Assembly (NCBI GenBank): GCA_026003215.1 | Contig: BPGV01000001.1 | Location: 1,178,466 to 1,242,465, forward strand | From: Bacteroidia bacterium | GTDB lineage: Bacteria; Bacteroidota; Bacteroidia; SpSt-205 | Direction: 5' to 3' | Length of the DNA stretch: 64,000 nt | Part shown: positions 1-64,000 of the stretch, piece by piece | Numbering within the stretch: position 1 is the first letter of the stretch | How the letters are laid out: every line of letters begins with the position of its first letter | Program-made: the position numbers and the translations under genes | Notes under the pieces: model-generated | Told to the model about the DNA's origin: nothing | Database searches by the model: none | Seen by the model: only the letters and a program-made list of their open reading frames with translations

Positions 1-866
1 TCTTATATGAACTCCACCGGCGTAGCTGTCCTACTTACCTTTTAGCTGCGCACGTAGAACCCCTTCGAGGCCTGCGGTGGTGGTGGCGTAGGCAGCTCCT
101 ACCCTACTTAAACCACATTTTCGTACAAACCCCTGCAGACCAGGTACGGCTCAGCACGGAAGGGTTTATTCGGGTGACAATGGCCGGGGATAGCCGCCTT
201 ATCCGCGTGCGCCAACTCGTAGAAAACTGGCTTCCCGTCTCCGGCATAGCTGAATGGATAGGAGACCATTTCTGCATCATCGCCGGCAGCATCTGGGAAC
301 CCGACGCGCGATTCTTAGCTAAAGCCTACGAACACTTGCGGGGATTTCAAATCCGCTGGATCCTCGTGCCACACGAGGTAAATCCCCGTTCCATAGAAAC
401 CCTCCATCGTCTCTGGCCCGTGCGCTGTGCTACTTACACCCGACCCGAATGGCCCTCAGAGCGCGACACGCTTATCATAGACACCTTGGGGCTTTTAGCT
501 TACCTGTATAGTTATGGGCATGTGGCCTGGGTAGGGGGGGGCTTTGGTAAAGGCATACATAACATCTTAGAAGCCGTGGCCTATAAAAAACCGGTATTTT
601 TCGGCCCTAACTTCCAAGACTTCCCCGAAGCCAAAGAACTCATTAAAAGCGGAGTAGCTGAAACCTGTAGATATCCCGTAAGTTTCGCGAACTCTGTCAA
701 AAGCCTAATAAAAGATCGCCGTCGTCTCCAGATTATTGCCGAGAAAGCCGAAGCTTACCTAAGTAATAAACCTGACACACCCCGGATTGTATGGGAGCTG
801 CTCCAAAAAGAAGCGTGGGTTCAGAGGCTCCTTCAGCCGGATAGACCCGGTACGCCATTAGGGTGA
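1..866 (+). CDS. kdtA: 3-deoxy-D-manno-octulosonic acid transferase (KdtA/WaaA), 3' portion; 5' end lies outside the window
   Basis: The ORF track starts at a GTG at 174, but the frame is open back to position 3. The C-terminal motifs (IIDTLGLL...VGGGFGKGIHNILEAVAYKKPVFFGPNF) align with the KdtA C-terminus. Confidence 0.55.
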   Translation, partial: LYELHRRSCPTYLLAAHVEPLRGLRWWWRRQLLPYLNHIFVQTPADQVRLSTEGFIRVTMAGDSRLIRVRQLVENWLPVSGIAEWIGDHFCIIAGSIWEPDARFLAKAYEHLRGFQIRWILVPHEVNPRSIETLHRLWPVRCATYTRPEWPSERDTLIIDTLGLLAYLYSYGHVAWVGGGFGKGIHNILEAVAYKKPVFFGPNFQDFPEAKELIKSGVAETCRYPVSFANSVKSLIKDRRRLQIIAEKAEAYLSNKPDTPRIVWELLQKEAWVQRLLQPDRPGTPLG

Positions 867-1939
867 GAAGAAGTACCTGCAGCCAGTAAGACAAAGTCAG
901 CCAATACGAGCGCTGTCATAGCTTCTACAATAGGCACGGCGCGAGGGACTGGGCAGGGATCATGGCGTCCTGCTGCCTGTAAAAGGGTAGGCTCACCGGT
1001 GCGGCGCACAGTACGCTGGGGTTGGCGTAATGTCGCTATCGGCTTAAGAGCCACCCGAAACCATAGCGCTTCTCCCGTGGAAATGCCCCCTAAGACCCCG
1101 CCTGCGTGATTGGTCCCTGGCCGAATGCGCCCCTCCTCCGTCAAAATAAAGGGGTCATTATGCTGGGAACCCCGCATCTCAGCGCTGCTAAACCCCTCCC
1201 CTATCTCAAAGCCCCGAGCCGCATTGATGCTGAGCATAGCATAGGCTAACCGAGCGGAGAGCTTATCATACACCGGCTCGCCCAGGCCTTGGGGCATACC
1301 TTCCACCCTACATGCCACCACACCACCCGTAGTATCCCCTTCTGCCCGAAGCTTCTCTAAATAAGCCTCTATGGCCTGACTGACGGCCAAGTCGGGGCAG
1401 CGCACAGGAGAAGCTTCTACCTCTTCCATGCTTTTAGGCTGATAGGCCGTAGAAAAAGGGCCTATGCCAGCTGTCCATGCCAGAATAGATAGTTTCGGGT
1501 ACCTAAGGCGCAAAAACTGGTAAGCGATAGCGCCGGCAGCTACGCGGGCAGCTGTCTCCCGCGCAGAGCTACGCCCGCCGCCCCGAGGGTCTACATGGCC
1601 ATATTTGAGCTGGTAGGTAAAGTCTGCATGAGAAGGCCGATATACCTCGGCAAGGGAGGCATATTCCTCAGGACGGGCATCTCGGTTTGCTATCCACAGG
1701 GTGAGGGGCGCTCCCGTGGTACGACCTTGGTATAACCCACTGAGGACCTCCACCGTGTCCAGCTCTTGCCGCGGCGAAGTATAAGGCGATTGGCCGGGGC
1801 GCCGCCGCCGCAGGGCCGCTTCTACCTGCGCCAGGTCTATGGGAATATTACCCGGCAGGCCATCTATTACCACTCCTATGCCCGGCCCATGCGACTCCCC
1901 AAAAGTCGTCACCCGTAAGAGCCTACCGAACGTATTCAT
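833..1939 (-). CDS. aroC: chorismate synthase
   Basis: 368 aa; the N-terminus MNTFGRLLRVTTFGESHGPGIGVVIDGLP and its overall length match AroC. Confidence 0.9.
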   Translation of the reverse strand: MNTFGRLLRVTTFGESHGPGIGVVIDGLPGNIPIDLAQVEAALRRRRPGQSPYTSPRQELDTVEVLSGLYQGRTTGAPLTLWIANRDARPEEYASLAEVYRPSHADFTYQLKYGHVDPRGGGRSSARETAARVAAGAIAYQFLRLRYPKLSILAWTAGIGPFSTAYQPKSMEEVEASPVRCPDLAVSQAIEAYLEKLRAEGDTTGGVVACRVEGMPQGLGEPVYDKLSARLAYAMLSINAARGFEIGEGFSSAEMRGSQHNDPFILTEEGRIRPGTNHAGGVLGGISTGEALWFRVALKPIATLRQPQRTVRRTGEPTLLQAAGRHDPCPVPRAVPIVEAMTALVLADFVLLAAGTSSHPNGVPGLSG

Positions 1940-3401
1940 ACACGCCTATATCAGGCTGACTGTCTCGTACATGCCCCACTCTGTCTGTGACGGGAGACAA
2001 CACGGGGTCGTACCGCCCCGCATCAATGAGCGGGCTCCCCTCCAAGAGCGGATATAACTCCGCGGCCTCGCCCAGACCGGGAGAAGTAAGGTAGAGAGTG
2101 CCGGGACCGGGCAGCGGATCCCCCTGCCGCAAAGCACAATGATCAAACACCCCCGCGAAGCTCCCTCCCCGCAAGTCTTGGGCTATGGCATTTTCCTTGG
2201 TGCTCCAAAAGAGGCTATTCAGCGCAAGAAAATCCATCGGATAGGTGAGCTCACCCTGCGGCAAACTGAGGAAATCTGTCAGTACTAAACTGGTGATACC
2301 CCGCCGCAGGTCGCCTTGGTCATAAATCAAGGCACAGTGCACCAAACGATACTTTCCCCCGCCTACCAGAGCCGCACATGCCTGTCCACACCGATAGACC
2401 AGCGTATTGACGGCATGGAGAATAGGTGCCGCCGGCAGCACCCCACTAAATCCCTGCGCTACAATCCCATAGTTAGCGGCATCGCGGAGAACGCAGCCTT
2501 CCATATAGACCTTTGGGGCAGAAGGGCCCCCCGCCGAGTCTATACGAACCGCAACGCTGGCTTGGGAAATGTACGCATATAGGAGTTTGTTATCGGTACT
2601 GGAGGAGAAGAACCACAGGCCTTGCCACTGGCCGGGGGCCTGCGCATAGTAGGGTTCTAAGCGCCACCCTTGCATATACACGGGAGCCGCTGCCGTGCCC
2701 AATACCTCTAACTGCCCCGCCACATAGATACCCGAGGCAAGCTCCCCTTGCAGAGGACCGCTTTCCCACCGCCGCCCAGAGAAATACAACCGCGTCCCCG
2801 GCAAAATCCGTAACACCGCCGACGGGCCTACATACACGTACCCGTCCACCACTATGGGCTTGTCATTCGGCAGGGACACAATAGCGCTATCTATGCCCAA
2901 GTCCCGATATACATACGCACTTAGGAGAGTAGCACGCAGCGGTACCTGCTGCTGACCGGCTTCCGTCTGGAAAACCAAATAATCTTCCCGGGTCGCATCG
3001 CGAAAAGTTGTGTCCCGTAGAACCAAGAAGGCTTGCATACTATCCCCCTCAGGTAGTAAAAAGGGCGTATAAATAGGCCCTTCTTGGCCATTGAGAATGA
3101 ACCGAAAGGGACTCCACGGCCCGCCAGCCAAAGTCACGGAGAGAATACGCACAGGATACGGGTGCGGATTGTATATCCACAGCCGCTGGGTAGGAGAAAG
3201 CAGCGTAGAAAAGAGCGTATCAAATACGACCGTATCGCGAGAAAAGCGGAGTTCGCCCGGACGAGGGTTGAGGAGCTCGCGCTTACAACTGAGGAGGATA
3301 GCCGCACTTAGCCCAATAAGGACTACCCCGCGTCCCCGCCTGTCAGCTGGTCGCGTGCGCAAAAACCTTTTGAAGGAGGTCGGTGACCCGATAGCGCACA
3401 T
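1923..3401 (-). CDS. hypothetical secreted lipoprotein; the start codon is uncertain
   Basis: 492 aa ORF. A hydrophobic segment ending in LLSC looks like a lipobox. The first 59 nt overlap the upstream gene, so the true start is probably an internal alternative codon. Confidence 0.45.
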   Translation of the reverse strand: MCAIGSPTSFKRFLRTRPADRRGRGVVLIGLSAAILLSCKRELLNPRPGELRFSRDTVVFDTLFSTLLSPTQRLWIYNPHPYPVRILSVTLAGGPWSPFRFILNGQEGPIYTPFLLPEGDSMQAFLVLRDTTFRDATREDYLVFQTEAGQQQVPLRATLLSAYVYRDLGIDSAIVSLPNDKPIVVDGYVYVGPSAVLRILPGTRLYFSGRRWESGPLQGELASGIYVAGQLEVLGTAAAPVYMQGWRLEPYYAQAPGQWQGLWFFSSSTDNKLLYAYISQASVAVRIDSAGGPSAPKVYMEGCVLRDAANYGIVAQGFSGVLPAAPILHAVNTLVYRCGQACAALVGGGKYRLVHCALIYDQGDLRRGITSLVLTDFLSLPQGELTYPMDFLALNSLFWSTKENAIAQDLRGGSFAGVFDHCALRQGDPLPGPGTLYLTSPGLGEAAELYPLLEGSPLIDAGRYDPVLSPVTDRVGHVRDSQPDIGVYEYVR

Positions 3402-4050
3402 CCCGCCGAATCTTCGTCTCGTGCTGGCCTACCTTGAGAAATAGGCCAAAGAGGGCCCTATCGGTGACATACGCCGCTAAGTCGCGGTTTTCTAAGGGAG
3501 TCAAGGTGGTAGGAAGGCTATTGTAGGTATCCACAATATACTCCCACGCTTGCTGGGCGCCTACGCTTTCCATGGCCGCTTGGATTTTGGGTTTATACCG
3601 CACGTACAGGCTATCCCGGGTTTTTCCTTCGAGGTAGCGGGTAGCGGCTACGCTATCGCCTTTAAGGATACGCATACCCTCGGTGATAGTGAGCGCTGTA
3701 ATAGCATCCCAGAAGATAGGTTTGGCCTCGGCAGCGGCTTCTTCGGCGGCACGATTCATCTTGATAACTAAATCCTGAATGAGCTGGGCCCCCCCCGGCA
3801 AGGCCTCAATAGCCACCTTAACTTTCCAAGCCTCCTCCGGGAAAAGGATGCGAATGAGCGTATCGCCGTAGTAGCCATCTATGCGATTGAGATACCGCAC
3901 AGTGGTGTCGGTGCCGACACGCAGGGCTTCTTTGAGGCCGGCCACGATCTCTTCTTCGGTGAGGCCCTGACCTTCGGGTAGTTGGAGTTTATCACAACTG
4001 GTCCCTATCCACAGTAGGGCCGCAAGCCCAAGTATATGCAAGGGTTTCAT
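3343..4050 (-). CDS. hypothetical lipoprotein, possibly DUF4197-like
   Basis: 235 aa. A signal peptide is followed by Cys (LLWIGTSCD). The composition is helical and rich in Ala/Glu. The family assignment is tentative. Confidence 0.45.
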   Translation of the reverse strand: MKPLHILGLAALLWIGTSCDKLQLPEGQGLTEEEIVAGLKEALRVGTDTTVRYLNRIDGYYGDTLIRILFPEEAWKVKVAIEALPGGAQLIQDLVIKMNRAAEEAAAEAKPIFWDAITALTITEGMRILKGDSVAATRYLEGKTRDSLYVRYKPKIQAAMESVGAQQAWEYIVDTYNSLPTTLTPLENRDLAAYVTDRALFGLFLKVGQHETKIRRDVRYRVTDLLQKVFAHATS

Positions 4051-4052
4051 AG

Positions 4053-4292
4053 TTACTCCGGCAAAACTTCTACGGCTTCCAGGGAGGGAAAGTGCCTTTT
4101 GAGAGGCTCCAGTACGCCAAGGCGTACAGTGGTGGGGTTGAGGTCACAGGTACGGCAACTGCCCAAGAGCCGAATATAGAGGGTCTTCCCGTCAGGACTG
4201 AGGCGTACGAGTTCTACATCGCCTCCATCGGAAGCGAGATATTCCCGGATAGGCCCCAGATGGGCCGCTATGGCCTCCAGGGTAACCTTCAT
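4053..4292 (-). CDS. NifU/Nfu-like Fe-S cluster assembly domain protein
   Basis: 79 aa with the motif GGDVELV...LLGSCRTC, typical of an Nfu C-terminal domain. Its start overlaps the mrp stop by 4 nt (ATGA). Confidence 0.65.
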   Translation of the reverse strand: MKVTLEAIAAHLGPIREYLASDGGDVELVRLSPDGKTLYIRLLGSCRTCDLNPTTVRLGVLEPLKRHFPSLEAVEVLPE

Positions 4293-5380
4293 ACCGAAGC
4301 CGTAGCAAAAACCGTGCGAGCTACGCTGCGCACCAGTTCCGCTGCAATCTGCTGGAAAGCCTCGGCCATGGGGGTTCCTTCTTCCAGCGTTGGGGGGAAA
4401 CCCTTGTCGCTACGCTGAACCACCTCTTCTAACAGAGGTACCTCGCCTAAGAAAGGTACGCCGTACTTCTCCGCTAACATACGCCCTCCGCCCTGGCCAA
4501 AGAGATAAAACTTGCGTTCAGGCAGCTCCGGCGTCCAGAAGTAGGCCATATTCTCTATGATGCCGACGATAGGCACCTGCACCAAGGGCATGCGAAACAT
4601 AGTGAGGGCTTTTTCGGCATCGGCTACGGCAACCTTTTGTGGGGTAGTCACGATGAGGGCCCCCTGCGGCCGGAACTGCTGCGCCAACGTCAGCTGAATA
4701 TCCCCCGTGCCTGGCGGAAGGTCCACAATCAGATAATCCAGCGCCGGCCAGTCCGTTTCCGTAAGAAGCTGCCGCAACGTATTAGAAGCCATCGGCCCAC
4801 GCCACGGCGTAGCCTGCTCGGCAGGCACCAAAAAGCCTAACGACATCACATGCACCCCGTATTTGGGGATGGGCACCAGCCAAGGCCGCCCTTCTTTCTC
4901 CCGAACCGCGGGCTTAGCTTGGCTGAGCCCCATAAGAATAGGCACACTCGGCCCATAGATATCGGCATCGAGGAGTCCCACCGCCGCCCCAGCCCGCGCT
5001 AAGGCAATAGCCAAGTTAGTGGCAATGGTAGATTTCCCTACGCCGCCTTTGCCGGAACCCACCAAGAGGAGGTGCTTCACTTGAGGCAAGGAAGCCCCCT
5101 GTACCCCCCCCGTAGAGGCCGCAAACTGCACCGCCGCTTGCCACTGGGGACCTAAGGCCTCCTGGAGGGTCTTATTTATCTGGGCTTCAAAGTACCCTTT
5201 AAGTGGACAAGCCGGCGTGGTGAGCTGCAACACCAAAGACACCTCCTGCTTTTCGGCATTCCAAGCGAGCCCCTTGACCATGCCGGCATCCACAATATTC
5301 TGACGCAGGTCAGGGTCTATTACGCCTCGCAACGCTGCGTATATCTTCTCTTCAACGCCCTGCATGTATAACCCAAACAA
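4289..5380 (-). CDS. mrp: Fe-S cluster carrier ATPase Mrp/ApbC
   Basis: Walker A motif GSGKGGVGKST, an N-terminal MIP18-like segment, and ParA/MinD-family length. Confidence 0.88.
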   Translation of the reverse strand: MFGLYMQGVEEKIYAALRGVIDPDLRQNIVDAGMVKGLAWNAEKQEVSLVLQLTTPACPLKGYFEAQINKTLQEALGPQWQAAVQFAASTGGVQGASLPQVKHLLLVGSGKGGVGKSTIATNLAIALARAGAAVGLLDADIYGPSVPILMGLSQAKPAVREKEGRPWLVPIPKYGVHVMSLGFLVPAEQATPWRGPMASNTLRQLLTETDWPALDYLIVDLPPGTGDIQLTLAQQFRPQGALIVTTPQKVAVADAEKALTMFRMPLVQVPIVGIIENMAYFWTPELPERKFYLFGQGGGRMLAEKYGVPFLGEVPLLEEVVQRSDKGFPPTLEEGTPMAEAFQQIAAELVRSVARTVFATASV

Positions 5381-5388
5381 ATATCGCC

Positions 5389-6273
5389 TTACTCCTCCTC
5401 TTCTTTGTCTTTTTTAGACTTTTTACGCTCCTTTTTATCGGGCTTAGGGGGTTCTTGGGGAGCGGGAGCTGTTTTTTGGGTTTCTTCTTGTGGGGCTACG
5501 TCGGCTTTTTCTTTCTTTTTGCGTTCCTTTTTGGGTTCAGCGGCTGGGGCAGCGGGGATAGGGGAAGGCGCGCTTTCGGACTTAGGCTTCACATACCCAA
5601 AGCCTAAGGAGAAACGAAGGTAGCCGCCACTCAGTTGTGCGGGATTGACGCCGGCGGGATCGGGTCCCTCCGAAGCCTTCCAGCTTCCCTTGGAGGGCGC
5701 AAATACGGCGCCTAAGTCGGCCCCCCATACTAATGTCACGCCTTCGCCTCGTTTGAGGCGCCGCAGCCCTAAGCCTACTTCCACCAGCCCTAAGTTGCTG
5801 GAAAAAGTACGCTTTTCCAGCGGACGCAACTGCTGGTTGGTCCCAAAGTATATGGGTTCGGTAAAGTAGTTGGTATAGCGCACCTCGTAGGTGCCCACTT
5901 GATAGCCTATATACGGGTAAAACAGCCAGAGGTTTTTATTGATAGCGGCGAAGCCGAGTTGGCCGCCATAATGGAGGGCATATGGCCGGGCTAACCCCCG
6001 CTCGGTTTCAGAAGCATCGTAATGCTGGAGCTGGAGGGTGCCCGCCACAAGAAAGCGTTTGGCTATAAGCAGGTCCAGGTTAGCGCCGGCGGTGGTGGCC
6101 CAAGGCACCATTTTGAGGTCTTTACCTAAGGCGTTAGGGGCTTTGAGATCATTCTGGAGCTTACCGAAAAAGCCCAGCCCGACCCCACTATGCGCACGCA
6201 GGAGGAGGCCAAAGTTTACGGGTTCTTCTTGCGCCCAGAGGAGCGCCCCTAAGAGAAGCACGCACTTGCGCAT
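5389..6273 (-). CDS. outer-membrane beta-barrel protein with a C-terminal Lys/Glu/Pro-rich tail
   Basis: Signal peptide MRKCVLLLGALLWAQ, read from an internal ATG at 6273. The body has alternating aromatic/Gly strands. The last ~70 aa are KKERKKKEK...EEEE. Confidence 0.5.
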   Translation of the reverse strand: MRKCVLLLGALLWAQEEPVNFGLLLRAHSGVGLGFFGKLQNDLKAPNALGKDLKMVPWATTAGANLDLLIAKRFLVAGTLQLQHYDASETERGLARPYALHYGGQLGFAAINKNLWLFYPYIGYQVGTYEVRYTNYFTEPIYFGTNQQLRPLEKRTFSSNLGLVEVGLGLRRLKRGEGVTLVWGADLGAVFAPSKGSWKASEGPDPAGVNPAQLSGGYLRFSLGFGYVKPKSESAPSPIPAAPAAEPKKERKKKEKADVAPQEETQKTAPAPQEPPKPDKKERKKSKKDKEEEE

Positions 6274-6302
6274 CAGACAAAGGTAAGCAAAAACTTTACC
6301 GC

Positions 6303-6896
6303 TCACTCTACACTCAAGGGAATATGTATGCTTTCTCTTTTTACCTGCATGTACATCTCTATCCATGCCACAACCCTAGAACCTAACTCAGTTAGCACCA
6401 CTCTATCATAGGCGCTTGCCAAATATATCCTATGAATAAGCCCCAGTTCCTCACACCAACTGGACGTAAATCTGATAAACTTACAAAATACGCTCCACTT
6501 ATACCTCTTCTTAAGCAGTGTAAGTCCCAACATCCAATAACTATATTCCATAGTATCCGGAGGCGGGCTTGGCCTATTAGCAGGAACGGCTCGAGGAATC
6601 CATTCCCCGTTCGTAAGCCGACAAAAAAGCAGAAATAAGTAAATGTTCGACTTAAGGCCAGTAATCGTACCATTCAGCAACACCTCTAGGAGTATTCGCT
6701 TCTGCTCCAAACTCAATTCCTGTTCTCTAGAAGGAAGCATAGGCAAAGCAGCTTGCATAAATCTTCTACCATAATCGGTCAATATATAGCGAGATCCTTC
6801 TTTGGCAGTGAGTTCAAACTCCCTTGAAAGTGTATAGTATACCCTAAAATTTGTACCTATAGACGAAAACCTTCTGGCCGGGGGTGGAGCCTCCAA
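6303..6896 (-). CDS. hypothetical protein, second gene of the low-GC island
   Basis: 197-codon ORF in DNA of about 35-40% GC, where random ORFs should be short. Same strand as its neighbours. It overlaps the upstream island ORF by 40 nt. Confidence 0.45.
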   Translation of the reverse strand: MEAPPPARRFSSIGTNFRVYYTLSREFELTAKEGSRYILTDYGRRFMQAALPMLPSREQELSLEQKRILLEVLLNGTITGLKSNIYLFLLFCRLTNGEWIPRAVPANRPSPPPDTMEYSYWMLGLTLLKKRYKWSVFCKFIRFTSSWCEELGLIHRIYLASAYDRVVLTELGSRVVAWIEMYMQVKRESIHIPLSVE

Positions 6897-7453
6897 AAAG
6901 TCGTTTTCACTAAGTAATCTCTGTCATAAACCCTAAATATGTTGGTTATCCTATTTAACCATCTCAGATGTGTGATATCCATAGCCTTAGACGGTTCGAG
7001 TATAAGACCGACATGCCTCTCCAATTCTTCAACTTGTTTATGATACATAAGAATCACTTTATCGTAGCTATACTCCACCAGCTTAATATTTCTAAGCTTA
7101 GTAAAATGCAAACGAATTTTTTCTATGAGTTTAGGATACGAAACATCTGAATATAGAATAACTATGTCACGTTCATAATGCGGATTCAAGGATATTTTTG
7201 CATAGCGCTCGACTTGGGTAATCACAAAGGTAGCTTGTTGTACGCTACGTATGGCCACTTCAAGCTCAACAATAATGTACTTTTTCGATTCTACATCTTC
7301 TAAAATAAAATCTACTACACCGTGCTTTGTTCTATACTGCTCTGCAAAAGTTACGAGTTTTGGTGAGCAACCTAATGGTCTTAATAAGTTCGTGAGATAT
7401 GACCGTTCTCTAAGAAGAGTCCACTGAATGAGACGCTCGGAAAGGAAGCTCAT
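6857..7453 (-). CDS. hypothetical protein, first gene of the low-GC island; possible PD-(D/E)xK-like motif
   Basis: 198-codon ORF with AT-rich codon usage. Its ATG overlaps the purE TGA (ATGA). It contains [21 protein letters not shown], a D...E-x-K arrangement on predicted beta strands. Confidence 0.5.
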
Positions 7454-7968
7454 GGAATGAAATTAGTGAACCTATCAGCCTCTTCTAAAAGAGGACGCAA
7501 TGCTTCGTCATGGAGCTTCTTTTGGTAAGCTTCCAGGCGCTCTTGCAGAGGGGGTTCTTGGAGGGCCAGGATGCGCACCGCCAAAAGCGCCGCATTCGCC
7601 GCATTGTCTATCGCCACGGTGGCCACAGGTACCCCTTTCGGCATCTGCACAATAGATAACAGCGAGTCCAAGCCCTGAAATGACTGGCTGGAGCGGATAG
7701 GCACCCCTATCACTGGCAGCGTAGTGAGGGAAGCGAGCATGCCAGGGAGATGCGCAGCCCCCCCCGCCCCCGCAATAAGCACCCGCAAGCCCCGGGCCAC
7801 AGCCCCCTTACCATACGCCCACAGCCGATCCGGCGTACGATGCGCCGACACAATCGTAAACTCATAGGGCACCCCAAACTCTTCCAGCACCGTGCGCGCC
7901 CCTTCCATGACCGCCGCATCGCTCGCACTGCCCATGACGATACCCACCCATGGCTTCATGGAGGGCAA
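7450..7968 (-). CDS. purE: N5-carboxyaminoimidazole ribonucleotide mutase
   Basis: Motifs GIVMGSASD...[10 protein letters not shown]...TLPVIGVP match PurE. Confidence 0.9.
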
Positions 7969-7997
7969 GGTACAAAAAGAGCACCGTGCCGCGTATG

Positions 7998-8513
7998 CTA
8001 TTGAAGCGGTATAGAAAAGCGTTCAGAAGTACGCCTAAGCACCCCTTCCTGTTCTATCGAGCCTTTCTTCTCCCCTACCCGAAACTTCATCAACAACTCA
8101 TACTTCATCTCTCCCGCCGAACGTAGCTTCCCTTCCATCTTAAAGTCTGTAAGCTCCACGTCTCCTTTCGCCAAAAGCCCCAGAAATCCTATAATCATCG
8201 CAAATCGCTCCTTCGTCTCCTCCTCTACATGGAAGCGGCGCCCCCGAATATTCGCCGGCATGGGTAAGTCGTTATAAAAAACTAATAGGGGCCTTTCTTC
8301 TTTCCCCTTCTCCTTTTCCTCATCTAAGGGGTTGGGCATTATGGAAAGCTTTATTTGCTTCTTTGCGGTTTCTTTCGTGCCGTCTGGCTTTTGCGTAGTC
8401 ACTTCAACCTCGCCCTCCCATGTGCCAGCAAACTCTATCGGCTCTGCCCTCCTTTCCAATAACGTACATCCCCAAAGGGATACACCTAAACCCCATACTA
8501 ATAAGTACCGCAT
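7998..8513 (-). CDS. hypothetical lipoprotein, paralogous to the C-terminal domain of the downstream DCC-fusion protein
   Basis: Signal peptide and lipobox [16 protein letters not shown], read from the internal ATG at 8513. It shares a G[TV]WEG[ER]V motif with the 8611..9735 product. Confidence 0.45.
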
Positions 8514-8610
8514 AGACCAAAGGTAGAAAAACCTTTCGCTATTATACACTACGAGAACTCCCTTCTATCCACAGTCATGCATACTAAACTCCCTACGCCT
8601 ACACCTCCGA

Positions 8611-9735
8611 CTAATCTAATCCGTCTTCCGCCTCCCAAGAAGAGCCTTCCTCCCTGATATAATCATAAGGGTTCTTATCTGCTTGTAAAGTGAGCGCGCC
8701 TTCCTCTTCATAAAAGCCCTCTTCACCCCGAACTTCAAAGAATATAGAGCGTTTATAGCACATCTTCCCTTTGCCTACCAGCTCGCCAGTTACCTTTCTA
8801 CTCTTTAGCTTAAAGCCCACCTTCTGCGCAAAAATGCGCATAACTTCGTTCTCTTTGTCCTTTTCACCTGGTAAGGTCTGTGTTTTTCCTTGCGCAGAGT
8901 CCTTAGCGAGCTCCTCGATAGCCATAAGGGCCACCCCAAACATCATACCCATCAGAGCCTCAGCCCGTTTTTCAGGGGGATTAACGAGAATGAGCGCCTC
9001 CAACGGAGTCCCCAACATCCGTACTGAGTCGGGCCTCTCTGCCCACCGCTGCCCCTCCACCCGAGCTCGCAAATGGGTCTTGAACTCAAACTCATCGGTA
9101 TCTCCCGTGTCTGCCGGAGCATTTGTCTCTATAAGGGTCACCTGCAAAAAGTTCTCTTTGGGCGAAACCGTATCCGCAACGATTACCACTCGCATAAAAT
9201 AAGTATAGTCGTGTACGCTGCTCTCGCCGGGCGGTTTTGCCTTGGCAAAGACACGCCCTTCCCATACCCCAAAAAACTTCGTTGGGTCGGCCTTTTGGCC
9301 TGCACATGGGGAAAAGAGCCCTCCAAGGAGGAATATCCCCAAAATACCCCCTACGAAAAGGGGCCGCCTCCTAAAAGTGTAGCCTAATCCTTGCACAGGG
9401 CCGCGTTTGCCCTGGAGACAGAGCCGCCGACGAGCTACCCAGGTGTACATATGCTCACGCCACCGCCGAGGGATAAGCCCTAAAAGCATGGCCAACAGCG
9501 GCCACCCATAGCCCGCATCCCGTAGCGCCTCTCGTAGGGCTTCACTTCCTACAAAAAACTGCCCTGCTCGCTCATAGATAACCGCATCTACGGGTACGGG
9601 CAGCCGCGTCAAATCCGTATAATCTGTGGGTACCCAGGTTATGCGCCCAGGAACGGTACGCCGCCCAAAGGCCCGGGCCAACCTCCGGCATAAGGAACAG
9701 TTTTGGTCATAGTACAAGCGCCCTCCACCAGCCAT
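8611..9735 (-). CDS. DCC1-like thiol-disulfide oxidoreductase (DUF393) fused to a membrane-anchored/lipoprotein-like domain
   Basis: N-terminus YYDQNCSLCRR...WVARRR is a DCC family motif. It is followed by a hydrophobic segment ending in SPC and a ~230-aa domain that resembles the 7998..8513 product. Confidence 0.5.
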   Translation of the reverse strand: MAGGGRLYYDQNCSLCRRLARAFGRRTVPGRITWVPTDYTDLTRLPVPVDAVIYERAGQFFVGSEALREALRDAGYGWPLLAMLLGLIPRRWREHMYTWVARRRLCLQGKRGPVQGLGYTFRRRPLFVGGILGIFLLGGLFSPCAGQKADPTKFFGVWEGRVFAKAKPPGESSVHDYTYFMRVVIVADTVSPKENFLQVTLIETNAPADTGDTDEFEFKTHLRARVEGQRWAERPDSVRMLGTPLEALILVNPPEKRAEALMGMMFGVALMAIEELAKDSAQGKTQTLPGEKDKENEVMRIFAQKVGFKLKSRKVTGELVGKGKMCYKRSIFFEVRGEEGFYEEEGALTLQADKNPYDYIREEGSSWEAEDGLD

Positions 9736-9764
9736 CTTGCGAAGATACGTTTTATTTTGCCTGC

Positions 9765-10343
9765 GTGTGCACCCCTGAAAGGTTGGCTCGCATCCGAGCC
9801 GTCTTAGCCAAGCGCCAGCCGGACCTAACCCTCTTCTTAGAGAAGGTACATAAGCCCCATAACCTGTCCGCTATTTTACGCACCTGCGATGCTGTGGGTG
9901 TGTGGGAAGTACATGCGGTCTTTCCAGAAGGACGCGTGCCCACCTATAACGAAACCAGCGCCGGCAGCGAAAAGTGGGTGCCTGTACACACGCATCCCTC
10001 TATCCAAGCGGCATGCGCCTATTTGCGTAAAAAGGGGTTTCGGCTCTATGCCACCGCGCTGCGCCCCGAAGCCGTGGATTTTCGGGCGCTGGATTACACG
10101 CAGCCTACGGCGTTTATCCTGGGCGCGGAATACTACGGGATCTCGGAGGAAACCTTAGCGGAGGCCGATGCGCTTATCCGCATCCCTATGTACGGGATGG
10201 TCCAGAGTCTGAATGTGTCGGTAGCGGCAGCGGTGCTCTTGTATGAGGCGCAGCGGCAGCGTGCTGCAGCCGGTTTCTATGATGCCCCACGTCTCTCTCC
10301 TGCCGAGCTGGAAGAAGCCTTTGAACGGTGGTGCAGCCTCTAA
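9765..10343 (+). CDS. TrmH/SpoU-family RNA 2'-O-methyltransferase
   Basis: Motif HKPHNLSAILRTCDAVGV and a C-terminal SPOUT knot region (LNVSVAAAVLLYE). Confidence 0.8.
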   Translation: MCTPERLARIRAVLAKRQPDLTLFLEKVHKPHNLSAILRTCDAVGVWEVHAVFPEGRVPTYNETSAGSEKWVPVHTHPSIQAACAYLRKKGFRLYATALRPEAVDFRALDYTQPTAFILGAEYYGISEETLAEADALIRIPMYGMVQSLNVSVAAAVLLYEAQRQRAAAGFYDAPRLSPAELEEAFERWCSL

Positions 10344-10951
10344 GGCGCCGAGCGTATCCACACTTCCCCTACCAGAGTATCGCCCAAAAACGCTCGCAGG
10401 TGGTCTCCCACGGCTACGGGGCCAACGCCTGCGGGCGTCCCTGTAAAAAGCACATCCCCCGGCTCCAGCGTAAAGTACCGAGAGGCTTCAGTGATAAGCT
10501 CTGGGAGGGAAAAAAGCATATCGCGCCCGTACCCTTCTTGGAGGAGGGTATCGCCCCGTAGGAGGCGGAAGGGCTTCTCCGGCCAGTCTGCCGTGAGAGG
10601 CAGCCAAGCGCCCCACCACGCGGACCCATCAAAGGCTTTGGCCATCTCCCAGGGCAGGCCCTGGGCTTTGAGCTGGGCTTGGAGGTCGCGGGCCGTAAAA
10701 TCAATCCCCACCGTCAAGGCATCTACCAGCGCCGCAGCCTTGTCTACGGGTACATTCTTCCCGCCGCGTCCCAGCCGGAAAACCAACTCTACTTCATACT
10801 CTAACCGCTGAGAAAAAGCCGGATACCCTACTTCCCCCGAGGCTGCCCAGGCCGTGGCGGGCTTGAGAAAAAATACAGGTTTTTCCGGCGGAGCGGCCCC
10901 CATCTCTTGGGCATGAAGGGGATAGTTTCGCGCCACACACAGGATTTTCAT
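10340..10951 (-). CDS. fumarylacetoacetate hydrolase (FAH) family protein
   Basis: 203 aa with FAH-domain motifs (EVELVFRLGRGGKNV...GDVLFTGTPAGVGPV). Its start overlaps the stop of the upstream mutase gene (ATGA). Confidence 0.75.
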   Translation of the reverse strand: MKILCVARNYPLHAQEMGAAPPEKPVFFLKPATAWAASGEVGYPAFSQRLEYEVELVFRLGRGGKNVPVDKAAALVDALTVGIDFTARDLQAQLKAQGLPWEMAKAFDGSAWWGAWLPLTADWPEKPFRLLRGDTLLQEGYGRDMLFSLPELITEASRYFTLEPGDVLFTGTPAGVGPVAVGDHLRAFLGDTLVGEVWIRSAP

Positions 10952-12351
10952 GCCCGCATGACGAGTTCTTGGCCTTCGGTGATGAGCACACTGGCACGGT
11001 CAGCCGTAGGGGCCTCCGTGTAAATGCGCAGGATAGGCTCTGTGCCCGAAGCCCGAAACATTACCGCCTCACCGCCCTCCAGTAGGAGCTTATAGCCGTC
11101 GGTGGCATCTATGGAGAGGACCTTCCGCCCGGCAAAAGAAGTGGGCGGCCCTTCTTTCAGGAGGCGCAAGATGGCGGCTTTGCGCTCGTCGGAGATATGC
11201 CAGTCTAATCTATCCACCGCAAAAGGCCCCACTACCTCATATATCTCCGCGATCAGCTCATCCAAGGTCTTGCCCGTTTCTGCCAGCATTTGGAGGATAG
11301 TGAGGGCGATAAAGGTGCCATCTCGCTCTGGCAGATGCGAAGGGATAGCTACGCCTCCCGATTCTTCGGCGCCTAAGAGGGTGTCTTCGGCAGCCTGCAT
11401 CCGTTCCGCTATGTATTTGAAGCCCACCGGGGTAATCTCCACGGGCAAGCCCATCCGCCGAGCATATTCGCCCACCCGCACCGCACAGCTCAAACTCACA
11501 ATGACTCGCCCGCGCTGCTGTTTATACCGCACCAGATAATGCAGCACCAGTAGAATAATATGATGCGCATCTATGTACTTCCCGCCCTTGCCTACCATGC
11601 CGATACGGTCGGCATCCCCATCCAGCACAAACCCAAAGTCCAAGTTATGCTGCTGTACAAATACAGCAAAATCGCCGAGGTTTTTGGGGATAGGTTCTGG
11701 ATTTATGCCGCCGAAGCTGGGGTTATATTCACAACGGAAGGCATGCACGACAGGCAAGAGGCGAGGGAAAATCCGTTGCCCTGCGCCATACATCGCATCA
11801 AAACCTATGCGGAAGGGGAGCTGACTGAGGCGCCTGAGGTCAAAACGGCTTTTGATATAGTTTTGGTAAAGGGCCTCCATGTCGTAGATTTCTATTTGGC
11901 GGGCTTGGAGGAGCTCTTCCCAGGCTTCGGGGAGCTCTACGGGGGCATCAGGGATGAGGGCTTCTATTTCTTTGAGGATAGAGACAGGGGCGGGACCGCC
12001 ATAGGGGGCTTTGAGCTTGTAGCCCAAGTAGTGGGGGGGATTGTGCGAGGCGGTGAGCACAATACCTAAATGGGCCTGGTGCTGCACCGTAGCGAGAGAG
12101 ACCATAGGTGTAGTAGCAAAGGAAGGGCTCAAATATACCTTTACGCCGCGGTGAGCCAGGTGTTGGGCCGCCGCCTCCGCAAACATCCCCGCCATAAACC
12201 GGCAATCATACCCTATCATGACCTTGGGCTGGGGATACCGCTCTACAAGCCAGCGGGCAGTCCCCTCTACAATACGGCTCAGGTTAGCGAAAGTGAAATC
12301 CTTCGCAATAATGGCTCGCCATCCATCCGTACCAAAACGAATAGCACTCAT
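10948..12351 (-). CDS. phosphoglucomutase/phosphomannomutase family protein
   Basis: FGTDGWRAII, the active-site loop TASHNPP and a Mg-binding DGDADR motif. Its start overlaps the stop of the upstream GT4 gene (ATGA). Confidence 0.85.
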   Translation of the reverse strand: MSAIRFGTDGWRAIIAKDFTFANLSRIVEGTARWLVERYPQPKVMIGYDCRFMAGMFAEAAAQHLAHRGVKVYLSPSFATTPMVSLATVQHQAHLGIVLTASHNPPHYLGYKLKAPYGGPAPVSILKEIEALIPDAPVELPEAWEELLQARQIEIYDMEALYQNYIKSRFDLRRLSQLPFRIGFDAMYGAGQRIFPRLLPVVHAFRCEYNPSFGGINPEPIPKNLGDFAVFVQQHNLDFGFVLDGDADRIGMVGKGGKYIDAHHIILLVLHYLVRYKQQRGRVIVSLSCAVRVGEYARRMGLPVEITPVGFKYIAERMQAAEDTLLGAEESGGVAIPSHLPERDGTFIALTILQMLAETGKTLDELIAEIYEVVGPFAVDRLDWHISDERKAAILRLLKEGPPTSFAGRKVLSIDATDGYKLLLEGGEAVMFRASGTEPILRIYTEAPTADRASVLITEGQELVMRA

Positions 12352-13508
12352 GGGGCAAAGTTAGGGGAAGAAAGTAGCTGCCTATACAGCGCACGAATGT
12401 CTTTTATGAGGCGCTCCTCGCTGTAGTAGCTGCGAATGAAAGGTTGTGCTTTTTGGGCTTTTGCGCGGGCTTGGGGCAGCTGCGCTATAAAGAGTCGGAG
12501 GCTTTCGGGAAGTGGCTCCTGGAGGAGATAGCCATACTCTCCTTCGGCGAGGAGGTCTGGCACACCGCCCACGGGCGTAGAGGCCACCGGCACCCCACAA
12601 GCCAAGGCTTCTATGAGGGTGACGGGGGTACCTTCATTATCGGAAACAAGAACCACAGCATCTAAGGCTCGCAGTACTTCCGGAATATCCCAACGCAAAC
12701 CCGCCCACACTACTTTTTCGGAAAGGCCCAGTTGCCGGGCCAGGGCCTCCCAGCGGGGCTTCTCGGGGCCATCGCCCACGAGTACGAGCCGGAAAGGGCG
12801 CGGCGGGTCATTCATCTCGGCCACGGCCTGCAAAAGCTTATCTACCCGCTTGATAGGTACCATACGACCTATCCACCCCAGCAGCAGGCTATCCCTCCCG
12901 CCCCACGCTGTTCGCAAGGCCTCCACCGCCTCCGGGTCGTACTTATCTAAGCGTTCCAGCGGGAAGCCTAAGGGTATGACTACGACTTTTTCGGGTGGGG
13001 CGATGCGGAAGCGCTCTACAATATCGCGCCGCTGCCGCTCACTAATCACCACAATACGATGAGCGAGGCGTGCCAACAACCGTTCTATTTGGCGATAGAG
13101 CCAGTGCCGCCACGGCGAGAAGTACCCTTCAAACGAATGCCCATGGAAGGTATGAATACGCAGGGGCACCCTGGCCAGCCACGCCGCCAGCCGCCCCACA
13201 GCTCCAGCCTTAGCGGTGTGGGTATGCACAATATGGGGATTGTAACTACGCATGAGGCGCCACAGCGCCCATATACTCCCCCAATCTCGCCACACCTGAA
13301 CTTCACGCCCTAAGGAAGGAATGTACTCCACGGGTACGCCATACTGCGCTATCCATTCGGTGGCGCGGGCTTCTCCGGGCGGCTCTTGCCCCGATACTAA
13401 TAGGGTCTCAAAGGGCTCCCCCAATCGCTGGGAGAGGAGGAGCACGTGATGGGCAGGTCCGCCTACGTTGAGACGAGTAATCACCCGCAGAACCCGTACT
13501 TTTGACAC
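12348..13508 (-). CDS. glycosyltransferase family 4 (GT-B)
   Basis: C-terminal EGTPVTLIEALACGVPVAST motif. I trimmed the start to the GTG encoding (M)SKVRVLRVI, to avoid a divergent overlap. Confidence 0.75.
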   Translation of the reverse strand: MSKVRVLRVITRLNVGGPAHHVLLLSQRLGEPFETLLVSGQEPPGEARATEWIAQYGVPVEYIPSLGREVQVWRDWGSIWALWRLMRSYNPHIVHTHTAKAGAVGRLAAWLARVPLRIHTFHGHSFEGYFSPWRHWLYRQIERLLARLAHRIVVISERQRRDIVERFRIAPPEKVVVIPLGFPLERLDKYDPEAVEALRTAWGGRDSLLLGWIGRMVPIKRVDKLLQAVAEMNDPPRPFRLVLVGDGPEKPRWEALARQLGLSEKVVWAGLRWDIPEVLRALDAVVLVSDNEGTPVTLIEALACGVPVASTPVGGVPDLLAEGEYGYLLQEPLPESLRLFIAQLPQARAKAQKAQPFIRSYYSEERLIKDIRALYRQLLSSPNFAP

Positions 13509-13523
13509 CAGGCCAAAGGTATC

Positions 13524-13970
13524 ATGCGCTTTTTCTGGGTTGTACTGCTGGTGTGGGGGCAAGAAGTCTCCCCCCCCGCTTACCCTAACCCCAAGGTTGC
13601 CCTGGCCCTGAGCGCAGCCTTCCCCGGGACGGGCCAGCTCTACAATAAAGCCTATTGGAAGGCCCCCTTAGTATGGGGAGCGCTGGCATTTACGGGCTAC
13701 CTCGCCTACCAAAACCACCGCCAATACCTCTATTATCGCCAAGCTTACCGCGAAGCGCTGGCGGGCTACAATCCCCTCCCTACGCTCCTCCCTGAAAATA
13801 TCCGCGCCTTGCGCGAAGCCTATCGCAAAGACCGAGATGTCTTTTTGCTGGTTTTTTGCATAGCCTATGGCCTCCAAATAGGCGAAGCCTACGCCGATGC
13901 CTATCTCAAGAAGTACTCCGTATATGCTGGGGTCACTCCTGCAGGAATATGGATCGCCGCCAGGTGGTAG
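13524..13970 (+). CDS. hypothetical membrane protein (DUF5683-like)
   Basis: 148 aa with hydrophobic helices and an ATG start; no family motif is recognised. Confidence 0.4.
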   Translation: MRFFWVVLLVWGQEVSPPAYPNPKVALALSAAFPGTGQLYNKAYWKAPLVWGALAFTGYLAYQNHRQYLYYRQAYREALAGYNPLPTLLPENIRALREAYRKDRDVFLLVFCIAYGLQIGEAYADAYLKKYSVYAGVTPAGIWIAARW

Positions 13971-14527
13971 CCCGCTTCTTGCAAGCCTTAGCTACTCTTA
14001 CCCATCCGGCCGTAGTGGAGGCAGCGCTACTTTCTTATTACAGCAAGGGGCATGCGGGCTGGATAGTGGCTAGTTGGGCGCTGCTCCCAGGCGTAGGCGG
14101 CCTCCTTTACCTCGGACTGCGTATTTCCCTTCTGGACCTGGCAGGCGTATTGGGCTCTCCGCGTCGCGTACTTCTCTTGTGGAACCTGTTAGCCATAGCC
14201 GGCCTCTGGGCCGCCACTGCAGACCCCCTCCTGCACTTCTGGCTCAACTTCCTCCTGTGGATAAGCTTCTGTGGATTCCTCCTCCACTGGTGGTGGGAAT
14301 ACTCCTTTCATGTCTATGCATGGGCGGCCCTAACAGGCCTTTTTTTAGGGTATAGCCGCAGCTATCCTTTCACTTTCGTGCTCCTTCTCAGTGCCACCGC
14401 AAGCATAGGATACCTTCGCTGGAAGCAGCAAGCGCATCCTGTGCCCGAGCTTGTGCGAGGTGGCGTAGCTGGGGGACTCCTTGGGCTACTCTTCTTTGCC
14501 TGGAACGAACTCGTCTACCTTCGCTAA
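13949..14527 (+). CDS. hypothetical integral membrane protein
   Basis: Multiple predicted TM helices (WNLLAIAGLWAA, FLLWISFCGFLLHWWW). I read it from the internal ATG at 13949. Confidence 0.4.
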   Translation: MDRRQVVARFLQALATLTHPAVVEAALLSYYSKGHAGWIVASWALLPGVGGLLYLGLRISLLDLAGVLGSPRRVLLLWNLLAIAGLWAATADPLLHFWLNFLLWISFCGFLLHWWWEYSFHVYAWAALTGLFLGYSRSYPFTFVLLLSATASIGYLRWKQQAHPVPELVRGGVAGGLLGLLFFAWNELVYLR

Positions 14528-14547
14528 CTGAACGGAGTTTTACCTTC

Positions 14548-17500
14548 GTGGGGATGAAAAGCCATTTGGCCTTCCTCCTTGGGGCAACTTTCCTACAAGC
14601 CCAAATACCGGCCTTAGCATCTGTAAGGGGATTACATTCCGCGCGCCCTTCGCGCACGGCAATTGTGGGGGTACAGGTGTGGCTGGGTCCGAGCAAGGTA
14701 CAACGCAATGCCGCCCTCCTTATAGAAAAAGGCTTCATCACCCGCATCCTCCCTGCCGATTCCTTCGTGCCTTCAGCGGGCATGCAGGTATTGCGCTATC
14801 CTCAGGGTACGTGGGTCTATCCAGCCTTCATAGAGCCTTGGACAAAAGAAGGGCTACCTGCCCCTTCTCGTCAGGAGAAGGCCTCCCCCCAATACGACCC
14901 TGCACGTCCGCCTACTTACTACCCTAATGATGCCGTACGGCTGGATTTTGCCGCAGAAACGAGCTTCACTTTTTCGGCGGAGCAGGCCCGTAAGCTCCGG
15001 GAGATGGGTTTCGCTGTGGCTCATATAGCCCCCACAGATGGGATAGTGCGCGGAACTGGCGTTACCTTCTTCCTGACAGATAAGCTGCACTCCGAAGAGC
15101 GTATTCTACGCGCAGCAGCTATCCTTCATGCTGGCTTTGAAAAGGGAAGCTCCCCCCAAGAATATCCTGACTCCAAAATGGGAGCCATTGCTTTGGTGCG
15201 CCAGCTCCTGTACGATGCGCTATGGTATCGCCAAGGCCTGCCTAACACCCCGAAAAATGTCGCGCTGGACCGCCTCCTTGCGCTGGCTCGGGATACCCTT
15301 CGCTGGTGCTGGATGGCACAGACGCCCGAGGATGCCTTTCGGGTAGCCCAGCTGATGCGCGAATGGCAAGCCTTGGCTCCCCTTCGCTGGGCGCTCCTGG
15401 CCACTGGCTACGAATACGAATGGCTCCCTTACCTCCCTAAAGAAGGCTTGTATATTGTGCCGGTAGGCCTGCCGGTGCTTCCCCCGCCCCATAGCCCGGA
15501 TTTTTATGCGCGGCTCCCTCTGCAAGCGTTGCGCCGGTGGGAACAAGCCCCCTTCCGCGCCAAGTGGCTATTGCAAGCGGGCTATCCTGTAGCTTTCACC
15601 GCCCACGGCCTCCCCGACCCAAAGACCTTCTGGGAGCACCTGCGCACACTGGCACGCACAGGAGTGTCACCCGATAGCCTCTTGTGGGGGCTGACGGAAG
15701 TGCCGGCCCAATGGCTGGGCCTATCTCAGGCAGGACGCATCGCCCCCGGCTACTACGCTAACTTTTTGGTTTTTTCCGATACCCTCTGGAAGCCTTCCGC
15801 CCGTCTCTTAGAAACATGGGTCGCTGGCGAGAGAGACCTGTGGGTTTCGGTGCCCTCCGTCCTGCCGGCAGGTACCTATGAAGCCACAGCCGCCTTCCCT
15901 CAACTCAAGATAGCACCAGACCTACCGCCCCTCTCCGCCAAAATCCTCCGAGACAAAGACACCCTCTCTGTACAGATCGCGTATGATCCCACTACCGCTC
16001 TTTTTCGCTTTACGGTGCCGGCCCAAATAGGGGTAGGGCATATCGTGTTTTCGGCACCGGCCGAGAGTCTCCTGACTGGCTGGTGGATCCCCCCCACCGG
16101 CGAACGAATACCTTGGCAAGCCCGGCGCATAGCGCCTCCTGACACCGAACGCGCCCGCGAAGCACCGCCCCCCCTCGCAGAAGATAGCCTCATCAGTCGC
16201 CGTACCTTTCCCAATAGCGCCTATGGCCGTCCTACCTTTCCCCCGGCGCAAACTTTCCTTTTCCGCAAAGCCACCGTATGGACAGGCGATACCATTCTCC
16301 CAGAGACCGATGTGCTCGTGAGTGGCGGCAAGATCCGCGCCATAGGCCGAGACTTAGCCCCACCAACAGATGCCCAGATTATTGAAGCCCACGGCAACGC
16401 CCTCACCGCAGGCATCATTGATGAGCACTCCCATATCGCGATTGAAGGCGGCGTCAATGAAGCCAGCGACGCCGTCACCGCCGAAGTGCGCATCCGGGAT
16501 GTGATTGACCCCACCGATGTCAATATCTATCGGCATTTAGCTGGGGGCGTGGTCGCAGTACAGCTCCTCCACGGCTCGGCTAACCCCATCGGCGGGCAAT
16601 CTGCTTGCATCAAACTTAAGTGGGGCCTGCCGGCCGACTCTTTCCTCATCCCCGATGCTCCCCCCTTCAATAAGTTTGCCTTGGGCGAGAATGTTAAGCA
16701 ATCCAACTGGGGGGATGCCTACACCCTCCGCTATCCTCAGACGCGCATGGGCGTGGAGCAAATAATCACCGACGCGTTTGAAGCCGCTCAGCAGTATGCT
16801 CAAGAATGGCAGACCTATGAAGCCGCCCGAAAAAAGAATCCCCGCTTGCCAGCGCCCCGCCGCAACCTCCGCTACGAAGCTCTGGCGGAAATCCTTGCCA
16901 GCAAACGGTACATTACCTGCCATTCGTACGTGCAATCCGAAATCCTTATGCTCATGCGTGTAGCGGAGCGCTTCGGCTTCCGGGTGCGCACCTTCACCCA
17001 TGTTTTAGAAGGGTACAAGGTCGCCCCCGAACTCAAAGCCCATGGCGCGTTTGCTTCTACTTTTTCCGATTGGTGGGCCTACAAGTACGAAGTCATAGAA
17101 GCCATACCCCATAATGCCGCCATTTTACTAAGCAAAGGCGTGCCCGTATGCATAAACTCTGACGATGCCGAGATGGGCCGCCGTCTAAACCAAGAAGCCG
17201 CTAAGATTCTACGGTATGGGGGTAGGACCTTAGGCATAGATAGCCTTACTGCCTGGCGCACGGTGACCGTTTATCCCGCCCAGGCCTTAGGCATAGCCCA
17301 CCGCACAGGTTTTATCCGGCCAGGGTATGATGCGGATCTTGTACTCTGGGACCGCCCGTCTCCCCTGTCCGTGTATAGCAAAGTCTTAATGACCCTCGTG
17401 GAAGGACGCCGCCTTTACGATGCCCAAGAAGACCGCCTCCATGGGCAAGCGCTCCAGAAAGAGAAAAAGGCCTTGGTAGAAAAAACGTGGAAAGCAGCCC

Positions 17501-17595
17501 AACAAGAAACTAAGGGGCCCCCCCTCTTGCTGCGCCGAGCTGTACTCTGGGATTGCGAAAGCCTCGGAAATGCCGCCGAAACTTCTACCCCATAG
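14548..17595 (+). CDS. secreted amidohydrolase-family protein (about 1015 aa, apparently two amidohydrolase-like domains)
   Basis: Signal peptide MGMKSHLAFLLGATFLQAQ. A metal-binding HSH motif (IIDEHSHIAIEGG) sits in the second half. The length is typical of Bacteroidota tandem amidohydrolases. Confidence 0.65.
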   Translation: MGMKSHLAFLLGATFLQAQIPALASVRGLHSARPSRTAIVGVQVWLGPSKVQRNAALLIEKGFITRILPADSFVPSAGMQVLRYPQGTWVYPAFIEPWTKEGLPAPSRQEKASPQYDPARPPTYYPNDAVRLDFAAETSFTFSAEQARKLREMGFAVAHIAPTDGIVRGTGVTFFLTDKLHSEERILRAAAILHAGFEKGSSPQEYPDSKMGAIALVRQLLYDALWYRQGLPNTPKNVALDRLLALARDTLRWCWMAQTPEDAFRVAQLMREWQALAPLRWALLATGYEYEWLPYLPKEGLYIVPVGLPVLPPPHSPDFYARLPLQALRRWEQAPFRAKWLLQAGYPVAFTAHGLPDPKTFWEHLRTLARTGVSPDSLLWGLTEVPAQWLGLSQAGRIAPGYYANFLVFSDTLWKPSARLLETWVAGERDLWVSVPSVLPAGTYEATAAFPQLKIAPDLPPLSAKILRDKDTLSVQIAYDPTTALFRFTVPAQIGVGHIVFSAPAESLLTGWWIPPTGERIPWQARRIAPPDTERAREAPPPLAEDSLISRRTFPNSAYGRPTFPPAQTFLFRKATVWTGDTILPETDVLVSGGKIRAIGRDLAPPTDAQIIEAHGNALTAGIIDEHSHIAIEGGVNEASDAVTAEVRIRDVIDPTDVNIYRHLAGGVVAVQLLHGSANPIGGQSACIKLKWGLPADSFLIPDAPPFNKFALGENVKQSNWGDAYTLRYPQTRMGVEQIITDAFEAAQQYAQEWQTYEAARKKNPRLPAPRRNLRYEALAEILASKRYITCHSYVQSEILMLMRVAERFGFRVRTFTHVLEGYKVAPELKAHGAFASTFSDWWAYKYEVIEAIPHNAAILLSKGVPVCINSDDAEMGRRLNQEAAKILRYGGRTLGIDSLTAWRTVTVYPAQALGIAHRTGFIRPGYDADLVLWDRPSPLSVYSKVLMTLVEGRRLYDAQEDRLHGQALQKEKKALVEKTWKAAQQETKGPPLLLRRAVLWDCESLGNAAETSTP

Positions 17596-17628
17596 CTCCA
17601 TACCCCACAGAAACCGCAGCGAAAATCT

Positions 17629-17636
17629 TACCTTTG
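17629..17636 (+). promoter_or_regulatory. candidate Bacteroidota -7 promoter element (TACCTTTG = TAnnTTTG)
   Basis: Exact match to TAnnTTTG, 20 nt upstream of the 17656 start codon. Confidence 0.3.
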
Positions 17637-17655
17637 CCCAAACAATATATACGAT

Positions 17656-19602
17656 ATGCGAGTAAAAAATCGGATAGGGCTGGGCTTAGCCCTTTTAGCA
17701 GGGATAGCCTGCGGCCCCAAAGACCTTATCAACAAAACCAAATACGGCGGGAAAAAGTACGTCAACACCTGTGAGACCTTCAAAAAAGAAGTGCAAGCTA
17801 CCCTTGACGCAAACAACGACCCCGCCACCCTCCGCATAAGTGAGTACGATAATAGCCAGTTTGACCCCACCTTCGTGGAGCCAGGGCAGTTTCTCCAAGC
17901 AAACGATACCCTATATTTCCGTCTGGCCAATGACTTGGAATATGCCAAGTACCTGCAAAAAGGTGTGGCTATTATTGTGCGGGTAGATTATACCACCCCT
18001 GCCCATTTAGCCAATATGGAAAAAGATCCTCAAGGTACCGTTGGGGAGCTTATCATCACAGAAAGCTACTACAAAGCCAACTCGCAGCCCTTCTTTATTT
18101 ATAAGATCCCACTGGGCGGCAGAAAGTTAGACGGGAAGCAAGTCTCGTTGTACTTTTCTGTGGTAAAGTTAGATAAAAAGGGGAAGGTAGTCAAGGTATA
18201 CTGCGACTCACGCAATAAACCTTTTGGACCTGCCGATCCGCCTTGTTGTACTTCGCAGCCATGGGCGCGGGTGCACACAGGCATAAAAGCGGCGTTGCCA
18301 GACCTCCCCATTCGGGATGAGCAATACCGCTATGAGGGATTTGAAGGGACCTTGGACCTCATCTTCCCCATTATGTCCACCAAGTTCAATAAAAAAGAGC
18401 TCACCGATGCTATCCTTCAGTATGTAGCCAAATATGAACAAATGGGCTATCTGGTGCAAAGCATCAAGATTGAGGGGTATGCTTCGCCGGATGGACGGCT
18501 GGAGCTTAACCAGAAGCTCTCCCAAGGCCGGATGGAAGCTGTAGTAGAAGACCTCAAAGAACACTTTGTGAAAAAGATGGGGCGAGATATTCCGATGGAG
18601 GGCATAGGCCGCGGAGAAGACTGGCAACGTTTTGATATACTGGTAAAAACGGCTGACTTTACCGATGAGGAACGGGGACAAATCCTCCAAATAGCGGCTC
18701 AGCCTATCCATGAAGACGATCGCGAAAAGCAACTCCGCAAGCTGCCTTACTGGCCTAAAATCCGCGAAAAAGTACTACCCTTTTGCCGCCATGCCCTGGT
18801 TACTTTTACCTTTACCTACCAACCCGATAAAATGTATGTAGAACGCTACAATGCAGCCCTTCCGCTCTTAGCCCCAGAACTCTATAACATCGCCACTAAA
18901 ACTTTTATCATAAGTCGCTTCCGTCCTGGGGTCAATGCGCGCCAAAATCTTTCTATTCTGAATACCCTCATAGATACCCGGGGCAATCACACCGCTAACC
19001 TCTTGGCCATGCGCTCTACGTATCACTTCGCGCTGAGTGACCTCAAAAGCGCTGTCCGGGACATAGAGGCCGCCGCCGCCTTGGATAAAAATAACCCCAC
19101 CTATAGCCTCGCAGCACTGGCCTATCGTACCCAAGGTATCCAAGAGCTCTCACGCGAGGAAGCCATGCAAATGTTAGAGCGGTATAACGACCTCATCGCG
19201 CGCACTCCGAATGACCGTTCCCTCTACATCAACCGCGCTATCGTGATGGATTATGTGGGCTGGCTCTCGGGCGCTATCGCAGACAATACCAAGGTTATCT
19301 CCGAAGAAGGGCGGCTCGCTATCGCCTACAATAACCGCGGCGTTTCGCTCATGAAAGCTATGCGCCTCCTGGAAGCCGAAGCCGACTTCTTACAGGCTGT
19401 CTCTATTGACCCCAACTTAGCTGAAGCCCACTTTAACTTAGGCTTACTCTACGCGTATAAGGGATATCCCGACAAGGCCGCCCAAAGCTTAGAACGAGCC
19501 TTTACGCTCCAACCCGCCTTCCGGAGCGAGCTGAACGCTAATCCGGTCTTCCGGGTGGTACGCGACCACCCCCGCTTCGGGAAGTTTTCTACGGGTGGGT
19601 GA
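17656..19602 (+). CDS. lipoprotein with a central OmpA/MotB-like domain and C-terminal TPR repeats
   Basis: Lipobox LLAGIACG. A degenerate OmpA-like motif IEGYASPDGRLELNQKLSQGRMEAVV. TPR-like AEAHFNLGLLYAYKGYPDKA. Confidence 0.55.
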   Translation: MRVKNRIGLGLALLAGIACGPKDLINKTKYGGKKYVNTCETFKKEVQATLDANNDPATLRISEYDNSQFDPTFVEPGQFLQANDTLYFRLANDLEYAKYLQKGVAIIVRVDYTTPAHLANMEKDPQGTVGELIITESYYKANSQPFFIYKIPLGGRKLDGKQVSLYFSVVKLDKKGKVVKVYCDSRNKPFGPADPPCCTSQPWARVHTGIKAALPDLPIRDEQYRYEGFEGTLDLIFPIMSTKFNKKELTDAILQYVAKYEQMGYLVQSIKIEGYASPDGRLELNQKLSQGRMEAVVEDLKEHFVKKMGRDIPMEGIGRGEDWQRFDILVKTADFTDEERGQILQIAAQPIHEDDREKQLRKLPYWPKIREKVLPFCRHALVTFTFTYQPDKMYVERYNAALPLLAPELYNIATKTFIISRFRPGVNARQNLSILNTLIDTRGNHTANLLAMRSTYHFALSDLKSAVRDIEAAAALDKNNPTYSLAALAYRTQGIQELSREEAMQMLERYNDLIARTPNDRSLYINRAIVMDYVGWLSGAIADNTKVISEEGRLAIAYNNRGVSLMKAMRLLEAEADFLQAVSIDPNLAEAHFNLGLLYAYKGYPDKAAQSLERAFTLQPAFRSELNANPVFRVVRDHPRFGKFSTGG

Positions 19603-19626
19603 GCCTTTCCAGCTTACGCACACACA

Positions 19627-19660
19627 CAAGGGGCTTGGTTTCAAGCCCCTTTTTCTTTTT
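19627..19660 (+). terminator. rho-independent terminator
   Basis: Hairpin CAAGGGGCTTG-GTTT-CAAGCCCCTT followed by TTTTCTTTTT, 25 nt after the stop of the 17656..19602 gene. Confidence 0.6.
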
Positions 19661-19663
19661 GTT

Positions 19664-19671
19664 TAGCTTTG
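19664..19671 (+). promoter_or_regulatory. candidate -7 promoter element TAGCTTTG, 8 nt upstream of the nuoD ATG
   Basis: Matches TAnnTTTG. The identical decamer TTAGCTTTGC also precedes the pckA start at 63755. Confidence 0.3.
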
Positions 19672-19678
19672 CAGAGCC

Positions 19679-20968
19679 ATGGCAGAGACACCACTTTCGG
19701 CGCAAGTGCAGCCGACATTCTTTCCCAAGCACCAACAAGCCCTCTACAAGCGGTTAGAAGACAAACATACCCTCGTAGAGGTAGATGAGTCGGACCCCCT
19801 ACACACGCGCGTAATCCTGAATATGGGGCCTCAGCACCCAGCCACCCACGGCGTTCTGCGCGCCGTACTCCTGTTGGATGGCGAAAAAATCGTCAAAGCG
19901 GTCATAGATATTGGCTACCTCCACCGCGGGATTGAAAAGATCGCCGAGTACAAGACCCCCCAAGAGTTCATGCCCTATACCGACCGAATGGATTACCTCT
20001 CTCCGTATTCTAACAATGTGGCTTTCTGCTTGGCGGTGGAAAAGCTCCTGGGCATAGAGGCCCCTCCCCGCGCCCAATACATACGCACTATCGCCTGCGA
20101 ACTCTCCCGCATCTCTTCCCACCTCCTGTGGCTGGGTACGATGATCATGGACGCGGGCGCCGTCTCTATGTTCCTCTGGACCTTCCGAGAACGGGAGAAA
20201 ATCTATTCCATCTTTGACAAGCTGGCTGGTGTGCGCTTCACCGTAAGCCACTGCCGTATCGGCGGCCTGCAATACGACATTACCGACGAAACCATAGACA
20301 TGATACGCTCTTTTGTAAAGAACTTCTACAGAGAGCTGCGCGACTGGCGAAAGCTCTTAGATAAAAATCCGATATTCCTGCGCCGAGTAGAAGGGATAGG
20401 GGCCATTTCTCGCGAGGAAGCGATCGCTTATGGCTTCACGGGGCCTAACCTGCGAGCCTGCGGCGTACCCTACGACATCCGGCTGTACGAACCCTATCTG
20501 GTGTATGAAGAGTTGAACTTTGAGGTGCCTATCCGTGAAGAAGGGGATATGCTTGCACGCTACTTCGTACGCATGGATGAGATGGAACAAAGCGCCCGCA
20601 TCATTGAGCAGGCCTTGGCGCGACTCCCCGGCGGACCTATCCGCTTAGATAACGCCAAATACGCTTACCCCTCCAAAGACGAAGTGTATTTCTCCATGGA
20701 GGGGATGATACACGACTTTATGATGACGGATGTAGGTCCTTTGGCTCCTGCCGGCACCGAAATTTATCACGCTATTGAAGCCCCCAAAGGCGAACTCGGC
20801 TTTTATATCTACTCCGATGGCACCGGCATCCCCTGGCGCGTGAAAATCAAGTCCCCTTCCTTTGCCAATATCCAAGTCTTAGAAAAGCTACTGGAAGGGG
20901 CCATGATATCCGATGCAGTGCTTTTGATTGGTTCCGTAGATCCTGTCTTAGGCGAAGCCGACAAATAA
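19679..20968 (+). CDS. nuoD: NADH-quinone oxidoreductase subunit D (49 kDa subunit)
   Basis: NMGPQHPATHGVLR and conserved NuoD blocks throughout. No other nuo genes are adjacent. Confidence 0.9.
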   Translation: MAETPLSAQVQPTFFPKHQQALYKRLEDKHTLVEVDESDPLHTRVILNMGPQHPATHGVLRAVLLLDGEKIVKAVIDIGYLHRGIEKIAEYKTPQEFMPYTDRMDYLSPYSNNVAFCLAVEKLLGIEAPPRAQYIRTIACELSRISSHLLWLGTMIMDAGAVSMFLWTFREREKIYSIFDKLAGVRFTVSHCRIGGLQYDITDETIDMIRSFVKNFYRELRDWRKLLDKNPIFLRRVEGIGAISREEAIAYGFTGPNLRACGVPYDIRLYEPYLVYEELNFEVPIREEGDMLARYFVRMDEMEQSARIIEQALARLPGGPIRLDNAKYAYPSKDEVYFSMEGMIHDFMMTDVGPLAPAGTEIYHAIEAPKGELGFYIYSDGTGIPWRVKIKSPSFANIQVLEKLLEGAMISDAVLLIGSVDPVLGEADK

Positions 20969-20994
20969 AGGGCTGCACAAGTACCTCAGACTTC

Positions 20995-22851
20995 ATGTGC
21001 GGGGTAGCGGGATATTTTTTGTGGGGGGAGGCTGAACCGCCAGACCTCCATGTAGCCCTCCACCTACTGGCCCACCGCGGCCCGGATGCAGCCCGCACCT
21101 GGCAATCGCCCCCGGGTTCTGTGGGCTTAGCCCACACCCGCCTAAGCATTTTAGACCTCTCGGAAGCTGCGCATCAGCCCTTGCATCTGGGGGCCACGCA
21201 CCTTGTATATAATGGAGAGATATACAACTTTCGGGAGCTGGCCCAAGAAGGAGGCTTTCCGCTCACCACCCGCAGCGATACCGAGGTCATCCTACATGCC
21301 TATCACCGCTGGGGCGAAAAAGCCTGGGAAAAGCTGGAGGGCATGTTCGCCTTTGCCTTGTATGATGAGGGAGAGCAAGTGCTTTTTTTGGTGCGAGACC
21401 CATTGGGTATCAAGCCGTTGTGGGTGGCGGAGACGGCCTACGGCCTCTACTTTGCCTCCGAACTCAAAGTACTCAAAGCTTGGCTAAAACCCCTCAGCCA
21501 TCGCCCGGAAGCGCTGGCTGAGTTTCTACACCTGGGGTTTATTCCTGCGCCGCATAGCTGGTACCAGCACATTTACAAGGTTTTGCCCGGTGAAGTGTGG
21601 CAGGTCCGTCCCCACCGGGTAGAAAAGCGCTTTTATTACGACCGCACGCGCCTATGGCAGCAGCCTTTGCTAAGCCTTCCTCAGCCGGAGATAGAAGCGC
21701 TCCTGGCAGAAAAACTTCGGCGGGCGGTGCGGGCCCATCTGGTAAGTGATGTGCCTGTGGGGCTTTTCCTAAGTGGGGGCACTGATTCTTCGCTGGTAGC
21801 AGCATTTGCTGCAGAGGAAGGCCATAAGCTTCAAGCCTTCAGCATCGGTTTTGCGGAGGCTTCCTATAACGAGCTACCCTATGCCTGCGAAGTAGCCCGG
21901 ATATTAAGCCTCCCCTTTACAGAGGCTATTTTATCCGCTAAAGAAGCACTAACGCTTATTCCGCGTTTGCCAGAGTGGTTTGATGAGCCCTTTGGCGATG
22001 TGTCGGCGTTGCCTACGTATTTGGTATCCCGATTGGCGTCTCAGTCGGTGAAGGTTGTCTTAGCCGGCGATGGCGGCGATGAACTCTTTTGGGGATACGG
22101 TCGCTATCGGTGGGCGCTGCGGCTTGCGCGAGCCCCATCTTTTTGGCGGACGGGCGGGCAGCTCCTACGCTGGTGGCCCCAAAGCCGCGCCCAACGCGTG
22201 CGTAAGCTGCTTGCCTTACCCACCTCCGCCCTTCCAGAGCATATCTTCTCCCAGGAGGAGTACGCTTTTAGCTGGGGCGAGCTACACCAGCTTTGGGCTG
22301 ATACGCCCACTGAGCCATGGCATACGCCGTTTACCTTGCCTTCCACCCTACCTGAAGCCCAAGCCGCTTGGGACTTCCTCCATTACTTGCCGGATGACCT
22401 CCTCACCAAAGTAGATAGGGCCTCTATGCAGCATAGCCTGGAAGTGCGGGTTCCCCTCTTGGACAAAACCTGGGTAGAGCTGGCCTGGCGGGTGCCTCCT
22501 TCACTCAAAAAGCCTTTACCCGGCGCTCCTCCCCAATATAAGCCTCTTTTGCGCGCGCTGCTGAAACGTTTTTTGCCCGCGTCTTTAGTAGAGCGAAAAA
22601 AGTGGGGCTTTACGCTGCCCCTGGCCCAGTGGCTCCAAGGCCCACTCGCTGATTGGGCCAGAACCTATGCCCATCCCACACATCTTTATCAGGCTTACGG
22701 GCTAAATCCCCCTGAGGTGCGAGCCCTCTGGAGGAAGTTTGAAGCCGGCCAAACGTATTTGGCGGGACGCCTGTGGCTTTTGGCGCAGGCAGGGGTATAT
22801 GCTGAGCGTGAAGCTACGACCCTACCAAGATGTCCCGCAGGCGCAAAGTGA
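20995..22851 (+). CDS. asnB: asparagine synthase (glutamine-hydrolysing)
   Basis: N-terminal MCGVAGY, an Ntn glutaminase domain, and the PP-loop SGGTDSS. Confidence 0.85.
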   Translation: MCGVAGYFLWGEAEPPDLHVALHLLAHRGPDAARTWQSPPGSVGLAHTRLSILDLSEAAHQPLHLGATHLVYNGEIYNFRELAQEGGFPLTTRSDTEVILHAYHRWGEKAWEKLEGMFAFALYDEGEQVLFLVRDPLGIKPLWVAETAYGLYFASELKVLKAWLKPLSHRPEALAEFLHLGFIPAPHSWYQHIYKVLPGEVWQVRPHRVEKRFYYDRTRLWQQPLLSLPQPEIEALLAEKLRRAVRAHLVSDVPVGLFLSGGTDSSLVAAFAAEEGHKLQAFSIGFAEASYNELPYACEVARILSLPFTEAILSAKEALTLIPRLPEWFDEPFGDVSALPTYLVSRLASQSVKVVLAGDGGDELFWGYGRYRWALRLARAPSFWRTGGQLLRWWPQSRAQRVRKLLALPTSALPEHIFSQEEYAFSWGELHQLWADTPTEPWHTPFTLPSTLPEAQAAWDFLHYLPDDLLTKVDRASMQHSLEVRVPLLDKTWVELAWRVPPSLKKPLPGAPPQYKPLLRALLKRFLPASLVERKKWGFTLPLAQWLQGPLADWARTYAHPTHLYQAYGLNPPEVRALWRKFEAGQTYLAGRLWLLAQAGVYAEREATTLPRCPAGAK

Positions 22852-24544
22852 CAGCGCCTCTCTTATCCAAACGAGGGGAAGCAACGATACGCAACGGGCC
22901 ATTTCCTCTGCTGCTGAGGAAGTCTTTTATGAGGGAGAAGGGCAGATCAGAAGCAGCAGCGTACCAGTGGCCATTGGAGGCAAAAATCAAGCGTCCTTCG
23001 TGGAAGGGTTCAGAAAGGAGGGACATGTCCTCTATCAAGAAGCGCGGGGCCTCGTTGGCTGGACCGATAGGTTCCATTTTTTCGCACCAGTGGGCCAGTG
23101 CTGGGGTAAGTTCTGTGGGGGAGAGGAGCGCATCAATCGTATGGCGGGGACGCACGGGCAAGTAGGGTTGGGTGCCTTGGGCGAGTGCTTCTACAAAGGC
23201 GTCCAGTTGGGTAGCGTGGAGGGTAAGCCCCGCTGCTCGGGCGTGCCCCCCAAACTTCTCCAAATAAGGACTGCAGTGGGTATGAAGGACCTCAAAGAGA
23301 GGCACTTCACCTGGGCTGCGGGCTGAGCCCGTGAGGAGTCCGCCTTCTTGGTGGGTGAGTACCACCGCCGGACGGTAGAAGCGTTCCATAAGCTTGGCGG
23401 CTACCAAACCCACGATGCCTTTACTCCACTTCTCTCCGACGACCACCAGAGCCGGCGGAGCCAGCTGGGGATCTTGGAGACTGCCGGGATACGCTTGGGC
23501 TATTTGAGCTAAAGCTTCTTGTAAGGTTTTTTCTTGGAGGCCTTGCCGGTGGCGATTCAGTCGGTCCAAGTAAGCGGCTACTTCTTTAATTTTCTCCGGA
23601 GGTGTGTTACGATGCAAAAGGAAGAGCCCATACCGGGGATGATGCATGCGGCCAGCAGCATTGAGCCGTGGGACAAGTTGGAAAACGATTTGGCGGGCAT
23701 GGCGCAGCTGCCCGGGGATGAAGCCTGCTTGTTCCATGAGGGCCGCTATGCCAGGGTGAGGAACTTTACGCAGGGCTTCCATGCCCAGATAGACAATGGT
23801 GCGATTCTCCCCCAACAGGGGCATCACATCCGCCAGGAGACTAAGGGCAGCCAGCTGAACCCATTGATGTAGCCGCTCCTGCCGGAAATTGTACTTCTGC
23901 ACATACGCTAAAAGAAACTTGAGCACTAAAGCTCCAGCCGATAGATATTTATTCTTGTAAGCGCTATCCGAACGCCAAGGATTAATGAAAGCGGAGACGG
24001 GAGGGGGCTGGTCGCTCGGCCCTATCTCATGGTGATCTAATACAATCACAGGTATCTCTGCACGCTCCAGACGAGCCAGCTTGGTACCTTCCTTAGTGCC
24101 ACAGTCTACGGTGATGAAGAGGCCATATTTTTTTTCTATGGCTTGCTGAATAGCTTTTTCAGAAACGCCATAGCCTTCGGTGAAGCGGTCAGGTAGATGT
24201 AAAAAATACTGCTTATGGCCGGCTTCTTCCAAAAAATCTCCCAAGAGTGCGGCGGCGGTGGTTCCATCCACATCATAATCGCCGGCGATGTAGATAGCGC
24301 GGCCTTCGTGGAGGGCGGTATGGAGGAGGGTAAGGGCTTTGTCTATGTCCGGCAAGTCCAAAGGTTCTTCCAGCTTGTCCCATGAGGGATTGAAGTAAGC
24401 TTCTATGTCGGTAGGGGAAGTAAGTCCCCTACGGCTTAGCACAGCAAGCACGGCCATAGGGATAGCCCCGACTCCTGGGGAGAAGGTCCACTCAGGCGGA
24501 GAGGCCAGCTGCCATTCCGCAAAAAGACCGGAGAAAGTTTGCAT
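22814..24544 (-). CDS. recJ: single-stranded-DNA-specific exonuclease RecJ
   Basis: DHH motifs (DYDVDGTTAAALL, LDHH) and a DHHA1 C-terminal region. Confidence 0.85.
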   Translation of the reverse strand: MQTFSGLFAEWQLASPPEWTFSPGVGAIPMAVLAVLSRRGLTSPTDIEAYFNPSWDKLEEPLDLPDIDKALTLLHTALHEGRAIYIAGDYDVDGTTAAALLGDFLEEAGHKQYFLHLPDRFTEGYGVSEKAIQQAIEKKYGLFITVDCGTKEGTKLARLERAEIPVIVLDHHEIGPSDQPPPVSAFINPWRSDSAYKNKYLSAGALVLKFLLAYVQKYNFRQERLHQWVQLAALSLLADVMPLLGENRTIVYLGMEALRKVPHPGIAALMEQAGFIPGQLRHARQIVFQLVPRLNAAGRMHHPRYGLFLLHRNTPPEKIKEVAAYLDRLNRHRQGLQEKTLQEALAQIAQAYPGSLQDPQLAPPALVVVGEKWSKGIVGLVAAKLMERFYRPAVVLTHQEGGLLTGSARSPGEVPLFEVLHTHCSPYLEKFGGHARAAGLTLHATQLDAFVEALAQGTQPYLPVRPRHTIDALLSPTELTPALAHWCEKMEPIGPANEAPRFLIEDMSLLSEPFHEGRLIFASNGHWYAAASDLPFSLIKDFLSSRGNGPLRIVASPRLDKRGAVTLRLRDILVGS

Positions 24545-24557
24545 CCCAGAGAATAGG

Positions 24558-26270
24558 TTAGAGAGAGAAAGAAGCCGAACGGGACAGCTGATAGCGAAAT
24601 CCTATAATCAAGATATCATCTGTTTGCGGAATATCTCCCTTCCATTCACGCAAGCGCTGCTCCAAAACCTTGCTTTGTTCGTGGAGGGGCAAGCGATGCA
24701 CCTCATCTATAAGCTCATAGAAGCGCCGCGTACCCATGCGGGGGCGTTCTTGGCCTTCTTGGTCCGGGTAGCCGTCCGAGAATAGGAAAAACATATCCCC
24801 TGGCTGGGGGCGGATACGATGAGACTGAAAAGGTACATTTCTGAAGAGTTCGGGGTCATCGGCGATAGCGCGGGGCGTAGGCGGTATTTCCTGTCTTTGT
24901 CCTCCGCTATAATGGAGCACAGGACGCTTAGCCCCTGCGACAAATACCTCGCCACTCTGAAGGTCTATCTGCACAACAGCCATCTCGGCGCCATCTTGGA
25001 TGACCTCGCCTTGGGATTGGGATTGGAGCTTCTCTCGCACTTGCGCATCTACCACTTGCAAGATCCCGGCCGGGTCAGATACGCCCATTTCATTGACGGC
25101 GTAGCTAAGCGCATTGCTTACCAGCACACTCATGAAAGCCCCCGGAACCCCATGCCCCGTGCAGTCCACAGCCGCCAAATAAACATAACGGCCTCCTTGC
25201 TCACTAAACCAGTAAAAATCTCCGCTAACCACCGCTTTTGGTAGATACAGAATAAAGCTTTCGGGCAAGTGATAGCGAATAATCTCTTCGCTGGGTATGA
25301 GAGCTCGTTGTATGCGCCGGGCGTAAGCGATGCTATCCTCCAGTTCCTTTTTCTGCTCTAAGATGGTGTGATAAAGAGCGGCATTTTCCAAGGATATGGC
25401 CAACTGGCTGGTAAGAGTTTGCAAAGTATTTTGTATTTCACGCTGCTCCCGCAGAAAATCTACAACCTCGCTGCGCTCAAGCACGACATATCCTAAGTCT
25501 CTGGCACTTTGTTGGAGTCGGATGGGTGCGACGAGTATGTTCGCATTTTCCTCCAGCATGGTCTGCTCAATAGCTTCTTGGATTTCCACACGCAGTTGGC
25601 GGGCTTTTTCGGGGTCGGCGTATGCGTCTAAGACCTGTACTTGTATTTTTTTGGCATAGGCGCTTAGGGCATTAGCCATAGCTTGGAGGCTTATACCTTG
25701 CTGAGGATAATCTATGGCGATTTTCGCCGAAGTGAAGCCTACCGTTTCCGCCAGACTTTCAAAATACTTTTCTATGAGCTTATTAATCTCCCGCTCACCG
25801 GAGAGTTTTTGGGTGAGGTTATTGATATCCCGCAGGAGGCGTGTGTACATTTGCAAGCGGATTTTTTGGAGGTAGGCTTCGGCGGCTTCTTCCACGGTAA
25901 GCATGAGGTCATCTTCGCGCCAAGGCTTCATGACATAGCGATAGAGGCGCGCGTGGTTGATAGCGTTTCGCACTGCATCTAAGGTAGCTTGCCCAGTGAG
26001 CAAAATCTTATAGGCTTCGGGGACTTTTTTATGCGCAGCGATAAGAAACTCATCCCCTTTCAGGCCGGGCATGAGCTGGTCAGAAATGATTACCGCTATA
26101 TCCTGATTGTCCGTTTGAATCTCCTCTATCAGTTCCAACGCCTCCTCGCCTCCTTGGGCTACCTCACACTCAAAGCGCTCACCTAACCGATTAAGGACCT
26201 GCTCCTGTAGGCTATCTAAGATGATTTTTTCATCATCTACGCAGAGGATTACAGGCTTCTTGATAGGCAT
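24558..26270 (-). CDS. response-regulator receiver domain fused to a PP2C/SpoIIE-type serine phosphatase
   Basis: N-terminal REC domain (ILCVDDE...ISDQLMP...KPW). The C-terminal motifs GDFYW...DCTGHGVPGA are PP2C metal-binding motifs. Confidence 0.8.
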   Translation of the reverse strand: MPIKKPVILCVDDEKIILDSLQEQVLNRLGERFECEVAQGGEEALELIEEIQTDNQDIAVIISDQLMPGLKGDEFLIAAHKKVPEAYKILLTGQATLDAVRNAINHARLYRYVMKPWREDDLMLTVEEAAEAYLQKIRLQMYTRLLRDINNLTQKLSGEREINKLIEKYFESLAETVGFTSAKIAIDYPQQGISLQAMANALSAYAKKIQVQVLDAYADPEKARQLRVEIQEAIEQTMLEENANILVAPIRLQQSARDLGYVVLERSEVVDFLREQREIQNTLQTLTSQLAISLENAALYHTILEQKKELEDSIAYARRIQRALIPSEEIIRYHLPESFILYLPKAVVSGDFYWFSEQGGRYVYLAAVDCTGHGVPGAFMSVLVSNALSYAVNEMGVSDPAGILQVVDAQVREKLQSQSQGEVIQDGAEMAVVQIDLQSGEVFVAGAKRPVLHYSGGQRQEIPPTPRAIADDPELFRNVPFQSHRIRPQPGDMFFLFSDGYPDQEGQERPRMGTRRFYELIDEVHRLPLHEQSKVLEQRLREWKGDIPQTDDILIIGFRYQLSRSASFSL

Positions 26271-26279
26271 AGCGTAGGC

Positions 26280-26696
26280 TTAAGCAAGCCCGAGTTTTTT
26301 TAGGGCGTTATTGACATAGTTGATGAGGTCTTCTTCACGCCAAGGCTTACGAATATAGGCATAGAGGTTAGCATTTTGGAAGGCATTTTCCACGGCTTCG
26401 GGGTCCGCTTGGCCGGTAAGCATGATAGTGACCGTTTCGGGATACTTTTGGTGCAGCTCAATCAAGAAGGTATCCCCTTTCACCCGGGGCATCAGCCAGT
26501 CCGAAATGACCAATACCATCTCATAGCCCTGCGATACGAGGTCTTCAATCACTTCCCAGGCTTCATCCACGCTCTCGGCAATCTCGTATTCAAACTGATC
26601 GCCAAAAGTAGCCCGAAGCTGCTCCTGCAAGCTGTCTAATACAATTTTTTCATCATCCACGCAGAGAATGGCTCGCTTGACTTTCTTCTCTTCCAT
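26280..26696 (-). CDS. stand-alone response-regulator receiver (REC) protein
   Basis: 138 aa covering a REC domain only. It is highly similar, in both protein and DNA, to the REC domain of the adjacent PP2C gene. Confidence 0.8.
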   Translation of the reverse strand: MEEKKVKRAILCVDDEKIVLDSLQEQLRATFGDQFEYEIAESVDEAWEVIEDLVSQGYEMVLVISDWLMPRVKGDTFLIELHQKYPETVTIMLTGQADPEAVENAFQNANLYAYIRKPWREEDLINYVNNALKKLGLA

Positions 26697-26700
26697 AAGC

Positions 26701-29700
26701 TTATTGGGTTTGTTGTAAGGTTTCTTTAGAAGAAATTACGGATTCAAAAGGCGTCTTTATAGGCAATCGCACATAAAAAGTCGTTTTTCCTGGCTCACTT
26801 TCAAAATAAATGCGGCCACCATGCTTTTCTACGATCCGGCGGGATATATCTAAGCCCAATCCGGTCCCTTCACCGGCCGGCTTAGTGGTAAAGAAAGCTT
26901 CAAAGATTTTATCTTGGATTTCTTTCGGGATACCGGGGCCAGAGTCCGTGAAGCTGGCAATAATATCATCTCCTTCGCGCCACACACGTATATGCAAAGA
27001 ACCCTTTCCTTGCATCGCTTGGATAGCGTTGGAAATAATATTTGTCCATACCTGGGAGAGTTGGTCCGGCACCCCTAAGATTTGGGGTAGGTCCGATTCA
27101 TATTCCTTAGTCACTTCAATCCCATATTTGAGCTGGTTGTGATAAATAATAAGCACCGTATCTATGGTGTCAGGGACACTTAGGTATTCGGGCTTTTCTT
27201 CTGTACCCTTGCGAGCGTATGATTTGAGGGCATACACAATCTTTTGGGTTTTATTGACAGCCAGCTCAATATTATCCGCATTAAGGCGAAGCTTACCGAT
27301 ATTCCCAGCCATCTCTATGATAAAATCGGCCTTAGGATGCTTGAGAAGCGGAAGAAACGGCTCCAGCCCTTCAAATAGCCCGATTTTGACCAGCGATTGC
27401 GCTATGGTAGAAGCATTTGGCACACCTTGCTGCTCTAACCATTCGGTGACCTGGCGTCGATATTGCCGCTCCTCCCGAGAAGTAAGAGAACCTGTAAAAC
27501 CAAGCGTGCGTTCCGTCATCTGGTGAAAAAGGGGAGCCAAATCCCCAAGCACTCGTATAAGCTCGGGATATTGTTGCAGCGTATGCGGGAGGCTCTTCGA
27601 TATATTAGTAGCTGCTGCACTAATAGCACCGATAGGTGTATTTATTTCATGGGCGACACCGGCGATAAGCTGACCTAAAGCCGCCATTTTCTCGGATTGA
27701 ATGAGCTGTTGTTGCGTATTTTTTAGGTCTTCGTACGCTTGTTCTAAGTCTTTTTTAGCAGCTTCCAGTTGTTTATAGCTTTGTTGGAGCTCGGCGGTAC
27801 GGGCGCGCACTACGGCTTCCAGCTCTCGGTTACGCGCTTCTAAGCGAGCAGCATTCAGCCGAATAAGCGCAAAGACCAAAAACACAGCCAATACCCCATA
27901 CGAAATATAGGCCCATACCGTACGCCACCAGGGGGGCAGTACAGTGAACGCATACTTAGCTGAGCTGGCCTCTAACCCCAAAGGCGAGAGGGCCTGCACT
28001 TCCAAAGTGTATTTACCCTCCGACAGATCCGAAAAGGGAATAGCTGCCCCTGCTTCCAAATAACTCCATTCCTTTTCCTTCCCCCCTTCAATCAATCTAT
28101 ACCGAAAGGTAGTGGCATTGAGTCCGCCGTACGGGTCCACCCACCCAATAAGCAACCGTCCCGAAGCCAACGTATAGGGCACCTCCGGTATGAAGGGTTG
28201 AGCCACTGCAAGGGCCGCCTCCTCTGGCGAAAAAGCCCGCCCGCCCCATAAAAGAGAGTCTTCCCCTAAGATAGCAGCCCTCACCAAAGTCGGCGGTACC
28301 ACTGGAGCATCCAGCGTAAGGGAACCCACAATGAGTTCGTCTTTATAGGCTGCCCATACGGCTTTACCTTCGGTATATAGCACATCGGGGCGCCGGCCTA
28401 TGGCATTTAGGGTAAGCGGCCTCCCCCCTAAGAGGGGCGATAAAGCGTAGCCCTCCTCAGCCTGAGCCAGCACCCGCACCCCCACCCGTAGCCGAACCAA
28501 CGACACGGACCCCGCGCGACTTATCTGGTCTATCCGTTCCCCCCCTAAAAGGCTATTTAGCGTAGGAAAAGGCTCAAACTTGCCGGTCCCTTCACGGTAT
28601 ACCAACAAGGACTGCCCGCCTTGCGCAAAAATACGCCCATCCACTTCGCCCACATAATAGTTGGCCTTTTCTAAGCCGAGCGCCTCGGGATCAGCCAGCA
28701 CCTCCCCCGTAGCCCTATTTAGGCGAAATACCCCCGTAGAGGTACCTATCCAAAGGTTATCGCCTTCCTCTACTAAGCTTTGCACGTCTTTTTCATAGAG
28801 GGTAGCGACTTCTTTCCAGCGCCCACTTTCATATTGCAACTGTACTAACCCCCTGCGGCCAAAAGCATACGCCTGCGTAGGGCTCTGGGCCGAAGCACGT
28901 ATCCCTACAAAAGGTTTATTGGTGATTAGAGGCACCGCCACACCGCCCCGTACTTCATATAACCCTTGCGAACTGGCCACCAGCAGGTGATCCTTAAGCA
29001 CCGCTAATCGCCAACATTCTCCTTGGAGCCCTTGAACCCGCTGCGCACGCTTCTCCCCGGGAGTAAGACGGAAGATTCCCTGCACAGTCGTGACATAAAT
29101 CTCCTTATCTCGGGGCAAAATATCGGTAATTTTTCCTTCTATCCCTTTGGCCGCAGTATAACTCCGCAAAGGAAGGGCTAAAAGCACCTGCGTAAGGCCC
29201 CGACCATGCGACACCCACGCGTTGCCATAGACATCCCGAAAGACCGCATAAATATCGTCGTCGGGGAAACCCTCTGCCCTACTCCACCGATCTACTTGGC
29301 GTCCTTTTGCATCAATCACGACACACCCCCCATTAAGTGTGCCTATCAAAAGATTTTCTCCCAAAGAAAGAATTCGGTATATCCGGTTATCTCGCAGATA
29401 GTTTTCCGCGGCGGTTTTGAAAGGAAGGAAGCTGGAACCTTTCCCCTCATAAAGGGTTCCGTCAAAAGTAGCAACGATTACCACAGAACCCAGTTCGGCG
29501 ATACCACTGACATCTTTCTCATCAAAAAGCTGGCCGCCCGGTAGGGGTATAAACCCACTACGGGTCACCTTGTGCAGCCCGCCTTTGCCGCGGAGATTAG
29601 CCCATACTTCGCCTCGAGCAATCCCCGACCCCGTGAGAAAAGCGCCTTCTCCCACCAAAAAAGCCCGCGGCGCTACCGCAAGCACACTGCCATCTACCAA

Positions 29701-30126
29701 AACAACCCCCCGCGTGCCTATAAAATACACTTGGTTTTGGCTGTCCGTGTATATCGCTTCTATATCGCCAAAAGCTTGTAGGTCCTTGGGCAGAAAACCC
29801 TTGTAGGAAACATAGCGAAGGCGTCCCACTGAGTCCGGCCGTAGCTCTCCAAAATCGCCGATCCCTCCCACCCATATCCGATGGTTAGGCGATACCGCCA
29901 AGGCCCGGACCAGCGACGAAGTAGGATAGAGCTGCCACCTCTGTCCATCATACTCCGACACGCCCTGATTGGTACCGATATACAATAAGCCTGTTTCCGC
30001 GTCCTGAGCGATAGCCCGGACCTGCGTATAGGCACCGTAGTCGTCCTCCGAATACGTCCGCCACAGCGGTAGCCCCTGCGCCCAGAGGACAACCACGCTC
30101 CCTATAATCCAACCAAAGTGTCGCAT
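26701..30126 (-). CDS. hybrid sensor histidine kinase with periplasmic beta-propeller / Y_Y_Y region
   Basis: Signal peptide, a long propeller-like ectodomain and a TM segment. The kinase core follows: HisKA (HEINTPI), HATPase_c (GTGLGLDISRRIV) and a coiled coil. Confidence 0.8.
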   Translation of the reverse strand: MRHFGWIIGSVVVLWAQGLPLWRTYSEDDYGAYTQVRAIAQDAETGLLYIGTNQGVSEYDGQRWQLYPTSSLVRALAVSPNHRIWVGGIGDFGELRPDSVGRLRYVSYKGFLPKDLQAFGDIEAIYTDSQNQVYFIGTRGVVLVDGSVLAVAPRAFLVGEGAFLTGSGIARGEVWANLRGKGGLHKVTRSGFIPLPGGQLFDEKDVSGIAELGSVVIVATFDGTLYEGKGSSFLPFKTAAENYLRDNRIYRILSLGENLLIGTLNGGCVVIDAKGRQVDRWSRAEGFPDDDIYAVFRDVYGNAWVSHGRGLTQVLLALPLRSYTAAKGIEGKITDILPRDKEIYVTTVQGIFRLTPGEKRAQRVQGLQGECWRLAVLKDHLLVASSQGLYEVRGGVAVPLITNKPFVGIRASAQSPTQAYAFGRRGLVQLQYESGRWKEVATLYEKDVQSLVEEGDNLWIGTSTGVFRLNRATGEVLADPEALGLEKANYYVGEVDGRIFAQGGQSLLVYREGTGKFEPFPTLNSLLGGERIDQISRAGSVSLVRLRVGVRVLAQAEEGYALSPLLGGRPLTLNAIGRRPDVLYTEGKAVWAAYKDELIVGSLTLDAPVVPPTLVRAAILGEDSLLWGGRAFSPEEAALAVAQPFIPEVPYTLASGRLLIGWVDPYGGLNATTFRYRLIEGGKEKEWSYLEAGAAIPFSDLSEGKYTLEVQALSPLGLEASSAKYAFTVLPPWWRTVWAYISYGVLAVFLVFALIRLNAARLEARNRELEAVVRARTAELQQSYKQLEAAKKDLEQAYEDLKNTQQQLIQSEKMAALGQLIAGVAHEINTPIGAISAAATNISKSLPHTLQQYPELIRVLGDLAPLFHQMTERTLGFTGSLTSREERQYRRQVTEWLEQQGVPNASTIAQSLVKIGLFEGLEPFLPLLKHPKADFIIEMAGNIGKLRLNADNIELAVNKTQKIVYALKSYARKGTEEKPEYLSVPDTIDTVLIIYHNQLKYGIEVTKEYESDLPQILGVPDQLSQVWTNIISNAIQAMQGKGSLHIRVWREGDDIIASFTDSGPGIPKEIQDKIFEAFFTTKPAGEGTGLGLDISRRIVEKHGGRIYFESEPGKTTFYVRLPIKTPFESVISSKETLQQTQ

Positions 30127-30159
30127 CAAGCCGCAATATTACGAACTTTGCCGATATTT

Positions 30160-31839
30160 ATGCTACAGCGACTCGGGATTGAACGGCTGGCTTTCATAGA
30201 GACGGCTGAGCTGCTGTGGGACCCAGGGCTAAATATCCTCACCGGGGAAACCGGCGCGGGTAAATCCCTCCTAATAGAGTCGCTGGGCACTTTATTGGGG
30301 TATCGGGGAGACCTCCCGCCCCTCACCGAAAAAGCCATCATTGAGGCCGAGTTTGCGCCGGTCCCCCCCCAAGTACAGGACCTTTTAGAAGAGCCAGCCG
30401 AGACCCTCCTTGTGCGCTGTGAGCTCCATCCCACCGGCCGCCGCCGCCTTTTCCTCAACGATAGCCCTGTCTCTGCCCAGCTCCTCCGCCAGATGGCCTA
30501 CTATCTCGTGGAAATCCACAGCCAACACGATACCCAGCAGCTCTTCCAACCACCCTTCCAAAGAGAACTCTTAGACAGCTACGCCGAGCTCTCCGAAGAG
30601 CTTACCCATTATCAAACCCTCTATCGCCGCTGGAAAGCCCTCAGCGAAGAAGTGGCCCAGCTGAAAAAAGCCCAAGCCGAAATAGCGAGCCGCCTGGCTT
30701 GGCTGCGTACCCAACTGGAAGAGCTGGAAAGTGCCCAGCTCTCTACCGAAGAGTATGCCCACATAGAGACGCAGATTCAGCGCTTAGAGCACCAAGAGCA
30801 GGCGCTCCAAACCCTCTCCCAGTGGTTCCATCAGCTAAGCGAGGCCCCACAGGCGCCCCCAGCCCTCCTAAGAGAAGCGGAAAAAGCCTTAGGCCGCCTG
30901 CCCCTGCCCGAGATCCCCCCTATCCTCTCCCTCCTGGAAGAGGCCCGTAGCCTGCTCCAAGAAGCTACCGCCCAAATAGAGACGCTGCTCAGTAGCTTTT
31001 CCATAGACCCTACCGAAGCCCAGCGCTTGCGACAGCGCTACGACACCTACAATACCCTCCTCCTCAAATACCGAGCCCCCACCGTGGAAGCCCTCATCAC
31101 CTTGCGCGACGAATACCGCAAAGAATATAACTCCCTTTCCGCCCAAGAAGCCTACATAGAACCCGCCCATCAAGAGCTCCAAACCCTCACCCAAGCCCTC
31201 TTAGAAAAAGCATACGCCTTGGAGCTGGCTCGCTTAGCCGCAGCCCATACGCTCGCCGACCAAGTCCAAGCCTACCTCCACGAACTGGGTCTGGGTCAGG
31301 CCCACTTTCATATCGCCGTGGAACGGCTCAAGGACCCCAATAGCCCCTATCGTTGGCAAGAAGAAGGCGTACAGCTCACGCCGTACGGGTTTTCTTCGGT
31401 GACTTTTCTCCTGCGTACGCATCCCCAACTGCCCTTAGCTCCGCTGGCCCAAGTCGCTTCGGGCGGCGAACTCTCCCGCATCATGCTGGCGCTGAAAGCC
31501 GCCTTAGCCGAAAAAGTAGCCCTCCCTACCCTCGTGCTGGATGAAATAGATACCGGCCTCAGTGGAGAAAGCGCCCGCCGCATGGGCACCTTCCTATCCA
31601 AGCTCAGTAAGCGTTTCCAGATCCTCCTCATCACGCATCTCCCCGCTATCGCAGCGCAACCCGGCAGCCACTTCTTCATCTGGAAGGCCCCTGACGAAAC
31701 CGGCAGCTGGAAAACCCACATCCGCAAGCTTACCCCCGAAGAGCGCATCCCAGAGATTGCCCGCATGCTGGGTGGCGAAGCCGCCGGCGAAGCGGCCCTC
31801 GCCGCCGCCCGAGAACTGCTACACCTACCCCGCAGGTAG
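30160..31839 (+). CDS. recN: DNA repair protein RecN
   Basis: N-terminus MLQRLGIERLAFI...LTGETGAGKS (Walker A), a long coiled-coil middle, and the C-terminal ABC signature region GGELSRIMLALK...LVLDEIDTGL. Confidence 0.85.
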   Translation: MLQRLGIERLAFIETAELLWDPGLNILTGETGAGKSLLIESLGTLLGYRGDLPPLTEKAIIEAEFAPVPPQVQDLLEEPAETLLVRCELHPTGRRRLFLNDSPVSAQLLRQMAYYLVEIHSQHDTQQLFQPPFQRELLDSYAELSEELTHYQTLYRRWKALSEEVAQLKKAQAEIASRLAWLRTQLEELESAQLSTEEYAHIETQIQRLEHQEQALQTLSQWFHQLSEAPQAPPALLREAEKALGRLPLPEIPPILSLLEEARSLLQEATAQIETLLSSFSIDPTEAQRLRQRYDTYNTLLLKYRAPTVEALITLRDEYRKEYNSLSAQEAYIEPAHQELQTLTQALLEKAYALELARLAAAHTLADQVQAYLHELGLGQAHFHIAVERLKDPNSPYRWQEEGVQLTPYGFSSVTFLLRTHPQLPLAPLAQVASGGELSRIMLALKAALAEKVALPTLVLDEIDTGLSGESARRMGTFLSKLSKRFQILLITHLPAIAAQPGSHFFIWKAPDETGSWKTHIRKLTPEERIPEIARMLGGEAAGEAALAAARELLHLPRR

Positions 31840-31851
31840 CCTTAAGCCCCC

Positions 31852-33606
31852 CTACATCCGCTCCGGTACAGGCAGGGTTAAGGCTTCCATCACCGCCTGT
31901 ATAGCCGCTGCATACACCGCCGAAAGCCCCAACCGAAAACTCCGTATAGGCGCTTCACTCCCCAGCACAGATAGGGTCTGATAAAACTCATTATACCGCC
32001 GAGTGAGCTCATATCCGTAATGCGCCAAAAGCGCAGGATTGAAGCTTCGCGCAGCGACCTCCATGAAATGCGGAAGGGCATACAGATACTGTAAAACGCT
32101 CTCTTCTAAAGATTCCAGTTGCACTGGCAGCTCCCCTTGGAGTGGCGCATACCCTTTTTCTGCGGCTTTCTCTAAGAGCCTTTTTGCCCGGACGTATCCA
32201 TATTGCAAAAAAGGCCCCGTAAAACCCTTCATATCTATGGACTCAGCGGGATCAAAGACAATATTTTTGGTAGGCTCTACCCGTAGCAGATAATATCGCA
32301 AGGCAGCTTGCCCCACGGCTTCGGCGATTGCTTGTTTTTCCTCCTCGGGCAAAGGCTCTGTGATAAGCTCGTAGGCCCGTGCGTGCATTTCCCCTAAAAG
32401 ATCGTCGGCATCTACGACGGTACCTTCGCGGGTTTTCATACGTCCGGTGGGCAGCTCTACCATACCATAAGAGAGGTGGTAGATTTTATCCGCGTAAGGC
32501 TTCCCCAGCCGCCGCAGGAGGGCGATTAGCACCCGCATGTGGTGGTCTTGCTCATTTCCAATCACATACACCGATTGCGTAAGGTCGGGATGATCTTGAA
32601 ACTTAAGCTCCGCAGTGCCTAAATCTTGGGTCACATAAACAGAGGTACCGTCGCGCCGCAGGAGGATTTTCTTGCCGAGACCCTCATCAGTGAGGTCGGC
32701 CCATACGGCACCATCCGCTGAGCGGTAAAAAATACCCCGCGCCAACCCTTCTTCTACGATTTTTTTGCCCAGCCCATAGGTCTCCGACTCGTAATACACC
32801 TTATCAAACCGAATGCCTAACCGAGCGAAGGTTTGGTCAAAGCCGGCATAGACCCAGCTATTCATCTCACGCCAGAGGGCCAGGACTTCCGGGTCGCCGG
32901 CTTCCCAGGCTTGGAGGAGGGCCTGCGCCTCTTGAAAGAGCGGCGCTTGTACCATAGCTTCCTCCTCCGAAAGCCCCTGGGCTTTGAGCGCCTCTACCTC
33001 TTCTTTATAAGCTTTTTCAAAGGCCACATAACAATCTCCCACAAAATGGTCTCCTTTTTTGCCCGTAGTGGCCGGCGTAGCAGGCGCAAAGAACTTTTTC
33101 CAGCCTAACATAGACTTGCTGATATGAATACCTCGGTCATTCACGAGGTTAGCTCGTACGACGGTGGCGCCTATCCTTTCCCATAGGCGGCTCACGCATT
33201 CCCCCAGGCAGATATTACGCAGATGCCCTAAATGCAGCGGCTTATTGGTGTTGGGAGAAGGAAACTCTATCATGAGCTTGTCGGCCTTAGCGAGGGAGAG
33301 ACGGGTATACCCCTCCTGAGGCTGCAGGAGAGCTTCTCGCAAGAACTCCCCCCAAAAAGCCGGCGCAAAACGAATGTTTACAAAGCCTTTGACGACTTCA
33401 GCTTGGAGAATATGCGGGAGCGGCTGGAGTACCGCCTGGGTGGCGGCCTGTACATCCCCTCGGTAAGCCCGAAGGAGGGGAAAAATGTTCAAGGTGAGGG
33501 TTCCTTTTTGGTCAGGGGGCGTAAGCTCCACTCGGGGGAGGGCAGGCAGGTTCTTTACCTGCCAGGCTTCTTTCCAAGCGGCGAGCTGGGCGTGCCAGAA
33601 AGGCAT
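31852..33606 (-). CDS. argS: arginine--tRNA ligase
   Basis: HIGH-region motifs (SPNTNKPLHLGHLRN) and a DALR anticodon-binding C-terminus. I moved the start to the internal ATG at 33606 to remove a 78-aa unsupported extension. Confidence 0.88.
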   Translation of the reverse strand: MPFWHAQLAAWKEAWQVKNLPALPRVELTPPDQKGTLTLNIFPLLRAYRGDVQAATQAVLQPLPHILQAEVVKGFVNIRFAPAFWGEFLREALLQPQEGYTRLSLAKADKLMIEFPSPNTNKPLHLGHLRNICLGECVSRLWERIGATVVRANLVNDRGIHISKSMLGWKKFFAPATPATTGKKGDHFVGDCYVAFEKAYKEEVEALKAQGLSEEEAMVQAPLFQEAQALLQAWEAGDPEVLALWREMNSWVYAGFDQTFARLGIRFDKVYYESETYGLGKKIVEEGLARGIFYRSADGAVWADLTDEGLGKKILLRRDGTSVYVTQDLGTAELKFQDHPDLTQSVYVIGNEQDHHMRVLIALLRRLGKPYADKIYHLSYGMVELPTGRMKTREGTVVDADDLLGEMHARAYELITEPLPEEEKQAIAEAVGQAALRYYLLRVEPTKNIVFDPAESIDMKGFTGPFLQYGYVRAKRLLEKAAEKGYAPLQGELPVQLESLEESVLQYLYALPHFMEVAARSFNPALLAHYGYELTRRYNEFYQTLSVLGSEAPIRSFRLGLSAVYAAAIQAVMEALTLPVPERM

Positions 33607-33641
33607 GGCGGCAAAGTTATTGGGTAGTGTACCTTTGGGTG

Positions 33642-34769
33642 ATGCTGTGGTCCTACGAGCTGCCGGAGGAACGGATAGCCCAAGAACCCATAGAGCCCCG
33701 CCATACAGCCCGCCTGTTGCTCTATAAAAGGGGGGAGATACAAGAAACGATTTTCTTGCGTCTGGCAGCGTTTTTGCCTGAAAATACCCTCCTTTTATAC
33801 AACGACTCGCGGGTGGTACCCGCGCGCCTGCGTCAGGCAAAGAAGGAGTTTCTGCTTACAGAGCTAACGGAAGGCGGATGGGCTAAGGGGAGTCCGCAGC
33901 GCTGGAAAGGGCTTTTTCGGCCGGCGCGCTTCTGGCGGAAGGGCGGCCAGCTCACCTGGGAAACGCCTACTTTGACCCTCACCCTTGCCTGGGAAGGGCC
34001 CGCTAACGACCGAGAGGGCTACTTCCGGGCCGAATGGGTACCAGCCCAGCTACCAGCCCTTACGGTGTTAGAGCTTGTGGGAGAGCCGCCTCTGCCGCCG
34101 TACATCCGGCGCTCACCTACCGATGTAGATCGGCAGCGCTATCAGACCTTCTATGCACGCACGCCGGGGTCTGTGGCAGCCCCTACAGCCGGCCTCCACT
34201 TCACCCCCGAAGTATGGGAAAGGCTTCATGAGCGGGGCATCCGTACAGTTCCTCTCACCCTCCATGTGGGCTTGGGTACTTTTCTACCCCTCCAAAACCC
34301 GGAAGCCCCCGAGACCCACCCCATGCATGCCGAGTACTTTTTCGTCCCCGAGGCGACGATACAAGCCCTCCGCACGCAGGAAGGGCCTATTGTATGCGTA
34401 GGCACCACCAGTCTGCGTACCGTGGAGAGCTTGTATTGGTTAGGCACCTTGGCGCTCCAAGGCAAGCCCAACGCATATCTACCGGCGCTCCTCTGGCAGG
34501 GGGCTGAAGCCCTCCCCCCGCCTAAGGAAGCCTTGACGGCGCTACCCGCTCCCCTGCAAGGGCAAACCCAGCTTTACATCCTGCCAGGGTATCCCTTCCA
34601 GCTTGTGGATGGCCTTATTACCAACTTCCATCAGCCGCAAAGCACCCTCTTAGGCCTGGTGGAAGCCTTCATCGGCCGGGAGGGCATCCAACAGGTATAT
34701 AGCTACGCCTTAGAAAAAGGCTTTCGCTTCCTAAGCTACGGCGATACCTCCCTTTTGTGGCGCACATGA
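33642..34769 (+). CDS. queA: S-adenosylmethionine:tRNA ribosyltransferase-isomerase (canonical copy)
   Basis: YELPEERIAQ, LYNDSRVVPARL, AAPTAGLHFT, GTTSLRTVES, FHQPQSTLL and SYGDTSLL all match conserved QueA blocks. Confidence 0.85.
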   Translation: MLWSYELPEERIAQEPIEPRHTARLLLYKRGEIQETIFLRLAAFLPENTLLLYNDSRVVPARLRQAKKEFLLTELTEGGWAKGSPQRWKGLFRPARFWRKGGQLTWETPTLTLTLAWEGPANDREGYFRAEWVPAQLPALTVLELVGEPPLPPYIRRSPTDVDRQRYQTFYARTPGSVAAPTAGLHFTPEVWERLHERGIRTVPLTLHVGLGTFLPLQNPEAPETHPMHAEYFFVPEATIQALRTQEGPIVCVGTTSLRTVESLYWLGTLALQGKPNAYLPALLWQGAEALPPPKEALTALPAPLQGQTQLYILPGYPFQLVDGLITNFHQPQSTLLGLVEAFIGREGIQQVYSYALEKGFRFLSYGDTSLLWRT

Positions 34770-36094
34770 ACTGGCTTATTCACGAAGCCCGCATCCTCAC
34801 GGCTGAGGGGGAAATCATAGGGGATGCGTGGATAAAGGAAGGACGCTGGGCGGCTATCGGGCGCATACCCGCACATGCCAAAGGCTTTTCCTTCCCCGCC
34901 AAGGGGGCCTATCTCCTGCCTGGCCTGATAGATACGCATGTGCATTTTCGGGAACCGGGGCTAACCCCTAAGGGCGACTTCTACACCGAGAGCCGAGCCG
35001 CTGTCGCTGGCGGCGTCACCACCGTCTTTGACATGCCTAACACCCTGCCCCCCACAACCACGCTGGAAGCTTGGGCGCGCAAACGAGCCCTTGTCCGGGG
35101 TAAAAGCTGGACAAACTTCGCTTTGTACTTCGGGGCGACGGCAGACAACCTCCCCGCTATCCGACAGCTAAGCCCCAAGGAAGTGCCCGGCGTGAAAATC
35201 TTTCTGGCTTCCTCCACAGGGGAGCTGCTCCTCAATGAGGAACCGTGTGTGCGAGCCCTTATGCGCCATAGCCCCGTTCGGTTGCTTTTTCACAGTGAAA
35301 AAGAAGAACGCATCCAGGCCGCCCTCAAGCAGTGGGAGCAGGCTACCTGGGCCGAAGTGCCTGACCTACACACCCGCGCCCGCCCCCCCGAAGCGTGCGT
35401 AGAAAGCACTCGTTGGCTCCTGGAAGAGGCCCAGCAAGCAGAAGTACCCCTACATGTTCTACACATTACCACCGCCGAAGAAGTAGCCCTTTTACGGCAT
35501 CGTCCCGCACATCTCTCCGCCGAAACTTGCCCGGTGTATCTCCAATGGAGCGCTGAGGACTTCCCCCGCTACCAAAACCTCCTCAAATGTAACCCCTCTT
35601 TGAAGTACGCCGCTGATAAAGACGCTCTATGGCAAGGCCTTGTGGAGGGCACCTTAGCGGTGGTAGGTACCGACCATGCCCCCCATCTCCTCCCCGAAAA
35701 AACTCTTCCTTATCCGCAAGCGCCCAGCGGTGTGCCCAGTCATGGGTATGTACTCCCTTGGCTCTGGACTCTCGGACAGGCCTTTCAGTTACCCCTGGCC
35801 TTTTGGATAGAAAAGATGGTCTATGCCCCAGCACGCCTGTGGCAAATCCAAGGACGCGGCCCTATCCAAGAAGGCTTTTGGGCCGACGCCGTGCTCTTTG
35901 ACCCAGACGGCACTACTACCGTTCCCCCCATGGAAGCGCCGACTTACCCCACCAAGTGCCGATGGTCGCCTTTGGCAGGCAGCTCCCTGCGCGGGCGCGT
36001 AATAGCCGTATGGGTAAATGGAACCCTCTCCTACGCGAACAGTCTTTTTATTGGGCGACCTGCTGGACAAGAAGTGCGTTTCGCCTTTCCGTAA
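34766..36094 (+). CDS. pyrC: dihydroorotase (cyclic amidohydrolase family)
   Basis: PGLIDTHVHFREPG...GGVTTVFDMPNT. Its ATG overlaps the queA TGA (ATGA). Confidence 0.8.
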   Translation: MNWLIHEARILTAEGEIIGDAWIKEGRWAAIGRIPAHAKGFSFPAKGAYLLPGLIDTHVHFREPGLTPKGDFYTESRAAVAGGVTTVFDMPNTLPPTTTLEAWARKRALVRGKSWTNFALYFGATADNLPAIRQLSPKEVPGVKIFLASSTGELLLNEEPCVRALMRHSPVRLLFHSEKEERIQAALKQWEQATWAEVPDLHTRARPPEACVESTRWLLEEAQQAEVPLHVLHITTAEEVALLRHRPAHLSAETCPVYLQWSAEDFPRYQNLLKCNPSLKYAADKDALWQGLVEGTLAVVGTDHAPHLLPEKTLPYPQAPSGVPSHGYVLPWLWTLGQAFQLPLAFWIEKMVYAPARLWQIQGRGPIQEGFWADAVLFDPDGTTTVPPMEAPTYPTKCRWSPLAGSSLRGRVIAVWVNGTLSYANSLFIGRPAGQEVRFAFP

Positions 36095-36095
36095 A

Positions 36096-38501
36096 ATGCT
36101 TTTCTCACCCCCCAAAAAAGTCCTACTGCTGGGGAGCCTGCTTCTTTTAGGCTGTGCCCCCACCCGATTTTTAGCCCCCACAGACCAGCTGGTAGCGCGG
36201 GAACCTCGCCTCAGAGGCCATGTCTTAGAAGAGACCCCGCCCCTTTACGTGCACAGCAACAACCGCATTTTGGGGCTGCGCCTCGGCTTGCAGTTTTACT
36301 GGGCCGGCCAAACGCTCATGCAGAGCCAACGCTTCCCCTGGAAGGCCTTGCGCCGCATCCCCAAGCTACGCTACTATACCTACGCCTTGGGCAAAGCCCT
36401 CCAAGAAAAACTGGGAGAACCCCCAGCCCTCCTCAATCCTCGGGCTTTAGAGGCAGATGTCAAACTCCTGGAAGAAGCCTATCTCCAAGAAGGGTACTTC
36501 CAAGTAGCTATCCAACCCCAAATCAAACCGCTTCGTCGCCAGAAAGTAGAAGTGATATATCGCATTCGCCCAGGTCCGCGCTGGTCCATCGCTGAGCTGT
36601 CTCTGGCAGGAGAGGATTCCGTCATGCTGAGCTTAGCCTCAGACTTTTTAGCTCAGCAGCCCCTGCCCATAGGAGAGCCTTACCGCCTCTCTCGCTTAGA
36701 CGCTCTACGCGAAGAACTGCACCGACAACTTTTGTCCCAAGGGTACTATGGCCTCCCGCTAAGCCAGCTCCTCTGGGAAATAGATACCACTACCCAACCC
36801 ACCGCTCCTGCTATGCCTCAACGCCGATTGGCTCGCTGGATAAGTGCCCTACGCAAAGAAGGCCCCTACTGCGCAGTACGCTTACTCCTCCCCTCGGGAT
36901 ATACTCGCTACGGCTACGGAGAGCCTTTTCTCGTCATACACACCCCCGAACGGCCCCCCGATTCCACCCTCACAGGTACATACTATGGGATCTCCGTACA
37001 AATGGAACCGCGAGCCCTGGCCGCCGTAGATCCCCGCATATTCCTCTCACGTCTATACTATCCCAACCAACCCTTCTATGACCAGCGGGCTATACAAGCG
37101 TCACAACGCGCCCTCCAAAATCTGGAGATAGTCCAGTGGGCAGGTCCTTCCCTCCAAGCCGATAGCTTGCAGCGCATTCACCCCCGGTATGAGATCGTGC
37201 TTCGGCCGCCTATTGACATGACTTTCGGGATTGAAGGGTTCCAATCCACGCAGCCGATAGTGGGAAGCTTGCCTTTGCCGGGGGCCAGCGTGAATATGCG
37301 ATTGTTGCATTTGTCGCTTTTCCGTCGGGCATGGAGCCTGCGAGTGCGTACCCAGGCCGCCCTGAGCTACTTCCGACGACGCGCGGAGGAAGCCCCTCTA
37401 CCCCTCTATAACTTCGCCGGAGAAATAGGCCTCACCTTGCCCGAAGGCACCCTGCGCCTCGCCCAAGCCCGTCCCCAACCCCTCACTTCTACGCTCTCTC
37501 AACGCACCCACACCCTCCTCACCGCCTACCAAGACATCCGACAAATAGACTTCTCCCGTCGCTACGCCACCTTCTCTTGGAGTCGGCAGACCCGCTTCCT
37601 CTTTTCGGATAAGCGCCAAGAAGAGCAGCTCTGGACACCCTTTAGCCTGACCTTTGTAGATAGCCGCTTCTCCGAAGCCTTCCAAGCCCAAATAGAGGCC
37701 CTCTCCCCTCAGGTACGAAGCCTTATCCTCCGAGACTACCTACCCCGCCTCACTCAGCTCACCGCCTGGCAAGTCTCCTCTACCCGCCATTACTTCCAGC
37801 CCCAAGGCTACAAAAAAGGCGACTACTCCTCCCTCCTCCTGGAAGTAGGCGGCTGGCTCCCCTTCTTCTTAGAACACGCCCTAACCCTCACCCGCCCCCA
37901 GTGGGATAGCACCTACCGAGACAATCTACTCCTTAACCGTTTCCGATACGGGGTCTTTGTACGGGTCTTGATAGAAGGGCGATGGCGGCGTCAGCTGCTC
38001 TTCCCCAGCCAGCAACTTTTCCTACGAGGACGACTGGGTATAGCCCAAGGGTTTTATTATACCTTAGATGTCCCTTTTGAAAACCGCTTTTTTGTAGGGG
38101 GGCCTAATAGCATGCGGGCTTGGCAGTTTGGGGCCTTAGGCCCCGGCAAATACACCTTTCCCCAGAATCTCTTTCTCATCCCCGGCGGTACCCTCCTCTT
38201 GGAAGCCAACGCCGAACTGCGCCAAAGCCTCTTTTACGGCCTACAACTGGCCCCCTTCGTGGATGTAGGAAATGTGTGGTTCCACGGAAACTCCTTCTTT
38301 GAAGACCCACGCGGCTACTTCGGACGCTCGTGGCCGGCCATAGGTACGGGGCTCGGCCTGCGGTGGGATTTCTCGGTCATAGTCATCCGGTTTGACCTCG
38401 CCCAGCAGGTGTACGACCCCGCCGCAGGCTGGGTCTTTCGCGCCTTTCCTATCGGCGGTACCCATGCGCAGTATATTTTCGCCGTCGGCTACCCCTTCTA
38501 A
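36096..38501 (+). CDS. Omp85-family outer-membrane protein (BamA/TamA-like)
   Basis: Signal peptide MLFSPPKKVLLLGSLLLLGCA, read from an ATG 1 nt after the pyrC stop. POTRA-like repeats lead into a C-terminal beta-barrel that ends ...AVGYPF. Confidence 0.55.
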   Translation: MLFSPPKKVLLLGSLLLLGCAPTRFLAPTDQLVAREPRLRGHVLEETPPLYVHSNNRILGLRLGLQFYWAGQTLMQSQRFPWKALRRIPKLRYYTYALGKALQEKLGEPPALLNPRALEADVKLLEEAYLQEGYFQVAIQPQIKPLRRQKVEVIYRIRPGPRWSIAELSLAGEDSVMLSLASDFLAQQPLPIGEPYRLSRLDALREELHRQLLSQGYYGLPLSQLLWEIDTTTQPTAPAMPQRRLARWISALRKEGPYCAVRLLLPSGYTRYGYGEPFLVIHTPERPPDSTLTGTYYGISVQMEPRALAAVDPRIFLSRLYYPNQPFYDQRAIQASQRALQNLEIVQWAGPSLQADSLQRIHPRYEIVLRPPIDMTFGIEGFQSTQPIVGSLPLPGASVNMRLLHLSLFRRAWSLRVRTQAALSYFRRRAEEAPLPLYNFAGEIGLTLPEGTLRLAQARPQPLTSTLSQRTHTLLTAYQDIRQIDFSRRYATFSWSRQTRFLFSDKRQEEQLWTPFSLTFVDSRFSEAFQAQIEALSPQVRSLILRDYLPRLTQLTAWQVSSTRHYFQPQGYKKGDYSSLLLEVGGWLPFFLEHALTLTRPQWDSTYRDNLLLNRFRYGVFVRVLIEGRWRRQLLFPSQQLFLRGRLGIAQGFYYTLDVPFENRFFVGGPNSMRAWQFGALGPGKYTFPQNLFLIPGGTLLLEANAELRQSLFYGLQLAPFVDVGNVWFHGNSFFEDPRGYFGRSWPAIGTGLGLRWDFSVIVIRFDLAQQVYDPAAGWVFRAFPIGGTHAQYIFAVGYPF

Positions 38502-38507
38502 AAAAGA

Positions 38508-38537
38508 CAAGGGGCAGAGGCTCAACCCCTGCCCCCT
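38508..38537 (-). terminator. rho-independent terminator (hairpin usable by both strands)
   Basis: Hairpin GGGGCAGAGG...CCTGCCCC lies between two convergent genes. It is followed by a T-run on the minus strand (AAAAAAGA on the plus strand). Confidence 0.5.
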
Positions 38538-38558
38538 CTAACCTACCTATCTTTTCCC

Positions 38559-39419
38559 TCAGAACTCCAGCGCAAAGGTATCCCGCCCTATCGTATCGCC
38601 ATTCACCCCGATGAAGGTGGTGTAAATATGCCAGTCCCCCGTCATACTGAAGCCCGCTTTGCCCGCATAGTGTCCAGGCTTACCAGAAACCGGCATAGCA
38701 TCCTGGGACCCTTGCGCCCCGTGGCCCATGCTGGGCATCCAAGTCTGAATAGCTATCTTAGAAAACTCCGTCGCCGCCGGGTATCCCTCGGGCTGGGTCG
38801 CGGGCTGAGCCACATCCCGCTTATACACATAGAGCATCACATCCTGCGAACCCACCGCCGCATTGGCCAACCTTAGCTCATACAGGTAGGGGGGATTGTT
38901 CGGGTTTCCAAACTGGCGTCCCCGCCGTACCCATCCCCGCGGGTGGGGATTGACCTGAAGGGAAAAAGTCACGGTATCGCTACCCATCGCCACATGGAGC
39001 TTCCAGGGTTCGTCTGTGTCGCTGGGCATCATGAAGAAAGCCGCCCCATAGTAATACCCATCCTGACTTACGCCGGTGGGCTGCTCCACAGGACAGGAAT
39101 GAGCCATATTCCTCATATACATCATCGGGAGAAACCGCACATCCCTGCCGGTGTAGGCTGCCCCATTGGCTTGCGTAATGCGCACCCGAAAGCGATTGTA
39201 CCCCTCCGTAAAAGCGGTCTGCCCCGCCGGCAGCGCCCCATACAAATACACGTGGTAGCGATCATGGGCATCGTGCTCGTGTCCGATATCTACCCAGCTC
39301 TCCGTGGGAGAGCCGCCGCCAGAGGGATTGGACGAGGTGTCCTCTTTCTTCTTACAGGCTCCAAGACCGAGTACTATCCCGGCCAGAAGGATAAACCCAA
39401 GGCGTTTTACGCGTTTCAT
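38559..39419 (-). CDS. hypothetical Met/His-rich lipoprotein, possibly metal (copper) binding
   Basis: Lipobox LLAGIVLGLGAC, read from the internal ATG at 39419. It carries motifs HEHDAHDRYH, MMYMRNMAH and MPSMGHG. Confidence 0.45.
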   Translation of the reverse strand: MKRVKRLGFILLAGIVLGLGACKKKEDTSSNPSGGGSPTESWVDIGHEHDAHDRYHVYLYGALPAGQTAFTEGYNRFRVRITQANGAAYTGRDVRFLPMMYMRNMAHSCPVEQPTGVSQDGYYYGAAFFMMPSDTDEPWKLHVAMGSDTVTFSLQVNPHPRGWVRRGRQFGNPNNPPYLYELRLANAAVGSQDVMLYVYKRDVAQPATQPEGYPAATEFSKIAIQTWMPSMGHGAQGSQDAMPVSGKPGHYAGKAGFSMTGDWHIYTTFIGVNGDTIGRDTFALEF

Positions 39420-39449
39420 ACCGCTACAAAGATGCAAATTTTAAAGCAA

Positions 39450-40730
39450 ATGAAGGGCTCTCGCGCCTACCTTTGGGGGGTGCGCGTGCTGTATCTTACC
39501 TACGATGGGCTATTAGACCCTTTGGGCCAATCCCAAATACTCCCCTATCTGCGCGCCCTGCAGCAGGCCCTTCCTGTACATTTGTCTATTCTGAGCTTTG
39601 AGAAGCCGGAGCGCTGGCAAACCCATGGCCTATCTTTCCAGGAGACTTTGCAAGCAGAGGGGTTTCGCTGGTATCCGCAGCCTTTTACCGCCTCCCCGCC
39701 GATTTTGAGCAAGGCATACGACAGCTGGCGTTTTTACCACGCGGCCCAGCGCATTATTACCCAAGAACAGCCTCTTTTGCTGCATGCCCGCAGTTATGTG
39801 GCCGGATGGGTAGCGCACCGCCTAAGCAAGCGTTATCGTCTCCCGTGGATTTTTGACATGCGGGGCTTCTGGGCCGATGAACGCCGCGAAACCGGCGCCT
39901 GGCCAGAGAGCCACCCCTTCTTCCGAGCGTTATACCACCTGTGGAAAAAACGCGAAAAGGTCATGCTTCATACGGCCAGTGCTATTATTGTTCTTACCGA
40001 GGCCGCTAAATCTGTATTAGAAGCATGGGGCATTCCCGCCGAAAAGATAACGGTTATCCCCTGTGTGGCGGATTTTGCCCATTTCCGCCCGCTGCCCGAA
40101 AAGCCTCTCCCCCTTCTTGAGGCCCTGGAACTTCCCACCGATGCGTATATCTTGGGGTATGTGGGTTCCATCGGACCCTTATATGAGCTTACAGAAATGC
40201 TGCGATTTTTCCGGGTACTGCTTACCTACAAGCCGGAGAGTTATTTCCTTTTCTTCACGCCGGCCTCACCTGAGCCTATTTTGGCTGCTGCGACTGCTGA
40301 AGGCCTCCCCGCCGAACGATTTCGGGTGCGTTTCATTCCTCGGTCAGAGCTACCGACTTGGCTGGCCCTTTTGGATGCTTCTATTATTTTTTGTCGTCCA
40401 GGGTTTAGCCGTATAGGCAGCTCTCCCACGCGTGTGGCTGAGCTCTTAGCGATGAATATCCCCGTAGTGGTGCAGGCAGACTTAGGCGACAACCGCGCGT
40501 TGGCTGAAACAGGTACGGGGCTCATTCTGTGCGAGCGCTTCTCGACAGAGGCCTATGAGGAAGCCTGTCGTACGCTCCTCTCTCTCACGAGAGAAGGACC
40601 CGCTGACTTCCGCAGTCGCAGCGCGGCCCTTCTCTCTTTGCCGGTAGGTGTGCAGCGGTACGTAGAGGTTTATACCCGGCTTATTCCTGCGATGCAGAGG
40701 AGGCCCGTCTCACACTCACAAAGTGGATAA
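39450..40730 (+). CDS. glycosyltransferase family 4
   Basis: VRVLYLTYDGLLDPLGQSQILPYL is a GT4 N-terminus and a GT-B fold follows. The start could be the ATG at 39432 or 39450, or the GTG at 39480. The 170-aa upstream extension in the ORF track is antisense to the lipoprotein gene and I rejected it. Confidence 0.7.
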   Translation: MKGSRAYLWGVRVLYLTYDGLLDPLGQSQILPYLRALQQALPVHLSILSFEKPERWQTHGLSFQETLQAEGFRWYPQPFTASPPILSKAYDSWRFYHAAQRIITQEQPLLLHARSYVAGWVAHRLSKRYRLPWIFDMRGFWADERRETGAWPESHPFFRALYHLWKKREKVMLHTASAIIVLTEAAKSVLEAWGIPAEKITVIPCVADFAHFRPLPEKPLPLLEALELPTDAYILGYVGSIGPLYELTEMLRFFRVLLTYKPESYFLFFTPASPEPILAAATAEGLPAERFRVRFIPRSELPTWLALLDASIIFCRPGFSRIGSSPTRVAELLAMNIPVVVQADLGDNRALAETGTGLILCERFSTEAYEEACRTLLSLTREGPADFRSRSAALLSLPVGVQRYVEVYTRLIPAMQRRPVSHSQSG

Positions 40731-41232
40731 TCACCGCCAAGAGAAGGGCTACCCCCACCGCCGCCCCCACTAACCCCCAAAAAGTCGCCCGCAAAAACGC
40801 AAAGTCCTCTCTTTTCATAGGGCGCTGCTCGCCGGGATAAATGGGTTGAGTTCTCGAGGCAGGTGCGGTTGCGGTAGGTTGGGCTTGTGCCGGCGGTGTC
40901 ACGCTATTCAGATACGCCCATAAAGCTTTGAGCTCCGCTTCCCCCAAATCGGGGAAAGGCGGCATCACTTGCTGATTGTATTCCTTGAAAATAGCCACAG
41001 CGTCGGCATCCCCTGCCTGTATCAGCGCTTGGGAGTTTGCCACAAACCGCAGAAACCACTCCTGCGAACGGCGCTCTCCTATACGGGCCAGCGGAGGACC
41101 AATGAGCTTAGTCTCCACTTTATGACAAGCGGCACAGCGCTGTTGAAAAAGGGTCTTACCTTTCTCTTCGGGCGATTGCGCCCACAGAAGCCCTATCAGG
41201 GCTATGTAGAGTGCTTTACCTATCGTGCGCAT
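40681..41232 (-). CDS. membrane-anchored class I c-type cytochrome
   Basis: Signal peptide, the CAACH heme-binding motif and a C-terminal TM helix. Confidence 0.75.
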   Translation of the reverse strand: MRTIGKALYIALIGLLWAQSPEEKGKTLFQQRCAACHKVETKLIGPPLARIGERRSQEWFLRFVANSQALIQAGDADAVAIFKEYNQQVMPPFPDLGEAELKALWAYLNSVTPPAQAQPTATAPASRTQPIYPGEQRPMKREDFAFLRATFWGLVGAAVGVALLLAVIIHFVSVRRASSASQE

Positions 41233-41819
41233 AGCTGTAAAAGTTTAGAAGCATGCGTAAGAAGTCTGTCATCCTCAGAAGAATACACGCCTCGGATACG
41301 CCCTGCACAGTCTATCAAGAGAATAGCGTCAGAATGTAAAATCTCCTCTCCTTCCAGCGGAGCAGCGGTGAGGTCAAATACCTTGGTAGCCAGCTGGATA
41401 ACCCACTTTTGCGAAGCCGGCCGCAGAAATAGCCACCTCTGCCCTGGTACCCGATAGCTCTCGGCGTACGTGGCCAAATAGAGCGGTGTATCCCGTTCAG
41501 GGTCCAAGGAAATAGAGACCGCCACCAGCTTATCCGAAGGCGGCAAGTGGGAAAGCACCGCATGCAAGCGGCTTTGCAGCCGAGGGCATACCGACGGGCA
41601 GCGCGTATAAATAAAGTCCAGCAGCACCACACGCCCTTTGAAGGAGAGGGGAGCCACAGGCTGCCCGCTTGTATCGGTAAGGGGATATTGGGCCATCGTT
41701 TCCCACACACAATCGGAACGGATAGGTTCGGGTACATGGGTAGCGTCGTACCACCACCATCCCGCCGCAAAGAGGAAGGCTATGCCTATGCCTCCCCACA
41801 GAAGGAGCGTACGGGTCAT
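41220..41819 (-). CDS. SCO1/SenC copper chaperone
   Basis: Thioredoxin-like CPSVCP motif, an N-terminal TM segment, and a position adjacent to the oxidase genes. Confidence 0.8.
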   Translation of the reverse strand: MTRTLLLWGGIGIAFLFAAGWWWYDATHVPEPIRSDCVWETMAQYPLTDTSGQPVAPLSFKGRVVLLDFIYTRCPSVCPRLQSRLHAVLSHLPPSDKLVAVSISLDPERDTPLYLATYAESYRVPGQRWLFLRPASQKWVIQLATKVFDLTAAPLEGEEILHSDAILLIDCAGRIRGVYSSEDDRLLTHASKLLQLCAR

Positions 41820-43534
41820 TTTCGCACTTGGAGGGCAGGCGTAGGGTTATCGGGTTCGTAGGGGAGAGCTTTCTCGGGCGTGCGGAACGCCTGCCGCAAG
41901 GGCTCCCAGTACGAGACCGCAATAAGCAAGAGCGCTATAACCACCCAGGGCCGCAGCCGAGCCACGATTGAGGCCATACTTACCTCGGGATGAAGCCCCT
42001 CAGCGGTGGGGAAAGAGATCTCCCCTGCAGGCCGAGTAGCAGGCCCCGCTATCGTAGCTATCCACACCCCCAGATACACCAAAAAGGCCAGGGTCATCAC
42101 CGCAGCTCCAATCCCTGTAAGCATAGCCGAGGGCACCCAGTCCGCCCGGAAGTGCGGCGAACTCGGATCTAAGTAGCTGAGGCCCATGTTGGTGCGGCGG
42201 GGCTGGCCCAGAAGCCCCCCATACATCATCGCCGGCGAGAAGATAAAAATACCCAACATCCACAAGTACGGCACCGCTATATTCCATCCCCTCCCGCGGA
42301 TAGGTTTGCCCGTAAGCTGCGAAAAAAGCTCCAGAGACATACCCAGAATAATCAAAAACACCGGCCCGCCTACCGTCATGTGAAAGTGCCCCGAAATAAA
42401 GCCGGTATTGTGGATGGTTTGATTGAGGTTATAGGAAGCATTTACAATACCTGTTATGCCACCGAAGATAAAGATGATAAGGCCCGCTATGCTATAAGCA
42501 AAGATAGGCCGTTCCGCATCTAACCACGGGAGTTTAGCCATCCAGCCAAAGAGGCCTTTCGCCCCGCGACGCACACCCGCATATTCTAAGGACGCCGCCA
42601 CCGTAAAGGCCGTAATAAAACTGGGTATAGCCACACCAAAGGTCAGCAACGCATGTACGCCCTTCCAGAAGCGGTCAAAGCCCGGCTCCGTGTATTGGTG
42701 ATGCAGTCCCACGGGAATACTCAGGACTAAAAAGAGTAGGAAAGCCAGCCGTGCCGCATAGGGTGAATAGAGCTTTCCCCCAGCTACCCTGGGCAGCATG
42801 ACATAATACACAATATAGGCCGGTAAAAGCCAAAAATAAACCAAAGGATGACCAAAAAACCAGAAAAGCGTACGAGCCAGTGGGATATTAATCGCCTCTA
42901 CCCACCCCAGCGACCACGGGATAAGCATAAAAAGCACTTCTATCGCTAAGGGGATAGTGCAGAGGAACCATATCAGGAAGGTCACCAAAATCCCTACAAT
43001 CGCTAAGGGCAAGGGGTGGCTGGGGTTTTCGCGCATCCACTGGCGCACAAGGGGTATCCACCCAAAGAACGCCACCCACGAACCCACCACCAGGAGCGCC
43101 GCTCCGATATAAAAAGCGGGGTGGGCCTTGAGCGGCGGATAAAAGGTATAGAGCACATCAGCTTTCCCCAAAAGCATAGGCACCGCTGCTATCAAGGTCC
43201 CCCCCACCATCATGCTCGTAGAAGTAAGATGTACGGCCGGGATAAGGGCCTTTCGGAGGTAATAGGAGATGAGCGCATTCCCAAACACTACCCCAAAGAA
43301 AGTGGTCAGCACCACCGCATTAATCACCCCATGCAGGGTAAGGCCCTGGTAGTAGTTTAGCCCGGCAAAGCTTCCGCTGTGGATAATGCCTGCCCGATAG
43401 AGAGCCTGGAGAAACCCATGATAAATGCCTAAAACCAATAGCACAATAGGCAAAACCACTTCTATCACCATGAGCGTCCGCGAGAGCGGCGCCACTGTAT
43501 AAGAAGCTTGTTCAGATTTTGTAGGTGCAAGCAT
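41816..43534 (-). CDS. heme-copper oxidase subunit I, B-type (ba3-like)
   Basis: 12+ TM helices and a His-ligand pattern (GHPLVYFWLLPAY, HHQY). I trimmed the start to the ATG at 43534, which lies 8 nt after the subunit II stop. Confidence 0.8.
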   Translation of the reverse strand: MLAPTKSEQASYTVAPLSRTLMVIEVVLPIVLLVLGIYHGFLQALYRAGIIHSGSFAGLNYYQGLTLHGVINAVVLTTFFGVVFGNALISYYLRKALIPAVHLTSTSMMVGGTLIAAVPMLLGKADVLYTFYPPLKAHPAFYIGAALLVVGSWVAFFGWIPLVRQWMRENPSHPLPLAIVGILVTFLIWFLCTIPLAIEVLFMLIPWSLGWVEAINIPLARTLFWFFGHPLVYFWLLPAYIVYYVMLPRVAGGKLYSPYAARLAFLLFLVLSIPVGLHHQYTEPGFDRFWKGVHALLTFGVAIPSFITAFTVAASLEYAGVRRGAKGLFGWMAKLPWLDAERPIFAYSIAGLIIFIFGGITGIVNASYNLNQTIHNTGFISGHFHMTVGGPVFLIILGMSLELFSQLTGKPIRGRGWNIAVPYLWMLGIFIFSPAMMYGGLLGQPRRTNMGLSYLDPSSPHFRADWVPSAMLTGIGAAVMTLAFLVYLGVWIATIAGPATRPAGEISFPTAEGLHPEVSMASIVARLRPWVVIALLLIAVSYWEPLRQAFRTPEKALPYEPDNPTPALQVRK

Positions 43535-43542
43535 AGGCTTAT

Positions 43543-43983
43543 TTATTGGGCGATGAGATAGGCTACCATGTTTTGATGGGCAGAACCGCAATACTCATGG
43601 CAGATAATTGGATAGACCCCCGGCTTGTCCAAGGTGACGGTATAGGCATTGACCGCGCCGGGGATAGCCATGAGGTTAGCGTTACTCCAGCTGAGGTAGA
43701 AGCCGTGGGTAACATCCTTTGCGCTGAGGAAGATATCTATGGGCTTACCCACAGGCACCTCTACCACTTCTGGGTCAAAGCGCCACATCTGAGCTACATA
43801 GAAAAGCTGGCGTCGGCCATCAGGGAGGGTATCCACGCGCCCTTCTTTGAAGGGCTTCACCTCAGGGGGCAGGCACGGGGGCACCTCAATCTTTTGCAGA
43901 CGAGCAGCCGCCAGCAGCGCCAAGAAAAACACTCCCAACAGCCCCGAGGCAAAAACTAAAACGATTTTTTCCAGTCGGTCCAT
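43543..43983 (-). CDS. heme-copper oxidase subunit II (one TM helix plus a CuA cupredoxin domain), ba3-type
   Basis: 146 aa with the CuA ligands H...CHEYCGSAHQNM. Its small size is typical of B-family subunit II. Confidence 0.8.
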   Translation of the reverse strand: MDRLEKIVLVFASGLLGVFFLALLAAARLQKIEVPPCLPPEVKPFKEGRVDTLPDGRRQLFYVAQMWRFDPEVVEVPVGKPIDIFLSAKDVTHGFYLSWSNANLMAIPGAVNAYTVTLDKPGVYPIICHEYCGSAHQNMVAYLIAQ

Positions 43984-43987
43984 AGGC

Positions 43988-44122
43988 TTATCCGCGTTTG
44001 AGCATGAGGAAATAGCTCCCCAACCAGATAAGTATCGTCAGGAGCACCAGCAGGCCAAAAAAGGCCAAGCTCCCATACGGCACAAAGGCCGCCTCGTCGC
44101 GCTTAGGCAGGGTCGGTTCCAT
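43988..44122 (-). CDS. ba3-type cytochrome oxidase subunit IIa (CbaD-like), an unannotated 44-aa single-TM protein
   Basis: Not in the ORF track because it is under 60 aa. The sequence is MEPTLPKRDEAAFVPYGSLAFFGLLVLLTILIWLGSYFLMLKRG. AAAGGAGGTG precedes the ATG, and the TAA stop lies 4 nt before the subunit II ATG. Its C-terminus resembles Thermus subunit IIa (...ILVFWLGVYAVFFARG). Confidence 0.6.
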   Translation of the reverse strand: MEPTLPKRDEAAFVPYGSLAFFGLLVLLTILIWLGSYFLMLKRG

Positions 44123-44185
44123 AGGCACCTCCTTTTGGGCAAAGGTACGACTTTTCTTCATTTCAAATGGAACTGAACATACGAA

Positions 44186-44218
44186 GTAACAAAAAAGGGC
44201 AGCTCAAGGAGCTGCCCT
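44186..44218 (-). terminator. rho-independent terminator for the OMP gene
   Basis: Perfect hairpin GGGCAGCTC-CTTG-GAGCTGCCC followed by TTTTTTGT on the minus strand. Confidence 0.65.
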
Positions 44219-44243
44219 TCTGAACGCCTTGTATAGTAGACGC

Positions 44244-44936
44244 TTAGAACTGGTACCCGAGGCGCAAGGCCCCTAAGGCATTTACGATCACGCCTGAGCC
44301 TTTACCACCTGCGGTAACGGTCTTGGTAGTAGTGCCCCCCACAGAGGTTTCCGTTACTACATCGCTTTGATTGGTAATGCCGAAGTTGAGACCCCACTCT
44401 ACCCCGAGGTACAGCTTCTCCGCAAAATACCAGTCAAAGCCGGAGTATAGCCCGAGCCCGAAGCTGCTACCTTTCCGCCCAAAAGAGGACTGCCCATCCA
44501 CCGTTTGCGAAAAGTTAGCGGTATAGGCCCCGCCGGCATAGTTAGTACGCGTGGTTTTAGCCGAAGAAAAACCGATATCAAGATAAGCGCCTGCAAAGGT
44601 AGAGAGCTTCTCACCGCCGGCAAAGTGGTACTCAATCCCCGGCAAAAGCTGGAGACCAAAATACGACTCTTTTTCTTCGCCTACCCCGCCCGTACCATCG
44701 GGATTCTCGTACGCTTTATTGGTACGGCTGGGAGCTGTAAGGCCTAATCCGACACGGATAGCCAGATTGTCTCCCAAAAAGTACCGCACCCGGGCCCCTT
44801 GCACAAGTCCGATGCTGATGTTGTTGATGGCCCCATTTAAGGCGACTTCCCCTGTAATAGTACCTCCAGTGGGTTTTTGCGCATACAGCCCTGCTGTAGC
44901 CAGGGCTAAGCTAAGTACTACGGCTATTGTACGCAT
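44244..44936 (-). CDS. outer-membrane beta-barrel protein (OmpA-like porin family)
   Basis: Signal peptide MRTIAVVLSLALATAGLYAQ, alternating-strand composition, and a C-terminal ...LRLGYQF ending in Phe. Confidence 0.6.
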   Translation of the reverse strand: MRTIAVVLSLALATAGLYAQKPTGGTITGEVALNGAINNISIGLVQGARVRYFLGDNLAIRVGLGLTAPSRTNKAYENPDGTGGVGEEKESYFGLQLLPGIEYHFAGGEKLSTFAGAYLDIGFSSAKTTRTNYAGGAYTANFSQTVDGQSSFGRKGSSFGLGLYSGFDWYFAEKLYLGVEWGLNFGITNQSDVVTETSVGGTTTKTVTAGGKGSGVIVNALGALRLGYQF

Positions 44937-44986
44937 AGCGCCGCAAAGGTAAAGCAAAAATCTTTCACAAAATCCACCTTCTCTCC

Positions 44987-45652
44987 TCAGCGTTTGGCCA
45001 CCACGATATAATGGTAGGGTAAGAGGTGCTCCTCCACACGCACCTGAGAGAAGCCGGCTTTTTTGAGTTCGTTTTCTACCTGAGTAGGGAAGAGGCGATG
45101 ATGGAGCGGGGGGCCTACGGGCGTCTCACGCGGCGCCCACTCCACTATAAGGATACGTCCGCCTTCCGGCAAAGAAGCCCTGAGCTTACGGAGGTACTCT
45201 ACCCTTTCGGGCAGATGATGGTACACATCCGCTAAAAAGGCCCATTCGGCTTCGCCGGGCTTGAGGTCGGGGGCCCGAGGCGATACTTTCCGGATTAGCC
45301 ACTGCTGGGACGAGAGGCCCAAACTATCCCGCCGCCGCTCCATATAGCGGAGGAGGCTGTCTTCTATATCCACCGCTATCACGGTGGCGCCTCGCCGCAC
45401 CATTCGCCAGCTGAAATACCCGGTGCCAGCCCCCAGATCGTACACCCGCCGGCCCTGTAGAGTACCTACCGCTTTTTCTATCCAATCCAGTAGCACCTCT
45501 GGCTGCTGGTACGCATCGCGCGCAGGGTTTTCTAAGATAGTTTGCCAGTCGGCCTTTCGGGTATGTCCGCCCGCATGCAGCACTCCTCGCGTGCCTTGTC
45601 CCGAGGCCATCCCCACCACCCACACCACCACAGACCCTATCCAAAAGCGCAT
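44987..45652 (-). CDS. class I SAM-dependent methyltransferase with an N-terminal signal/anchor sequence
   Basis: Motif I VYDLGAGTGYFS and an acidic loop VIAVDIED. An N-terminal hydrophobic segment MRFWIGSVVVWVVGMASG. Confidence 0.7.
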   Translation of the reverse strand: MRFWIGSVVVWVVGMASGQGTRGVLHAGGHTRKADWQTILENPARDAYQQPEVLLDWIEKAVGTLQGRRVYDLGAGTGYFSWRMVRRGATVIAVDIEDSLLRYMERRRDSLGLSSQQWLIRKVSPRAPDLKPGEAEWAFLADVYHHLPERVEYLRKLRASLPEGGRILIVEWAPRETPVGPPLHHRLFPTQVENELKKAGFSQVRVEEHLLPYHYIVVAKR

Positions 45653-45685
45653 ACGGCAAAAATACAAGAAAGCCCTTAGGAAAGT

Positions 45686-46459
45686 TTATTCTCCTTCGGC
45701 TGAGCGCTGCTTTTCGTAGAGCTCGGCCAGGTAAAGCTCCCGCAAAAAGTACGCACTGGCCCCAATCAGCGCAATGCTCCATCCTCGCCAGCCTAACCGC
45801 CAGCCCCCTTTAAGGACCAAGCTCTTAAAGAAGCGTGCCCCTCCTTTTGCAAACGAACGCCCCCAAAAAGGCCTCTTCCCGGCCTCATACAACGCTTGGG
45901 CAGCCAGCCGAGCGTAATGGGTATTGCGTGTGACATGTTCTGTGACGGTAGCGTAGGAGTAGTGCCATAACTCCCCCGCCAGGCGCACTGGCCGTATGCC
46001 TGCCTGAAGGTGTAGCCGCTCATGCACCGGCGCTTCATCCCAATGGGCTACGCCTCGAGCAAAAAGGCGGATCTTCCAATCGGGATACCAATCACTTGCC
46101 CGAATAAAAGCCCCGCAATACACCGCCACACGTAGAATCTCATACGCTGGGGCCCGCCAGCGGCCTTTTTCAGCGAGGATAGCTTCTCTCAGCGCAGGCG
46201 AGAGCACCTCGTCAGCATCCAGTGAGAGGATGTATCGGCCACGCGCTAAGCCGTTTGCCCAGTTTTTTTGGGCGCCATAGCCTGGGAAGGGCCTTTCATA
46301 CCAGCGCACTTGGGGAAAGCGTTCCGCTACCGCCCGCGTCCCATCGGTAGAACCGCTATCTACAATAACGATTTCATCGGCTACACCTTGCAGCGCTTCT
46401 AAGGTGGGCCCCAGTCGATGGGCTTCATTATACGTAATAAGGACAGCCGAAAGCTCCAT
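45686..46459 (-). CDS. glycosyltransferase family 2
   Basis: LSAVLITYNEA...VIVDSGSTDGT and a DADE/DXD-like motif. Its ATG lies 1 nt after the permease stop. Confidence 0.8.
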   Translation of the reverse strand: MELSAVLITYNEAHRLGPTLEALQGVADEIVIVDSGSTDGTRAVAERFPQVRWYERPFPGYGAQKNWANGLARGRYILSLDADEVLSPALREAILAEKGRWRAPAYEILRVAVYCGAFIRASDWYPDWKIRLFARGVAHWDEAPVHERLHLQAGIRPVRLAGELWHYSYATVTEHVTRNTHYARLAAQALYEAGKRPFWGRSFAKGGARFFKSLVLKGGWRLGWRGWSIALIGASAYFLRELYLAELYEKQRSAEGE

Positions 46460-46460
46460 C

Positions 46461-47717
46461 TTACGCCGCTGTACGTATAGCCTCGATCGGATGCAAGCGA
46501 GCCGCACTCCAAGCAGGAGCCATACCCGCCAAAAGCCCCACGAGTAGGGTAATCACCAACGACCATACGAGGTCCCCTACGGCCACCGCGACTACCAAGC
46601 CTTCTTGCGCAGCCCACCCCGATAAGGACACCATTAGAAGGGCCATCATACTTAGGCCTAAAAAGCCCCCCACCAGCGTCAGAAAAAGCCCCTCCACCAG
46701 AAAAAGCCCCAAGATAAACCCGCGCGGGGCACCCATTGCCCGCTGAATCCCTATTTCCCCCCGGCGCTCACGCACGGCTATATATAAAATATTAGCCACC
46801 CCAAACCCACCTACCAAAAGCGAAAAACCCGCAATAAAAAGCCCCACCATCTGGACATATTCAGCAATATCCCGCACCTGATCCAGAAGCGCATCTTGGC
46901 GGTTAATAGCGAAGTTATCTTCTGCTTGGGGCGGGAGGTGTCGGGCTTGCCGCATAAGGCCCCGCACCCGAGTTTCTAATAAGTCTATCGGAAGCGCTTC
47001 GGGGTCCTTGGCCCGCACTAAAAGGGTACGGTCCCCTTGGATGCTATAGCGAAAGAGACCATGAATCCGGTATTGGACCCCAAAAGGCACCAGCAGAGCA
47101 TTATCTAAATCTCCGCCAAAAGCGCCCTGAGCTTTGAGCACCCCAATCACCTGGATAGGATACCCGCCATACCACAGCACAACGCCCACTTCTTTATCGC
47201 TTCCCACAAGGTCCTGCATCAAGCGGCTGCCGACCACCCCCACCAAGGCTCCCCTATTCAGCTCCTCAGGCCGAAAAAAACGACCCCACTGCACTTCCAA
47301 CGGAAAAGCCGCCTCAAAGCCTTCTGTAATGCCGACCACCTGTGCCTCTTCCGTACGCCCTTTATACCGCAACTTTTGGCTAAACTGGTCGTACCGCAAA
47401 GCTACCCACGCAAGCTCCCCTAAGCCCTCCTGCACCGTATGATAATCTACCAGGGAAATGCACGGCCGGCGCACATACTGCTCCCACGGGATGTTTCCCC
47501 TAAGCTTCCAGGGGAAGCGATGTACATACACCGTAGAAGCCCCCAAGCGCTCAAAGCGACTGATGATAGAGCGTTCCATAGAATAGGTAAAAACCCGCAC
47601 AGAAGCCACAGAAAAGATGCCCAAGCTGATAGTAAGCAAGGTAAGGAGAGAACGGCGACGATGGGCCTCTACATTGCGGAAGGCTTGGCGAAGTATCTCC
47701 TCTACGAGCCGAAACAT
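46461..47717 (-). CDS. ABC transporter permease, FtsX/MacB/LolE-like, with no adjacent ATPase
   Basis: 418 aa. An N-terminal TM helix, a large periplasmic domain, then three C-terminal TM helices (FtsX fold). Confidence 0.75.
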   Translation of the reverse strand: MFRLVEEILRQAFRNVEAHRRRSLLTLLTISLGIFSVASVRVFTYSMERSIISRFERLGASTVYVHRFPWKLRGNIPWEQYVRRPCISLVDYHTVQEGLGELAWVALRYDQFSQKLRYKGRTEEAQVVGITEGFEAAFPLEVQWGRFFRPEELNRGALVGVVGSRLMQDLVGSDKEVGVVLWYGGYPIQVIGVLKAQGAFGGDLDNALLVPFGVQYRIHGLFRYSIQGDRTLLVRAKDPEALPIDLLETRVRGLMRQARHLPPQAEDNFAINRQDALLDQVRDIAEYVQMVGLFIAGFSLLVGGFGVANILYIAVRERRGEIGIQRAMGAPRGFILGLFLVEGLFLTLVGGFLGLSMMALLMVSLSGWAAQEGLVVAVAVGDLVWSLVITLLVGLLAGMAPAWSAARLHPIEAIRTAA

Positions 47718-47719
47718 GA

Positions 47720-47727
47720 TAACTTTG
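47720..47727 (+). promoter_or_regulatory. candidate -7 promoter element TAACTTTG
   Basis: Matches TAnnTTTG, 14 nt upstream of the queA-like ATG. Confidence 0.3.
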
Positions 47728-47740
47728 CGCCTGCAAAGAT

Positions 47741-48790
47741 ATGAGCAGCCGTCTTTCCGACTACGCTTTTGAACTGCCCGAAAGCCAAATAGCTCAGTAC
47801 CCGCCGCAACCGCGCGGCAGTAATCGCCTCCTGGTCCTCCACCGAGAAAGCGGCGAAATAGAACACCGGCATTTCTCAGAACTCCCCCAGTGCTTAGAGG
47901 AAGGCGATGTAATCTTATACAACAACTCGCTGTCTTTCCCTTGCCTCCTCATTGGCCACAAGGAACGCAGCACCTCGCCTGTAGAAGTACTCCTGCTTCG
48001 AGAGCTGGACCCGGAGTCCCACTTGTGGAATGCGATGGTGGAGCCAGCGCGGAAGATTCGGGTGGGGAATAAGATTCACTTCCCGAATAGTCCGCTGACA
48101 GCCGAGGTGGTAGATAATACGACCAGCCGCGAGCGAGCCATTCGTTTCATCGTGCCTCCAGGGGCTTCCTTAGCACAGCTTATAGAAGAACACGGACGTA
48201 TGGCGCTCCCACGCTATATAGTACGCCCCCATCGGCCAGAAGACTATCGAGACTTTCGGCCGGTATGGCAAGGGATTCCCGGTTCTGTGCAAGCCCCTGA
48301 TGCCAGTCTGCCTTTTACCCGAGTGCTTATCCGAGAGTTGGAAGTCAAAGGGGTGGAGTTTGTGCCTGTCACTCTCCATGTAGGTACAGCAAACTTCCGC
48401 ACGATTGAAGTGGAGGACCTTTTTAAGTTTTCCATGGATGCGGAGTACTTCCAGATTAGCGAAGAGTCGGCTCGTCGCGTGAATGAAGCGCGCCGCCAAG
48501 GGAAAAAAGTCTTGGTAGTGGGCGTGAGTGCCCTGCGCGCCGTGGAGTCCAGCCTTTCGGCCTATGGAGAGCTCAAGCCAGCCGACGACTGGACCGTAAA
48601 GTTTATTTTCCCACCGTATCGGCCTGTCATCCCCACGGCTTTTCTCACCCAGTTTCACCTGCCTAAGTCGGCTGGCTATATCGCTACGGCGACCTTTGGC
48701 GGGTACCTCAAAGTACGCAGAGCCTACGAAACCGCCCTCAAAGAAGGCTATCAGTGGGGCTGCTACGGCGACCTGCTCTTGATTATCTGA
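47741..48790 (+). CDS. divergent QueA-like paralog (S-adenosylmethionine:tRNA ribosyltransferase-isomerase family)
   Basis: Alignable to QueA end to end (YAFELPESQIAQYP, VTLHVGTANF, GVSALRAVES, FHLPKS, CYGDLLLI). The block that is AAPTAGLHF in canonical QueA reads APDASLPFT here, and the NDSRV-PARL block reads NNSLSFPCLL. Confidence 0.7.
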   Translation: MSSRLSDYAFELPESQIAQYPPQPRGSNRLLVLHRESGEIEHRHFSELPQCLEEGDVILYNNSLSFPCLLIGHKERSTSPVEVLLLRELDPESHLWNAMVEPARKIRVGNKIHFPNSPLTAEVVDNTTSRERAIRFIVPPGASLAQLIEEHGRMALPRYIVRPHRPEDYRDFRPVWQGIPGSVQAPDASLPFTRVLIRELEVKGVEFVPVTLHVGTANFRTIEVEDLFKFSMDAEYFQISEESARRVNEARRQGKKVLVVGVSALRAVESSLSAYGELKPADDWTVKFIFPPYRPVIPTAFLTQFHLPKSAGYIATATFGGYLKVRRAYETALKEGYQWGCYGDLLLII

Positions 48791-48793
48791 AAC

Positions 48794-49492
48794 GTGCGGA
48801 TATGGGTCCAACTTAGCGCGGGCGAAGGGAGCCGCTTCGGCAGCGTCACCCCTAAGCAATTCCTCCGCCTGGGCAGGAAACCTCTCCTGACCCACAGCCT
48901 GGCCACCTTTCTTTCCCTCTGGCCCGAGAGTCCTGTAATCGTAGTTTTGCCCTTAGCGCATTTTGCCCGTGGACGCACCCTGGTACAAAAATACTTTCCG
49001 CAAGCACAGCTCCATTTCGTGGTGGGGGGAGCCACCCGCAGCGCCTCCACCGAAGCTGCCCTCGCTTACCTCCAAAAGTTAGAAGCCCTTCGCCCAGAAG
49101 TAACGATTGCTTTCCACGATGCAGCTCGGCCTTTTCCTTCCGCTGCTTTGATAGAAAGGGTCTTCAAGACAGCACAAGAAAAAGGCGCTGCCGTATGTGG
49201 GCTGCCGGTACGCTTCTCGCTACGTAAGGTAGAAGGGGACACTTCGCAGGCCTTGCCTCGCGAAAGTATATGGGAGGTGCAAACGCCCCAAGCCTTCCGA
49301 GGGGACATTCTGGCCAGCGCCTGGGAGAAGCTCTCCCCCACCGCCGAGGCCTACTTCACCGATGAGGGTAGCTGGATAGAAGCGGCCGGCTTGCCCGTAG
49401 CCATGGTCTCAGGCGAACCCACCAACCTTAAGGTTACTTATCCCATAGACTGGGAGGTAGCCCGAACCCTTCTCCGGCGAGGTTCCCTCTAA
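48794..49492 (+). CDS. ispD: 2-C-methyl-D-erythritol 4-phosphate cytidylyltransferase
   Basis: 232 aa. N-terminal glycine-rich LSAGEGSRFGS...PKQFLRL and IspD fold motifs. Confidence 0.8.
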   Translation: MRIWVQLSAGEGSRFGSVTPKQFLRLGRKPLLTHSLATFLSLWPESPVIVVLPLAHFARGRTLVQKYFPQAQLHFVVGGATRSASTEAALAYLQKLEALRPEVTIAFHDAARPFPSAALIERVFKTAQEKGAAVCGLPVRFSLRKVEGDTSQALPRESIWEVQTPQAFRGDILASAWEKLSPTAEAYFTDEGSWIEAAGLPVAMVSGEPTNLKVTYPIDWEVARTLLRRGSL

Positions 49493-49518
49493 AAATCCGT
49501 ATCTTTGCCGGCACTGCT

Positions 49519-49592
49519 GGCGAGATAGCTCAGTTGGTAAGAGCGCAGGATTCATAACCCTGAGGTCGCGGGTTCGACTCCCGCTCTCGCCA
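49519..49592 (+). tRNA. tRNA-Met (anticodon CAT; could be tRNA-Ile2 carrying lysidine)
   Basis: I folded the cloverleaf by hand: acceptor GGCGAGA/TCTCGCC, D-arm GCTC/GAGC, anticodon loop TTCATAA, T-arm GCGGG-TTCGACT-CCCGC, discriminator A. Confidence 0.8.
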
Positions 49593-49595
49593 CGA

Positions 49596-49668
49596 CGGGG
49601 CGTAGCGCAGCTGGTAGCGCGCAGCGTTCGGGACGCTGAGGTCGCTGGTTCGAGTCCAGTCGCCCCGA
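49596..49668 (+). tRNA. tRNA-Pro (anticodon CGG)
   Basis: Acceptor CGGGGCG/CGCCCCG with the C1:G72 pair typical of tRNA-Pro. D-arm GCGC/GCGC, anticodon loop TTCGGGA, T-loop TTCGAGT, discriminator A. Confidence 0.8.
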
Positions 49669-49669
49669 C

Positions 49670-52600
49670 CTACCGCACCCGTTCAGCTATCGCACACGGG
49701 AGCCGGTAAGTACGTGTACGGCCAGCCTGGGGTTCTATGAGCTGCACTTGTACGATGTACATCCCCGCAGGAAGGCGCCGGCCGCTCTCCTCTACCCCTT
49801 CCCAACGGAAACGATTTTCCCCTACCGCTAAAAGCACTCCTTCTGCGACTTGGCGCACTTTGTAGCCCGCCAGGGTATGCACACTGATATCCGCTCGGGT
49901 GCCTGCCTGCTCAACTGAGACGTATACCCACAAAAGGTCTTCATAGCCATCCCCATCCGGCGAAAAAGTCTTCGGTTCTACCCGTATGGGACCGGAGTCG
50001 GCAGGGGCCTCGCGCTGCGAGTTAGGATAGCCTGGCGTACCATAACGGACAGAGCTGGCCGCAGAATACCAGTTTTGGGGATCCTCCGAAGGCTGATGGG
50101 GAGAGAGCCGCTCTAAGGCTACGCCTTTACGCGTGCGCAGGTCCGGAAAGTGATACGAAGCGGCATACGGTACCTTATCCACCGCCATGGAATCCCTCCG
50201 TCTGAGTAGCCACACCGTATCCTGCTGATAATCGTAGGTAGGAAAATCCCCCATCTGATAAAAGCGCGCCGTAGGAGGCGGAAGGTAACGCCCCTGCACA
50301 TCGGCGGTGTCCTCCGTGAGACAGAGATAGCTCCCCGGCTCTAAGAGCAAGGGAAGCGAAGTAATCTCGGTATGCCTGGTAGGCGAAGTGCCCCGCGCTA
50401 AGAGCAGCTCGCGCACATCTATAAGCTTAGCGGAACGGTTGTATAGCTCCACGTAGCGACTACCCCCGGTTTGAGGCTCAGGCAGGATTTCATTTATCAC
50501 CACATCGCCGGGCGCCACGGGGGCAGGTACCCGCACGATGGCCAACAAGGTGTCTACAGGCTCTCCCGCGCAAGTACGCAGGCCACTTACCTTGAGGTAG
50601 TACGTTTGATTTTCGGCAAGAGGCACCATAGGAAGAAGCTCCACGCCAAAGCCGGTCATGATAGGCGCAGCTGCCAGGAGCGGCACCGCCGGCGCCCACA
50701 CATAGCGACTTATGTCGCTCAGCAAGAGGGTATCCATCCGCTCAGAGAAAAGCACTTGCACGACGGGAGGGAAGTACGCTGCACTTTTTATAGAGGGAGA
50801 GGGCGGGGGTATGGTTTGACGCAAGCTATTGGGCTGGCCGGGCGTGCCACCTACTGGAGCTGTGCTGGCGGCCCATCCTTCCTCCCCGCCACAAAACCAC
50901 CCTTCCCATAGCCGTTCTAAACTCCAGCCGCCTTCATCTTTTGCGGGGTCCTTGTACCACGAAGGCACATAGGTGACTTCTTCTATGACCTGTCCAGCGG
51001 TGTCCTGAAGCCTAATCGTAGCTCCGCTATTAGAGAGGGCTGGGAAGGAAACCACTCCCACACACTGCCCGTATGGAGAGAGGGCTACCGCGCCCTCCGG
51101 CGAGGTAAGCACCACATACTGCCCAGGACGCAGGAGATAAGCAGGCAGGAGGCGCTGGGTGCTCCCCACCCCCAGCTGCCACCCCTCCAAGCTAATGTAC
51201 TTTTGCGAAGCATTATACAGCTCTACATACTCATAGGGGGGAAGGCCAACAGGTGGGTCTGGGTCGGCCATAATCTCGGTCAAGACCACATCATACGGGC
51301 TAGCCGGCGCCGGCCAGCCAAATACGTAAGTATGCGTAGCTTCATTCCCTACGCAGTCGCTCACCCGCACCGTGAGGGTATATTCAGTACTGAACGAAAG
51401 CGGCGTAGCTAAAAAAACCTGTATTTCATCCCCCCATATCTGTACAGCGCTTACATTTATCCCGCCTGAAAGGGTATAGCGGCTAAGGTCTCGCATCGCC
51501 GCACTATCTACCGGCTCAGAAAAGCGCAAAAGGATTTCACTGGCCGAACGGAAGGAGACACTTACCAGTTGGGGGGGAGTTTGGTCCTGCCACAGACCCG
51601 CTACGCTGTTGGCTGCACCGGGAGTGCCCCCCGCTGCGGCTAACGACGCTATCCAGTTGGAGTCGGTCGCACAGAGGTTATTGAGATCTATGCGCTCCAA
51701 ACTCCAGCCGCCTTGGGCCTTAGTTGGGTCGCGATACCAGGCGCTGGTATAACTCACATGGTCCAATCGCTGCGCACTGGCATTCCAGAGTGTGAGGCTA
51801 TCGCCGCTGTCGTTGAGCGTGGGCCAGGAAGCTAACCCCATACTCCCAGGATAACTCCCCGTAGCAGCTGAAGGCACCAAAAGCAAATATCCGCCCGGTG
51901 GTAGGATAGCATTCCCCAAAGTGGCACATTGCGTACCATCACAGAACTGCATACCCCCTACTTGCACCCAACGAGGAGAACGGTTATACAGCTCTACATA
52001 CTCATACGGCGGAAGGCCCACCACGGGCGTAGGTTTGGCCATAATCTCTGAAAAAATCACTTCGCCCGGCTGAGGCTCCTCCGGCAATACCACATCTACC
52101 GTGCCCGAGCCGCTATTGCCTGCCATATCCTGCACGCCTACATACTGGAGGGTATATACCACTGAGGGTTGGAGGCCAGGGGATACCGTCAGCTCCACGG
52201 TAGCTGGGGTGGGCCGGGCCGCAGCTGCCACAGAAAGCCCCCCATTCACAAAGCTATAAGCAGCGGTATTCGTAGCCGAGGTAGGTTCTACCGACTCTGA
52301 AAAGTAAAGCCGCACGGAGGTAGAGGAGACCGCTTCGGCTTGGAGTACCTGAGGGGGCGTAGTATCCACAATAGGCGGACCAATATAAAAGTCATCCAGC
52401 CAAAGGTTTTGTCGGTTGGTAGAAGTGTGCTGAAAATACACGCCAAAATAGCTTGTGGTGGTAATCGTATTGTCCGTTACGAAAAACTCACTTTCCCAGT
52501 AGCCTGAAGAGTCGGTGAAAGCCTGCCAAGTACCAGCGTTATCGCGCAGCACCCGCACCCACAGGATGTTGTTGGTACCGCCGAAGCGCCCTGCGCGTCC

Positions 52601-53008
52601 GCCCGCCAGCCGCGTATGCGTCCCCCCCTGCTGACGCCAGAGTTCCAAGCTGTCCGACGTACCTGTAATCCCGCCCAGTTTTAGGTAATACCCATTTAGC
52701 GCAGGGTCAGTAAGGTCAGCCCTATCGGCTACGAGGTAAACCCGCACATAGTTTGCAGTGGAGGGGTTGAAAGCTACCCGTACCCAAAAGCGCCATTCGG
52801 TATTGTTTATCAGGGCATTAGGGGTAGAAAGGTAGAGCGTAGCGGTAGCGGCTGGGCCATTACTACGCAGACGATAATCCGTCGTAACCATCCAATAGGC
52901 ATCGGTGCCCGACCAGGTGGGATTAACCGTGAAGTCCCCATCCGCAAAATCATCTTGCACTTGGGCCCAGGCCAGCATGACTCCTACGACCAGTCCCCCC
53001 CATCTCAT
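49670..53008 (-). CDS. large secreted cell-surface protein with three lamin-tail-like domains and a type-B T9SS C-terminal sorting domain
   Basis: Signal peptide MRWGGLVVGVMLAWAQ, read from the internal ATG at 53008. It has three repeats of ...PYEYVELYN(R/A)S..., and the C-terminal FSPDGDGYED motif of the gliding-motility/T9SS type-B CTD. Confidence 0.65.
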   Translation of the reverse strand: MRWGGLVVGVMLAWAQVQDDFADGDFTVNPTWSGTDAYWMVTTDYRLRSNGPAATATLYLSTPNALINNTEWRFWVRVAFNPSTANYVRVYLVADRADLTDPALNGYYLKLGGITGTSDSLELWRQQGGTHTRLAGGRAGRFGGTNNILWVRVLRDNAGTWQAFTDSSGYWESEFFVTDNTITTTSYFGVYFQHTSTNRQNLWLDDFYIGPPIVDTTPPQVLQAEAVSSTSVRLYFSESVEPTSATNTAAYSFVNGGLSVAAAARPTPATVELTVSPGLQPSVVYTLQYVGVQDMAGNSGSGTVDVVLPEEPQPGEVIFSEIMAKPTPVVGLPPYEYVELYNRSPRWVQVGGMQFCDGTQCATLGNAILPPGGYLLLVPSAATGSYPGSMGLASWPTLNDSGDSLTLWNASAQRLDHVSYTSAWYRDPTKAQGGWSLERIDLNNLCATDSNWIASLAAAGGTPGAANSVAGLWQDQTPPQLVSVSFRSASEILLRFSEPVDSAAMRDLSRYTLSGGINVSAVQIWGDEIQVFLATPLSFSTEYTLTVRVSDCVGNEATHTYVFGWPAPASPYDVVLTEIMADPDPPVGLPPYEYVELYNASQKYISLEGWQLGVGSTQRLLPAYLLRPGQYVVLTSPEGAVALSPYGQCVGVVSFPALSNSGATIRLQDTAGQVIEEVTYVPSWYKDPAKDEGGWSLERLWEGWFCGGEEGWAASTAPVGGTPGQPNSLRQTIPPPSPSIKSAAYFPPVVQVLFSERMDTLLLSDISRYVWAPAVPLLAAAPIMTGFGVELLPMVPLAENQTYYLKVSGLRTCAGEPVDTLLAIVRVPAPVAPGDVVINEILPEPQTGGSRYVELYNRSAKLIDVRELLLARGTSPTRHTEITSLPLLLEPGSYLCLTEDTADVQGRYLPPPTARFYQMGDFPTYDYQQDTVWLLRRRDSMAVDKVPYAASYHFPDLRTRKGVALERLSPHQPSEDPQNWYSAASSVRYGTPGYPNSQREAPADSGPIRVEPKTFSPDGDGYEDLLWVYVSVEQAGTRADISVHTLAGYKVRQVAEGVLLAVGENRFRWEGVEESGRRLPAGMYIVQVQLIEPQAGRTRTYRLPCAIAERVR

Positions 53009-53042
53009 GCGAGGCAAGATAAGCTTTTTACCTAAACCTGAG

Positions 53043-54023
53043 CTATTCCCAGCCCTCCGGCGCAAAGGAGTGCAAGCACTCCCGCACGTAGGCGGGTGTA
53101 AGCGCTCGCATGCAGTCATGATGCCCGCGTGGGCAGCTGGAGCAGCCCAGCTTACTACAAGGCCGGCAGGAGAGGTAGGGTACTTCTATGTTGCGGTGCG
53201 GAACCTGCCAGGGGTACATGCCAAAGGCCGGGACAGTATTGCCCCAGAGCACAGCCACTGGCGTACCCATAGCCGCGCCTAAGTGCGCTGTACCGGTGTC
53301 ATGGCTCAGGAGCAGTTGGGCTTGACCAATGGCCGCCGCCGTCTCTAAAAGGCCATACCGCCCCGCACCTACGATTACCGGCCCGGGGCAGGCCGCAGCA
53401 ATAGTATGAGCTACCTCTTCTTCGCTGGAGCCGCCCAAAAGGATTACCCCACCTCGCCAGTTCTGGAGCAGTTGTATAAAATACCCTGTCGGCCATCGCT
53501 TGGTCGGGTAGGTGCCCCCCAAGCCTACGGCTATCCAAGGCGCGCTTTCTCCCTTCGCCCGAAGCTCCTCCCGAATAGCCTCCACTACCTTCTGCGGGAT
53601 ATGCACCTCCAGCGGGCCTAATGCCTCAGGAGCTATCCCCCAAGGTCGCAGGGCCTCCCCATACCGAAGTACCACATGCCGCACCGGAAATACCCGCTTC
53701 AGCCGAACCATGAGCCACTTGCGGAGATTTTCTTTGGGGAAGGTGGAAAAACGCTCATACCGCAGCTTCCACCGGAGAGACAGGGTGCGTAGGTTGCGGT
53801 GAAGGTCTATTACCCCGCTCCAGCGGGTAGCCCGCACCTCTGTGGATAGCGGCCATCTATGCACAGCCGTAACAAGGGGATGGTGTGCTACCAGAGGTTC
53901 ATACACCGCCCGTGTGAGGAAATGCACCTCCGCTTCTGGATAGCGGTTCTTTAGGGCCCGAATGATTGGCGTAGTAAGGACTATGTCCCCCATGCTACTG
54001 AGCCGAACCACCAAAAACCTCAT
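53043..54023 (-). CDS. glycosyltransferase family 9 (LPS heptosyltransferase-like)
   Basis: MRFLVVRLSSMGDIVLTTPIIRALK is a GT9 N-terminus. Its ATG overlaps the upstream gene's TGA (ATGA). Confidence 0.75.
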   Translation of the reverse strand: MRFLVVRLSSMGDIVLTTPIIRALKNRYPEAEVHFLTRAVYEPLVAHHPLVTAVHRWPLSTEVRATRWSGVIDLHRNLRTLSLRWKLRYERFSTFPKENLRKWLMVRLKRVFPVRHVVLRYGEALRPWGIAPEALGPLEVHIPQKVVEAIREELRAKGESAPWIAVGLGGTYPTKRWPTGYFIQLLQNWRGGVILLGGSSEEEVAHTIAAACPGPVIVGAGRYGLLETAAAIGQAQLLLSHDTGTAHLGAAMGTPVAVLWGNTVPAFGMYPWQVPHRNIEVPYLSCRPCSKLGCSSCPRGHHDCMRALTPAYVRECLHSFAPEGWE

Positions 54024-54799
54024 GGACACGGCACACATGGGGTATCGTTGTAGCGCACCAAGGCCAGGGGAGCCGTATGCCAATAGCGAAGCCGTTCCGC
54101 CAGCGCGGCTTCTTTATCCGGCTCGTACAGGTTAGGGTAAATGAGCATAAGGGGTTTTTGGGCCGCTTCCCAGGCAGCGTGGTAGTCGGAACGCTCCTGG
54201 GCAGGATAAAAATGCTGATAATCTATCCCCAGAAAATCCCACTCCCGCACACAAGGAATATCCGTAGGGCTCCCGCTGGTAAAACCCCAGTGCAGAGCGG
54301 GAGCGGCTTCTTTGAGCTGTCGTAAAAGACCACACCAAAAAGCATTTCCCCCAGGTGCTTTTTTCCAGCCACGACCAAAAGCCACATAAGAAACCTTATA
54401 GGGACGCATAAAAGGTATAAAGTCCTCCAGCAGCCACTGCGTGAAAGCCTGCTGCCAATGAGCCTGTGCCCCCGAGTCGGTCGGGAAAAACAAGGTATCG
54501 TCCCAAGGCGGCTCTATAATTAGCAGTTGCACAGGGAGCTGCTCTAAGAAAGTCGTCAAAGCATACCGATGGCCGGAGAGCCATTCGGGGGCATCGGTCA
54601 GCGGGTCCCTGCGCAAAACCAAGGATATCGCCCACCCCCCACTATCTTGCCCGCAGGAGAGCGGGAGGGTAGGCACACATTCTGCTTGGAGGGCTACATG
54701 ACGCCAGGTTGGAGGGGCGGCTACAGGCGCCTCCTGCCCTTGACAAGCCACACCTATAACAAAAAAAACTATAATCCTACTTTTGCTTCCGAAGGGCAC
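54020..54799 (-). CDS. hypothetical secreted protein
   Basis: 259 aa with a signal-peptide-like N-terminus and no recognised motifs. It sits between a GT2 and a GT9 gene. Confidence 0.4.
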   Translation of the reverse strand: MPFGSKSRIIVFFVIGVACQGQEAPVAAPPTWRHVALQAECVPTLPLSCGQDSGGWAISLVLRRDPLTDAPEWLSGHRYALTTFLEQLPVQLLIIEPPWDDTLFFPTDSGAQAHWQQAFTQWLLEDFIPFMRPYKVSYVAFGRGWKKAPGGNAFWCGLLRQLKEAAPALHWGFTSGSPTDIPCVREWDFLGIDYQHFYPAQERSDYHAAWEAAQKPLMLIYPNLYEPDKEAALAERLRYWHTAPLALVRYNDTPCVPCP

Positions 54800-56711
54800 C
54801 GAGATACGGAAGGCCTATAAGGAGGATTTTCCAATCTAAGAGCACCGAATACCGATACGCATACATCAGGTCTATGCTAAATATGTGCGGATAGTGCTCC
54901 CGTAAAAGGTCTGTGGTGAGCACCCCTTCTTTGAGGAGAGGCATTTCTTCCGACGGAAACTCGCTATAACTTACAAAATGATAACGCCCCAGGAGCACAC
55001 CTATCAGGCTCCTCAGGGCTGCAATAGGGGCATGATACACCCAAAAAGTAAAGGGATACGCTAAAAGCAGAAATACTCCAGCAGCCAAATCAAATATTTT
55101 CTTTTGGAAAAGCACTTCCGGCTGATGCAGACGTAAGTATAAACGTACGGAGTTTCGGCTTACCAAGATGCTCTGGGGACCGATGAGATAATCAGCATAC
55201 GGGGGAATAATCTTGAAACTGAGCTTGCGGTAGAAGTAGCGCATCATGAGCGAGATAATCTCCTGGGAAGTAAGGCTTGCATTACAAAAGATGAGTTCAT
55301 CGGGGTTATATCGGTCTAAGAGGTAGGGGAGCTGAACGGGTGTGCCTATGGCCTCTTTATGCGGGCGCGGGCTGACAAAGCCCAAAAACTCGGCAGGATA
55401 GCGGATATCTTCAAATAAGAGCTTGCGCAAGCGGGCAAACTGGGTGGGCTCTGCTACGACAAGCACCCGATGCGAAAGGTCCCCAGTAAGGTGCAGGCGT
55501 CCTTTCCGAAGCCAGTTGTCTAAGGCCCGCACCGAAAGGGCAATAGGCACTGCCGCCACCGCCATGCTTAGCACCATAAAGCGTGAGACATTGATAGAAG
55601 GGAAGAGGTAGCTCACCACTACGATAAGCAGCAACCCTACCAATACAGCCCCCGCTATGCGGCGAATACGATAAGGCGGCGCATAGTTAAGAAAAAGTAT
55701 ATGAGCGAGTACAAAAGCAGCGGCATACCCTAACAAAGCCCATATTTCATAGTAGGGAAAGAAGCTTTTTCCCGAAAAATCCCGCCAAAAGTGAAACAAA
55801 GCAAGCCCTACTCCATACAGAGCGGCCCCCTCTACAATCGGTAGATAAATGTGCTGGAGCACACGCTTGAAAGCCGAAAAGACGCCCGCCGAAATAATCC
55901 CTATCTGATATAAGAAAGCCGCAGGCCAACGGCGCAGACCTTTGTAGTGTTTTTGCACAAACTGTAAAGATGCTTTATAAAAAGTAAGGACGTAGTTGAG
56001 CGAACGGGTCTTGGTACTTTCCCCTTTGAAGTGGATAATCTGCGTGGTAGGCAAGTAATAGTTTTTATAACCAGCCTGCAAGATGCGATAACATAAATCT
56101 ATATCTTCGGCATACATGAAGAAACGCTCATCTAAGAGGCCCACCTCTTCCAATACCCGGCGTGGTATGCACATAAACGCCCCTAAAAGCACCGGCACCT
56201 CGGCTATTTCATCTTCGGGTAGATAGGTAAAGTGATACCGACCCAAAAGACGACTTTTTGGGAAAAGTCTATAAAGGCCACTGAGCTTACAGAATATATT
56301 CCATGCAGAAGGAAGATCCCTACGCGAGTCCACAGAAAAACGACCTTGACCATCTATGATTTTTACTCCCACAGCTCCAGCTTCCGGATGTGCTTCTAAG
56401 AAACGAATGACCTCCCGAAAGGTATCCTCCTGCACGATAGTATCGGGGTTGAGCAGCAGGATATACTTCCCCTGAGCTAAGCGAATAGCTTGATTATTTG
56501 CCCGGGCAAAGCCCAGATTAATTTCATTAGCGATGACCTTGACCCAGGGGAACTCTTCCCGCACCATCTCCATGCTCCCATCTATAGAGGCGTTATCTAC
56601 CACCCATACTTCGCCATTTAGCCCTTCTAAGGCCCGCGCCACCGATTGCAAGCACTGCCGCAAAAAGTACTTGACATTATAGCTGACGATGATGACCGAG
56701 ATATCTATCAT
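54777..56711 (-). CDS. glycosyltransferase family 2 with a large C-terminal membrane domain
   Basis: ISVIIVSYN...VVDNASIDGS plus a DXD motif, then about 8 predicted TM helices. Confidence 0.8.
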   Translation of the reverse strand: MIDISVIIVSYNVKYFLRQCLQSVARALEGLNGEVWVVDNASIDGSMEMVREEFPWVKVIANEINLGFARANNQAIRLAQGKYILLLNPDTIVQEDTFREVIRFLEAHPEAGAVGVKIIDGQGRFSVDSRRDLPSAWNIFCKLSGLYRLFPKSRLLGRYHFTYLPEDEIAEVPVLLGAFMCIPRRVLEEVGLLDERFFMYAEDIDLCYRILQAGYKNYYLPTTQIIHFKGESTKTRSLNYVLTFYKASLQFVQKHYKGLRRWPAAFLYQIGIISAGVFSAFKRVLQHIYLPIVEGAALYGVGLALFHFWRDFSGKSFFPYYEIWALLGYAAAFVLAHILFLNYAPPYRIRRIAGAVLVGLLLIVVVSYLFPSINVSRFMVLSMAVAAVPIALSVRALDNWLRKGRLHLTGDLSHRVLVVAEPTQFARLRKLLFEDIRYPAEFLGFVSPRPHKEAIGTPVQLPYLLDRYNPDELIFCNASLTSQEIISLMMRYFYRKLSFKIIPPYADYLIGPQSILVSRNSVRLYLRLHQPEVLFQKKIFDLAAGVFLLLAYPFTFWVYHAPIAALRSLIGVLLGRYHFVSYSEFPSEEMPLLKEGVLTTDLLREHYPHIFSIDLMYAYRYSVLLDWKILLIGLPYLGALRKQK

Positions 56712-57319
56712 ACCGAGAAGGGTTGGCGTTCACGCAGAGAACGGGAAAGGGTGAGTGGGTCTACGTATTCCAAGTCACTGCCGACAGGGATGCCGCTGGC
56801 AAAACGAGTGATGCGCCCGGGCCAATCTGCCAGCTGTCGGGCAATATAGTAGGCGGTAGTTTCGGCTTCTGGGCTGGTCCCCAAGGCTAAGATGACCTCT
56901 TGATACCCGTCACGGCGCAGGCGGTCCCAGAGTGGAGCTAAGCGCAGGTCTTTTTCTTGAATGCCTGCCAGCGGGTCTAATACCCCCCCTAAAACATGAT
57001 ACCGTCCGCGAAAAGCCTGGCTGCGTTCTATGGCCAGCACATCGCCCGCCTCCTTGACTACACAGAGGATAGGCTCGTCTCGGGCAGGGTCAGCGCAAAT
57101 AGCACATACGGGCTGGGGGCCTTCTGCCCAAAAACCACAGTAGGTGCAAGGGGCTACCTTCTCCACTACTTGGGTCAGGGCTTCTGCAAGCTGGACTTGG
57201 AGGGTAGGCTGGCGTAATAGCGATTGAAGTATCCGTAGTGCACTCCGCGGGCCTATGCCCGGAAGCTTCTCTAAAAGCTCACGCAACGCCTCTACGGGTG
57301 CGGGAAGCACTGTAGCCAT
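56708..57319 (-). CDS. recR: recombination protein RecR
   Basis: Helix-hairpin-helix LPGIGPRSALR, a C4 zinc finger CTYCG...CAIC, and a Toprim domain. Confidence 0.85.
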   Translation of the reverse strand: MATVLPAPVEALRELLEKLPGIGPRSALRILQSLLRQPTLQVQLAEALTQVVEKVAPCTYCGFWAEGPQPVCAICADPARDEPILCVVKEAGDVLAIERSQAFRGRYHVLGGVLDPLAGIQEKDLRLAPLWDRLRRDGYQEVILALGTSPEAETTAYYIARQLADWPGRITRFASGIPVGSDLEYVDPLTLSRSLRERQPFSV

Positions 57320-57340
57320 GGGTATTGCGCAAAGCTAAAG

Positions 57341-57372
57341 CAAAAAAGCCGCCCTCTTACGAAGGCGGCCAA
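57341..57372 (-). terminator. probable rho-independent terminator after clpB
   Basis: Imperfect hairpin GCCGCCTTC-GTAA-GAGGGCGGC followed by TTTTTTG on the minus strand. Confidence 0.45.
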
Positions 57373-57395
57373 AAGTTGGGATTTTTCCGCAGTTT

Positions 57396-60020
57396 TCAGG
57401 AGGAGACGGCCTCTGAAGTAGCCACAGGGGTAAAGAATATCACGCCCTCAACTTGGCGTATCATTACCCGGCTACCGGGTGCGATCTCTCCGCTGAGGAG
57501 CTTTTCAGCCAGTGGGTTTAGGATAAGGCTTTGGATAGCTCGCTTAAGCGGCCGAGCCCCAAACTGCACATCGTACCCTACTTCTGCCAGGTACTCTACC
57601 ACCTCCGGCTCCCATTCCAGCATGATATCTTGTTCTTGGAGGCGCTGGGCTACTTGCTGAAGCTGCAGCTTCACAATCTCCCGCAAGAGGGCCGGCGTGA
57701 GCGGCTCAAAGAGCACTATCTCATCTATGCGGTTGAGAAACTCCGGCCTAAAGCCGCGCTTAAGCAGCTCCATAACTTCCTTGCGCAGCTCCTCCATGAC
57801 CGCGTCTTTCTCTTCAGGGCGAATGCCGGCCAGCCGATCCATAATCAGATGGGCGCCAATATTAGAGGTCATGATGATGAGCGTATTTTTGAAGTTCACC
57901 ACGCGCCCCTTGCTGTCGGTGAGGCGGCCGTCATCCAAGACCTGCAAGAGAATATTGAACACATCCGGATGCGCTTTTTCGATTTCGTCCAGGAGAATGA
58001 CGCTGTAGGGGCGACGGCGTATGGCTTCCGTAAGCTGGCCGCCTTCTTCATAGCCGACATAGCCCGGGGGGGCTCCAATAAGCCGACTTACGGAATGCTT
58101 CTCTTGATACTCGGACATGTCAATGCGCACCATGGCCTGCTCGGAGTTGAAGAGGGCTTCAGCTAAGGCTTTGGCCAACTCCGTTTTACCTACGCCTGTC
58201 GGCCCGATAAAGAGGAAAGAACCAATCGGCCGATTGGGGTCTTGAATGCCGGCGCGGCTGCGACGGATAGCGTTAGCCACCGCGCGAATGGCTTCGTCTT
58301 GGCCTACCACCCGCTGATGCAGAAGGTCTTCTAAATGGAGAAGCTTTTCCCGTTCAGACTGGAGCATCTTGGAGACAGGTATGCCGGTCCAGCGGCTTAC
58401 GACCGCCGCTATATCCTCCGCGGTAACCTCCTCTCGGAGGAGACGCTGCCCCTTGGCGGCTAAGGCATTGAGGCGCTCGGTGAGTTCTTCTATTTTCTTT
58501 TCTGCGGCGGGGATACGCCCATAGCGGATTTCTGCGGCTTTCCCCCAATCCATTTGCCTTTCGGCATATTCGGCTTCTACGCGGAGCTGTTCTATTTCTT
58601 CTCGGGTAGCACGGATTTCGGCCAAGAGATTCTTTTCGGCTTCCCACTGCGCCCGGAGCTCTTGGCGCTTTTGGTACAGCTCTTCCAGCTGGCGGGCGAT
58701 CTCCGCTACCTTGCGCTCATCCTTTTCTATTTTGAGGGCTTCGCGTTCTACCTCCAGCTGACGGATGCGCCGCTCCAGCTCATCTAAGGGCTCCGGCAGG
58801 GAATCTATGGCCAGCCGCAGCCGAGCTGCCGCTTCATCTATTAGGTCTATGGCCTTGTCGGGCAAAAAGCGGTCCGTAATATAGCGATGGGACAGCTCCG
58901 CCGCAGCTACAATCGCCTCATCGGTGATGCGGATACCGTGATGCACCTCATACCGCTCTTTCAGCCCCCGCAGGATAGAGATAGTTTCCTCTACCGAAGG
59001 CTCATCTACGTACACAGGCTGGAAGCGCCGTTCTAAGGCCTTGTCCTTCTCTATATACTTTTGGTATTCGTCCAGGGTAGTGGCGCCGATCACGCGCAGC
59101 TCACCCCGAGCTAAGGCCGGCTTGAGGATATTACCGGCGTCCATAGCCCCCTCGGCCTTGCCTGCACCAATCAGGTTATGCAGCTCGTCTATAAAGAGAA
59201 TGATTTGGCCTTCGGACTGCACCACTTCTTGGACGACGGCTTTGAGGCGCTCCTCAAACTGCCCCCGGTACATAGCCCCCGCCAAAAGCGCTGCCATGTC
59301 CAGGGCAAATAGGCGCTTATTCTTGAGGTTTTCGGGTACATCGCCTAAGGCTATGCGCTGGGCTATTCCTTCTACGATAGCGGTTTTCCCTACGCCGGGG
59401 TGACCTATGAGCACAGGATTATTTTTAGTGCGGCGGGCCAGGATTTGGAGGGTGCGACGAATCTCCTCATCCCGACCAATCACTGGGTCCAGCTTCCCCT
59501 TCCGCGCCAGATCCGTAAGGTCCACTGCGTACCGTTGCAGCGCGTTGAACTTCTCCTCGGCCGAAGGGTCCGTTACTTTACGGCCGCCGCGCAGCTCCTG
59601 AATAGCCTTTTCTATCGCCGAGGTACTCAGGCCTTGATCTTTGAGCAGGCGGCCAATAGCGTCTTTGCTTTCGCTGAGCCCCAGCCAGAGGTGCTCCACG
59701 CTGGCGTAAGAGTCTTTCATGCGGCTTGCGTAGGCCAGGGATTTTTGTAGGACTTCGTTTAGAGTGGGGCCTAAACCGGGCGTACCCGCTGGTCCCGTTA
59801 GCTTAGGCTGTTCGCTGAGCCACTTTTGCGCCTGCTGGAGGAGATAGTTTTGGTTTGCTCCTACTTTTTGGATAAGATAGGGCGTTATGGCTTCATCTTT
59901 CTGCAAAAGAGCCAGCAAAAGGTGCCCACTTTCTACGGTAGGATGGGTATGACCTTGGGCGATTTCCACAGCGTGCTGGAGCGCCTCTTGCGCTCGCACC
60001 GTAAATTGGTTCCAGTTCAT
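57396..60020 (-). CDS. clpB: ATP-dependent chaperone ClpB
   Basis: Two AAA+ modules ([18 protein letters not shown] and a second [15 protein letters not shown]) with a long middle coiled coil. N-terminus [14 protein letters not shown]. Confidence 0.9.
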
Positions 60021-60078
60021 GGGGGAAGGAAAGAGCAAAGGTTAGGCCATGCCAAAATGACACCAAAAACTGTCAAGG

Positions 60079-60885
60079 TTATGCGGAGGGGGCCAGGGCT
60101 GCTTCTCTCAGGACAGCCCGGAGGGCTTCATGGGCCCAGGGACTGCCTGCTAAGATGCTCCCCTCCCACAGGTACCCTTCCCCCCCCGCAAAGTCGGTGA
60201 CGACTCCGCCGGCTTCTTGGACGAGGAGGCTACCGGCGGCCACATCCCAAGGGTTGAGGTCCATTTCAAAGAAGACATCCATGCGGCCTGCGGCCACATA
60301 GGCCAGGTCCAGCGCTGCAGAACCTAACCGCCGCAGCCCCCCGAAGCGGCGCATCACTTCATTCAAGGCCCTAAAGTACCGCTCGGCCCGCTCAGGGTTC
60401 TTATACATGAAACCCGTCACCACTAAAAGCTTATCAGGGTCGGCCGTGTCACTTACGGAAAGTCGCTCTTTCTCTCGATAGGCGCCACTGCCCCGCACCG
60501 CCCAAAAGGCTTCGTCCTGTTCCACAGCGTACACTACTCCTGCCACAGGCTGGCGCTTGTGTAGGAGGGCCACGCTTATCCCGTACAGGGGTATGCCATG
60601 CACGAAGTTTTTTGTGCCATCCAGGGGGTCTATCACCCAGACAAAGGGCTTTTCTTGGGCTTCTCCGCCGCTTTCTTCCAATATAAAGCCGGCTTCGGGT
60701 AGGAGGCGGGCGCAGCGCTCTTGCAGCATAGCCTCCGCGGTCCTATCTACATACGAGACCGGGTCGCGTGCCGTTTTATATTCCGCATCCCGACGCGAGA
60801 AGCGCCGAAACTCATCGCGGAGATAGGCGCCCACTTCGCGCACTATGCGGAGGAGCGCCGGGATCGCCACCACTGTATCCCCCAT
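60079..60885 (-). CDS. inositol monophosphatase family protein (SuhB-like)
   Basis: IDPLDGTKNF and WDVAAGSLLVQEAGG motifs. Confidence 0.8.
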   Translation of the reverse strand: MGDTVVAIPALLRIVREVGAYLRDEFRRFSRRDAEYKTARDPVSYVDRTAEAMLQERCARLLPEAGFILEESGGEAQEKPFVWVIDPLDGTKNFVHGIPLYGISVALLHKRQPVAGVVYAVEQDEAFWAVRGSGAYREKERLSVSDTADPDKLLVVTGFMYKNPERAERYFRALNEVMRRFGGLRRLGSAALDLAYVAAGRMDVFFEMDLNPWDVAAGSLLVQEAGGVVTDFAGGEGYLWEGSILAGSPWAHEALRAVLREAALAPSA

Positions 60886-62465
60886 AGGATGAGCACAAAG
60901 GTAAGTAGGCCCCCCAGTACCCCCCCGCCAAAACGATAATAAAAAGAGGTTGGCATTTGCGGGGTAAGGTGTGCGTGGATGCGCCCCAGTTGGTCGTAGG
61001 GCATAGAAGCGATAGGGTCGCCCTCGGCCGTGAGCAAAGCTGAGATGCCGGTATTAGCGCCACGTACGGCCGGCACGCCTAAGGCCGCCGCAGTGAGCCG
61101 CCCGTAGGTATAATGCTGCTGATAACCACTGCTTTTTTTCCACCAGCCATCGTTGGTGAGAATGGCGATAAGGCTGGGGGCCTCCGGCAGACGCCGCCGC
61201 ATATCCTCCACAAAAATGCTCTCGTAACATACCGCTACCGCCACAGGCAGATTGTCCGGGTAGAGGAAGAGCGGCCCCTGTGTTACGGGCCGCCCAAAGC
61301 TCCCAAACCCACCCCCTAAGTCAATATACCAGCCTTTCAAAAACGAAAAGACTTCTAAATAAGGTACCCGTTCTACAAAGGGCACAAGCCTATCTTTGAT
61401 ATGCACTTGGAAAGTATCCGGTCGGATGAGGAGAGCTGCATTGTACATTTCATAACCGCCGCCTTCGGGCATCGGGCGCGCCGAAGCTGGGAGAGGCATA
61501 CCAGGCGAGAAGTACTTGTATCCCACTACGCCTAAAAGGACATTTACGCGGTAGCGCTCCGCATACGCAAAGAAGGGCCGCAAAAAGGGTTCGGTGCGTG
61601 GGTGGTCTATGCTTACAGGCAAGGGAATAACCGTTTCTGGGCCTACGATAAGGCTACCCGGCGGAGGGGCTAAGGGCAAGAGCCCCAAAAGCCTTTCTAC
61701 CTGCTTTTCTGGGGAGAACTCCGCAAACTTGGCATAAGGGTCAATGTTCGGTTGCATAGCCCATACCGACCGAGGCATACCAGAACGCCCAGAGAAAGAA
61801 GGTGGAAAGAGCCCCATACCCAACGTGAGGAGGAACCACAGACCGATGGCCCCCCATTTCCCCCGGCTGGTGCCCAGCTCCCGCCAAAGAGCTATGCCTA
61901 TCAAGGTCCAGACCGAAAGTCCTATGGGGCCAAAGACGGAAGCCAGATTACGTCCTATCTCCCACGCGCTCCAAGCCCACCCTAAGGTAAGCCAACCCCA
62001 AGACAGCTCCCAGCGAAAGTGAAAAACTTCAAACACACCCCACAAAAAGATAAACAACCATACGGGGGTAGGGGAGCCCAGCTTCTGGCCGAGCGAGCGC
62101 GCGCCCCACCACGGCAGGAGCATAAGAAGCGGATTCACGAGGATGGCCAGGGCCCCCGCCAGGAAACTCACGAGGGCTTCGGTGGGGGAAGGGGCACTCA
62201 GCGCCGTGAGCGTGAGCCAGTAGCAGGTAAGGAGGTTCCAGAGAAAGAGGCCCCAGTATAACGGCTTGTAGGGCCGGTGCCCTTCGCCTATGCGCCAGAG
62301 GAGGAGCCAAGCCGGCCACAGGAGCCAGGTTTGAGCCAGCGGCGGGAAAGCGCCCGCCAAAGCTATTCCCGCCAGTGTCGCCGCCTTATAAGGACTCCGT
62401 GTAGGAAGCGCCTGCCACCAAGAGAACCACCTCGCCACGCGGGGGAGTTGCGCTGAAGTAGGCAT
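60843..62465 (-). CDS. lnt: apolipoprotein N-acyltransferase
   Basis: N-terminal polytopic membrane region and a C-terminal CN-hydrolase domain (VAVCYESIF). The start is uncertain because it overlaps rsmI by 80 nt. Confidence 0.7.
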   Translation of the reverse strand: MPTSAQLPRVARWFSWWQALPTRSPYKAATLAGIALAGAFPPLAQTWLLWPAWLLLWRIGEGHRPYKPLYWGLFLWNLLTCYWLTLTALSAPSPTEALVSFLAGALAILVNPLLMLLPWWGARSLGQKLGSPTPVWLFIFLWGVFEVFHFRWELSWGWLTLGWAWSAWEIGRNLASVFGPIGLSVWTLIGIALWRELGTSRGKWGAIGLWFLLTLGMGLFPPSFSGRSGMPRSVWAMQPNIDPYAKFAEFSPEKQVERLLGLLPLAPPPGSLIVGPETVIPLPVSIDHPRTEPFLRPFFAYAERYRVNVLLGVVGYKYFSPGMPLPASARPMPEGGGYEMYNAALLIRPDTFQVHIKDRLVPFVERVPYLEVFSFLKGWYIDLGGGFGSFGRPVTQGPLFLYPDNLPVAVAVCYESIFVEDMRRRLPEAPSLIAILTNDGWWKKSSGYQQHYTYGRLTAAALGVPAVRGANTGISALLTAEGDPIASMPYDQLGRIHAHLTPQMPTSFYYRFGGGVLGGLLTFVLILWGIQWWRSRRSSA

Positions 62466-63075
62466 AAAGCTCGGCTAAGGTACCACGCCGTACCTCTTCG
62501 TGCAGTTTGGTAAGCTCCCGAGCCACGCAGGCCAGACGCGCTTCACCCCACGTTTCTTTAAGGAGGCTCAAGGTCCGCACCAGCCGCAGAGGCGACTCAT
62601 ACCAGATGAGGGTGCGTTCTTCGTGGCGAAGAGCTTCCAGATAGGCTTTTTGGCCCCGGCGGGGAAAGAAACCCTCAAAAGCAAACCGATGAGACGGCAA
62701 GCCACTGGCTATCAGGGCTGTAAGAAACGCCGATGGCCCCGGTAGCACATATACCGGGATGCCCCGCCGATGCGCTTCTCGGATAGGCAAATACCCCGGA
62801 TCAGCAATCCCCGGCATACCGCTATCGGTGAGCAGCCCTACCCGCCATTGGTGACGCACAGCTTCATGAAAAAGCCGCTCCAGCACCTTATGCTCGTTAT
62901 ACGCATGTAAGGCGCGGAGCGGCTTACCTGAGATGCCGTAATGGGCCAGAAGCTTCTGGCTATGGCGCGTATCCTCACACCATAGCACATCCACCTCTTG
63001 GAGGACTTTATGGGCACGATAGGTAAGGTCCTCCAAGTGCCCAATCGGGGTGGGGATAACCCACAGCCCCTGCAC
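62386..63075 (-). CDS. rsmI: 16S rRNA (cytidine1402-2'-O)-methyltransferase RsmI
   Basis: Tetrapyrrole-methylase-like fold. N-terminus LWVIPTPIGHLEDLTYRA...LWCEDTRHSQKLL. Confidence 0.8.
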   Translation of the reverse strand: MQGLWVIPTPIGHLEDLTYRAHKVLQEVDVLWCEDTRHSQKLLAHYGISGKPLRALHAYNEHKVLERLFHEAVRHQWRVGLLTDSGMPGIADPGYLPIREAHRRGIPVYVLPGPSAFLTALIASGLPSHRFAFEGFFPRRGQKAYLEALRHEERTLIWYESPLRLVRTLSLLKETWGEARLACVARELTKLHEEVRRGTLAELYAYFSATPPRGEVVLLVAGASYTESL

Positions 63076-63086
63076 TTACGCCCACC

Positions 63087-63611
63087 TTACTTTTTCCCGC
63101 CAGAACGCCCCTTGGCGGCTGGACCCCGACGGCGAGCAGGGGTGCTCCCCTCCGTAGAAGGCACCGGCACACCCCGATTAATCGGCGTGTCCAGCACCAT
63201 TTCCACCTCAGTCCGATCGGATTTGAGATCCTGCGCAAAAAACTGAAGGAGACCATGCAGGTCATTCACATCTCGTAGGTACGCATACACCAAAAGGTTC
63301 ATGCTACCTGTGAGTACATGCACAGTCCCTACATCAGACCGCCCCTCTAACGCCTTTATGGCTTTGGCCAGATCCGGCACATGCAAACGCGCCGCAGCTA
63401 CCAAGGAATAGCCCAACTTCTTTGCATCCAAGAGGAGCTGCGCACCTTTGATGACTCCTGCTTCCTTAAGCCGCTGAACCCGCAAATAAATGGTGCCAAT
63501 AGATACGCCGACCTTGTCTTTGACTTTGGCGTACGACTCTAACGGATTTTCAGCAAGGGCCTTCAACAGCTGGAGATCCAGCTGGTCCAGGGTTTGACTT
63601 CGCTTTCGCAT
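63087..63611 (-). CDS. Lrp/AsnC-family transcriptional regulator with a basic C-terminal tail
   Basis: HTH LDLQLLKALAENPLESYAKVKDKVGVSIGTIYLRVQRL plus a RAM domain. I read it from the internal ATG at 63611. Confidence 0.75.
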   Translation of the reverse strand: MRKRSQTLDQLDLQLLKALAENPLESYAKVKDKVGVSIGTIYLRVQRLKEAGVIKGAQLLLDAKKLGYSLVAAARLHVPDLAKAIKALEGRSDVGTVHVLTGSMNLLVYAYLRDVNDLHGLLQFFAQDLKSDRTEVEMVLDTPINRGVPVPSTEGSTPARRRGPAAKGRSGGKK

Positions 63612-63755
63612 AGGCTTTGTGCGTTTTTGGAGTAAAACAAAATCTCCGCCGACAAAGTTACGACTTTTGAGAGATATACAACTCGGCAATTTTTCCGAAC
63701 AAAAGCCATATTTCTTTCCGCCACAGGGGCAGCCCCCTAAATCCGAACTTCTCCT

Positions 63756-63763
63756 TAGCTTTG
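63756..63763 (+). promoter_or_regulatory. candidate -7 promoter element TAGCTTTG, 5 nt upstream of the pckA ATG
   Basis: Matches TAnnTTTG and is the same decamer as the one upstream of nuoD. Confidence 0.3.
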
Positions 63764-63767
63764 CTCC

Positions 63768-64000
63768 ATGTTTCCCCTCATTTCCCAACCCATCAGGAGT
63801 AACCTCACCGACACCGTGTATGCTAACCTCTCTACCTCCGAACTGATTGAACACACCCTTCGCGCAGGGCAGGGCGCCTTAGCAGATAACGGCGCCTTAG
63901 TCGTGCGCACGGGTGAGTTTACAGGCCGAGCCCCCAAGGACAAGTTTGTGGTGCGCGACGCTTTCACCGAGGACCTCATTTGGTGGGGCGAAGTCAATAA
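63768..64000 (+). CDS. pckA: phosphoenolpyruvate carboxykinase (ATP), N-terminal fragment; continues beyond the window
   Basis: Not in the ORF track because there is no stop inside the window. It translates as MFPLISQPIRSNLTDTVYANLSTSELIEHTLRAGQGALADNGALVVRTGEFTGRAPKDKFVVRDAFTEDLIWWGEVN, a good match to the PckA N-terminus. Confidence 0.75.
   Translation, partial: MFPLISQPIRSNLTDTVYANLSTSELIEHTLRAGQGALADNGALVVRTGEFTGRAPKDKFVVRDAFTEDLIWWGEVN

Follow-up and report, generated by a model that had tools for sequence, protein, structure and literature searches.

The window analysed here, a stretch of 64,000 nt of the forward strand of a Bacteroidia bacterium (GTDB SpSt-205; assembly GCA_026003215.1, BPGV01000001.1:1,178,466-1,242,465), has an overall GC content of 0.553. 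Between purE (PF00731, E = 2e-64), which ends at 7450, and an OMP-like gene, whose most plausible start is at 6273, lies a low-GC island (6290-7480), in which GC falls to 0.32-0.45, versus 0.52-0.66 in the flanks, and GC3 to 0.37-0.43, versus 0.60-0.65. The original prediction had placed an abrupt drop in GC between these two genes, and the drop is confirmed. Its boundaries are approximate: the upper one corresponds to the last ~25 nt of purE, and the lower one lies just beyond the stop codon of the second of two open reading frames, ORF1 and ORF2, that the island carries on the minus strand. The composition of both frames (GC 0.382 and GC3 0.367 for ORF1; 0.431 and 0.429 for ORF2) departs from that of purE (0.595 and 0.653) and of the OMP-like gene (0.553 and 0.597). 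On the upstream side, the island is joined to its neighbour by an ATGA overlap (7450-7453, minus strand), where the TGA stop codon of purE overlaps the ATG start codon of ORF1.

The island consists of foreign, horizontally acquired DNA, as had been proposed: its GC is low, it is absent beside the orthologous OMP-like gene of a related genome, and the gene family to which it belongs, hereafter family X, is patchily distributed across phyla. The related genome, L093, is the only relative found; its OMP-like protein is 81 % identical and the same OMP-mrp-nifU order is present. Upstream of the OMP-like gene, L093 carries msrA at normal GC and X is absent, so that, as judged from this comparison, conservation of the insert does not extend across the lineage. 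Because the neighbourhood is rearranged there, however, L093 does not offer a clean empty site. Around the island, no flanking repeats were found above chance-level short matches, nor any insertion scars, promoters or terminators exceeding chance; no tRNA was found within 20 kb, and Rfam gave no match on 6000-7800. The complete lack of polymorphism in the X gene among strains was considered as a sign of a recent sweep, an idea that was rejected, as the differences between strains concentrate in the OMP-like gene and at 9-10 kb, with a background of ~1 per kb or less.

ORF1 (6857-7453, minus strand; 198 aa, ATG start) and ORF2 (listed ORF 6303-6896 within an open frame at 6303-6923, minus strand; 197 aa, TTG start) overlap by 40 nt. 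Two minus-strand frames of 198 and 197 codons with this overlap had originally been read as two genes arranged like an operon; while the frames themselves are indeed present, they are the 5' and 3' fragments of one gene, with ORF2 in the -1 frame relative to ORF1. ORF1 covers the nuclease domain and a helical linker; its last 13 aa form a tail that is out of frame. The family X HMM matches the window twice and in different frames, with profile positions 1-177 at 6896-7444 and positions 169-365 at 6309-6905, so that the two matches overlap at positions 169-177 of the profile. The frameshift zone (6895-6910, minus strand) was delimited by direct reading, by these overlapping HMM matches, by alignment to intact homologs, and by the same shift in loci L001-L005. 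Adding one base either in the T5 run (6895-6899) or in the A4 run (6904-6907) restores an ORF of 383-385 aa; alignment to homologs slightly favours the A4 run, placing the junction between DYLVK and NDFLEAPPP. Both halves are otherwise fully open, without further stops, and, since both have strong homologs, these open frames are not due to chance, in line with what had been argued from the sequence.

The single-gene identity of ORF1 and ORF2 is also apparent from their relatives. In an indexed protein search, ORF1 alone retrieves only itself, as the Bacteroidia MAG protein N3A68_06915, while ORF2 retrieves nine homologs; the longer of these extend further at the N-terminus, with a stretch similar to the C-terminal half of ORF1, and at locus L007 a separately called 89-aa upstream ORF matches the N-terminus of ORF1. 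Family X was therefore reached via ORF2 first, and then via the repaired, i.e., frame-corrected, alignment. A profile search with the latter recovered 108 proteins. About 95 of them, each one uninterrupted chain of 360-420 aa, span 98-99 % of the joined ORF1 and ORF2, with 28-41 % identity; the normal length of X is 360-385 aa. Across 80 reference-genome loci, the gene is an intact single ORF in 73, unlike at the window locus. ORF1 and ORF2 are thus the parts of one gene that a single-base frameshift has interrupted, and not two genes.

A first question is whether the shift exists in the cell at all. An assembly or sequencing error in a truly intact gene would fit with the position of the shift in short homopolymer runs (A4, T5). 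However, the usual sequencing platforms do not tend to err in runs as short as 4-5 bases, and the 1.36-kb region with the frameshift is 100 % identical in five assemblies from different samples (NCBI, JGI and three Logan runs), save for one mismatch in one assembly, which makes the probability of such an error practically negligible.

Alternatively, a programmed -1 ribosomal frameshift on the T-run of the ...ACU UUU UGG... sequence could give full-length X. The relation of the two frames is indeed -1, a T5 run lies exactly at the overlap, and the allele is fixed in all samples examined. Against this, the sequence U UUU UGG does not conform to the canonical X XXY YYZ heptamer, as tRNA-Trp is unable to re-pair after a shift to the -1 frame. 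In addition, the 84 nt downstream are less stably folded than shuffled sequences (z = +1.28) and no Rfam element was found. Moreover, ~95 homologs encode X in one frame, and where other copies are disrupted, which is rare, the site or the direction of the break differs. Recoding at this site is therefore considered very unlikely.

Family X has no model in Pfam, NCBIfam or PADLOC. When the two ORFs were searched separately, neither Pfam nor PADLOC-DB 2.0 returned a family for either of them at E up to 1, and the only NCBIfam hit was a sub-threshold match to NucS (NF003270; 15.3 bits versus a cutoff of 216), restricted to the C-terminal nuclease part of that model. A PDB sequence search with the family X profile gave nothing below E = 0.35. 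The family is small, with 107 cluster representatives at E up to 1e-3 among 1.84 billion, and patchily spread over bacterial and archaeal phyla; no match to an intact member was found by tblastn in plasmid and phage collections.

The architecture of the protein was addressed with an AlphaFold2 model of the repaired X, built with 67 sequences (pLDDT 91.6, pTM 0.80). In this model, ORF1 corresponds to an N-terminal NucS/RecB-like PD-(D/E)xK nuclease domain, with a predicted restriction-endonuclease-like alpha/beta core fold, and ORF2 to a predicted C-terminal FokI-like tandem winged-helix DNA-recognition module. The linker between the two domains is of low confidence (pLDDT 64 at residues 191-200), and it is exactly there that the frameshift break falls. 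The PD-(D/E)xK nuclease fold that had been suspected in ORF1 is hence borne out by the model, but the E-x-K triplet on which the suggestion was based is not the conserved one. While the aspartate of the originally proposed D...E-x-K pattern is D48, in the VVDF motif, E55-S56-K57 lies in a variable loop that reads NDG in L007, and the invariant acidic pair of the family is E63-L-E65, in IVELEV.

The predicted active-site motif of the nuclease spans 7202-7312 on the minus strand, with D48 at 7310-7312, E63 at 7265-7267, E65 at 7259-7261, and Q80-x-x-x-Y84 at 7202-7216. In the 67 aligned sequences, E63, E65, Q80 and Y84 are invariant and D48 is at least 90 % conserved, and the family signature can be written G-x-(I/V)-D48-F ... 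(I/V)-E63-L-E65-T ... K73 ... Q80-x-x-x-Y84. As read from the alignment, this signature appears as a D/ExE variant of PD-(D/E)xK, followed by a RecB/NucS-type QxxxY motif: the place of D...(D/E)-x-K is taken by D48...E63-x-E65, with K73, which is Q in the window copy, eight residues on. An ExE motif also occurs in BamHI. As for ORF2, its C-terminal part had been described only as cysteine-containing; this description did not hold, as the region folds, according to the model, as a tandem winged-helix module, and the C331-x-x-C334 pair of the family is only half retained in the window copy (C331S). From this fold and anatomy, together with the genomic context described below, X is most probably a sequence-directed DNA endonuclease or nickase.

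This genomic context was determined from the neighbours of X at the 80 reference-genome loci. In a Pfam scan, N6_N4_Mtase (PF01555) was found in 29 of the 112 upstream ORFs and RE_MjaI (PF09568) in 28 of the 138 downstream ones, with no other neighbour family above 5. The RE_MjaI model does not match X, but the neighbouring gene downstream. The downstream partner in fact consists of two entities, a conserved protein of 92-105 aa, named Y, and an MjaI-like nuclease of ~175 aa, which are fused in L038, L048 and L022; as BLAST cluster 0 had joined the two via these fusion forms, they were re-annotated with separate HMMs. With these custom HMMs, the typical cassette is encoded on one strand and comprises an N4/N6 methyltransferase (M), X, the small protein Y (not always) and an MjaI-type nuclease (R), in which neighbouring genes mostly share 1-4 nt. 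Where the cassette is complete, M and X commonly overlap by 4 nt, just as purE and X do here. A reading based on L007 and L008, in which X itself would be the Type II restriction enzyme paired with M, was dropped, since an MjaI-like gene is present downstream in most cassettes.

X is the most durable part of these cassettes. It is intact at 73 loci and a fragment or split at 5, whereas M is full at 12, a fragment at 36 and absent at 21 of the 69 loci where it could be assessed; the corresponding numbers for R are 22, 18 and 36 out of 76 assessable loci, and Y is full at 32 loci, a fragment at 1 and absent at 44. M, X and R are all complete at only 5 loci, while at 34 loci X is intact and both M and R are incomplete or absent. 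L067, L082 and L086-L088 are loci with complete cassettes, whereas a Planctomycetota locus of the order argF-X-Y-Ham1 has X and Y only. Usually, then, M and R decay and X stays intact, as for instance in Capnocytophaga, where a truncated M is followed by X and a 62-aa ORF, or at L097, where X lies between truncated M and MjaI-like genes. The dN/dS values of X, 0.10 in the X-Y loci of Planctomycetota, 0.11-0.24 in Cloacimonadota and 0.08-0.17 in the Armatimonadota/Anaerolineae group, which is the nearest to the window copy, point to purifying selection even in lineages without full M and R; dN/dS of Y is 0.11. The C-module of X additionally occurs as a stand-alone protein (P0139, P0152, P0146), and fused to an unrelated N-terminus in the 643-aa P0173.

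In contrast to the canonical cassettes, X in the window is directly preceded by purE and directly followed by the OMP-like gene. None of the partners M, Y and R gave an HMM match in the 64 kb, or a tblastn match better than E = 0.047, and a Type II R-M system in the usual sense, with a methyltransferase adjacent to the nuclease gene, is absent from the window. A solitary X is not in itself proof of death, because X without M and R is elsewhere under purifying selection (dN/dS 0.08-0.24).

These data also bear on the proposal that the genes of a nuclease and a partner form an intact cassette in the island, serving in defence, abortive infection or toxin immunity. Low GC, the nuclease fold of ORF1 and the overlap of the two ORFs are all in keeping with it. 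However, ORF1 and ORF2 are collinear halves of what is one protein in the homologs, there is no PADLOC match, and the real partners of the family (M, Y and the MjaI-like R) are missing; such a cassette is thus extremely unlikely. What remains of the suspected link to defence is the association of the family with restriction-modification cassettes, and not a toxin-immunity or abortive-infection module.

The window copy of X stands out by its sequence as well. Among the 57 columns that are at least 85 % conserved in the family, it has kept 49, including D48, E63, E65, Q80 and Y84, and lost eight (V9I, T66V, K73Q, T106Y, R276L, T322V, C331S and L369M), compared with 0-2 losses in each of the 12 nearest homologs; T66 and K73, replaced here by V and Q, are near-invariant in the family. 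It also sits on a long branch, with a mean identity to the outgroup of 0.325, versus 0.37-0.45 for the 12 nearest homologs, although the long branch could instead reflect an unsampled deep subfamily rather than relaxed constraint.

Taken with the frameshift, this suggests that the locus is probably a pseudogene, i.e., a horizontally acquired, solitary X gene that was inactivated by a 1-nt deletion in the inter-domain linker and is drifting. The X gene would have landed recently, and without its partners, between purE and the OMP-like gene. The deletion, with its -1 change of frame, would have left the nuclease domain in ORF1 and the recognition module in ORF2; substitutions at conserved sites have accumulated as well, and the remnant would no longer cleave DNA specifically. 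Loss of function at this locus is the most likely outcome as judged from the sequence, and an active role in defence appears unlikely because the usual partners are missing and signs of decay are present. Some observations run counter to reading the locus as an inactivated remnant: both halves are open and retain the core catalytic residues D48, E63, E65, Q80 and Y84, the break lies in the linker, so that each half could, according to the model, fold alone, and the split allele is fixed in every sample examined.

The same observations would be expected of a functional split gene, in which a nuclease subunit (ORF1) and a recognition subunit (ORF2) would form a non-covalent complex that retains the activity of X. 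Beyond the open halves with their core catalytic residues and the position of the split in the inter-domain linker, ORF2 modelled alone is predicted to form a compact fold (pLDDT 88.5), and the pTM of 0.80 of the full model suggests a defined inter-domain interface. Stand-alone C-modules exist, as mentioned above (P0139, P0152, P0146), heterodimeric Type IIS enzymes offer a precedent for such divided labour (PMC1950550), and disruptions near this position are known from elsewhere in the family, with a split at HMM position ~175 in L006, a stop at ~154 in L098 and an end at 174 in P0134. However, the nuclease domain is missing as well from the L006 copy, which is clearly decayed; its shift is of opposite sign (+1), so that it does not share a mechanism with the window copy. 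Furthermore, ORF2 has TTG as its only start codon, 40 nt upstream of the ORF1 stop; because the ORF1 stop is 40 nt downstream of this start, there is no stop-start coupling between the two frames. Together with the excess of substitutions at conserved sites in the window copy and with 73 of 80 homologs being unsplit, this makes a working two-chain enzyme unlikely, and a pseudogene is the preferred reading.

X can be compared with several known systems. Its nuclease domain is, according to the model, like that of NucS/EndoMS (PDB 2vld, 5gke), but X is without the N-terminal domain of NucS and has an ExE instead of an ExK motif; in addition, it carries the tandem winged-helix module, and it is found in R-M cassettes rather than in repair contexts. 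A recognition domain composed of multiple winged helices is common to X and to FokI, N.BspD6I and PaqCI (Type IIS enzymes and a nickase). In contrast to FokI, the order of the domains is reversed in X, whose nuclease domain stands at the N-terminus and resembles NucS more than it does the nuclease of FokI; there is no sequence similarity between X and any of these three proteins, and the usual X cassette has a single M.

BspD6I, BsrDI and BtsI are heterodimeric Type IIS enzymes, formed by a large recognition and nicking subunit and a small catalytic subunit (PMC1950550, PMC3017599). This arrangement may be compared to X and its MjaI-like partner, even though the small subunit of BspD6I belongs to a different family than this partner and the MjaI of M. 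jannaschii was reported to be active when cloned (PMC2615612). MjaI is an experimentally active CTAG enzyme, while M.MjaI makes m4C (PMC2615612, PMC11033074). The two families of the MjaI/MthZI CTAG R-M systems (PF09568 and PF01555) are those that flank X in canonical cassettes; X itself belongs to neither and represents a further gene, hitherto undescribed, that lies between these two, and the window has neither M nor R.

A further comparison is with decayed or orphan R-M genes, such as frameshifted R genes; HindVP and several Hpy genes, for example, are listed as inactive (PMC2615612). X in the window resembles such genes in being an acquired nuclease gene, frameshifted in a short homopolymer run, whose cognate methyltransferase is absent. 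In comparison with the usual decay in family X, where M and R are lost and X stays intact, the window locus is a less common case, in which X itself is broken.

By analogy with the systems above, X could be a hitherto undescribed restriction component with a reversed FokI architecture that acts with Y as an adaptor and an MjaI-type protein as the catalytic subunit, in a manner similar to heterodimeric Type IIS enzymes, and that would still be useful alone after decay of M and of the small nuclease. Such a heterodimeric model is attractive given the tight linkage of X, often with Y, to the MjaI-like gene, the fusions of Y with R and the structural likeness to N.BspD6I, but it is put forward here as a tentative and rather improbable proposal. 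If true, it would account for the survival of X once the methyltransferase is lost, and usefulness of X on its own would explain purifying selection on X in the 34 loci without full M and R. X alone might then act as a nickase, or as a stand-alone defence or repair nuclease, and the linker split in the window could even be a viable two-chain form.

For the genome studied here, the practical outcome is that the locus should be annotated as a frameshifted pseudogene, because the foreign gene is broken and without partners; it is in this respect an ordinary decayed, horizontally transferred gene. Its wider value lies in the unannotated X family, a confident new combination of domains found in MjaI-type (CTAG) R-M cassettes across bacteria and archaea. 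Should X turn out to nick DNA at specific sites, or to be a new Type IIS-like large subunit, this would amount to a new restriction-enzyme architecture and possibly a useful reagent; and if its function is as proposed, the family would bear on how R-M cassettes decay and on which of their parts become domesticated.

The nuclease gene of the insert, a frameshifted member of the family called X here, begins at the very end of purE: the purE stop and the X start overlap as ATGA, the same 4-nt overlap as at the junction between M, an N6_N4 methyltransferase gene (PF01555), and X in complete cassettes. At its 3' end, purE is already AT-rich over ~25 nt (7453-7480, minus strand), which encode ...RFTNFIP. 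Because of this AT-rich end and the ATGA overlap typical of M-X junctions, the C-terminal tail of PurE may be encoded by acquired DNA, as a 3'-end remnant of M fused to purE.

In several phyla, a remnant of the methyltransferase limited to its first ~48 residues recurs directly 5' of an intact X, 15-60 nt upstream of it (loci L017-L020, L028, L036, L038, L041, L048, L054, L064, and L066); such remnants may be retained as carriers of a promoter or 5' region driving X. One X subfamily departs from the usual context. In its member L007 (337-3412), two N6_N4 methyltransferases surround X, with a 62-aa ORF in between, an arrangement resembling a Type IIS signature, while in L008 (952-2013) X is followed by a 62-aa ORF and a C5 methyltransferase (PF00145). 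In L010 and L012, a gene of >318 aa and of unknown type lies downstream of X instead.

Disruptions of X, in the window and in L006, L007, L060, L090, L092, and L098, fall at three places of the family profile: ~65-73 (L007 and L060), ~88-106 (L090 and L092), and ~154-177, the last including the L098 stop, the breaks in L006 and the window, the end of homolog P0134, and a deletion edge in P0122. This clustering is at best borderline (p = ~0.04, a rough hand estimate), and could reflect either A/T runs acting as hot spots of mutation or breakpoints tolerated at domain borders. The FokI-like C-module of X also occurs on its own, in proteins of ~195-235 aa with a Met at the start (P0139, P0152, and P0146), and at the C-terminus of P0173, a 643-aa protein whose N-terminal region is unrelated. 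Given these forms, it appears to be a DNA-recognition module that moves independently.

Beside the insert, the OMP-like gene (5389-6273, minus strand), whose product matches no Pfam family and has a low-complexity C-terminal tail rich in Lys, Glu, and Pro, is hypervariable among strains, especially at 5442-6148. It holds 45 of the ~81 differences between the window and the same region in L001-L003 (17.4 kb compared), a pattern that recombination could explain, as could diversifying selection acting on a surface protein. A second cluster of strain differences, with 24 mismatches in 1 kb at 9000-10000, lies in or near a 374-aa ORF (8611-9735, minus strand), whose product is DCC1-like at its N-terminus and of unknown type at its C-terminus. 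The moderately low-GC stretch at 7998-9735 (minus strand; GC 0.45-0.49 at 8000-8900) contains two ORFs, neither assigned to a Pfam family, that have a similar segment in common, which in one of them includes FFGVWEGRVFAK; they may encode paralogous lipoprotein-like domains. Additional foreign or special-composition segments may be present at 18000-19000, 26000-28000, and 55000-57000, where GC in 1-kb bins is 0.47-0.50, versus a window mean of 0.553.

Protein Y, encoded directly 3' of X in 32 of the 80 loci (range L019-L091; e.g., 9095-9373 in both L061 and L046), is a conserved protein of 92-105 aa with the motif YDRFTFDxLFRxLL...NCALS...QERIYN and no Pfam hit. It is fused to the MjaI-like nuclease R (PF09568) in L038, L048, and L022, and its dN/dS of 0.11 indicates purifying selection, even without R. 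In the Planctomycetota loci L046, L057, and L061 (and L070), the X-Y pair resides within a conserved housekeeping neighbourhood, in the order aminotransferase, ornithine carbamoyltransferase, X, Y, and Ham1/RdgB-like gene, which suggests that X-Y is in this phylum a domesticated module, inherited vertically.

Follow-up and report, generated by a model that had tools for sequence, protein, structure and literature searches.

The oxidase gene cluster

The window, which is the whole 64,000-nucleotide stretch of DNA that was analysed, carries a tightly packed cluster of genes on its minus strand. The first cistron of this cluster is a small open reading frame (sORF) of 44 codons, and the order is IIa-II-I-SCO1-cytochrome c. 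Its coding features are:

43988..44122, minus strand: very probable subunit IIa (cbaD-like) coding sequence, 44 aa plus TAA; one transmembrane (TM) helix; conserved Pro15, Gly17, Trp33 and C-terminal RG
43543..43983, minus strand: subunit II, 146 aa; PF00116, E 6e-10; one N-terminal TM helix and a cupredoxin domain
41816..43534, minus strand: subunit I, 572 aa from the ATG at 43534; 7deg_A, E 4e-169; Thermus ba3, E 2e-110
41220..41819, minus strand: SCO1/SenC-family copper chaperone, 199 aa, CPSVC motif; PF02630, E 4.5e-20
40681..41232, minus strand: monoheme cytochrome c, 183 aa, CAACH motif; PF00034, E 3.5e-13

Subunit II contains the full set of CuA ligands, H93, C128, E130, C132, H136 and M139, as in a cytochrome c oxidase and unlike a quinol oxidase, with Trp67 also present, and has a single hydrophobic stretch at residues 3-32. 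Its best PDB match is 7deg_B (E 2.7e-32), followed by the Thermus ba3 subunit II. At CoxII residues 67-68 (43783-43788) there is a Trp67-Arg68 pair (MWRF) where Aquifex has W66-Y67, a Trp-Tyr pair that has been proposed for electron entry from cytochrome c (PMC8251803). In subunit I, the heme b and heme a3 histidines are H68, H385 and H383, the CuB histidines are H229, H278 and H279, and the cross-link tyrosine is Y233. The B-family K-pathway residues Y233, Y244, S305 and T308 are conserved in the PDB alignments, the B-type K-pathway residues in Aquifex being Y226, Y237, S300 and T303 (PMC3128077). The assignment of the oxidase to the B-family in the initial annotation, made from the sequence of the window, is therefore supported by these K-pathway residues and by both large subunits having 7DEG as nearest match, then Thermus ba3. 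The longest open reading frame for coxI begins at a TTG at 43591 (591 aa) and overlaps coxII by 49 nt; this start was rejected, as the gene callers and the PDB alignments fit the ATG at 43534.

Related loci were sought with subunit I as the query and with one genome per species. At least 562 related stretches were found, from which 80 loci were kept, most of them from the Bacteroidota. Nine are hot-spring Bacteroidia MAGs (L001-L009) with subunit I identities of 75–80%. The other 71 loci, at 50–59% identity, belong to the Chitinophagales, Saprospiraceae, Kapaibacteria, Ignavibacteria/Chlorobiota, Balneolaceae and MAGs named as Bdellovibrionota. The finding of a B-family oxidase had been considered notable for a Bacteroidota-like genome. 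This view is not sustained by the number of related stretches, by the predominance of Bacteroidota among the loci kept or by the NCBI names of the Chitinophaga homologs. B-family oxidases with IIa are widespread in the Bacteroidota and neighbouring groups, and the IIa of Rhodothermus and Salinibacter were already listed in 2011 (PMC3128077).

The SCO1 start overlaps the coxI stop by 4 nt and the cytochrome c start overlaps SCO1 by 13 nt. The cytochrome c has a C-terminal TM anchor at residues 145-179. In 71 loci the downstream DNA is long enough for the gene order to be read; SCO1 follows coxI in 70 of these, and the complete order IIa-II-I-SCO1-cytochrome c is found in 58. The proposed IIa/II/I operon is in agreement with the tight spacing and with the near-universal synteny upstream of coxII. 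Likewise, the SCO1 and membrane-anchored cytochrome c predicted downstream in the same direction are confirmed by their domains, the anchor and synteny. The membrane-anchored cytochrome c may reasonably be taken as the candidate electron donor, an interpretation backed by the synteny.

The cytochrome c gene and a convergent glycosyltransferase open reading frame (39432-40730, plus strand) overlap at their 3' ends by approximately 50 nt (40681-40730). A search of the minus strand beyond the cytochrome c gene gave no terminator-like site. Beyond this, on the same strand as the oxidase cluster and separated from it by the opposite-strand glycosyltransferase gene, is a 286-aa open reading frame (38559-39419) with a YtkA-like domain (PF13115, E 2e-11). 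Bacillus YtkA/CtaK is linked to CuA assembly, and the YtkA-like open reading frame could therefore be another oxidase accessory gene.

Upstream region and start of the small gene

The minus-strand ATG of the sORF, at 44122-44120, is preceded by AAAGGAGGTGcct. The translation of the 44-codon frame is MEPTLPKRDEAAFVPYGSLAFFGLLVLLTILIWLGSYFLMLKRG, ending with the stop TAA at 43990-43988. Four nucleotides, GCCT, lie between this stop and the ATG at 43983 of subunit II, a 146-aa COX2-domain protein. In the initial annotation the frame had been described as a 44-aa frame with a Shine-Dalgarno (SD) sequence, an ATG and a stop 4 nt before the subunit II start, and all of these sequence statements hold on the minus strand. 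The features upstream of the ATG are:

44126..44135, minus strand: extended SD sequence AAAGGAGGTG, with a 3-nt spacer (CCT) to the IIa ATG; conserved in L001-L009
44140..44147, minus strand: TACCTTTG, putative -7 box matching TAnnTTTG; TA..TTTG is invariant or nearly so in ten sequences
44164..44167, minus strand: TTTG, candidate -33 element of the Bacteroidota sigma-A type, its role taken from the published consensus
44193..44221, minus strand: terminator-like hairpin and T-run with a 13-pair stem, 7 of the pairs GC; it ends the upstream outer-membrane beta-barrel gene

The predicted hairpin at 44193..44221 delimits the oxidase transcription unit on its 5' side, and a spacer of approximately 70 nt is present between it and AAAGGAGGTG. 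The 110 nt upstream of the IIa ATG were aligned between the window and L001-L009. The conserved blocks are TTTG(A), then, 16–19 nt on, TA(cc)TTTG and, a further 6–12 nt on, AAGGAGGTGCCT-ATG. The TTTGA block, 16–19 nt upstream of the -7 box, is largely conserved in these sequences, although not in every locus. In the Bacteroidota the -7 box TAnnTTTG is positioned at -12 to -5 relative to the transcription start site (PMC9723704). The predicted transcription start is thus at approximately 44135, which would give a leader of 13 nt consisting essentially of the SD alone. A sigma-70 promoter scan upstream of the sORF gave nothing relevant, the consensus used being the wrong one for the Bacteroidota.

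The same frame reaches a further ATG upstream at 44161, which gives 57 aa in the list of open reading frames. The sORF had been called unannotated, and this is correct for a track of open reading frames with a 60-aa minimum, but not for the public data, since NCBI and JGI both list the 57-aa version under a Bacteroidia MAG as a "hypothetical protein". An identical protein is found on three contigs, each assembled independently. The ATG at 44161 is not conserved in the relatives, whereas the SD and the promoter blocks are. In L002 and L007 the open frame starts just 3 and 6 codons before the homologous ATG, and the "KEVPM" found in frame upstream in relatives is the SD read as codons. The 57-aa start was rejected on these grounds and because its ATG is between the -33 and -7 boxes. 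As the longer call begins within a conserved Bacteroidota-type promoter, the 44-aa frame is the better model and the public 57-aa call probably has the wrong start.

Conservation of the small coding sequence

A hidden Markov model made from the sORF and its close homologs identified a matching small frame ahead of coxII in 78 of 80 loci, the remaining two being without upstream DNA. Nearly all of the frames with an assignable start end at most approximately 60 nt from the coxII start. The conservation of this sORF upstream of coxII in relatives, which the initial annotation had named, together with homology to IIa, as bearing on its interpretation, is therefore found wherever upstream DNA is available. 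Because most homologs end in R-[STIV], a regular expression demanding a C-terminal [RK]G was too strict and recovered the sORF from just 12 loci.

Selection was assessed from pairwise differences in an ungapped 32-codon core from ten close relatives. The differences at codon positions 1, 2 and 3 number 333, 69 and 813, respectively. Synonymous and non-synonymous codon differences are in the ratio 647:297 in the IIa frame, as against 106:841 and 45:890 in the shifted frames. The IIa frame is a coding sequence under purifying selection and not a chance frame.

Identity of the small subunit

Searched by itself, the IIa peptide gives borderline results. It scores 18.4 bits against Pfam CoxIIa PF08113, where the gathering score is 20.7 (E 0.0019), and the top three PDB matches by phmmer, all of them IIa chains, have E values of 0.12–0.19. 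In phmmer, residues 15-44 of the 44-aa peptide align with residues 5-34 of Thermus IIa, and RG ends both. A family profile built from 55 homologs and searched against 177,635 PDB sequences matches only three: 7deg_C (E 1.4e-9), 1xme_C (3.7e-6) and 1ehk_C (5.4e-6). The resemblance of the C-terminal helix to that of Thermus CbaD, noted from the sequence at the outset, is borne out by the 30-residue phmmer alignment, although its E value is borderline, and by the profile match at 3.7e-6. The sensitive HMM search that had been recommended for IIa homology was thus positive at the level of the profile and borderline for the single sequence.

PF08113 is matched at E≤0.01 by 36 of the 55 family members, with a best value of 4.8e-9, and the other 19 fall short. 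A database search with the profile returned many proteins with precomputed PF08113 matches, and several of them, from Chitinophaga, Ginsengibacter and other Bacteroidota, carry the NCBI name "cytochrome c oxidase subunit 2A". In an NCBIfam scan, neither the sORF nor two of its homologs matched a family, and NCBIfam apparently has no HMM that covers these IIa peptides. With PF08113 below threshold and no NCBIfam match, automatic annotation can be expected to go on labelling the IIa of this clade "hypothetical".

The invariant or nearly invariant columns of IIa are F13, P15, G17, A20, F21, F22, L25, W33 and Y37, with G17 and W33 aligning with Aquifex Gly14 and Trp30. These two residues were found to be conserved across 27 bacterial and archaeal IIa sequences by Prunetti et al. 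2011 (PMC3128077). In the same study, the family was characterised by the position of the gene directly upstream of a one-helix subunit II and by a PX1-3G[T/A] motif (PMC3128077). The sORF has P15-Y-G17-S18, with Ser in place of the usual T or A, and its close relatives have PYGA or PYGS. PYGS is a conservative variant of the P-X1-3-G-[T/A] motif. Bacterial IIa range from 34 to 71 aa (PMC3128077); the sORF, at 44 aa and with exactly one predicted TM helix, is within this range. Kyte-Doolittle windows of 19 residues exceed 1.6 over a single hydrophobic stretch, residues 10-43, and AlphaFold2 with a 46-sequence alignment gives one helix at residues 16-43 with a mean pLDDT of 84. Hydropathy and structure prediction therefore agree on the one TM helix that had been proposed.

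The sORF at 44122-43988 on the minus strand is with high confidence the 44-residue IIa (CbaD, Pfam CoxIIa) of a three-subunit B-family heme-copper cytochrome c oxidase. Because the peptide alone is below the Pfam threshold and gives an E value of around 0.1 against solved IIa, the assignment rests on the family profile and synteny. The IIa/CbaD identity given in the initial annotation is upheld by a profile that matches nothing but IIa in the PDB, by synteny, by selection and by the independent B-family call of subunits I and II.

The extended Shine-Dalgarno sequence

Pairing strengths were compared for the public gene calls of 13 neighbouring genes, using an assumed canonical 16S 3' tail, as the 16S tail is absent from the window. 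On this assumption the pairing of the IIa SD is -15.9 kcal/mol, compared with -3.3 to +0.2 kcal/mol at the 12 neighbouring gene starts. A strong SD hexamer before any candidate start was found for 2 of the 45 long open reading frames in the window, a crude count in which the start codons are uncurated. Chitinophagales and other homologs outside the hot-spring clade have A-rich leaders, mostly without an SD. The ribosomes of Bacteroidia have been reported to be SD-blind, pairing stronger than -13 kcal/mol being characteristic of rpsU (PMC9976891). A conserved SD of predicted rpsU strength in an otherwise SD-poor Bacteroidia genome is unusual.

The coxII and coxI genes are without an SD, their ATGs being positioned 4 and 8 nt past the preceding stop (TAA). 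GCCTATG is common to the starts of IIa, II and I, and the last two also share the context TAAGCCTATG. Given the absence of an SD and the closeness of their ATGs to stop codons, coxII and coxI are probably translated by coupling or re-initiation.

The SD AAAGGAGGUG might act as a regulatory device that makes the translation of IIa, and of the coupled II and I, dependent on a subpopulation of ribosomes with a free anti-SD. Such a free anti-SD could come, for example, from ribosomes lacking bS21 or from release of the anti-SD at high temperature. For Flavobacterium rpsU, translation by ribosomes lacking bS21 has reportedly been shown. This reading of the SD, taken together with the dual-donor reading of a recurring Glu described in the last section, is speculative and on balance unlikely. 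If true, it would tie respiratory capacity to the state of the ribosome. The conserved SD could offer a natural system in which to test whether specialised translation depends on an SD in genes other than rpsU, and this is the sole lead of wider interest from the locus.

Proposed role and alternative explanations

Transcription of the cluster would begin at approximately 44135 from a Bacteroidota-type promoter, TTTG ... TACCTTTG, with the 44-aa start being the real one. By comparison with the solved homologs, IIa would cross the membrane as a single helix, next to the one TM helix of subunit II and packed on subunit I. There, with its polarity reversed, it would take the place that TM helix 1 has in A-type subunit II. 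From homology with Thermus and Aquifex, it may contribute to the assembly or stability of the I/II complex. SCO1 is predicted to load CuA and the membrane-anchored cytochrome c to deliver electrons. The structures from Thermus and Aquifex show IIa as one TM helix, located where A-type subunit II has its helix 1 but in the opposite orientation (PMC3128077, PMC8251803). The earlier statement that this subunit structurally replaces the first helix of A-type subunit II is therefore correct as to position, but with the polarity reversed IIa is a spatial substitute and not a split-off homolog (PMC3128077, PMC8251803).

One alternative is that the sORF is unexpressed and arose by chance between genes or within a 5' UTR, in keeping with its shortness and with the expectation that a 9-mer like AAGGAGGTG occurs by chance 0.67 times per window. 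This is contradicted by the distribution of substitutions over the codon positions and the frame-specific synonymous excess, by conservation in 78 of 80 loci and by a profile E of 1e-9 to a solved subunit, so that the explanation is already refuted and its probability negligible. The sORF could instead be mainly a translated leader (uORF), its SD recruiting ribosomes for the coupled coxII and coxI, with the peptide not being a stoichiometric subunit. In favour of such a leader, its start is the only one with SD pairing among the 13 neighbouring genes, and the SD-less coxII has its ATG 4 nt past the sORF stop. However, it is the amino-acid sequence itself, beyond the existence of an open reading frame, that is conserved across phyla, and the peptide is kept in most of the SD-less homologs outside the hot-spring clade. 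The peptide is also homologous to subunits seen in crystal and cryo-EM structures (PMC8251803). A role in coupling and a role as a subunit can coexist, and a leader function in place of the subunit function is very unlikely.

Since two TM helices are present in some B-type and all A-type subunit II proteins (PMC3128077), the sORF might also be the N-terminal helix of a subunit II that had two, separated from the rest by a frameshift or an assembly error. The same layout of a stop and a short spacer is seen in approximately 75 independent assemblies, and the identical protein is on three independently assembled contigs. The solved IIa helices run opposite to helix 1 of A-type subunit II, which argues against a simple split. 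A split gene is effectively refuted by the recurrence of the layout and can be given next to no probability. The assignment as subunit IIa is the explanation preferred here.

Significance for annotation

IIa is a known type of protein, reportedly since the Thermus structure of 2000. The value of the present assignment is that of routine annotation and leaves existing biology unchanged. Through it, an entry listed as a "hypothetical protein", probably with the wrong start, becomes the third terminal-oxidase subunit in an uncultured hot-spring Bacteroidia clade, made up of the window and L001-L009. The Pfam CoxIIa model narrowly misses this clade (18.4 versus 20.7 bits). The frequent omission of IIa from annotation was the subject of the 2011 paper (PMC3128077).

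Comparison with known systems

The closest solved enzyme for all three subunits is Aquifex aeolicus CoxA2/CoxB2/IIa (7DEG; Zhu et al. 2021, PMC8251803), with Thermus ba3 next. Of the PDB chains, Aquifex IIa (7DEG chain C) matches the family profile best (E 1.4e-9), and its gene has the same position, directly upstream of a one-helix subunit II. It shares the pattern F-x-P-x-G ... W ... Y ... R-G, Aquifex P12, G14 and W30 being P15, G17 and W33 in the window, and the operon contexts of both involve a membrane-anchored cytochrome c. The N-terminal tails of the two IIa differ. In Aquifex, IIa lines the dimer interface and the naphthoquinol pocket, where Glu39 bonds the quinol head group (PMC8251803). 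This residue, a naphthoquinol ligand at the dimer interface, is Lys42 in the IIa of the window, so nothing suggests quinol ligation in the window enzyme.

Glu39 was described as confined to A. aeolicus (PMC8251803). An equivalent Glu, before the C-terminal Arg, is found in 20 of 75 homologs from related loci, mostly from the Chitinophagales (for example L067:3446-3598 and L023:3472-3594). If this recurring Glu is meaningful, it would point to the use of both cytochrome c and quinol as donors beyond Aquifex, an interpretation that does not apply to the window, which has Lys42.

Thermus thermophilus CbaD (1EHK and 1XME, chain C) is likewise a single TM helix; it has 34 aa, its gene directly precedes cbaB, and it shares the C-terminal WLG-Y....RG with the IIa of the window. 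CbaD is 10 residues shorter at the N-terminus and has no AFF motif, a feature of the Bacteroidota and Aquifex type. In subunits I and II the window operon is less close to Thermus than to Aquifex (subunit I E 2e-110 versus 4e-169).

The "subunit 2A" proteins (PF08113) of Chitinophaga and the Chitinophagales match the same family profile, with E values of 1e-15 to 1e-18, and their loci have the same order IIa-II-I-SCO1-cytochrome c. These IIa are 40–55% identical to the window peptide. They differ from it in their C-terminus, which is usually E/S-R-[STIV] rather than K-R-G, and their genes are without the upstream SD. TM helix 1 of A-type subunit II, for example in Paracoccus aa3, occupies the same position in the complex (PMC3128077, PMC8251803). 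Its polarity is opposite to that of IIa, which is a separate polypeptide.

Follow-up and report, generated by a model that had tools for sequence, protein, structure and literature searches.

A QueA homolog with replaced family-invariant residues at the ancestral queA locus of a Bacteroidia bacterium, maintained beside an intact long-form QueA

QueA is the tRNA preQ1(34) S-adenosylmethionine ribosyltransferase-isomerase. Two genes of this family lie in the stretch of 64,000 nucleotides analysed here (the window), which is part of the 2.27-Mb genome of a hot-spring Bacteroidia bacterium. We find that the divergent gene, copy B, is the descendant of the ordinary short queA at its ancestral locus, that many of its family-invariant residues are replaced, and that it is nevertheless conserved by selection and accompanied by a second homolog, copy A, in which these residues are intact. 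Most likely, copy A supplies the QueA activity and copy B has a changed function. The role of copy B is probably different from the reaction known for QueA.

Copy B has a predicted QueA fold but lacks a third of the invariant residues

Copy B was compared with characterised QueA proteins (E. coli b0405; B. subtilis 1YY3; T. maritima 1VKY; EC 2.4.99.17) and with the corresponding family models. Its residues 5-348 cover positions 1-322 of the 322 of Pfam PF02547 (321.2 bits, E ~1e-95), and its scores stay marginally below both NCBIfam equivalog cutoffs (NF001140, 308.9 vs 324; TIGR00113, 263.3 vs 267.45). The AF2 model (pLDDT 86, pTM 0.85) predicts the two-domain QueA fold, an alpha/beta domain with an inserted beta-barrel. 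In a Foldseek search of this model against the PDB, 1yy3, 1vky and 1wdi were the sole significant matches (E 1e-25 to 1e-29). A preliminary description of this DNA had stated that copy B aligns to QueA from end to end and has kept its scaffold, and both statements hold.

Our literature search for active-site residues of QueA returned none, the papers found giving the fold and an unresolved ligand; a PDB sequence search for QueA yielded 1vky, 1yy3 and 1wdi only, with no ligand-bound structure among the matches. We therefore used a conservation count instead of a map of catalytic residues. Fifty-six alignment columns are identical in QueA of E. coli, T. maritima and B. subtilis and, in addition, at least 95% conserved in both Bacteroidota sets (90 short QueA and 121 long-form homologs). 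Copy A is unchanged in all of these columns, whereas copy B is changed in 19. By this measure of conservation, the active site of copy B appears to be altered. The 37 residues that it keeps include R25, N61, E82, H213, E235, R266, E269, H306, S310 and D344. The invariant histidines H191 and H230 are lost, and the new residues C68, Q184, D187, S189, N218, F230, Q304, G312, W339 and C341 are fixed in the clade of close relatives (B clade). Next to the fixed C68, R69 is lost in one part of this clade and retained in the sub-clade P0018-P0025 (PCRL).

The replacements fall into the blocks listed in Table 1. The preliminary description was right about the changes in two motifs, NNSLSFPCLL (61-70, canonical N(N/D)(T/S)(K/R)V.PARL) and VQAPDASLPF (183-192, canonical VAAPTAGLHF). 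It had counted VTLHVGTANF, GVSALRAVES and FHLPKS as retained, but invariant positions are changed in these blocks too (G217A, T218N, T262V, T263S, N304Q, L312G), and with 19 positions replaced copy B does not have the full set of invariant residues expected of an ordinary duplicate. In the AF2 model, the changed residues either come just after beta strands of the alpha/beta domain or begin the helix or strand that follows, and the loop 181-193 has a pLDDT of 58-62. The 1VKY crystal structure leaves a segment of 32 residues unresolved, the residues being unspecified in the paper (PMC1282579). Judged by sequence conservation, the conserved pocket-type blocks of copy B are changed.

Table 1. Positions in the window of both QueA-type genes, their neighbours and the altered blocks of copy B.
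Feature	Position	Strand	Description
Copy A	33642..34769	+	375 aa; GIV23393.1 / MCX7980777.1; long-form QueA, 56/56 invariant positions intact
Amidohydrolase (dihydroorotase-like) gene	34757..36094	+	overlaps the end of copy A
Family-2 glycosyltransferase gene	45686..46507	-	conserved block upstream of copy B
FtsX/MacB-type ABC permease gene	46461..47717	-	Pfam MacB_PCD and FtsX; divergent from copy B; synteny marker of ancestral queA
TAACTTTG	47720..47727	+	fits TAnnTTTG; 21 nt upstream of the copy B ATG
Copy B	47741..48790	+	349 aa, ATG start; GIV23407.1 / MCX7980791.1; divergent short-type QueA homolog
NNSLSFPCLL, residues 61-70	47921..47950	+	canonical NNT(K/R)V.PARL; V65S, A68C, R69L
GSVQAPDASLPFT, residues 181-193	48281..48319	+	canonical G(A/S)VAAPTAGLHF(T/S); A184Q, T187D, G189S, H191P; flexible loop
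LHVGTANFR, residues 212-220	48374..48400	+	canonical LHVG.GTF; G217A, T218N; H213 kept
GVSALRAVES, residues 261-270	48521..48550	+	canonical GTT..R..ES; T262V, T263S; R266, E269 kept
TQFHLPKSAGYI, residues 303-314	48647..48682	+	canonical TNFH.P.S(T/S)L(L/I); N304Q, L312G; F305, H306, P308, S310 kept
WGCYGD, residues 339-344	48755..48772	+	canonical F(F/L)SYGD; F339W and clade-fixed C341; G343, D344 kept
ispD	48794..49492	+	Pfam IspD 141.7 bits; 4 bp downstream of copy B
tRNA-Met(CAT) and tRNA-Pro(CGG)	49519..49593, 49596..49670	+	downstream of ispD

Copy A belongs to a separate long-form lineage

Copy A also matches PF02547 end to end (317.1 bits, E ~1e-95) and falls just short of the two NCBIfam cutoffs (NF001140, 317.6 vs 324; TIGR00113, 264.1 vs 267.45). 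As to its start, the open reading frame list reaches a GTG at 33627, and the 100%-identical database protein P0121 has 375 aa. After GTTxxRxxES, copy A carries an insertion (LYWLG...) that aligns with Dysgonomonas-, Niabella- and Flavobacteriales-type members. These proteins form a clade of 375-440 aa with a bootstrap of 100/100, which includes Dysgonomonas spp., Niabella spp. and many MAGs; a 'Prevotella' long form is Dysgonomonas-like according to the homolog search. The neighbourhood of the long form (argS, A, amidohydrolase, Omp85) is conserved.

The long-form lineage is in the same Pfam family as QueA and has all canonical motifs, and PGAP names some of its members QueA. It differs from copy B in forming a clade of its own, in the insertion of 26-40+ residues, in its neighbourhood and in sequence, copy A and copy B being only 29% identical at the protein level. 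Copy A had been described as canonical with all blocks intact. This is correct for the motifs, but not for the lineage, and the gene is intact in every relative examined, so that a pseudogenised copy A elsewhere in the clade does not come into play. The literature search brought up no paper on the long form, and this widespread lineage appears to be undescribed.

Copy B occupies the ancestral queA locus

In the NJ analysis, bootstrap values were 100 for the B clade, 99 for B together with P0027/28 and 100 for the long form; the nesting of B in the short Bacteroidota type received 67, and 95 with P0243 included. In the B clade and in the intermediate P0028, but not in P0029, the FtsX/MacB gene stands divergent to the QueA-type gene, and the same arrangement is found beside canonical queA in Haliscomenobacter and Rufibacter. 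On the other side, B clade and intermediates alike have a QueA-type gene next to ispD. Copy B descends from an ordinary short Bacteroidota queA and is located at the ancestral locus (FtsX/MacB gene, queA, ispD). It is thus a syntenic, tree-nested descendant of the short queA and not the added 'second' copy for which it had been taken.

In 11 of 11 B-clade genes, a TAnnTTTG box, which we take to be the Bacteroidota -7 promoter element, lies 21-22 nt before the start codon; such a box also precedes intermediate and canonical short queA genes. No terminator-like site was found between copy B and ispD, and the two genes are probably co-transcribed. Both ispD and the tRNA pair had been placed correctly in the preliminary description (Pfam IspD; tRNAs found). 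They do not point to a new substrate, as the ispD adjacency is inherited and the tRNA pair occurs in four of the seven B-clade loci scanned and is missing in the other three. We also rejected the pair as a clue to the function of copy B because tRNA-Met and tRNA-Pro are not queuosine substrate tRNAs. Altogether, copy B has an inherited gene neighbourhood in which nothing suggests a new pathway. Recent horizontal transfer of copy A or copy B was rejected as well, since GC and GC3 of both genes resemble those of the neighbouring genes.

Both copies are present in all four genomes that could be checked (this genome, SKW77, GCA_026414975.1, SKYG92, GCA_025054525.1, and SKYB116, GCA_025062295.1). 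The two genes are ~100 kb apart in SKW77, which makes the 13 kb between them in the window incidental, and none of the Bacteroidota loci examined contains a second QueA gene within 10 kb. Using E. coli Tgt in tblastn, we obtained no tgt match in the window or in the Bacteroidota loci examined. A search with Rfam detected no preQ1 riboswitch in the window, where just the two tRNAs were matched.

Copy B is under strong purifying selection

The open reading frame of copy B (349-351 aa) is intact in 11 of 11 species-level hot-spring MAGs and in ~26 clusters at 90% identity. Within the clade, dN is 0.10-0.18 and dS is >2 or saturated. Because of this saturation in most pairs, we give dN and an upper-bound-like median omega of ~0.06 instead of dN/dS ratios. 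For the same genome pairs, dN of copy B is about half that of copy A (0.140 vs 0.319 and 0.158 vs 0.317). Copy B is under strong purifying selection and shows no decay.

At the changed sites, pairwise identity in the B clade is 0.867 compared to 0.721 at ordinary sites and ~0.99 at the invariant sites of real QueA. At 31 sites the B clade is fixed for a residue other than that of short canonical QueA, while nine sites have newly gained constraint and 20 have lost it; positions 69, 185, 186, 191, 217 and 262 vary further inside the clade. The flexible loop is constant in length and carries the motif D-(A/G)-S-L-x-F, which the B clade has in common with its sister clade P0027/P0028. Further short-type lineages (P0027-29, P0242-P0308, a Prevotella-type cluster and Porphyromonas) have differing, lineage-specific replacements at the same positions, and the barrel-domain motif V(E/D)PARKIR(V/I)GNK is conserved in these altered lineages. 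Net charge and pI, taken as a stand-in for a loss of tRNA binding, do not differ between the groups.

Discussion

A kept scaffold, changed pocket-type blocks and strong purifying selection make a functionally diverged paralog a fair reading of copy B. To this extent the neofunctionalised paralog of the preliminary description stands, with the role of the 'second copy' reversed. The explanation that we prefer starts from copy B as the original queA of the lineage, whose conserved pocket-type loops would have been rebuilt at the ancestral locus. The normal reaction (preQ1-tRNA + SAM -> epoxyqueuosine-tRNA) would be supplied by copy A. Copy B would no longer make epoxyqueuosine, but may still use the QueA cleft to bind a ligand of the nucleoside or tRNA type and, as an enzyme that is still catalytic, act on a different acceptor or perform a different SAM-dependent step. 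We put this explanation as a whole forward tentatively and rate its probability at a little under one half. Its more specific form, in which the B clade is a new enzyme on the QueA fold that uses SAM or a related nucleoside with a different acceptor or product, we regard as possible, but rather unlikely. The preferred explanation is favoured by changed sites that stay more conserved than the ordinary sites of the clade, by a flexible loop of constant length with a shared motif and by the co-occurrence of copy B with copy A. The lower conservation of the changed sites relative to the invariant sites of real QueA would speak against it, as would the lost H191 and H230, the partial loss of R69 and the inherited gene neighbourhood, and a third, canonical short queA may lie elsewhere in the genome. 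Likewise, the differing replacements in sister clades and other short-type lineages look like relaxed catalytic constraint and would fit a non-enzyme too.

Such a non-enzyme would be a QueA pseudoenzyme that has lost the ribosyltransferase-isomerase chemistry and is kept as a partner, perhaps for copy A, with a role in tRNA binding or regulation. We consider this a serious, though on balance unlikely, alternative. It would account for the loss of invariant polar residues (T187, H191, T218, H230, N304 and, in part, R69), for the partly relaxed constraint at formerly invariant sites including the 20 that lost it, for the heterogeneity of the replacements in other short-type lineages beside a preserved barrel motif, and for the strict co-occurrence with an intact copy A in the four genomes checked. 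The higher overall conservation of copy B than of copy A would also be expected of a protein with many interaction surfaces. However, the pocket blocks have acquired fixed residues that are reactive or polar (C68, D187, S189, Q184, N218, Q304, C341), and the constant length and conserved motif of the flexible loop would be unexpected if binding had been lost. Moreover, a QueA oligomer or an A-B interaction is purely putative, and the two genes are unlinked.

Copy B could instead be a working QueA isozyme with compensated changes, either redundant with copy A or sharing out the four substrate tRNAs with it. This fits the full-length homology and fold, NCBIfam scores that, like those of copy A, are only marginally under the cutoffs, the retained H213, E269, H306, D344 and R25, the ancestral chromosomal position of queA and strong purifying selection. 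We nevertheless hold it to be improbable, as E. coli and Thermotoga share the same residue at each of the 19 changed positions, more than 200 Bacteroidota homologs of both lineages show at least 95% conservation there, and some of these positions vary further in the B clade. Heat adaptation was ruled out as the cause of the replacements, because the thermophile T. maritima is among the three references and keeps the residues. Finally, the reading of copy B as redundant and in the process of becoming a pseudogene, for which the many lost invariant residues next to an intact second copy might be quoted, is effectively refuted by the selection data, with reading frames intact throughout the clade, dN low at saturated dS and below that of copy A, and the promoter-like box conserved upstream.

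Among known systems, QueA itself is the closest to copy B, which has full-length homology to it, its fold, 37 of the 56 residues and the chromosomal position of queA in related Bacteroidota. In contrast to QueA, residues of the APTAGLHF loop and of GTT, TNFH, GTF and PARL are replaced, both equivalog cutoffs are missed, and the gene coexists with a homolog that keeps all 56 residues. Non-catalytic paralog subunits of tRNA-modifying enzymes are known from eukaryotes, namely QTRT2 with QTRT1 and ADAT3 with ADAT2. By analogy, copy B may resemble QTRT2 and ADAT3 as a diverged paralog minus invariant residues that is under selection beside an intact paralog in a pathway for the tRNA wobble base; these two are, however, eukaryotic, and for copy B both a complex with copy A and lost catalysis are hypothetical. 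A precedent for the preferred explanation from within the queuosine pathway is DpdA, a divergent tgt paralog that was retargeted from tRNA to DNA (PMC5699537) and is encoded in a dedicated dpd gene cluster. With copy B it has in common that it is a divergent second copy of a queuosine-pathway enzyme, the changed substrate being a feature of DpdA. Copy B differs in its location at the ancestral queA locus (GT2, FtsX/MacB permease, IspD) without new partner genes. Literature searches for QueA paralogs, queA2 and QueA-like proteins gave nothing relevant. Thus, the family is a known one, and we found no paper that describes a QueA variant remodelled in this way.

To our knowledge, the QueA reaction, in which the ribosyl moiety of SAM becomes, by transfer and rearrangement, the epoxycyclopentanediol ring of queuosine, is found nowhere else, and we know of only one function for the QueA fold. 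Copy B is a natural experiment on the residues needed for QueA chemistry and a candidate for either new SAM-ribosyl chemistry or the first QueA pseudoenzyme. Copy A and copy B share one generic name in public records, and for this reason a Bacteroidota genome scored as 'queuosine pathway present' from its sequence may have been credited with the wrong gene. If the B clade is indeed a new enzyme, it would add a second reaction type to an otherwise single-reaction fold. The Bacteroidota would then have two QueA lineages, a long form that does the classical job and a short form that has repeatedly been freed to change.

Descent of the two QueA-type genes

Both the long-form homolog copy A and the divergent homolog copy B match the Pfam profile PF02547 over its whole length (317.1 and 321.2 bits, respectively) and fall slightly short of the cutoffs of NF001140 (324; copy A 317.6, copy B 308.9) and TIGR00113 (267.45; 264.1 and 263.3). 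They share only 29% identity with about 50 gapped positions, and their GC and GC3 contents are like those of the adjoining genes. In the public records, GIV23393.1 (copy A) and GIV23407.1 (copy B) are located on one 2,268,343-bp contig and are named just 'S-adenosylmethionine:tRNA ribosyltransferase-isomerase'.

Features in the window
Feature	Position	Strand	Description
Copy A	33642..34769	+	375 aa
Copy B	47741..48790	+	ORF, 349 aa, ATG start
TAnnTTTG box of copy B	47720-47727		equivalent sites in loci L011-L019 and L066
argS ORF as listed	31852-33840	-	TTG start, ~200-bp overlap with copy A start
Class-I methyltransferase	44987-45667	-	226 aa, 2 kb upstream of the B locus block
tRNA-Met(CAT)/tRNA-Pro(CGG) pair	49519-49670		2-3 nt apart, directly downstream of ispD
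Lamin-tail/Big_5 protein	49670-53119	-	1149 aa, three lamin-tail domains and a bacterial Ig-like domain (Big_5)

The listed argS ORF comprises 662 aa compared to 584-587 aa in orthologs, which probably places the true start further downstream and makes the overlap with copy A an artefact of the longest-ORF choice.

By overall similarity, copy B groups with ordinary short Bacteroidota QueA and is 47-50% identical to proteins of Saprospiraceae, Cytophagales and Rufibacter, for which the PGAP name is QueA. Copy A falls into a distinct long-form lineage, which carries an insertion of 26 to 40 or more residues, starting with LYWLG, directly after GTTxxRxxES. Its near relatives have 375-386 aa, and forms of about 400-440 aa are found in Chitinophagaceae and Niabella, Flavobacteriales and Bacteroidales. 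This lineage (375-440 aa; homologs P0121-P0240 and P0440-P0557; loci L091-L095 and L099) is widespread in Bacteroidota, including Niabella and cultured Dysgonomonas species. All canonical motifs are present, and PGAP naming is inconsistent, with QueA in some cases (among them some Dysgonomonas proteins) and a generic name in others.

In a neighbour-joining tree with 100 bootstraps, the long-form clade and the B clade (copy B and its close relatives) were each supported by 100, and B together with the homologs P0027/P0028 by 99. Nesting of B within the Bacteroidota short-type group received 67, and 95 with one more representative included. The B locus forms a block in which minus-strand GT2 and FtsX/MacB permease genes are followed by the QueA-type gene and ispD, both plus-strand. 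We observed this arrangement in the window, in the related MAG SKW77, in the deeper P0020 sub-clade and also at the intermediate P0028. Canonical queA of Haliscomenobacter and Rufibacter is divergent from the same permease gene, and ispD lies 4.4 kb downstream of it in Rufibacter. Copy A is part of a different conserved block (argS, A, amidohydrolase, Omp85). Synteny agrees with the tree and points to copy B as the former queA. The preliminary description had taken copy A as the canonical queA and copy B as the second paralog; similarity, tree and synteny reverse these roles by placing B with ordinary queA.

Motif replacement in copy B

We aligned 245 sequences: copies A and B, E. coli QueA, the crystal-structure sequences of T. 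maritima and B. subtilis, and 240 database homologs. Three motif states were found. Canonical blocks are common to the reference enzymes, the long-form proteins (copy A among them) and the short QueA of Bacteroidota, which has 348-356 aa; B-type blocks occur in copy B and in the 25 clusters nearest to it (68-98% identity), and a few lineages (P0027, P0028, P0029 and P0035) show an intermediate state.

Conserved blocks in the canonical and B-type states
Block	Canonical	B-type
1	N(N/D)(T/S)(K/R)V.PARL	N.SL(P/S)FPC(L/R)L
2	G(A/S)VAAPTAGLHF	GSVQ(A/V/P)(P/S)DASL(P/A)FT
3	TLHVG.GTF	LH(V/T)G.(A/P)NFR
4	GTT..R..ES	G(V/A/T/M)S.LR..ES
5	TNFH.P.S(T/S)L(L/I)	LTQFH.P(K/R)(S/A).GYI
6	F(F/L)SYGD	WGCYGD

The motif changes noticed earlier are real: among 56 invariant columns (without variation among the three reference enzymes and with conservation of 95% or more in each of the two Bacteroidota groups), 19 are changed in copy B and none in copy A. 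The replacements are V65S, A68C, R69L, P155A, Q173R, T174P, A184Q, T187D, G189S, H191P, G217A, T218N, H230F, T262V, T263S, N304Q, L312G, A318T and F339W, while R25, N61, E82, H213, E235, R266, E269, T285, H306, S310, Y329 and D344 are still present. Blocks previously described as retained are indeed recognisable, but contain replacements as well.

The QueA fold is preserved in the AlphaFold2 model of copy B (mean pLDDT 86, pTM 0.85), whose only significant PDB neighbours are three QueA structures (E 1e-25 to 1e-29). In this model, changed residues directly follow beta strands of the alpha/beta domain or open the helix or strand that comes next, and further ones fall within the low-confidence loop 181-193. 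Since a PDB sequence search returned three QueA entries and no others, we infer an 'active-site region' for the changed blocks from conservation and topology.

Maintenance and constraint

Copy B is a maintained gene. Scanning one genome per species, we found a B-type gene in 11 MAGs labelled 'Bacteroidia bacterium', whose isolate names (SKW, SKYB, SKYG, DT_Bin, KatS3mg026) suggest hot-spring metagenomes. Ten encode an uninterrupted ORF of 349-351 codons and the eleventh ends at a contig edge. Compared to the window gene, dN of B was 0.10-0.18, with dS above 2 or saturated and not computable; the median omega of computable pairs was ~0.06. Across the same genome pairs B evolves at half the rate of A (dN 0.140 versus 0.319 for SKW77 and 0.158 versus 0.317 for the MAG SKYB116). 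All 11 B-clade genes are preceded by a TAnnTTTG box, matching the -7 promoter element of Bacteroidota, at 21-22 nt from the start codon. As only 23 bp separate copy B from the divergent FtsX/MacB gene in the window, the two promoters must extend into coding sequence or into each other. No terminator-like site was found between copy B and ispD.

Within the B clade, the 37 retained invariant positions have a mean pairwise identity of 0.948 and the 19 replaced ones of 0.867, against 0.721 at all other positions; in real QueA groups the same 19 positions reach 0.99. The replaced sites are therefore still under constraint, now towards new residues, though more loosely than before. Relative to short canonical QueA, another residue has become fixed at 31 positions, and constraint was gained at 9 and lost at 20.

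Genomic neighbourhood

A and B occur together in the window, SKW77, SKYB116 and a further related MAG, SKYG92. In SKW77 they are ~100 kb apart on one 453-kb contig, which deprives the 13-kb spacing in the window of significance. The tRNA pair is conserved in four of seven B-clade loci scanned (L011, L013, L016, L019) and absent from L014, L018 and L066. We rejected it as a functional clue because of these three loci and because neither tRNA is a queuosine substrate. The neighbourhood of copy B is inherited and provides no information on a new pathway. The coding range of the lamin-tail protein ends at the tRNA-Pro end coordinate. The methyltransferase has a weak match (36.5 bits) to PF08003 (Methyltransf_9), the CmoB tRNA-modification family.

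Divergence of short-type QueA in Bacteroidota

In a profile search against 1.84 billion representative proteins, the B clade formed a single cluster at 50% identity. Many next-best matches were short-type, Bacteroidota-like proteins in which the signature V(E/D)PARKIR(V/I)GNK of the barrel domain is preserved and invariant positions show other, lineage-specific replacements. Examples are a Cytophagales MAG, the reduced symbiont Candidatus Shikimatogenerans and a 398-aa form in Prevotella sp. MAGs (P0245 cluster); in Porphyromonas pasteri and relatives (L027-L030) about nine invariant sites are altered. As replacements affect several lineages, short-type divergence with loss of invariant residues looks recurrent in Bacteroidota. 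The replacements differ between lineages, including P0242-P0308. The Porphyromonas motifs read GAVVGPAASFHFS, ITVHNGLGNYR and TNFHMSKS. The highly divergent QueA-like protein of the beetle symbiont Candidatus Shikimatogenerans (P0265; 193-kb contig, very small genome) has only 5 of 19 canonical residues at checked positions.

Possible functions of copy B

In the literature searched, we found no description of QueA paralogs, long-form QueA or the B clade. We tentatively favour a changed reaction or substrate for copy B, a reading that we place not far below an even chance. Several observations speak for copy B still being a ligand-binding protein, probably an enzyme: half of the invariant polar residues are retained, new Cys, Asp, Ser, Gln, Asn and Trp residues are fixed in the pocket blocks, and the flexible loop has kept its length and a motif, partly shared with the sister clade. 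The absence of two invariant histidines, partly relaxed constraint at former invariant sites and the heterogeneous replacements across related lineages would fit a non-catalytic partner or regulator, which is possible but rather unlikely. An 'ordinary duplicate' is unlikely. That copy B is still a QueA appears improbable, and slightly less room is left for readings beyond those considered here. Decay, the least credible by far, is excluded by the data.

The nearest precedent for copy B in the queuosine pathway is DpdA, a divergent tgt paralog that acts on DNA (PMC5699537). Returning to a changed function, it is most economical to assume that the classical QueA reaction is carried by the long-form copy A and that copy B, the former queA, has changed its function.
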